In this document: in pieces, positions 1-18,865 of the stretch | How positions within the stretch are numbered: position 1 is the first letter of the stretch | How the letters are laid out: each line of letters begins with the position of its first letter | IMG/VR virus record: IMGVR_UViG_3300045988_011708 | Span: 1 to 18,865 of that record | From: a virus | Strand: one strand, 5' to 3' | DNA: 18,865 bases | Position numbers and translations under genes: made by a program | The notes under the pieces: model-generated | What the model was told of the DNA's origin: nothing | The model's database searches: none | The model's input: only the letters and a program-made list of their open reading frames with translations

Positions 1-99
1 TTTTATTTTGGGCGTGTTGTTTGTTTTCGGGGCGTGTCGTGTTTTTGTTTGTGTTATAGTGTAGTTATCCGCTTCAAGGGAAAGGAAAAATAAAATGAT
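1..99. repeat. Left inverted terminal repeat (99 bp)
   Basis: Bases 1..99 are the exact reverse complement of 18767..18865. The first mismatch is at base 100 (g versus t). The repeats end exactly at the window edges, as expected for a protein-primed linear genome. Confidence 0.97.
52..60 (+). promoter_or_regulatory. Extended -10 element TGTTATAGT inside the left ITR (putative early promoter)
   Basis: TGnTATAGT lies about 35 nt upstream of the ATG at 95, followed by the RBS AAGGGAAAGGA (75..86). The same element is present in the right ITR and in an internal copy at 18426..18434. Confidence 0.5.
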
Positions 100-340
100 G
101 ATTTCAGACATGACTCTTAAGGAAAAGAATGAACTGTTGGCTACGTTGTGGGTTGACCCGTCTGTAACGCTCCTTGGTTTTGAGAATGGTATTGCAAGCA
201 GTATTGATCATGACCAAGCCGTTGACGCTTACGGTGTGGCTCAGTATGATTCGTATCAGTTCTTATTGCCTTATGAAACGGATGACGGTTTGCTTCTGGT
301 TTCCGCTGGGGATATTGAAGCGTTCGCTCGTACGTGGTAA
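95..340 (+). CDS. Hypothetical acidic early protein (81 aa), the only + strand gene
   Basis: ATG at 95 lies inside the ITR, preceded by a purine-rich RBS. The ORF is followed immediately by a strong hairpin terminator. No family was recognised. Confidence 0.6.
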   Translation: MMISDMTLKEKNELLATLWVDPSVTLLGFENGIASSIDHDQAVDAYGVAQYDSYQFLLPYETDDGLLLVSAGDIEAFARTW

Positions 341-344
341 TAAG

Positions 345-375
345 AAAAGCCCCTAGGTAATACCTAGGGGCTTTT
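345..375. terminator. Bidirectional intrinsic terminator between convergent genes
   Basis: AAAAGCCCCTAGG taata CCTAGGGGCTTTT: a 13-bp perfect stem with a 5-nt loop. An A-run on one side and a T-run on the other let it serve both the + gene (95..340) and the - strand endolysin. Confidence 0.85.
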
Positions 376-388
376 CTTATGCCGCTAA

Positions 389-1066
389 TCAGGCAAATAC
401 GAGGTACCACGTTGATTTGTCGGCTGGTGCGAGTGCTACGTACCTAGTGGCTCCTGAACCGCCAATATAGTGTGCCCAAATGTATCCGTCTGCGATCACA
501 CCGCCTTCGGATAGGTTGACGGTCTGTCCGTAGTGGTATTGGGTTACTACTGGCGCTGAGGTTGACGGCGCAGACCTCACGTTGAGCACGTCAACGTTGA
601 CTTTGTAGGTGCGTGGAATGATGGTTACGTTATTGTTTGTTGGTGCTGTCGAGGGCGTGGTTGTTGAGCGTGGGTGGAAGTATCCGATAATGCCGTTCTT
701 GCTGATGGTGACGTATCCGGCCTTGTTTGGGTTCTGCGACATGGTGTTAAGAGTGCCGTTGCCATTGTCTTTGATTACGATGGCTACGTGGTTCATGCCT
801 GCGCCGTTCCAGAATGCCACGTCACCGTAAACCGACGTGTAGTTTCCTGCTTCGCGGCTGAACGTGTTCTGTAATGCTTGTGAACGATTATAGCGATCAG
901 TGTAGACGCTTGCTGCGTATCCGTCTACTGTGTTGGTGTCGGCGGCTGGAATGCCGTATACGTTTCGTGCGTAGCTGCTCCATAGGTCCCAGCATTGTCC
1001 GCCGTATGCGCCGTCCATGTCTACAACCTGTCCGTTTACTGAGTTCATCCATTCTTGAATGTTCAT
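389..1066 (-). CDS. Endolysin: N-terminal CHAP amidase/peptidase domain plus C-terminal SH3b-like cell-wall-binding domain
   Basis: CHAP signature DMDGAYGGQCWDLW ... NHVAIV. The C-terminus YKVNVDVLNVRSAPS...GYIWAHY is typical of SH3b. It is the last gene of the late operon, directly after the holin. Confidence 0.85.
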   Translation of the reverse strand: MNIQEWMNSVNGQVVDMDGAYGGQCWDLWSSYARNVYGIPAADTNTVDGYAASVYTDRYNRSQALQNTFSREAGNYTSVYGDVAFWNGAGMNHVAIVIKDNGNGTLNTMSQNPNKAGYVTISKNGIIGYFHPRSTTTPSTAPTNNNVTIIPRTYKVNVDVLNVRSAPSTSAPVVTQYHYGQTVNLSEGGVIADGYIWAHYIGGSGATRYVALAPADKSTWYLVFA

Positions 1067-1067
1067 G

Positions 1068-1439
1068 TTAGTTTTCCTTCTTGTGCTTGGGGGTATTGGT
1101 GTTTGCGAACACGCTCATGAAGGGGGCGTCCGCTAGTTCGGGGTTGATTGCGGTAATGTTTTCGAGGATTGAGGTGAGTTCGATCAGGCTAATGCCGCCT
1201 ACGGTGCATACGAATACGCTGACCGGCAATCCTAGATCTACGTGTAGGTTGATCATGTCTACGAAGTAGGCTACCAAGGTGAGCATGAGGTATGCGAACT
1301 TGTGCCATAAACCTTGTCGCATTTTCTGTGAGCTGAGTGCGTTATTGAGTATGGCTTTAGCGAGTCCGGTCACATAATCCACAATGATGAAAAAGACTAC
1401 CGCGAACACACACCACACGTCCGTTGCCGTCATTGTCAT
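1068..1439 (-). CDS. Holin (Phage_holin_4_1 / LL-H-like family)
   Basis: 123 aa with several hydrophobic segments. Family-like motifs DYVTGLAKA...SSQKMRQGLWHK and LIELTSILENI, and a charged C-terminal tail. GGAGG RBS upstream. Its stop lies 1 nt before the endolysin ATG. Confidence 0.8.
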   Translation of the reverse strand: MTMTATDVWCVFAVVFFIIVDYVTGLAKAILNNALSSQKMRQGLWHKFAYLMLTLVAYFVDMINLHVDLGLPVSVFVCTVGGISLIELTSILENITAINPELADAPFMSVFANTNTPKHKKEN

Positions 1440-1453
1440 TGATATTATCCTCC

Positions 1454-2521
1454 TTATTTTCCTAGCAATTCTCCAATAATAAGCCCAAAGTCGGCCTTGA
1501 CTTGTGAATCATCGAAACGGATTTTACCGAGCCTGTAGCCGGTGGTGAGTCGCCTTATGATATCATCTGATTTTTTGACGTACCATGTTTTTTCGTCAAC
1601 ATGGTTGGGGTCTAACGTGTAGATGGGTCTGGTATTGTCTTTGGGGATGCGTCGTGAAACGTATTGTGAAACGTGTCCGTCGCGTTCGGATGCGCTTACC
1701 CATATGCCAAATCGCGCATAGTCGGTAGTGTCCAAAATGTAGGAGAGTTCGCCGTCATTAGGTATGGGCGCTAGCAACGTGTCCGATTCGTCGCGGAATT
1801 TATTACGGATGGCATAATCCGCATAATCTTCGTCGTATTGTTCGAGAAACCGTCCGAATTTGGATTGTGCGACTTTGGCCGAGAAACCACCATAATCGGC
1901 CAATTCGAGACATACAAACCCACCGCAATATAATTTGTATTGTTGTTGATTGGCTTGTTGTGAGCCAATGTCAAGCCGGTATTTGGTGAAATACGGGTTA
2001 GCCTTCTGTACCGCGTTAGATAAAAACAATACTTTTGTCCTGTCCTGCCAGCGGTCAACGGTGTTGTAGAACTCGGAAAAACTGTTTACCTCATTGCTTA
2101 AGAATCTGAGATTGTCGGGGAAGATTTCATCGAATATAATCAAGTGTACTTTAGGATAGGCGACTGATTTCAGTCCGCCCGCTTGGGAGAGTGCTACGAA
2201 GTAGCAGCATGTGCGCCAATCTTCTTTGTCCCATGACGTTTTATGCACCTGCCCTTTTTCACCATTCACGCGGAATTCGTAGGAAGGAAAAAATTCCTGA
2301 ATGTCTTTGAAGAACGTTTCCTTACGGTGCTGCTCCACGTCCGTGCGGCGCAAGTAGATGAACTCGTAACCGTGTTTGATATATTCTTTGATGCCGTATC
2401 GTTTTGCGGCAAAAGTCTTGCCGAGTCCGCGTGCGCCGATCACGAAATTCCACGGGGCGTTGCGGGTGAGCAGGTTATGCAAGTCGTAGTAATCATCTTC
2501 GGCCAAGGTTTGCAATGCCAT
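1454..2521 (-). CDS. DNA encapsidation (packaging) ATPase, phi29 gp16-like
   Basis: Walker A NFVIGARGLGKT and Walker B HLIIFDE. The N-terminal third resembles phi29 gp16 as remembered (NFVIGARGIGKS...FIYVRR). RBS is AGGAGG. Confidence 0.9.
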   Translation of the reverse strand: MALQTLAEDDYYDLHNLLTRNAPWNFVIGARGLGKTFAAKRYGIKEYIKHGYEFIYLRRTDVEQHRKETFFKDIQEFFPSYEFRVNGEKGQVHKTSWDKEDWRTCCYFVALSQAGGLKSVAYPKVHLIIFDEIFPDNLRFLSNEVNSFSEFYNTVDRWQDRTKVLFLSNAVQKANPYFTKYRLDIGSQQANQQQYKLYCGGFVCLELADYGGFSAKVAQSKFGRFLEQYDEDYADYAIRNKFRDESDTLLAPIPNDGELSYILDTTDYARFGIWVSASERDGHVSQYVSRRIPKDNTRPIYTLDPNHVDEKTWYVKKSDDIIRRLTTGYRLGKIRFDDSQVKADFGLIIGELLGK

Positions 2522-2542
2522 GCACTCACCTCCTAAAATAAT

Positions 2543-2576
2543 GGGAGCGTAACGTCATGACCACCGTTACACTCCC
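2543..2576 (-). terminator. Intrinsic terminator or attenuator hairpin immediately upstream of the ATPase RBS
   Basis: On the - strand: GGGAGUGUAACG gtggtcatga CGUUACGCUCCC, a 12-bp stem with one G.U pair. It is followed by AUUAUUUU, then AGGAGG and the ATG. Confidence 0.65.
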
Positions 2577-2625
2577 ACTAGTTACGGTCGGCTCAAGGGA
2601 AAGTCATCACATGCCGACAAGCATT

Positions 2626-2634
2626 ATTATATCA
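2626..2634 (-). promoter_or_regulatory. Extended -10 element TGATATAAT
   Basis: On the - strand, CATGTGATATAAT follows the TAG stop of the tail lysin. The same 12-mer, CATGTGATATAA, occurs at 16038..16049. No convincing -35 element. Confidence 0.45.
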
Positions 2635-2639
2635 CATGT

Positions 2640-3854
2640 CTAGAATGCGGGCGGGTTCGATTTTCCATCCCACACACTTAACAGCGAATACGCCTGATTA
2701 TAGCGATTGCTATACGGCCCGAACGGATATGTACTTAAGATATTGGCCTTGAGCTGTGCGAGATTCGACGCTTTCGGCACCTTGAGTGCATTGGCTGGAG
2801 ATTGGTGATATGCGGTCACCCACAAGATCTGCATTTTATCATCATCGTACTCCTGTGGATATCCCACGTAATCTTCGGCAAACTGCTTGCGCTGCCCCTC
2901 ATGCGACTCGCTACGCCGTGCCCATGTTTGGAATGCCGTGGCTTCCGCTTGCGTGAGATTGCGCGTAAACTCGCCACCTGATTCCATGAGTGCCGCGATC
3001 TGTGGTGCAGCTGTTTTGAACGCAGTATAGCCGGTTGGGTCTACCGTCTTCATGGCGTTGAGCACTTGTAGTCGGCGTCCGAAGCTCCATTGGGCTATGC
3101 CGATACCCTGTAAGTTGGCGGCTTCCACTGCATCCCAGCGTAGCCCAGATTCTACCGTGCCTACCACATAGAGCGCATACGAGTTTTCCGCACTGACCGA
3201 GCTGGAAGGGTGCCCCTGTCCTTGCGAGTCGGACGGTTGACCAAGGGAGGTTTTTTCGGAAAAATTATTGGCCGTTGTCTTATAGAAAATGCGGGTGCGT
3301 GCCCCGCTGTTATCTGTCTCATGCAGATACAGGTTGTCGCCTTGCCAGTGTATCCACGCTCCCCCGCGCGCGGTATCAGGGTTACCCTGATTGTTGTCGC
3401 CGGTGGGATTGTCCACGTCCGGCTTAGACATGGTACGGGGGTGCAGATAGCCTAACAGTCCGTCGATCGGAAACCATTTGAGCGCGCTAGCATCAGGATT
3501 TTGCGTAATTACGTAGATTCTGCCGTCTTTTACCCCATCATTGCCGGCGACTATGGCAACATGCGTGTATGGGGTGTACGTGCCGTATCCCCATATTGCC
3601 ACGTCACCGGCCACGGGCGTGTGTCCGCTTGCGGGAATTTGTTCGTACACCTGTTCGCACCGTGCGGATACCGGATATGACGTGTACAAGCCCCCGGCAT
3701 AGCCGGTAGGTGTTATGCAATCCTGAATAGACATGCCGTACATGTCCATGCTGTATTTAGCCCATAAGTCCCAGCATTGCGCGCCATACGCCCCGTCCAT
3801 GTCCCAAAAACGGTTTTTCGTCTGGTCAATCCACTGAGTAAAAGTAATAGCCAT
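2640..3854 (-). CDS. Tail-associated peptidoglycan hydrolase: CHAP domain plus lytic-transglycosylase-like domain (functional analogue of phi29 gp13)
   Basis: The N-terminus DMDGAYGAQCWDLW...THVAIV is a CHAP domain paralogous to the endolysin. The C-terminal part has an E-S ... GIGIAQW pattern reminiscent of SLT/GH23 domains. It sits after the appendage genes, as gp13 does. Confidence 0.75.
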   Translation of the reverse strand: MAITFTQWIDQTKNRFWDMDGAYGAQCWDLWAKYSMDMYGMSIQDCITPTGYAGGLYTSYPVSARCEQVYEQIPASGHTPVAGDVAIWGYGTYTPYTHVAIVAGNDGVKDGRIYVITQNPDASALKWFPIDGLLGYLHPRTMSKPDVDNPTGDNNQGNPDTARGGAWIHWQGDNLYLHETDNSGARTRIFYKTTANNFSEKTSLGQPSDSQGQGHPSSSVSAENSYALYVVGTVESGLRWDAVEAANLQGIGIAQWSFGRRLQVLNAMKTVDPTGYTAFKTAAPQIAALMESGGEFTRNLTQAEATAFQTWARRSESHEGQRKQFAEDYVGYPQEYDDDKMQILWVTAYHQSPANALKVPKASNLAQLKANILSTYPFGPYSNRYNQAYSLLSVWDGKSNPPAF

Positions 3855-3880
3855 ATCACCATTATAGGCGATATGGCTAT
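3847..3880 (-). promoter_or_regulatory. 11-bp perfect inverted repeat (hairpin or operator) enclosing the tail-lysin start codon
   Basis: ATAGCCATATC (3847..3857) and GATATGGCTAT (3870..3880) are separated by a 12-nt loop that contains TATAAT on the - strand. The ATG (3852..3854) lies in one stem arm. Confidence 0.6.
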
Positions 3881-3899
3881 CGTTAAGGCAGCATGGAGA

Positions 3900-5423
3900 T
3901 TACCATGCGACGGTAAAACCGCCCCCCATCAAACCATTAGGGGAGCCATGGCTACCGGTTGTGGTGTATGGCTGGATGCCGATCGTACCGCTGATGTGAT
4001 CATTACTCCCCAACACTTTGAACAAGGTGGCGTCGTTCGCTCCGTTGGATGCCATGAGAGACCATGCGTCCGGCTCGTTCGTACTATCGCTGTTGCGTTC
4101 CGCCCATTTTGGCAAGGCGTTTTTAATGTCCACGAAATTCGCGGCGGTGACGTTGCTGGCGAGATGCCAGCCGAACGTAATAAGCCCTCCCGAAGCGTTG
4201 ACGGTAAACAGTGCGAGAGTATTGGTCGAATCGCGCCATGAAAACGATTCCGTACGCCCCGTATAGTTATGGTTAATGTAATCAAGCATGTAGGACACGA
4301 TCACGTTGGTTCCGTCCGCGTTCGGGTGGATATCACCGGTCGGGAAGTACGTGTTGTTTCCCAAATTCCATGTCCACGCCCACGGTACCGCTTCCACGCC
4401 GACTTCTCGCGCGGCGGAAATACAGCTTGCGGAGTTATACCGCCAATAATTGGATACCGGTGTCCAGTCCCACATCATGGGCACAACGATAATTCGAGCG
4501 TTCGGAAACTCTCGCTTAACCCCACTGTACAGGCTTACGGCGGCGGTGCGCAATGTGCCCGAATATCCGTCGTTGGTATTGCGGCTACCGGCGATCACCA
4601 CTAATCCGACTTCCGCATGATTGTAGCTGGTGTCCGCTCTTGCATTGTTAAGCTCGGTTTGAAATGTGGTGTTTGGCGCAATGTAGCCCGCGCCAGCGAT
4701 GCAATAATTGTGTAGTACGGTATCTTCTCCCAGTCGCGAGTTGAGTACTGATGGCCATTCGCGTGTCTTGTCCGTATTCGTGCCGTACGAGTCGCCGAAC
4801 GTCACCAAGTGTCCGTTGGTCTGCGAGAAGGATTTAAGGATTCGAGCGATAGCATTATTCGCGGTGATCGCGTCCGAGCTTGCTTTATCCCACTTGGTTT
4901 TAGAGATGGTGGCGTTGTTTTCGTTGGATGCGCCCAACGCTGTGAGGATAGTGGTATTATTGGTGGCTTTTTCGGTGGCGGCGGCGGCTTCTGTGCCGGC
5001 CTTATCCCACTTGGCCTTAGAGGCGGTGGCGTGTCCGGCGGTATCGGCTCCCAATGCGGCGAGGATTGCCGTATTGGCGTGGGCCTTGCCTGCGGCGTCT
5101 GCGGCGTCCTCCTTTGCCTTAACGGCGTCCTCCATTGCCTTAACGGCGTCCGCCACTGCCTCAACGGCGTCCGTACTGGCTTTGTCCCACTTGGTTTTCG
5201 CCGCGGTCGCGTTATCCACCGTATTGTCCACAAGCAGTGCTTCCATTACCGCTTCGTCATGGGTTTCTCGCGATTCCACGCCCTCGATACGGTTCAAATG
5301 TTTTTCGAGCGTATCATCAATGGTGCGCATGGAGCCGTTATACCCGTCCCTCAGATCGGCGGGGTCATTGTCTCCATACAAATTCAAGCCGTAATTATCG
5401 GTTTTCGTATACACTGTAGCCAT
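3900..5423 (-). CDS. Tail fibre/appendage protein with N-terminal anchor motif, repeat-rich coiled-coil shaft and SGNH/GDSL-type hydrolase domain
   Basis: N-terminus YGLNLYGDNDPADLRDGYNGSMRTIDDTL. Three modules of KxKWDKAxxxA...NTxILxALGA. GDSL block I is VTFGDSYG, a block III-like motif is AGSRNTNDG, and a block V-like motif is GDIHPNADG. Confidence 0.7.
   Translation of the reverse strand: MATVYTKTDNYGLNLYGDNDPADLRDGYNGSMRTIDDTLEKHLNRIEGVESRETHDEAVMEALLVDNTVDNATAAKTKWDKASTDAVEAVADAVKAMEDAVKAKEDAADAAGKAHANTAILAALGADTAGHATASKAKWDKAGTEAAAATEKATNNTTILTALGASNENNATISKTKWDKASSDAITANNAIARILKSFSQTNGHLVTFGDSYGTNTDKTREWPSVLNSRLGEDTVLHNYCIAGAGYIAPNTTFQTELNNARADTSYNHAEVGLVVIAGSRNTNDGYSGTLRTAAVSLYSGVKREFPNARIIVVPMMWDWTPVSNYWRYNSASCISAAREVGVEAVPWAWTWNLGNNTYFPTGDIHPNADGTNVIVSYMLDYINHNYTGRTESFSWRDSTNTLALFTVNASGGLITFGWHLASNVTAANFVDIKNALPKWAERNSDSTNEPDAWSLMASNGANDATLFKVLGSNDHISGTIGIQPYTTTGSHGSPNGLMGGGFTVAW
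5092..5175 (-). repeat. Tandem 21-bp repeats (4 units) encoding heptads inside the fibre gene
   Basis: Units ...TTGCCTTAACGGCGTCCTCC / ATTGCCTTAACGGCGTCCGCC / ACTGCCTCAACGGCGTCCGTA. They encode DAVEAVA-DAVKAME-DAVKAKE-DAADAAG, a coiled-coil heptad register. Confidence 0.8.
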
Positions 5424-5428
5424 TTTAT

Positions 5429-5611
5429 TTAGTCCTTTTCACGGATCTGCGTTTCAAGCTGGGTGAGAATCTGGTCGATCATGCGCATAGCATGATTGTA
5501 CCCGTCGCGCATGTCCATCGGTGTTGCGTCATTGTAGAGGGGCAACCCCCAATGACGTGTCACATCATATGCGGCAACGTCAACGGGGGTTGCTTGCGGT
5601 TGACCTGCCAT
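5429..5611 (-). CDS. Small protein (60 aa) consisting only of the fibre N-terminal anchor motif
   Basis: HWGLPLYNDATPMDMRDGYNHAMRMIDQIL aligns closely with the N-terminus of the 507-aa fibre. RBS is GGGAGA. Tightly packed between neighbouring genes. Confidence 0.6.
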   Translation of the reverse strand: MAGQPQATPVDVAAYDVTRHWGLPLYNDATPMDMRDGYNHAMRMIDQILTQLETQIREKD

Positions 5612-5617
5612 CGTTTG

Positions 5618-5971
5618 TCATTCTCCCGAAGCGGTGGTGGAAACGAACGGCAATCCCTCGGCGGTAACCTTCGTGTCGGTAAGGTTCTTGACCGTATACT
5701 GCCCGCCACCGGAGGCCGGAACGCGGTTGAGGAAATGGTTGAGGGCGGTGCCGAGCGCATTGGCGTTCGCAGAACTCAATCCGAGCGCGGAGGCAAACGC
5801 TTTCAACCCTTCCGGCAAGGATTCGGGCGTTGGGATTGCATCAATCCTATCCGACTGAGTTTTCAGGGTTGTATCGAGAATATCCATCGAACGATTGTAT
5901 TGGCCTTCGAGGTTTGGCGCGTCCGTTGCATCATATTTCTCAAGATTATAATTAAGGGTTTTCTGGGTCAT
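5618..5971 (-). CDS. Small appendage/fibre protein (117 aa) carrying the shared N-terminal anchor motif
   Basis: YNLEKYDATDAPNLEGQYNRSMDILDTTL matches the motif in the 60-aa and 507-aa proteins. Strong RBS AGGAGG. Confidence 0.65.
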   Translation of the reverse strand: MTQKTLNYNLEKYDATDAPNLEGQYNRSMDILDTTLKTQSDRIDAIPTPESLPEGLKAFASALGLSSANANALGTALNHFLNRVPASGGGQYTVKNLTDTKVTAEGLPFVSTTASGE

Positions 5972-5994
5972 TTTTTCCTCCTATTTATTGTTTA

Positions 5995-6594
5995 TTATTT
6001 ATGGGTTTTTATGTAATTGTTTTCCACAATGCCGTTGGCGAGATTTTCGACTGTCAACGCCGTAACCGGCTCGCCGTCGTCAACGTGCACGTCACGGGGG
6101 GTGATACGTGGCTCGTCATTGTGAAAAATGGTTTTGTTACCGAGCACGGCAAACTCCAGGCACGAATGCGCTGCTGCCATGGGTACGGACAATTGCGCCA
6201 TCTGGTTGACTCGTGCACCAAATACGGCCAGCTCGCGATACACATCGCGGTTTGCGTTTTTCGAGTCTTCGTATTTACCCCGGGTCGGATTGTAGGTCAA
6301 GTCCGAATCCTCGTATTGGCCGACCTGCTTTTCAAGGTCGTCCAGCGTTTTGTTGATACGCTCGAACTGCTCGCTGAAACCGGCGACAAGCTGTTTGATC
6401 GCTTCAATATCGGCGTTTTCGTCTTTAGCGAGATTATCGAGCTGTTCCCTGAGCTGGTCGAGATGCTCGGCCACCTCCTGCACATACCCGAGCACGGTGA
6501 GCGTATCGCGATAGCTAAATGGCTGAACGGTGGTAAAATATCGTTGCCTTGGGTCGATATCCAAGGGGGCGGCACACATGTTAATCCCGTCCAT
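5995..6594 (-). CDS. Structural protein with central coiled coil (199 aa), probable neck/appendage component
   Basis: RBS GGAGGG. Heptad-rich segment LDQLREQLDNLAKDENADIEAIKQLVAGFSEQFERINKTLDDLEKQV. Located between the lower collar and the fibre genes. Function is inferred from position only. Confidence 0.5.
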   Translation of the reverse strand: MDGINMCAAPLDIDPRQRYFTTVQPFSYRDTLTVLGYVQEVAEHLDQLREQLDNLAKDENADIEAIKQLVAGFSEQFERINKTLDDLEKQVGQYEDSDLTYNPTRGKYEDSKNANRDVYRELAVFGARVNQMAQLSVPMAAAHSCLEFAVLGNKTIFHNDEPRITPRDVHVDDGEPVTALTVENLANGIVENNYIKTHK

Positions 6595-6629
6595 AAAATC
6601 CCTCCAATCTGTCTTAAATCAAGTATACT

Positions 6630-7442
6630 CTAACGGCCGAGATTGTAGGCGAGGCTTGTAGAGTAGAGTTGCGGGATATTGGTCATGTTATCCCCGCTAC
6701 CCCACATGCCCATAAAAAGATCTTCCAGCGAGTTGATTACCATCATGTCGATATTGAGCATGGTATTACGCCAGTCAAGCAAAAGCTGCGATTGCGAACC
6801 ACTCGTGCCGAGCGTATGCGACACACTATTGCCCTTGTCCGACGAGTGCGCGTAATCCGTATTGCTGGTACTGGTCGCGGTGGCCGAACTGTCCTGCTGG
6901 GTGCTCGTATGCGTGTTGCCCAGCGAGTCAGTCTGCGAGGCGCTCGTGGCGAACTGTTTAAAATCATCAATACGAGTCTGGGGGAATTCCGAGTTGAACG
7001 TCATGCTGGAATTGTCCGCCTTAGTGTCGGACGTGCTGTTTGCCGTGGACTCGTTGGACTGCGTGCCCGAAGACTTGCCGGAAGACTCGTTCGTGCTGGT
7101 CGAGTCCATCTCCTGCCGGATATCGGATGTAATGAAAGGGTCGAATTTACGTTGCGCAGATAAATATAATTGGTTGAAATAGTCCATTTGTTCGCGCATG
7201 GTACGCCCCAAATAAAAAATGAACATTTGTGGCGTTTCGCTTCCGATTTCGCGTAATGCGTAGTGGGATACGATTTTTTCGTTCAATTTCGCCCTATAGT
7301 TTTCATCGAAAATCGGATAATATTGCGAACTCAAATGTAGTTTTTCGTCCGTATTGAAACCACGGTCGATCAGATTACCGAGCGTCAACGTGTAGTCTGC
7401 CATACTGTCCTTGATGGCGTACATGCTCAAGTCCTGTGTCAT
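6630..7442 (-). CDS. Lower collar protein (phi29 gp11-like) with a Ser/Thr-rich insert
   Basis: ATGA overlap with the portal stop indicates translational coupling. Size is 270 aa versus 293 aa for gp11. The N-terminal part (YPIFDENYRAKLNEKIVSHYALREIGSETPQMF...YFNQLY) resembles lower collar proteins as remembered. Confidence 0.7.
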   Translation of the reverse strand: MTQDLSMYAIKDSMADYTLTLGNLIDRGFNTDEKLHLSSQYYPIFDENYRAKLNEKIVSHYALREIGSETPQMFIFYLGRTMREQMDYFNQLYLSAQRKFDPFITSDIRQEMDSTSTNESSGKSSGTQSNESTANSTSDTKADNSSMTFNSEFPQTRIDDFKQFATSASQTDSLGNTHTSTQQDSSATATSTSNTDYAHSSDKGNSVSHTLGTSGSQSQLLLDWRNTMLNIDMMVINSLEDLFMGMWGSGDNMTNIPQLYSTSLAYNLGR

Positions 7443-8407
7443 CGTTCGTCTTCATCCTCCTTGTTTCCATCAACATCCAGTAGACCGCCTGACGTGGTAT
7501 CATTCCATTCGATTCCAATAGGTTTGCCGGAATCGGCCATTTGCGGCCACAGTCTGTTGATCGTATCGCACGCCTGTTGACGGGATTTCAGATAGCTCAG
7601 GCGGAACACGTTGGTGCGACTGTTTCCAGCCGTGACTTCCGATTCAAGCAACCGCTCCTTCTTTTCCGTCGTGCTATTGTCGATACCTAAATAGTTGACA
7701 AGCTCGTTCCAAATCTGCGTCTTAGTGGTGATGATCTTGTCAGCCAAAAAAGGGGTGACGTTGGGAAACGTTTGGAACATGCCGGTAATATCAGCCGAAT
7801 CGTATGTGTAAATATAGGGGTCACCGTCTTCCCTTGCCTTCATGAGATTTTGCGCGGTGAGCTTGTTGGTTTCGGACGTGGCGATAATCAGCGGCACGCT
7901 GATATTATCCAAATTTACATCCAGTGCGCGGTCTGCGATGGCGAGTCGTGTCGCATAATTCCACATGACGTCAATCATCGTACATCTTAACTGGTTGTCC
8001 CAAATGGGTACGCATTCCTTGCTGCCGATCTGTGGATGCGAATAGCTGGTAGCAACCGGCTGGAATGATGTTGGATTATTATAATTGTTCACCCCGCCGA
8101 TATTGCCGGAAGTGACCATAAAACGGTTGACCCCCTTGCGTTTGTCGGGGAAAAACAGTGCGAGACCGTTTTCAAACAAAGTCAGTTCCAAGTATCTTTC
8201 GTCAATGTACGGGGGAAGGTTAGTCCATTTGAAACGTGACACGGCCAACATTTCGATCAATTTCATATACTGGTTAATTCTGAGACTCTGTCTCATTTCG
8301 GGGAGGTTCAAATTGCCCCACATGGAGCCTAAAACGCTTTGATTATCCCAGTGTGCGGCCTTGCGTGCATTATTGCGTTTACCCTGTGCATTATTGCGTT
8401 TACCCAT
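7439..8407 (-). CDS. Portal/connector (upper collar) protein, phi29 gp10-like
   Basis: FKWTNLPPYIDERYLE, IWNELVNYLGIDNSTTEKKERLLESEV and LKSRQQACDTIN match gp10 segments [43 protein letters not shown] and LKSREEACEKIN. The start is moved to the ATG at 8407 (AGGACGG RBS, 5-nt spacer); the GTG at 8413 in the ORF track leaves no spacer. Confidence 0.92.
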   Translation of the reverse strand: MGKRNNAQGKRNNARKAAHWDNQSVLGSMWGNLNLPEMRQSLRINQYMKLIEMLAVSRFKWTNLPPYIDERYLELTLFENGLALFFPDKRKGVNRFMVTSGNIGGVNNYNNPTSFQPVATSYSHPQIGSKECVPIWDNQLRCTMIDVMWNYATRLAIADRALDVNLDNISVPLIIATSETNKLTAQNLMKAREDGDPYIYTYDSADITGMFQTFPNVTPFLADKIITTKTQIWNELVNYLGIDNSTTEKKERLLESEVTAGNSRTNVFRLSYLKSRQQACDTINRLWPQMADSGKPIGIEWNDTTSGGLLDVDGNKEDEDER

Positions 8408-8425
8408 GGTCACCGTCCTAAAAAT

Positions 8426-8456
8426 AATGGAGAGAGTCTAATATGCTCTCTCCATT
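8426..8456 (-). terminator. Intrinsic terminator between the tail knob and portal genes
   Basis: On the - strand: (AAU)GGAGAGAG cauauuaga CUCUCUCC(AUU), then AUUUUUAGGACGG and the portal ATG. The core stem is 8 bp and can extend to 11 bp. Confidence 0.7.
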
Positions 8457-8463
8457 ATACCCT

Positions 8464-10698
8464 TTAGTATGCGATACCGGCTAGCGGCACATTGTCCGCA
8501 TAGTCGGTGACACCGATCTTGTCGGGGTCAGTCCACACGGTCACGCCCGATTCAAAAATACCTTTTACGGTAAGGCGGTACTCTTCGGGGCACGTTGAGC
8601 TACGTACATACAGTTCATGCAATTTCCAATATGTGAAATTGCTCATTGCCATGAGATTTTCGGGCAGTTTCATGAAGCGTTGCACGTAGTATCCATAGCG
8701 TAGCCATACTTCGCCAATTGCTTGCATTGCGGCGGGCGGTATCTGCCGGAAACGCACCATGACGCCGATCAACCCGTTGGCGAGGTTGAAAGCGTCGCCA
8801 CCCAACGCGCCGGACGTGGTGGGTGGTACCGTTTGGGTCTGCTGTACCTGCGCGTTGATTCCCGCGATGGTGTTTTCGTAATCGCCTTGCGCGGTAGCCT
8901 GTGCCAATTGTTTGTTCATATCTGCGAACTGCATGTTCTGTTGATTGGACAGATTGGTTTGCGCGAGTGAAAAAGCGTTGGCTTGAGAGGTGCTTGCGTT
9001 GTTGGTGGTTTGTGTGTTCGCCAATTGCTGGTTGGCGGTTGAGACGTTATTATTGTAGGTTTGCTGGTTCGCCCATGCACCTATCGCGGTGCCCGCTACG
9101 GCACCGGCCACACCTCCTATATTACCGGTGACGGCGGAACCAACCGCGTTCGCCACACCCGCCCCGATAGTGTTGAGCTGTGCCATTTGATTGCTGAATC
9201 CAAGGTTTTTCAACGTCAGATCGGTGCCCATCTGCGCACTTTGGTTGCTGATCGCGTTCATGGCGTTCCGGTTTGACGTGCCGAGCCTGTTTTGGGCGCT
9301 TGCGTATTGTGTGCCGAGCTGGGCTTGAGCGTAGGCGTTATTAATGCCCATTTGGGTTTTCTGATACCCCCAATCGGCGGATTGCTGAGCATATTGGCGC
9401 GTATAGGCACTATTTGCAAGAGCCAAAGCGCTACCGTTGTTAACGGCCATAAAGGTCGGAAAATTCGTAATACCAAAGCTTGCGTTGAGCATGTCGCCCG
9501 TATCGATAGGCAAACCGAGCCCGTTTGGCAATGGTTGGCGCTCTCCAAGATTTCCTGCATGATAGCCTCGTGCGTAGAAGTTCAGGCGGGGGGAGGGGGG
9601 CGCGTAATTCCATGATTCACGGATAATCAGATCAGCCGAGGGAATCTGCTCAGGCTCATACGTAATCACCGTGCCGTTCAAGCAACTGCATTCGATATAG
9701 GCGTAGGGGGCGGTAAGGAACTTTTTCAGATACTTGTACCGTGCGGGGAGCTGGAATGCGTCACGGAAATTCTTAATATCGATAATATCTTCGTACCTGT
9801 CGGAAGAATTTGCAGCGTTACCTGTTAAAAGCCAGCATGACCCAGACCATTGCACATCCTGTCCGAACAGTTTCGGATTTTTGGCGGCATGGTTTTCAAG
9901 CATTTTCGTTGGAATGGTCGGCACCATGTAAATCCCGCATATGCCTTGCGTAGCCCACGGTTTCGTAGATCCTGCCCCGAAGAATCTAAAAATATCGGAC
10001 GTATTGTCCAAATAGTACAGTTCCGTACCGTTCATCTGGTTTTCAAACGTACTTCCGGTAGCGCTCTGGATAGTAGGGTTGTCTTTGGTTCCCGCGTCGG
10101 CTTCCAGCTTTACGGTGGTGGCAATGATAATGCCATACGAGTATGCCGAGTTTGATTCAACACCCATCAGTGGGTGCCATGATTCATTGGTCAGTACGGT
10201 GCATTTGCCGGTGTCGAGTCCTTCGGGTAGATCAAGGTAGGTTTTACCCCAGTCCTTCCACGCATTCTCGTTGGCTACGCCCACATGCCCCCGTTCCACA
10301 TAGGCGTTACCCAATTGAATATCATGTTGGAAAGACTGCCACACGTCCAGCTGGATATTCAATTGCGTCGTATTGGCGTTAACGTAGTCGCATGTCTGGA
10401 CAAAATAATACCAACTACGGGGGGTATCAAAATCGTAATCGTTCGTAGCGATCAAATAATTATATTGCGACGCTTGCGCGAACGGTACCGGCAACCTCAC
10501 CGGCAGTCCGTATTTTGCCATGGTGCAGTCGGTAAATTCGATGCCATCTAGCCGGTCGAAATACTCTTTTTGGGACTGTCTATCCCATTTGACTATATCC
10601 CTATACCCCATGTCCCACGGCACATTACACAGTTTAAATTTTGTGTTTGGCGTCCATTTCGCGTATGAAAAATTAATCGGTAGGTCATTTGCGCTCAT
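8464..10698 (-). CDS. Tail knob / distal tube protein, phi29 gp9-like
   Basis: DVWQSFQHDIQLGNAYVERGHV resembles gp9 DVLQTWMFDIKFQESFIVREHV. The C-terminus GIFESGVTVWTDPDKIG resembles gp9 IFDNGITLWHTDNIG. The Gly/Ala-rich stretch IGAGVANAVGSAVTGNIGGVAGAVAGTAIG resembles the gp9 membrane-active loop. Confidence 0.88.
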   Translation of the reverse strand: MSANDLPINFSYAKWTPNTKFKLCNVPWDMGYRDIVKWDRQSQKEYFDRLDGIEFTDCTMAKYGLPVRLPVPFAQASQYNYLIATNDYDFDTPRSWYYFVQTCDYVNANTTQLNIQLDVWQSFQHDIQLGNAYVERGHVGVANENAWKDWGKTYLDLPEGLDTGKCTVLTNESWHPLMGVESNSAYSYGIIIATTVKLEADAGTKDNPTIQSATGSTFENQMNGTELYYLDNTSDIFRFFGAGSTKPWATQGICGIYMVPTIPTKMLENHAAKNPKLFGQDVQWSGSCWLLTGNAANSSDRYEDIIDIKNFRDAFQLPARYKYLKKFLTAPYAYIECSCLNGTVITYEPEQIPSADLIIRESWNYAPPSPRLNFYARGYHAGNLGERQPLPNGLGLPIDTGDMLNASFGITNFPTFMAVNNGSALALANSAYTRQYAQQSADWGYQKTQMGINNAYAQAQLGTQYASAQNRLGTSNRNAMNAISNQSAQMGTDLTLKNLGFSNQMAQLNTIGAGVANAVGSAVTGNIGGVAGAVAGTAIGAWANQQTYNNNVSTANQQLANTQTTNNASTSQANAFSLAQTNLSNQQNMQFADMNKQLAQATAQGDYENTIAGINAQVQQTQTVPPTTSGALGGDAFNLANGLIGVMVRFRQIPPAAMQAIGEVWLRYGYYVQRFMKLPENLMAMSNFTYWKLHELYVRSSTCPEEYRLTVKGIFESGVTVWTDPDKIGVTDYADNVPLAGIAY

Positions 10699-10716
10699 AA
10701 AATCCTCCTAAAAACA

Positions 10717-10747
10717 ATAGGTGCGAGAATTATCCTCTCGCACCTAT
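10717..10747 (-). terminator. Intrinsic terminator between the capsid and tail knob genes
   Basis: ATAGGTGCGAGA / TCTCGCACCTAT form a 12-bp perfect stem with a 7-nt loop. On the - strand it is followed by UGUUUUUAGGAGG and the tail-knob ATG. Confidence 0.8.
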
Positions 10748-10768
10748 TTTACCTGCTATCGCCTAATG

Positions 10769-12484
10769 TCAGGCAGTGACGGTGATCTGCGCCGTCCCCT
10801 CCGCTCCTGCAAACTTTGCGGTGACGCTGGCCGCTCCTGCACCGGTTCCGGCCAATACGCCGTTAGGGGCGACAGTCGCGTGTTGGTCTACTGACCACAC
10901 GGCGAGATTGGTCACGTCAGCGGTGTTACCGTCCGTCTTGGTGGCAATGGCCTTGAGCGCGATATGTGCGCCCGTCTTCACCGTCTTTTCGCCCCGAATC
11001 TCAATAGATTCGATGGCACCCGTCTTCCAACCGCCGAGCCAAGCGCCGACAACCGGCACGGACAGTGCTGCGGAAACGGTTTGGTCGATTTCTGGGTGGG
11101 CGGGGTCGATATAGGTAGCCTGAGCGGTAACCTTGAGGATTTCGGCGGTTTCGTCCAGTCCACAGCGCAGAATACCCCCGTTGTCGATCGAGGTGAACTG
11201 GGAGGTCGCACCCTCAACCTTGTATTCGATGCCGACTGGCTGGAAGCTTGCCGTGTCCTTGTTGGCGCTTGTGATCTCAGACTCAACCTGTACCAAGTCG
11301 CCGCGAGACACGTTCTCGGGGGTAACCGATGGCTGACCATATTTCATTACACGGAGCGTGAACTTTGGCGTGGATGTGGTGAGCGTATCCGGCAACGTCA
11401 CGGATTCAGAGGAGCCTTCGCCAGTCCAAAACAGGACGGCATTCGCGAACGGATTCGGCGTGATGCTGCCGCGATGCTTGTAGAAAATATTGCGGGTTCC
11501 GTCAATCGGATTCACGGGGCTATTGGTGGTCTCCAACATTTCATCCCAGCAGAAGAAGAAGTCTTCAGTGGTGAGCACGGCCTGAACCTTGCCACCGGCA
11601 CCGCCGATGCCGAACATGTCTTCCGGGATCGGAATAATACGATAGGGGACGTTGACCTTATCGATGTTAAAGGCTGCGGCCAATGCTTCGACGTTGAGCG
11701 CTGCGATAACCTGTGGTGTGGCGAACAGAATTGCTTCCGAATCGCGCCATGGGGTAACCCAGCTCATGGCATTATATCGCGGCATGGCTGACATTGGGCT
11801 AGCCTTGAGTTCGTTCGCGGTCTGCTGGATAAGGCGCAAGAGGTTCTTTGCGTCCGCTTCCGAAGAGTTTGCCGCACCCACGTCAGCCGTATGCACTCGA
11901 TAAAAACCACCCTTACGAGCATACTCGGCAAAGCACTGAGTCTTCATGAGATACATATCATTACGGTCAGACAAGATCGGCGCGTTCATGATTTCCGCGA
12001 TGTAATCCGCCATGCCGCTTTCGCCGTCGAATGCCGTCAGCAGCGCGTCTTCCGGGATGGTGACGGGGTAGTAATGGTCGAAAGTAAGGGGGTGGAATAC
12101 GCTTGCGGTCGGCAGCGAATAACGTCCGTAAACGTCATCTCCGAGGTATTCTTTGTTGAAATTGCGGGTGCGTGCCTTGACTAGGCCAACCGCGGCCTGC
12201 TCGTAGGTGGAACCATAGCGCTTCAAGGTGCGGGGGGAACCGATGAGTTTCAACGGATCATCCCAGTCTGCGTGCTGGATGTATAGGCCGATAAGACGCT
12301 GAATCAATACCCCCGTGAACTCGTCACGGAGGTAGGGGAAGTTGCGCATGGTGTCCACCGCATTGCGGATATTGCCCTGGGTCGCGCTTGGGATGCGCAC
12401 CTGAAACTGGGGGGAGGTGGCGTTGCGGACGGCGTTGAAGATCTCAACGTCGCCCTTGCCGGCCAATGGTCGAATATTAGACAT
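10769..12484 (-). CDS. Major capsid protein with C-terminal Ig-like (BIG2-type) domain(s)
   Basis: Lies directly after the scaffold gene, as phi29 gene 8 does. The C-terminus IEIRGEKTVKTGAHIALKAIATKTDGNTADVTNLAVWSV...ASVTAKFAGAEGTAQITVTA is a typical bacterial Ig-like group 2 pattern. A second similar segment lies upstream (ILKVTAQATYID...). Confidence 0.85.
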   Translation of the reverse strand: MSNIRPLAGKGDVEIFNAVRNATSPQFQVRIPSATQGNIRNAVDTMRNFPYLRDEFTGVLIQRLIGLYIQHADWDDPLKLIGSPRTLKRYGSTYEQAAVGLVKARTRNFNKEYLGDDVYGRYSLPTASVFHPLTFDHYYPVTIPEDALLTAFDGESGMADYIAEIMNAPILSDRNDMYLMKTQCFAEYARKGGFYRVHTADVGAANSSEADAKNLLRLIQQTANELKASPMSAMPRYNAMSWVTPWRDSEAILFATPQVIAALNVEALAAAFNIDKVNVPYRIIPIPEDMFGIGGAGGKVQAVLTTEDFFFCWDEMLETTNSPVNPIDGTRNIFYKHRGSITPNPFANAVLFWTGEGSSESVTLPDTLTTSTPKFTLRVMKYGQPSVTPENVSRGDLVQVESEITSANKDTASFQPVGIEYKVEGATSQFTSIDNGGILRCGLDETAEILKVTAQATYIDPAHPEIDQTVSAALSVPVVGAWLGGWKTGAIESIEIRGEKTVKTGAHIALKAIATKTDGNTADVTNLAVWSVDQHATVAPNGVLAGTGAGAASVTAKFAGAEGTAQITVTA

Positions 12485-12504
12485 TATGTATATCTCCTAA
12501 CTAT

Positions 12505-12780
12505 TTAGTCGAACAGATCTTCGATTGACTCGCCGTCGTCGTCGCCGTCACCGTCATTGTCGAACGGGGCGGGGTCGGTGTATCCGAGCGTGTCCATCAT
12601 GGCTTTCAATGCGGCCAATTCCTTTTCGATCGAGTCAAGTCGCGCGCTCACGTCCGGTTCGGACGGTTCCGGTTCCGGTTCTTTGGGCTTGATTTCATCA
12701 TCGACGGTTTCGGTCTGCTTCTCTTCTTCGGTGGGCGGCGGAGTGGTGTTTTCGTCGTTCTCATTGTTTGGGTCTGCCAT
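12505..12780 (-). CDS. Scaffolding protein (phi29 gp7 analogue)
   Basis: 91 aa, highly acidic, with a helical central segment. First gene after the putative late promoter and immediately upstream of the capsid gene. RBS AGGAG. The call rests on position and composition. Confidence 0.65.
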   Translation of the reverse strand: MADPNNENDENTTPPPTEEEKQTETVDDEIKPKEPEPEPSEPDVSARLDSIEKELAALKAMMDTLGYTDPAPFDNDGDGDDDGESIEDLFD

Positions 12781-12815
12781 GCAAGCTCCTATCTATTAGC
12801 AATGTTTCCACCAAA

Positions 12816-12824
12816 ATTATATCA
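12816..12824 (-). promoter_or_regulatory. Extended -10 element TGATATAAT, putative late (structural operon) promoter
   Basis: Lies directly after the strong terminator at 12845..12866 and about 35 nt upstream of the scaffold ATG. Confidence 0.55.
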
Positions 12825-12835
12825 TGCTGCGGGAG

Positions 12836-13004
12836 AAATAAAATGACCCTCCAATCACGGAGGGTCTGAATCGTCCTATCAGAGCGCAAAAGTGATGATC
12901 GTAGGGCACTACCGCCACGATAGTGATTCCATGGCCGGCGGCATTCTCAGCCGTGGCAGTCCGGCCTATGTTGTTCCCAGTCGAAAATCGACGCTCACAA
13001 GACA
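12836..13004 (-). ncRNA. Candidate structured non-coding RNA of about 170 nt (pRNA-like candidate)
   Basis: Bounded by the extended -10 TGTTATAAT (13011..13019) and the terminator at 12845..12866. It contains several mutually supporting helices (detailed in the findings). The only ORF here has a GTG start, no RBS, and runs through the terminator and the next promoter. The 5' end is estimated about 7 nt downstream of the -10. Confidence 0.5.
12845..12866 (-). terminator. Strong intrinsic terminator ending the candidate ncRNA / early transcription
   Basis: On the - strand: GACCCUCC gugauu GGAGGGUC, an 8-bp GC-rich stem. It is followed by AUUUUAUUUCU (to about 12836). Confidence 0.85.
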
Positions 13005-13010
13005 CGACAT

Positions 13011-13019
13011 ATTATAACA
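13011..13019 (-). promoter_or_regulatory. Extended -10 element TGTTATAAT overlapping the DNA polymerase stop codon
   Basis: The - strand reads ATG-TTA-TAA-T. It matches the TGnTATAAT consensus and lies at the upstream edge of the 231-nt non-coding gap. Confidence 0.5.
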
Positions 13020-14463
13020 TAACCAATGTACCGCAATCATCCATGACTTGCATGCCATGCCGAAACTTTTCGTAAGGGATGGGCTGCGTAAATAGGCTTC
13101 CGGCCATACAGATATCAACGTCCCCGTCATCCTTCCACCCTTGATATCTGTTCATTCCGAGTATGGTCAGTTTTTCGTACTTGGCTGCAATCTTCCACTT
13201 GCCTAGCCCGGTAGGGTGGATTTCGCATGACTTCACCGGCTCCCAGCCGGATAGGATGCACCCGTCCGTATTGGCATACAAAAGCCGGTCGGCGTTCTCG
13301 TGACAGACGGTCATAAGCTTTCGCCTCGCGTAGGCGTTGACCCATACGGGCACGGGAAGAAAATCGGTTTTCAGATTCGATTCCTCTCTCTGTGCGATAT
13401 CCCAATCGAGGGTTATACCGTCTTTTGACATGGGGATCATGACGGCACCTTTGGGCAGACTCGCCATTTTTCCCACTAAAGCATTCATGACCAATTTCGC
13501 CATTTGCCTTTTCTCGCCCGTCGCTTTCTGTTTCAGTTCGCCCCATTCATCGATGAATGACCTGAAGAATCCTTTGGAGCGGCGGAATTTCCAGCCGCGA
13601 ACGTGCTTGTAGACGCTCACTTCATAATTCTCGTATAGCAACTGTTGGTCTATGTCGGTCAGTACTCGCGTGATATAGCCTCGGGTTGAGGTGAGTCGAT
13701 TCAGCCCATAGACACTGCGATTGTCGAGCAAAAAGGGGTAGCCGTTTGGTTTGAGTTCCGCGCGGAACGTGAGTTCGTCGCAGTGCAACGGCATGTCGCT
13801 ATCTTCTTCGTATTTGCCTTCATACTGTTCGGGTTCGCCCCACGGCAACCATTCGTCCCGTAGGATGCTCGGATACATGCTATTGCAGTCAACGTCGATA
13901 GCTTTATCGAACATGCCTTCTCTGGCGATCATGAATCCGCCTATGTAGGCGTCATGCAGTGATTTTTTCGTGTCCGATTTTAGTTGTGGGAATTTGTCGT
14001 AATACCACTTCCACTCGCCGGACGCGAACGCTTCCATGCTCGCACCGCCCGCAGTAATCTTACACAAGCCGCGCAGGTCATACTCTCTAAGTATTGAGAG
14101 CAGTTGCGTGTCAGTCATGGTGAGCCTGCAATTCTCACGTAAAAGATTGGAAATATCGAAAAACCGTGCCGAGTTCTCACGGTCAATCCGTACGGTGAAG
14201 CTGAAAAATTTACCCTTTTTCGACACTATTGCATCCCAGCTCAAGTTAGCATTATGCTCATTGTGGGGTAATGCGTGTACGACGTGCGCGATAAAGGGGT
14301 CAAGCATTTCGGGGTCAGTCACGTAGACGGTGAGTTTTCCGCCCGACATGATGGACGCCAATAGGCGGTTAGGTGCGGTGATATCACGAAGGATGGTAGC
14401 GTCGGTAAAGCGTATGACGTTATCCGCACACCATAATCCAACCCTCTTATCCTGCACTGTCAT
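13012..14463 (-). CDS. Protein-primed family-B DNA polymerase (phi29 gp2-like), short and divergent
   Basis: YxGG motif AYIGGF. Motif A DVDCNSMYPS (Dx2SLYP). Motif B KLVMNALVGK (Kx3NSxYG-like). Motif C YANTDG (YxDTDS-like). LGKW and MAGS match phi29 LGYW and CAGM. The motif A to motif B spacing of about 133 aa equals that of phi29, consistent with a TPR1 insertion. Confidence 0.88.
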   Translation of the reverse strand: MTVQDKRVGLWCADNVIRFTDATILRDITAPNRLLASIMSGGKLTVYVTDPEMLDPFIAHVVHALPHNEHNANLSWDAIVSKKGKFFSFTVRIDRENSARFFDISNLLRENCRLTMTDTQLLSILREYDLRGLCKITAGGASMEAFASGEWKWYYDKFPQLKSDTKKSLHDAYIGGFMIAREGMFDKAIDVDCNSMYPSILRDEWLPWGEPEQYEGKYEEDSDMPLHCDELTFRAELKPNGYPFLLDNRSVYGLNRLTSTRGYITRVLTDIDQQLLYENYEVSVYKHVRGWKFRRSKGFFRSFIDEWGELKQKATGEKRQMAKLVMNALVGKMASLPKGAVMIPMSKDGITLDWDIAQREESNLKTDFLPVPVWVNAYARRKLMTVCHENADRLLYANTDGCILSGWEPVKSCEIHPTGLGKWKIAAKYEKLTILGMNRYQGWKDDGDVDICMAGSLFTQPIPYEKFRHGMQVMDDCGTLVML

Positions 14464-14490
14464 AGTATAACTTCCCTTGATTGACTACCG

Positions 14491-15456
14491 CTACTTTTCC
14501 ATTGCTCCAGCTTCCGCAATCCACCGGTCAAACTGCCTGCGCGAACGCTGATACCCCTCGCTATTATCGCGGAACACTGAAGTGAAACCGTGGCGGACGG
14601 GATCATATACGGTCCAGTCGAACACGATACGTGGCGCGTCCGTCTGTTCGATGAACGCTCGTTTTTGCGCTGCCGATAGTCGACGGAACCGTTTCAATCG
14701 TTTCGAGCCGAGCGTGGTAGCCAAGATCTTCTCGAACACTTCATAGTGTCCGCGTGACATGTAAGACGGCCAATTATGATCATCATACAAGTCGGGGCGA
14801 GTATCCGTCTTCCGTTTTTTGGAGGTTTTAAGTTTCTGCTCGGTACGCAAGCCCAATATTTCGGCCACGTCATGCATCTGCTCGCGCAATTCATTCCGGT
14901 GTCCGCTCTCCAATTGAGAGCGTATGAATGCTTCATCACCCAGCACGTTCGTCATTTGCAGGAAGTCCGTGAGTTTCGACGGGATGATCTGGGTGCGTCC
15001 GAAACCTTCGCCGGTGGTGCCGTCGAGTTCCGCCATGCGCTGATCGTACACGCTGCGTTGCGGCTTGGCCTGCTCCTTGTTCCATTCGTTGATCTTCCGG
15101 CGTGCCGCATTGATTTTCCGTTGCTGTTGCCTGAGCAGTTTACGTCGTTTCGCCGCTGGCTCGGCTTCTATCTGTGCGTCAGTGATAGGCGTGCGCTGGG
15201 CGAACATGTAGTCTTTTTTCGTCGGCTTTTCCACGGCACTGGCATGGTAGGGGGTTGCTTTCGCTTCCGCTATGGCCTGTTTCTTCTGCCGCGCCCACTC
15301 TTTACCCAAGGTTTTCGCGATATTGACTAATTGTTGGTCTGCGGTTTTGGCGAGATTCGAGTGAGAGTAACTGCCGAGCTGTTTGATATTGCGGGCGGCA
15401 CGGGCTTGTGCGGCCTGACGCGCCTTGACATGTTTCTGTTTGCGACTGCGGGACAT
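14491..15456 (-). CDS. Putative terminal protein (TP, phi29 gp3 analogue)
   Basis: 321-aa, strongly basic protein immediately upstream of the polymerase, as in phi29, in a genome with ITRs. Start chosen at the ATG at 15456 (GGGGG RBS 9 nt upstream) instead of the TTG at 15507 in the ORF track. No sequence homology was recognised. Confidence 0.6.
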   Translation of the reverse strand: MSRSRKQKHVKARQAAQARAARNIKQLGSYSHSNLAKTADQQLVNIAKTLGKEWARQKKQAIAEAKATPYHASAVEKPTKKDYMFAQRTPITDAQIEAEPAAKRRKLLRQQQRKINAARRKINEWNKEQAKPQRSVYDQRMAELDGTTGEGFGRTQIIPSKLTDFLQMTNVLGDEAFIRSQLESGHRNELREQMHDVAEILGLRTEQKLKTSKKRKTDTRPDLYDDHNWPSYMSRGHYEVFEKILATTLGSKRLKRFRRLSAAQKRAFIEQTDAPRIVFDWTVYDPVRHGFTSVFRDNSEGYQRSRRQFDRWIAEAGAMEK

Positions 15457-15480
15457 AGTGCGCACCCCCTGTAAGATGGC

Positions 15481-15505
15481 GAGAGCACCCAAATTGGGTG
15501 CTCTC
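15481..15505 (-). promoter_or_regulatory. Perfect 10-bp stem-loop in the SSB-TP intergenic region
   Basis: GAGAGCACCC aaatt GGGTGCTCTC. No U-run follows on either strand, so it is not a classical terminator. It lies 16..20 nt downstream of a TATAAT (15528..15533, - strand). It could be an mRNA 5' stabiliser or a processing site. Confidence 0.45.
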
Positions 15506-15539
15506 AACGAACGAACGCTACTTAACGATTATAGCGAGT

Positions 15540-15977
15540 TCACTTGGCTTCCACGCCTTCCACCGGCTCAATGCTGAAAAACTTGAATCCGCGACGGGAA
15601 CGACGTTCCACCACCTTGATTGCCAATGGTGCTTCCCAAGAGTTCGGGGTTCCGAAGATCCCGAACATGGTGTTTAATCCTGCCGCCAACGTTGGGGAGG
15701 TGGCCGCATACGCCTTATTGTCATCGGTTACGATGATGACGCGCACGGTGTTGGAGATTTCTCCCGTCTGATCGTCCGTCACCTGTACAGCCTGTGCGAC
15801 GGCATTCACCATGTTTAAGGTTTCGTTAAGGTGTTCGTCGAGCTTTTCGGCGTTCTGCAATGCCGAGTAGAGCTTGATTTTGCCCTCACGGGTGGAGGTG
15901 TCGATGAAGTGCTGGACTGTGCCCAGTTCGGTGGATTCGGTGTTGAATGCTACGAGTGCGGTGTTGGTGTTTTCCAT
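15540..15977 (-). CDS. Putative single-stranded DNA-binding protein (phi29 gp5 position)
   Basis: 145 aa. Sits between the p6-position gene and the TP gene, as gp5 does. RBS AAGGGAAGG. The call is positional only. Confidence 0.4.
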   Translation of the reverse strand: MENTNTALVAFNTESTELGTVQHFIDTSTREGKIKLYSALQNAEKLDEHLNETLNMVNAVAQAVQVTDDQTGEISNTVRVIIVTDDNKAYAATSPTLAAGLNTMFGIFGTPNSWEAPLAIKVVERRSRRGFKFFSIEPVEGVEAK

Positions 15978-16035
15978 GATATTTACCTTCCCTTATGGTC
16001 ATTATTTTTTGTTTTCAGGCTTATGCCTAAAATCT

Positions 16036-16044
16036 TTTATATCA
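16036..16044 (-). promoter_or_regulatory. Extended -10-like element TGATATAAA upstream of the SSB gene
   Basis: On the - strand, CATGTGATATAAA overlaps the TGA stop of the 105-aa gene. It shares the 12-mer CATGTGATATAA with 2628..2639. Confidence 0.4.
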
Positions 16045-16359
16045 CATGCCGTCATTATTTTCAATGTCGGCGTGTCGTTTATTTGTATGCTCTTCTGGGT
16101 TCCATTCCTGCGGTTCCTCAAAAGTCGCATACTTGTAAAAAGTCTCCTCATTCATGGAAACCTTTTGCGAAAAAATATTGATAGAGCGTGGGATGAAATT
16201 AGGGAACAGTTTTTTTGCACGAACCGAATACGCACGGGCGTCCTTCAAACGCCCATCGATAACATGCTCTGCTTCCATAAAATCACCGTCAACCAATTCC
16301 ATACCCTTGAGCACTGCATACACTCGGGTTCGGAAAATATCGGTTTTGGTTTTAGCCAA
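16042..16359 (-). CDS. Hypothetical early protein, possible p6-like dsDNA-binding protein (105 aa)
   Basis: TTG start 5 nt after a GGGAGG RBS. Size (105 versus 104 aa), position upstream of the SSB, an N-terminal MAK, and the C-terminal segment SMNEETFYKYATF (remembered p6: EMPVEEF.KHAS) suggest phi29 p6. The similarity is weak and recalled from memory. Confidence 0.35.
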   Translation of the reverse strand: MAKTKTDIFRTRVYAVLKGMELVDGDFMEAEHVIDGRLKDARAYSVRAKKLFPNFIPRSINIFSQKVSMNEETFYKYATFEEPQEWNPEEHTNKRHADIENNDGM

Positions 16360-16361
16360 TT

Positions 16362-16880
16362 TTACCTCCCTTGCAGTAAGATTTTTTCTAATTCATTGTC
16401 ATTATAACGTGTAGTGTCGAGTCTGTCAAAATTTTTAAACACGGCAATAATCAGGTTTCGCGCCTGTGGAGTATCGAAAATCGTACAACAGTCATACGAC
16501 GTAACACCCTTGACCGCGCACACCGCGCACCATGCAATAAGATTAGGCGGATTCACAGTGCCGTCCAAATATTCCACATCATATGTTCGGGACAATGCGG
16601 CGGCGGGTCCATCACCAATACACATGCTTCCGCAAATCTGAGACACCGTAATGACGGCTTGCGTAAACCACTCGCTAGGCGCTTCCCGCCACAGTTCGCA
16701 CAGCATGTTCACCGCACGGCAACACGTTTCAAAATCGCCATAGCCCATGTCATACCGTTTCAAATTCAATTCACGGGTATGCCCTCGCGTGGCCTTGACA
16801 ATACGTGGCGACTCCATAATCGCATCATCAAATTCCCTCATGCGATAGATCGGTGTCCGGTCATTACCGCGATTAAACAT
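16362..16880 (-). CDS. Hypothetical Cys-rich early protein (172 aa)
   Basis: Long ORF with RBS GAGAGG. Its start overlaps the stop of the upstream gene (ATGTTTAA). No family recognised. Confidence 0.7.
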   Translation of the reverse strand: MFNRGNDRTPIYRMREFDDAIMESPRIVKATRGHTRELNLKRYDMGYGDFETCCRAVNMLCELWREAPSEWFTQAVITVSQICGSMCIGDGPAAALSRTYDVEYLDGTVNPPNLIAWCAVCAVKGVTSYDCCTIFDTPQARNLIIAVFKNFDRLDTTRYNDNELEKILLQGR

Positions 16881-17049
16881 AATAGCGCCTCTCTATTTTA
16901 AAATATGCGACATTTCTCGTATGTGAAGGCACTGCCGCCCACTTGCGCACCAACTCGGCAGCTTTATCGTAAGAGGTGGCGTAGCCTACTTCAATAGGTG
17001 GTTTATCACCATGCCTCAGATACGCCAGTGCGACAAAAGTTTCATACAT
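16873..17049 (-). CDS. Hypothetical early protein (58 aa)
   Basis: Start moved to the ATG at 17049 (GGAG 8 nt upstream, 2 nt after the stop of the previous gene). The ORF-track start at 17091 would overlap the upstream gene by 40 nt. Confidence 0.55.
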   Translation of the reverse strand: MYETFVALAYLRHGDKPPIEVGYATSYDKAAELVRKWAAVPSHTRNVAYFKIERRYYV

Positions 17050-17051
17050 GA

Positions 17052-17240
17052 TTAAAACTCCAATTCCTCGGACTCGTTGCCAAGACTCCACATGTCATGC
17101 CATAACTTCGAGTCAGGACACCGTTTCGGCATACCCGACTTACATTTCATGCCCGCCCAAAACGCACGAAGACGCCAATACGAGTCAGCATAAGCACAAT
17201 CACCGCACGTCCACGAATGCACCCAACCACGAACATACAC
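17052..17240 (-). CDS. Hypothetical Trp/Cys-rich early protein (62 aa), possible zinc-binding
   Basis: GTG start 2 nt after the upstream TAG, with AGGGA 7 nt upstream. Contains CGDC and CKSGMPKRC cysteine pairs. Confidence 0.45.
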   Translation of the reverse strand: MYVRGWVHSWTCGDCAYADSYWRLRAFWAGMKCKSGMPKRCPDSKLWHDMWSLGNESEELEF

Positions 17241-17242
17241 GA

Positions 17243-17491
17243 CTAATCCCTATCCAGCAATGGAGTGTTAGCAATGTCAATAGCATCAAGCATAAGGTCA
17301 ACCACTTGAGACCCGTCCCCAGCATCATACGCGCACAAAGCAGACGCATTACACACCCCACCACTCGGCGTGTGAAGCTGGACAGCATACCGCAATTCAT
17401 AACGATGGCTGTGAGGACAATACCACAAACGTACACCACCGCCCACAAACGGAGACGCAAACACGGCAACATTCATATCATTCATACACAT
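17243..17491 (-). CDS. Hypothetical early protein (82 aa)
   Basis: Start moved to the ATG at 17491 (GGAAGG 8 nt upstream, 1 nt after the stop of the small membrane ORF). The ORF-track start at 17533 lies inside that ORF. Confidence 0.5.
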   Translation of the reverse strand: MCMNDMNVAVFASPFVGGGVRLWYCPHSHRYELRYAVQLHTPSGGVCNASALCAYDAGDGSQVVDLMLDAIDIANTPLLDRD

Positions 17492-17492
17492 T

Positions 17493-17663
17493 TCAGAAAC
17501 CTTCCACAACAAAAACCAACACAACAGCCACACTCACAACAAGCATGACCGAAAAACACATTACGTCACGCATATCACGCTGCGCTTCACGAAACGCTTC
17601 AGCACTCACAACAATCATGAGAATCGCAAACAGAACGACAACAATACTCATACAGATCATCAT
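17493..17663 (-). CDS. Small two-transmembrane-segment protein (56 aa), below the ORF-track cutoff
   Basis: Hand translation gives MMICMSIVVVLFAILMIVVSAEAFREAQRDMRDVMCFSVMLVVSVAVVLVFVVEGF. This is two hydrophobic helices joined by a charged loop. It fills an otherwise empty gap between neighbouring genes. Confidence 0.5.
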   Translation of the reverse strand: MMICMSIVVVLFAILMIVVSAEAFREAQRDMRDVMCFSVMLVVSVAVVLVFVVEGF

Positions 17664-17669
17664 AACACC

Positions 17670-17927
17670 TTAGAACACATGAAAATCCCTATAAAAATAC
17701 CTAAAATCAAAATTACGGCAGTACTCAAAACCACTATCCAAATCAACAAAATCCATGATAGGGTCATACTTACCGCAGAGTCCGCAATACAAGTAGAATT
17801 GGTAATCAACCCCACTCGGACCGCTAAAATCACACGGCACTTCACACCAACGAAACCGCTGATATATGCCAAGATACTCGTCAAGGACATTAAAATAATG
17901 CCATTTCACAATATGACCTCCAATCAT
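17670..17927 (-). CDS. Hypothetical Cys-rich early protein (85 aa)
   Basis: ATGA overlap with the stop of the upstream gene (17924..17927) suggests translational coupling. Contains CEVPC and CGLC motifs. Confidence 0.5.
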   Translation of the reverse strand: MIGGHIVKWHYFNVLDEYLGIYQRFRWCEVPCDFSGPSGVDYQFYLYCGLCGKYDPIMDFVDLDSGFEYCRNFDFRYFYRDFHVF

Positions 17928-18154
17928 ACCAACACCACCTTAGCCATTCCAACCATAGTGCTATCCACATCAAACGTGGCATAGTCAATATCCACTTTTA
18001 CTTCCATACCAACATAGGCTTTTCGAACGTGAGACAGTACGCCGTCCAATGACTCTTTCAACGACGTTGTGCGGAACACGCCGCTAGGCTTCACGCAATC
18101 AGGTAGGAGTTCAAACACCTGAAACCCATCATTGGTTATAATAAAATACCACAT
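17924..18154 (-). CDS. Hypothetical early protein (76 aa)
   Basis: AAAGGAG RBS 8 nt upstream of the ATG at 18154. Confidence 0.65.
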   Translation of the reverse strand: MWYFIITNDGFQVFELLPDCVKPSGVFRTTSLKESLDGVLSHVRKAYVGMEVKVDIDYATFDVDSTMVGMAKVVLV

Positions 18155-18318
18155 GTCAATGCTCCTTTTTCAACACGCTTGGCGAGAAGAAATGTAACAG
18201 GGGGAGTATCTTTCACAGGCTTAATATGAGAAAGCGCGACACCATACTTACCGCATAGCTCCCTACGAATGTAAGACTTCGCTCCCCTAAGAGTTCTATT
18301 CTTCCCAATATCTAGCAT
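18136..18318 (-). CDS. Hypothetical basic early protein (60 aa as annotated; an in-frame TAG upstream allows an 85-aa product if read through)
   Basis: No RBS precedes the ATG at 18318. A strong RBS, AAGGGAGG, plus an ATG at 18393 opens the same frame but meets a TAG after 8 codons (18367..18369). Confidence 0.45.
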   Translation of the reverse strand: MLDIGKNRTLRGAKSYIRRELCGKYGVALSHIKPVKDTPPVTFLLAKRVEKGALTCGILL

Positions 18319-18425
18319 ATAAAAATCATCAATATCAGTAAAGAAAACTGTAACATTATTACGTGCCTAGTTGATAACAATTATAGTGTTCATTTTGTTT
18401 ACCTCCCTTGTGGTTGATATTTTTT

Positions 18426-18474
18426 ATTATAGCATAAACAAAACTACGACACGCCGTAAAAACAAACGACATAC
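18426..18474 (-). promoter_or_regulatory. Internal third copy of the ITR promoter region, with extended -10 TGCTATAAT (18426..18434)
   Basis: Roughly 40 of 49 positions match ITR bases about 12..60 by eye. The match includes an identical CGTGTCGT block and GTTTGTTTT. It is followed by AAGGGAGG and an ATG. Confidence 0.6.
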
Positions 18475-18504
18475 AAAACCCCTAGGCAATAAACCTAGGG
18501 GGTT
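18475..18504 (-). terminator. Intrinsic terminator after the right-terminal gene
   Basis: On the - strand: CCCCUAGG uuuauug CCUAGGGG followed by UUUUG. It has the same CCCCTAGG/CCTAGGGG stem core as the left-end terminator. Confidence 0.8.
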
Positions 18505-18516
18505 ATATTATATATA

Positions 18517-18771
18517 TCAGTCACCGTCATTAACTGAGACAACATACTTACGATATCGACGGCCATCAATGCGGCATTTCTTCACAAGCTCAAGCTCATA
18601 ATCATCACCCAACATAAGCTCTACACAAGAAGACAACGCCGACTCAAACGAAAAAACGCTATCATCAATATCTCCACAATCTGTGACGGTAGCAGAGATT
18701 ACCCCATCGATACAAACCTCAAACGAGTTGTCTTCTGCAATCTCGCCAACAATAGCATTAAACGTAATCAT
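18517..18771 (-). CDS. Hypothetical acidic early protein (84 aa), right-terminal gene
   Basis: The ATG is 95 nt from the right end, inside the ITR, and uses the ITR-encoded RBS. The gene is followed by a terminator. Confidence 0.6.
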   Translation of the reverse strand: MITFNAIVGEIAEDNSFEVCIDGVISATVTDCGDIDDSVFSFESALSSCVELMLGDDYELELVKKCRIDGRRYRKYVVSVNDGD

Positions 18772-18865
18772 TTTATTTTTCCTTTCCCTTGAAGCGGATA
18801 ACTACACTATAACACAAACAAAAACACGACACGCCCCGAAAACAAACAACACGCCCAAAATAAAA
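18767..18865. repeat. Right inverted terminal repeat (99 bp)
   Basis: Exact reverse complement of 1..99. Confidence 0.97.
18806..18814 (-). promoter_or_regulatory. Extended -10 element TGTTATAGT inside the right ITR
   Basis: Mirror copy of 52..60. Confidence 0.5.

Follow-up and report, generated by a model that had tools for sequence, protein, structure and literature searches.

To our knowledge, the packaging RNA (pRNA) of Bacillus phage phi29 is the only known RNA that is structurally part of a viral DNA-packaging motor. Other phi29-like phages infect Actinobacteria, Clostridia, streptococci, staphylococci, and some Gram-negative bacteria. The phi29 pRNA gene comes after gene 2, closes the early operon, and is transcribed from promoter A1. 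The pRNAs of the Bacillus phages are alike in structure and not in sequence, and their kissing sequences vary in length (PMC4201828). A 2024 review described pRNA as a feature of phi29 and its Bacillus-phage relatives alone (PMC11476376). The initial annotation of the DNA studied here had likewise held that pRNA is documented only for the Bacillus phi29 relatives, which is accurate for experimental work and for that review; predicted pRNAs nevertheless exist elsewhere. The GenBank record of Actinomyces phage Av-1 (NC_009643) annotates a “packaging RNA” (misc_RNA, 16295-16402), so that a pRNA outside the Bacillus phages has been proposed before, and a 2020 preprint mentions pRNA detection in archaeal ampullaviruses. 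Beyond this annotation and this mention, our search of the literature found no pRNA in Bifidobacterium or other non-Bacillus phi29-like phages.

The window, that is, the whole stretch of 18,865 nucleotides (nt) that was analysed (IMG/VR record IMGVR_UViG_3300045988_011708), is the complete 18.9-kb phi29-like genome of a Bifidobacterium podophage. It has inverted terminal repeats of 99 bp that match perfectly, and these repeats and the B-family polymerase are hallmarks of protein-primed replication. The homologues of gp16 and gp10 that had been recognized in the initial annotation were both full length according to PHROG matches and alignments to PDB structures. Residues 6-318 of the 332-residue packaging ATPase align with phi29 gp16 (PDB 7jqq; E = 5.9e-36), including the C-terminal domain, and the portal protein aligns from its residue 46 onward onto phi29 gp10 (PDB 1h5w) from residue 24 (E = 4e-29); the basic portal N-terminus that had also been noted is present (Table 1). 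The phage therefore shares with phi29 the equipment expected of a pRNA host: a linear, protein-primed genome with inverted terminal repeats, a B-family polymerase, a gp16-type ATPase, and a gp10-type portal.

The 231-nt gap between the end of the polymerase ORF (13012) and the next ATG (12780) contains, in this order, an extended -10 promoter, a 131-nt core RNA, a terminator, and a second promoter, and the positions that the initial annotation had assigned to the gap, the promoters, and the terminator all agreed with the sequence. The motif TGNTATAAT has only four sites in the genome (0.66 expected by chance), all on the coding strand and all at operon starts, and TGTTATAAT and TGATATAAT are two of these four. 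The promoter of the RNA reads TGCTATAAT in most relatives (89% identity), and in BadAztec1, whose polymerase is only ~31% identical, TGCTATAGT occupies the same Leu-stop position. Identity among relatives is 43% in the 7 nt that follow the -10 element and precede the start site, and then 86% on average in the core RNA, compared with 79% in the adjacent polymerase coding sequence. The terminator DNA, GACCCTCC-GTGATT-GGAGGGTC at 12845-12866, is followed by ATTTTATTT; its stem is swapped between CCCUCC/GGAGGG and CCCCGC/GCGGGG among relatives, and its loop is GUGAUU in 80 of 82 sequences. The extended -10 element, the conservation profile, and the intrinsic terminator are thus strong and conserved signals for a discrete small transcript. 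Additional terminator-like hairpins are found after the capsid gene (10716-10748) and after the 507-aa gene (3846-3881).

Table 1. Positions of the RNA locus, its structural elements, and the associated protein genes in the window
Feature	Position	Strand	Remarks
Extended -10 promoter of the RNA, TGTTATAAT	13011..13019	-	Overlaps the end of the polymerase gene (last Leu codon and stop codon)
Second extended -10, TGATATAAT; late promoter of the 91-aa protein and capsid operon	12816..12824	-	98.6% identity across relatives
131-nt core RNA (“domain I”)	12873..13003	-	Starts at G13003 (predicted) and ends with the closing helix; R1 score, 154.6 bits
Intrinsic terminator (“domain II”), GACCCUCC-GUGAUU-GGAGGGUC plus U-run	12836..12866	-	Stem covaries
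Closing helix P1a, GUCUU	12999..13003	-	Pairs with AGGAC, 12873-12877; 99.7% of cells paired
Closing helix P1b, GAGCG	12992..12996	-	Pairs with CGCUC, 12882-12886; 100% of cells paired
Small hairpin P2, UCG-AUUUU-CGA	12981..12991	-	99.1% paired; one G-C to A-U swap, 13 wobble changes
Junction helix, 3 bp, GGG	12976..12978	-	Pairs with CCC, 12904-12906; 100% of cells paired
C/E arm	12930..12970	-	CAU-A-GGCCGG / CCGGCC-AUG; 6 of 9 C-helix pairs compensatory
CE bulge, ACUGCCA, 7 nt, 5' strand	12954..12960	-	Complementary to the D loop
D hairpin, CACUA-UCGUGGCGG-UAGUG	12907..12925	-	4 of 5 stem pairs compensatory; 99.7% of cells paired
3' linker, 17 nt, UACGAUCAUCACUUUUG	12887..12903	-	UACGAU start invariant or nearly so
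DNA polymerase ORF	13012-14463	-	PHROG 1907 match
Packaging ATPase; presumed protein partner of the closing helix	1454..2521	-	PHROG 2150, E = 2.9e-59
Portal (upper collar) protein; extra basic N-terminus MGKRNNAQGKRNNARKAAH	7439..8413	-	PHROG 2038

The RNA is non-coding, has its own extended -10 promoter and terminator, and occurs once, at a fixed position, in every relative retrieved. A covariance model built for the core RNA (R1) found exactly one copy at the same position in every one of the 90-odd relatives, with one match per genome in 85 sources and 25 further matches among pattern-derived loci. These loci came from a loose DNA pattern that matched at least 119 stretches in IMG/VR, mostly by chance in GC-rich contigs; R1 was run on 80 of them and confirmed 25, which brought in a few new variants. 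A tighter DNA pattern gave at least 120 matches in bacterial genomes, and none among the matches listed resembled the core by blastn.

The initial annotation had described the RNA as non-coding, bounded by a promoter and a terminator, and highly structured, and had proposed folding energy and covariation in relatives as checks; both came out in its favor. The segment 12836-13004 on the - strand had a minimum free energy of -65.5 kcal/mol (z = -4.19), and none of 200 shuffled sequences folded as well. For the 131-nt core alone the z-score was -2.0, so that single-sequence folding energy is only moderate evidence. Comparative covariation is the decisive evidence for the predicted RNA structure: 98.0% of the pair cells were paired in 78 distinct relatives, compared with 30-52% in slid controls, and 14 pairs had changes on both sides (compensatory), values that were reached by none of 500 shuffles. 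RNAalifold found the helices unguided, and G-U pairs (139 cells) fixed the sense strand of the RNA.

It is consequently very improbable that the gap is without a specific RNA function, as would be the case if it acted at the DNA level, encoded a 62-aa protein, or ended the polymerase operon with a structured 3' untranslated tail. A strong terminator does close the early operon, and a 62-codon open frame (ORF 12817-13005) exists in the window; the 14 compensatory pairs and the strand-specific G-U pairs, however, show selection on RNA structure, and conservation is higher in the core than in the coding sequence next to it. The small protein-coding gene was rejected as a candidate: stop codons occur at codons 2-59 in 76 of 82 relatives, with the frame broken at scattered codons (2, 10, 22, 28, 38, 46, and others), and the indels are not multiples of three.

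The RNA folds through a 5'/3' closing helix that leads to a junction from which a D hairpin and a C/E arm branch off; the 5' strand of this arm has a 7-nt bulge. The helices, loops, and bulge that had been paired by hand in the initial annotation, including GAGCG/CGCUC, the UCG-AUUUU-CGA hairpin, and the C/E arm, were all located correctly. The closing helix consists of two 5-bp segments, P1a and P1b, that are parted by an asymmetric 2x4 internal loop in the place of the CCA bulge of phi29; 99.7-100% of its cells are paired, and one of its pairs is compensatory. One position of P1a alternates among U-G, U-A, and C-G, and a G-C pair of P1b is replaced by A-U in six distinct sequences. A UCGU/ACGA extension that had been proposed for this helix falls between the -10 element and the start site, in a spacer that is not conserved, and is for that reason not part of the RNA. 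The bases of P2 could alternatively pair with the 3' linker, which would extend the closing helix; because these alternative pairs are almost invariant, the P2 hairpin and the extended A-helix models are inseparable. In the 3' linker, T101, A102, C103, and G104 are invariant, and A105 and T106 are each conserved at 90% or more. The GGG/CCC junction helix is nearly invariant and hence without covariation, and the D helix adjoins it with a 0-nt linker.

In the C/E arm, the C helix comprises 3 + 6 bp with a 1-nt bulge on the 5' strand. The E helix has 4 bp (99.7% paired) within the inner element CGGC-UGAGAAU-GCCG, and its 7-nt loop is conserved as UGAGAAU/UGAAAAC. The CACU/AGUG hairpin, which had been described as weak, is indeed present and proved to be the best-supported helix of all, with compensatory changes in four of its five pairs. 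Its stem consists of 5 bp and probably a sixth, U-G pair, since the pattern at D columns 92-101 (U-G / C-G / U-A) fits a sixth stem pair. A further pairing had been proposed between the terminator loop GUGAUU and AAUCAC (12923-12928). Both segments are present, and the pairing, which is without covariation support, was rejected: 80 of 82 sequences have the same loop, and the partner changes only by transitions that would wobble-pair with any G/U-rich sequence. The pairing also conflicts with the D helix, as AAUCAC is the 5' strand of that helix and covaries with its own 3' strand.

The D loop carries GUGGCG(G), and the complementarity between the bulge ACUGCCA and UGGCGGU (12911-12917) that had been pointed out in this one genome is kept and covaries across relatives. 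In the alignment, the bulge and the D loop stay complementary while both change. At least five pairs are kept in all variants, and 97.7% of the core pairs are paired, compared with 22-77% when the partner is slid. Column 52 changes from G to A only together with a change from C to U in column 99, and A52 never occurs with C99; this exchange of G52-C99 for A52-U99 was seen in four variants, L084, L003, and L074 (aligned distinct sequences) and L157/L158. A complementary run of 6 or more bases between a 7-nt bulge and a 9-nt loop arose in 2-4% of random single-sequence trials, so that the complementarity is unremarkable alone and draws its weight from its retention and covariation across relatives. 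The three 3' bases of the D loop can pair inside the hairpin as well, and pairs at columns 92-101, 93-100, and 94-99 also fit the variation, so that some of what looks like kissing covariation fits a rival local structure as well. The locus thus has two elements expected of a pRNA, namely a junction that joins a C/E arm, with its 5'-strand bulge and short E helix, to a D hairpin, and a CE bulge and D loop whose complementarity covaries, with a partly competing local pairing.

When the phi29 architecture was taken from the Rfam consensus, the predicted central arm of the Bifidobacterium-phage RNA matched that of phi29 pRNA almost helix for helix. The C helix has 5 + 4 bp in phi29 and 3 + 6 bp in the Bifidobacterium-phage RNA, in each case with a 1-nt 5' bulge; the bulge on the 5' strand has 9 and 7 nt, respectively; the E helix has 4 bp in both, with loops of 6 and 7 nt; the D helix has 6 bp in phi29 and 5-6 bp here; and the linker from the D helix to the closing helix is 0 nt in both. 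The sizes are also close, with a core of 118 nt and a total of 174 nt in phi29 and a core of 131 nt and a total of ~167 nt in the Bifidobacterium phage. The predicted fold, like that of phi29 pRNA, joins the two ends of the RNA in a helix, has a bulge that can pair with the D loop, and is followed by a 3' domain beyond the core. As in phi29, a promoter of its own, here a predicted one, lies past the early genes on the side of the polymerase.

The differences are nonetheless considerable. There is no detectable sequence or covariance-model similarity to phi29 pRNA. The closing helix is much shorter than the A helix of phi29 and is interrupted (5 + 5 bp, then an extra hairpin or an irregular extension), an asymmetric internal loop stands where phi29 has its CCA bulge, and an additional 3-bp junction helix is present. 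The junction linkers are 5 and 4 nt rather than 1 and 3 nt, and the GC content is 56% rather than 41%. The bulge/loop duplex is longer and predicted to be much stronger (6-8 pairs and -12.8 kcal/mol, compared with 4 pairs and -3.7 kcal/mol). Finally, the RNA gene lies between the polymerase and scaffold genes of a unidirectional genome, whereas that of phi29 lies at the genome end. The Rfam family RF00044 (Phage_pRNA) gave no match at its gathering threshold (100 bits) in the whole window and none at E <= 10 on 12700-13150, whereas phi29, as the positive control, scored 145.4 bits. Homology to the Bacillus pRNA is therefore not demonstrable, and architecture alone is shared with the curated family. 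A search of Rfam with the window at gathering thresholds and with the locus at E <= 10 returned only a chance match to mir-223. The initial proposal of a candidate pRNA consequently holds for the architecture and fails for membership in RF00044, and a packaging function would follow by analogy.

The lack of a match to any Rfam family also counts in favor of a trans-acting phage small RNA that serves in host takeover, as an anti-defence decoy, or in the regulation of phage or host mRNAs. The bulge/loop pairing would then be an intramolecular pseudoknot that stabilizes a compact fold; such a pseudoknot would give the same bulge/loop covariation, as pseudoknot and kissing pairings are indistinguishable from sequence. 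The independent transcription unit, with its conserved loops (the E loop and the GUGAUU terminator loop) and the conserved UACGAU start of the linker, is in keeping with this explanation. We consider it quite unlikely, since it would make a coincidence both of the helix-by-helix match to phi29 and of the syntenic position in a phage that has a gp16/gp10 motor and no other known adaptor. Moreover, no target complementarity was identified, and the presence of the RNA once in every relative retrieved fits a core rather than an accessory function.

On balance, we regard it as likely that the gap encodes a very divergent pRNA, a discrete non-coding RNA of ~167 nt that would correspond to phi29 pRNA in function and might also be related to it by very distant homology. 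We infer its packaging role and its intermolecular ring from the analogy with phi29. According to this analogy, bulge-to-loop pairing between neighboring RNA molecules would form a ring whose C/E/D end would dock on the prohead and encircle the basic portal N-termini. The closing helices would point outward and scaffold the gp16-type ATPase, which would then pump the protein-capped linear genome into the head, and the RNA would depart before tail attachment.

Seven phi29-like phages of Curtobacterium (Ayka, Prophecy, Ellison17, Pize, Reje, Trapezoid, and Penne) have an unannotated RNA just upstream of the scaffold gene. Its elements follow the same order as those of the Bifidobacterium-phage RNA: a closing helix, a small hairpin at the position of P2, a C helix, a 7-nt bulge on the 5' strand, an E helix (three to four G-C pairs with a UUGAAA-type loop), a D arm, a single-stranded 3' linker, a terminator-type hairpin of 17 bp, and the scaffold gene. 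The Ayka RNA had a folding z-score of -5.73, and 89% of the cells were paired in the alignment of the seven sequences, compared with 32-45% in slid controls; in this alignment the D arm is poorly resolved. One pair of the bulge/loop complementarity alternates between U-A and C-G, with three sequences each, and the kissing sequence is partly palindromic (UGCA). In contrast to the Bifidobacterium-phage RNA, the Curtobacterium RNA is one small ORF away from the polymerase gene and has a four-way junction without the GGG/CCC helix. The E-loop motif YUGAAAC is common to the Curtobacterium RNA and the divergent Bifidobacterium-phage copy L074. Common descent of the two RNAs is plausible. With filters off, R1 gave no significant match in BadAztec1, Av-1, the Curtobacterium phages, or Eggerthella phage LE1-1, and the sole R1 signal in these distant genomes was a local match to the C/E arm (E ~ 1) in Ayka and Pize.

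The annotated “packaging RNA” of Av-1 resembles the present candidate in being a predicted pRNA of an actinobacterial phi29-like phage. It differs in its location at the right genome end, where it overlaps two ORFs on the opposite strand; it folded no better than shuffled sequence (z = +0.53) and matched neither R1 nor Rfam. Elsewhere in Av-1, a separate unit of ~100 nt bounded by a promoter and a terminator was observed at 4505-4612, in the interval between the polymerase and head genes (z = -3.66). The BadAztec phages have an RNA at the corresponding position that is followed by no second promoter, and this RNA could be a late-mRNA leader; a search of IMG/VR for BadAztec relatives found only BadAztec itself.

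The apparent continuity of the structured BadAztec region with the late-gene leader would suit a cis-acting regulatory element at the early/late boundary, either an attenuator or a processive antitermination RNA like the put elements of phage HK022. In the latter case, the nascent structure would modify the polymerases that start at the promoter of the RNA, so that they read through the terminator at 12845-12866 and those after the capsid gene, while transcripts begun at the late promoter would terminate behind the capsid gene. The RNA is flanked immediately by a promoter on one side and a terminator on the other, where the replication module meets the structural one; this position and the further terminator-like hairpins after the capsid and 507-aa genes are consistent with such a role. 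The put elements are likewise structured nascent RNAs that closely follow a phage promoter and precede terminators. They are two simple stem-loops of ~70 nt, however, and have no closing 5'/3' helix, bulge/loop complementarity, or dedicated terminator. In the Bifidobacterium phages, a strong and nearly invariant promoter (98.6% identity) directly follows the terminator, which makes read-through needless for late expression. No antiterminator pairing with the terminator stem was seen, and that stem covaries only with itself. The three-way junction, bulged arm, and complementary hairpin loop are the architecture of a pRNA, and this architecture recurs in the Curtobacterium phages, where it is again followed by a terminator-type hairpin. 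For these reasons, we hold a cis-acting element to be unlikely.

The reading as a counterpart of phi29 pRNA would place a prohead RNA gene between the polymerase and scaffold genes and give it a kissing duplex far stronger than that of phi29. The covariation-supported candidate occurs in cultivable Bifidobacterium phages (BP1 and BD811P1-3), with a sister candidate in Curtobacterium phages, so that the use of pRNA by other phi29-like phages is directly testable. If confirmed, these RNAs would provide an evolutionary series for the origin of pRNA, would allow its essential features (the C/E/D geometry) to be told from those that vary freely (the A helix), and would supply RNA nanotechnology with new self-assembling modules that have a 6- to 8-bp kissing interaction. 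The Bifidobacterium-phage RNA suggests that phages outside the Bacillus group also package their DNA with the help of an RNA. Should it be a true prohead RNA, as we are somewhat inclined to believe, then RNA-scaffolded packaging motors would be an old and widespread trait of phi29-like phages rather than a peculiarity of Bacillus phages, present in abundant Bifidobacterium phages of the human gut and, in related form, in Curtobacterium phages.

A polymerase search of IMG/VR yielded 79 loci (polymerase identity, 75-90%), and GenBank contributed 5 further loci; in all 79 and all 5, the window RNA, a noncoding unit of about 167 nt preceding the scaffold gene, directly followed the polymerase stop codon. 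The covariance model R1, built on the 131-nt core (12873-13003), found a single copy in each genome across 85 sources, with scores of 105-157 bits, and at least 25 matches among pattern-derived loci, partly on previously unseen contigs. A 62-codon ORF in the gap was rejected as a gene, its frame being broken at scattered positions in most relatives. The window, 18,865 bases long, ended in perfect 99-bp inverted terminal repeats (1-99 and 18767-18865), which mark it as a complete linear genome replicated by protein priming. The minus strand carried all long ORFs, and the gene order was as follows: small early genes, a 338-aa protein, the B-family DNA polymerase, a 91-aa protein, the major head protein, a tail protein, the portal, the lower collar, an endolysin, and a gp16-type packaging ATPase. 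The nearest records were Bifidobacterium phage BP1 (88% identity), a human faecal scaffold, and the Bifidobacterium dentium phages BD811P1-3 (73-75%).

The coordinates and sequences of the initial annotation were all correct when checked against the window. The extended -10 element TGNTATAAT occurred at 4 sites in the genome versus 0.66 expected, and all 4 were on the coding strand. Because one of them lies just upstream of the packaging ATPase gene, this gene seems to have its own promoter, apart from the remaining late operon. The identity of the relatives to the window was 79% at the polymerase 3' end, 89% at the -10 element, and 43% in the 7 bases before the predicted start; on the 3' side, it rose to 86% in the core, fell to 56% in the linker, and reached 81% in the terminator and 99% in the second -10 element. 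At the sequence level, this profile marks the ends of a functional RNA. The terminator loop GUGAUU (12853-12858) was identical in 80 of 82 relatives, though the surrounding stem changed with compensation, a pattern that suggests a function for the loop sequence itself; no partner that covaries with it was found among the relatives.

Promoter elements, polymerase gene, and RNAs of other phages
Feature	Location	Strand	Remark
TGNTATAAT extended -10	18426-18434	-	Head of gene block
TGNTATAAT extended -10	13011-13019	-	Head of gene block
TGNTATAAT extended -10	12816-12824	-	Head of gene block
TGNTATAAT extended -10	2626-2634	-	Head of gene block; just upstream of packaging ATPase gene
B-family DNA polymerase	13012-14463	-	ORF
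Unannotated RNA	L329 (Curtobacterium phage Ayka) 4205-4375, and L331-L336 (other Curtobacterium phages)		Upstream of scaffold gene
Extended -10 TGCTATAGT/TGCTATAAT and structured RNA	L085 (BadAztec1) 12680-12857; L208 (BadAargau2)	- (L085)	

Covariation in relatives, for which the initial annotation had proposed a search, was present. In 78 distinct sequences aligned with the model, standard pairs filled 98.0% of pair cells versus 30-52% when partners were slid, both-sided changes occurred at 14 pairs, and none of 500 shuffles reached any observed measure; a coding or purely terminator role of the gap is very unlikely. The best-supported helices were the D hairpin (compensatory changes at 4 of 5 pairs) and the C helix (6 of 9), while the closing helix had 1 compensatory pair and the E and GGG/CCC helices were almost invariant. 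G-U pairs (139 cells) identified the minus strand as the sense strand. Unguided RNAalifold recovered the closing helix, the GGG/CCC helix, the C and E helices, and the D hairpin. The predicted transcript folded better than shuffled sequence, as the initial annotation had anticipated (z = -4.19), but the core alone reached only z = -2.0, so that the energy of folding is moderate evidence when taken alone. One pair of the small hairpin that follows the closing helix had changed from G-C to A-U, and the hairpin bases could alternatively pair to lengthen the closing helix. The first bases of the 3' linker, UACGAU (12898-12903), located between the junction helix and closing helix, were invariant or nearly so; they may bind a protein or, in an alternative fold, pair with the region of the small hairpin.

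The proposed complementarity of the 7-nt bulge ACUGCCA to the D loop was kept in all 32 bulge/loop combinations, with at least 5 pairs in each. The central pairs were 97.7% paired versus 22-77% with slid partners, and a bulge G-to-A change (column 52) was found only together with a loop C-to-U change (column 99), in three distinct aligned sequences (L084, L003, and L074) and the L157/L158 variant. For the outermost proposed pair (columns 50-101), a sixth D-stem base pair (columns 92-101; U-G 50, C-G 19, U-A 9) is the better explanation. Two further D-loop bases were also able to pair locally, so a closed D hairpin is possible as an alternative state. The predicted energy of the bulge/loop duplex was -12.8 kcal/mol versus -3.7 kcal/mol for the phi29 loops. 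At the sequence level, the comparisons establish the predicted RNA, its boundaries, its fold, and its covarying bulge/loop complementarity. It is rather unlikely to be a small RNA that acts in trans and forms an intramolecular pseudoknot.

The window RNA was compared with the phi29 consensus structure of the Rfam model, which scores 145 bits on phi29. The C helix has 3+6 bp (5+4 bp in phi29 pRNA), in both cases with a 1-nt bulge on the 5' strand; the large 5'-strand bulge has 7 nt (9 in phi29), the E helix 4 bp in both, the E loop 7 nt (6), the C-to-D linker 4 nt (3), the D helix 5-6 bp (6), and the D loop 7-9 nt (5), and neither RNA has a linker between D and the closing helix. The phi29 pRNA gene likewise lies downstream of the polymerase gene and a few small genes, with its own promoter, A1. 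Unlike phi29 pRNA, the window RNA is GC-rich, has a short and interrupted closing helix, and contains one additional hairpin and an additional 3-bp helix. The Rfam phage pRNA model RF00044 gave no match in the window RNA region even at E <= 10, and sequence similarity to phi29 pRNA was absent; even among the Bacillus pRNAs, the relationship is one of structure, and the kissing sequences and the junctions vary (PMC4201828).

The window ATPase aligned with phi29 gp16 (7jqq) over both domains (E = 5.9e-36). The portal was alignable to phi29 gp10 and carried about 22 additional, strongly basic N-terminal residues (MGKRNNAQGKRNNARKAAH). This N-terminus (8350-8413), ahead of the gp10 alignment start, opens with a near-duplicated basic motif, GKRNNA-Q-GKRNNA-RK. 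In phi29, basic N-terminal residues of the portal bind pRNA. The best explanation of the window RNA is probably a prohead RNA counterpart, which, by analogy with phi29, would form a ring, dock on the basic portal N-termini, and scaffold the gp16-type ATPase.

Curtobacterium phi29-like phages, with about 31% polymerase identity to the window, had a gap of about 190 nt before the scaffold gene (fold z = -5.73), conserved in at least 15 phage records. In its RNA, the elements follow one another as in the window RNA: a closing helix comes first, then a small hairpin, a C helix of 7 bp, a 5'-strand bulge of 7 nt (AUUGCAG), a short E helix of G-C pairs capped by a UUGAAA loop, a D arm whose loop is CUUGCA, and a 3' linker, followed by a 17-bp terminator hairpin. 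In seven phages, 89% of cells were paired versus 32-45% with slid partners, the C helix had four compensatory pairs, and one bulge/loop pair occurred as U-A and as C-G in three phages each. R1 similarity was insignificant and local to the C/E arm; as judged from sequence, the architecture is thus common to both RNAs, but common ancestry is not established.

As in the window, the honeybee Bifidobacterium phages BadAztec and BadAargau have an extended -10 element within the Leu and stop codons of the polymerase gene. The structured RNA of BadAztec1 and BadAargau2 (about 115 nt) is closed by GUGAGCG/CGCUCAC and followed by a GC hairpin without a U-run, and its long stem shows compensatory changes between the two phages; it differs from the window RNA in internal layout and has no second promoter downstream. 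The BadAztec arrangement favors the main rival explanation, that the window RNA is an element acting in cis on transcription where early and late genes meet, which we consider unlikely given the pRNA-specific architecture and the invariant late promoter right behind the terminator. In Actinomyces phage Av-1, two ORFs overlap the annotated "packaging RNA" (16295-16402), whose fold is no more stable than that of shuffled sequence (z = +0.53). Another unit, of about 100 nt and with a promoter and a terminator at its ends, is located near the polymerase between ORF7 and ORF8 (4505-4612); it folds well (z = -3.66) and may be the better candidate. Eggerthella phage LE1-1, also an actinobacterial phi29-like phage, has no gap after the polymerase gene, and its larger gaps precede the encapsidation-gene block (12524-12732) and lie close to the end (15443-15621); any such RNA, if present, would have another location.

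The initial annotation had taken pRNA to be documented so far only in Bacillus phi29 relatives, in agreement with a 2024 review by which pRNA is, as far as known, restricted to phi29 and related Bacillus phages (PMC11476376), and no report of pRNA in Bifidobacterium or Curtobacterium phages was found in the literature searched. Predictions outside Bacillus phages nevertheless exist, among them the annotation in the Av-1 GenBank record. pRNA has also been proposed for Streptococcus phage Cp-1. A 2020 preprint mentions pRNA detection in archaeal ampullaviruses. Unlike the earlier non-Bacillus predictions, the candidate described here has the support of dense covariation, of synteny, and of a second lineage.
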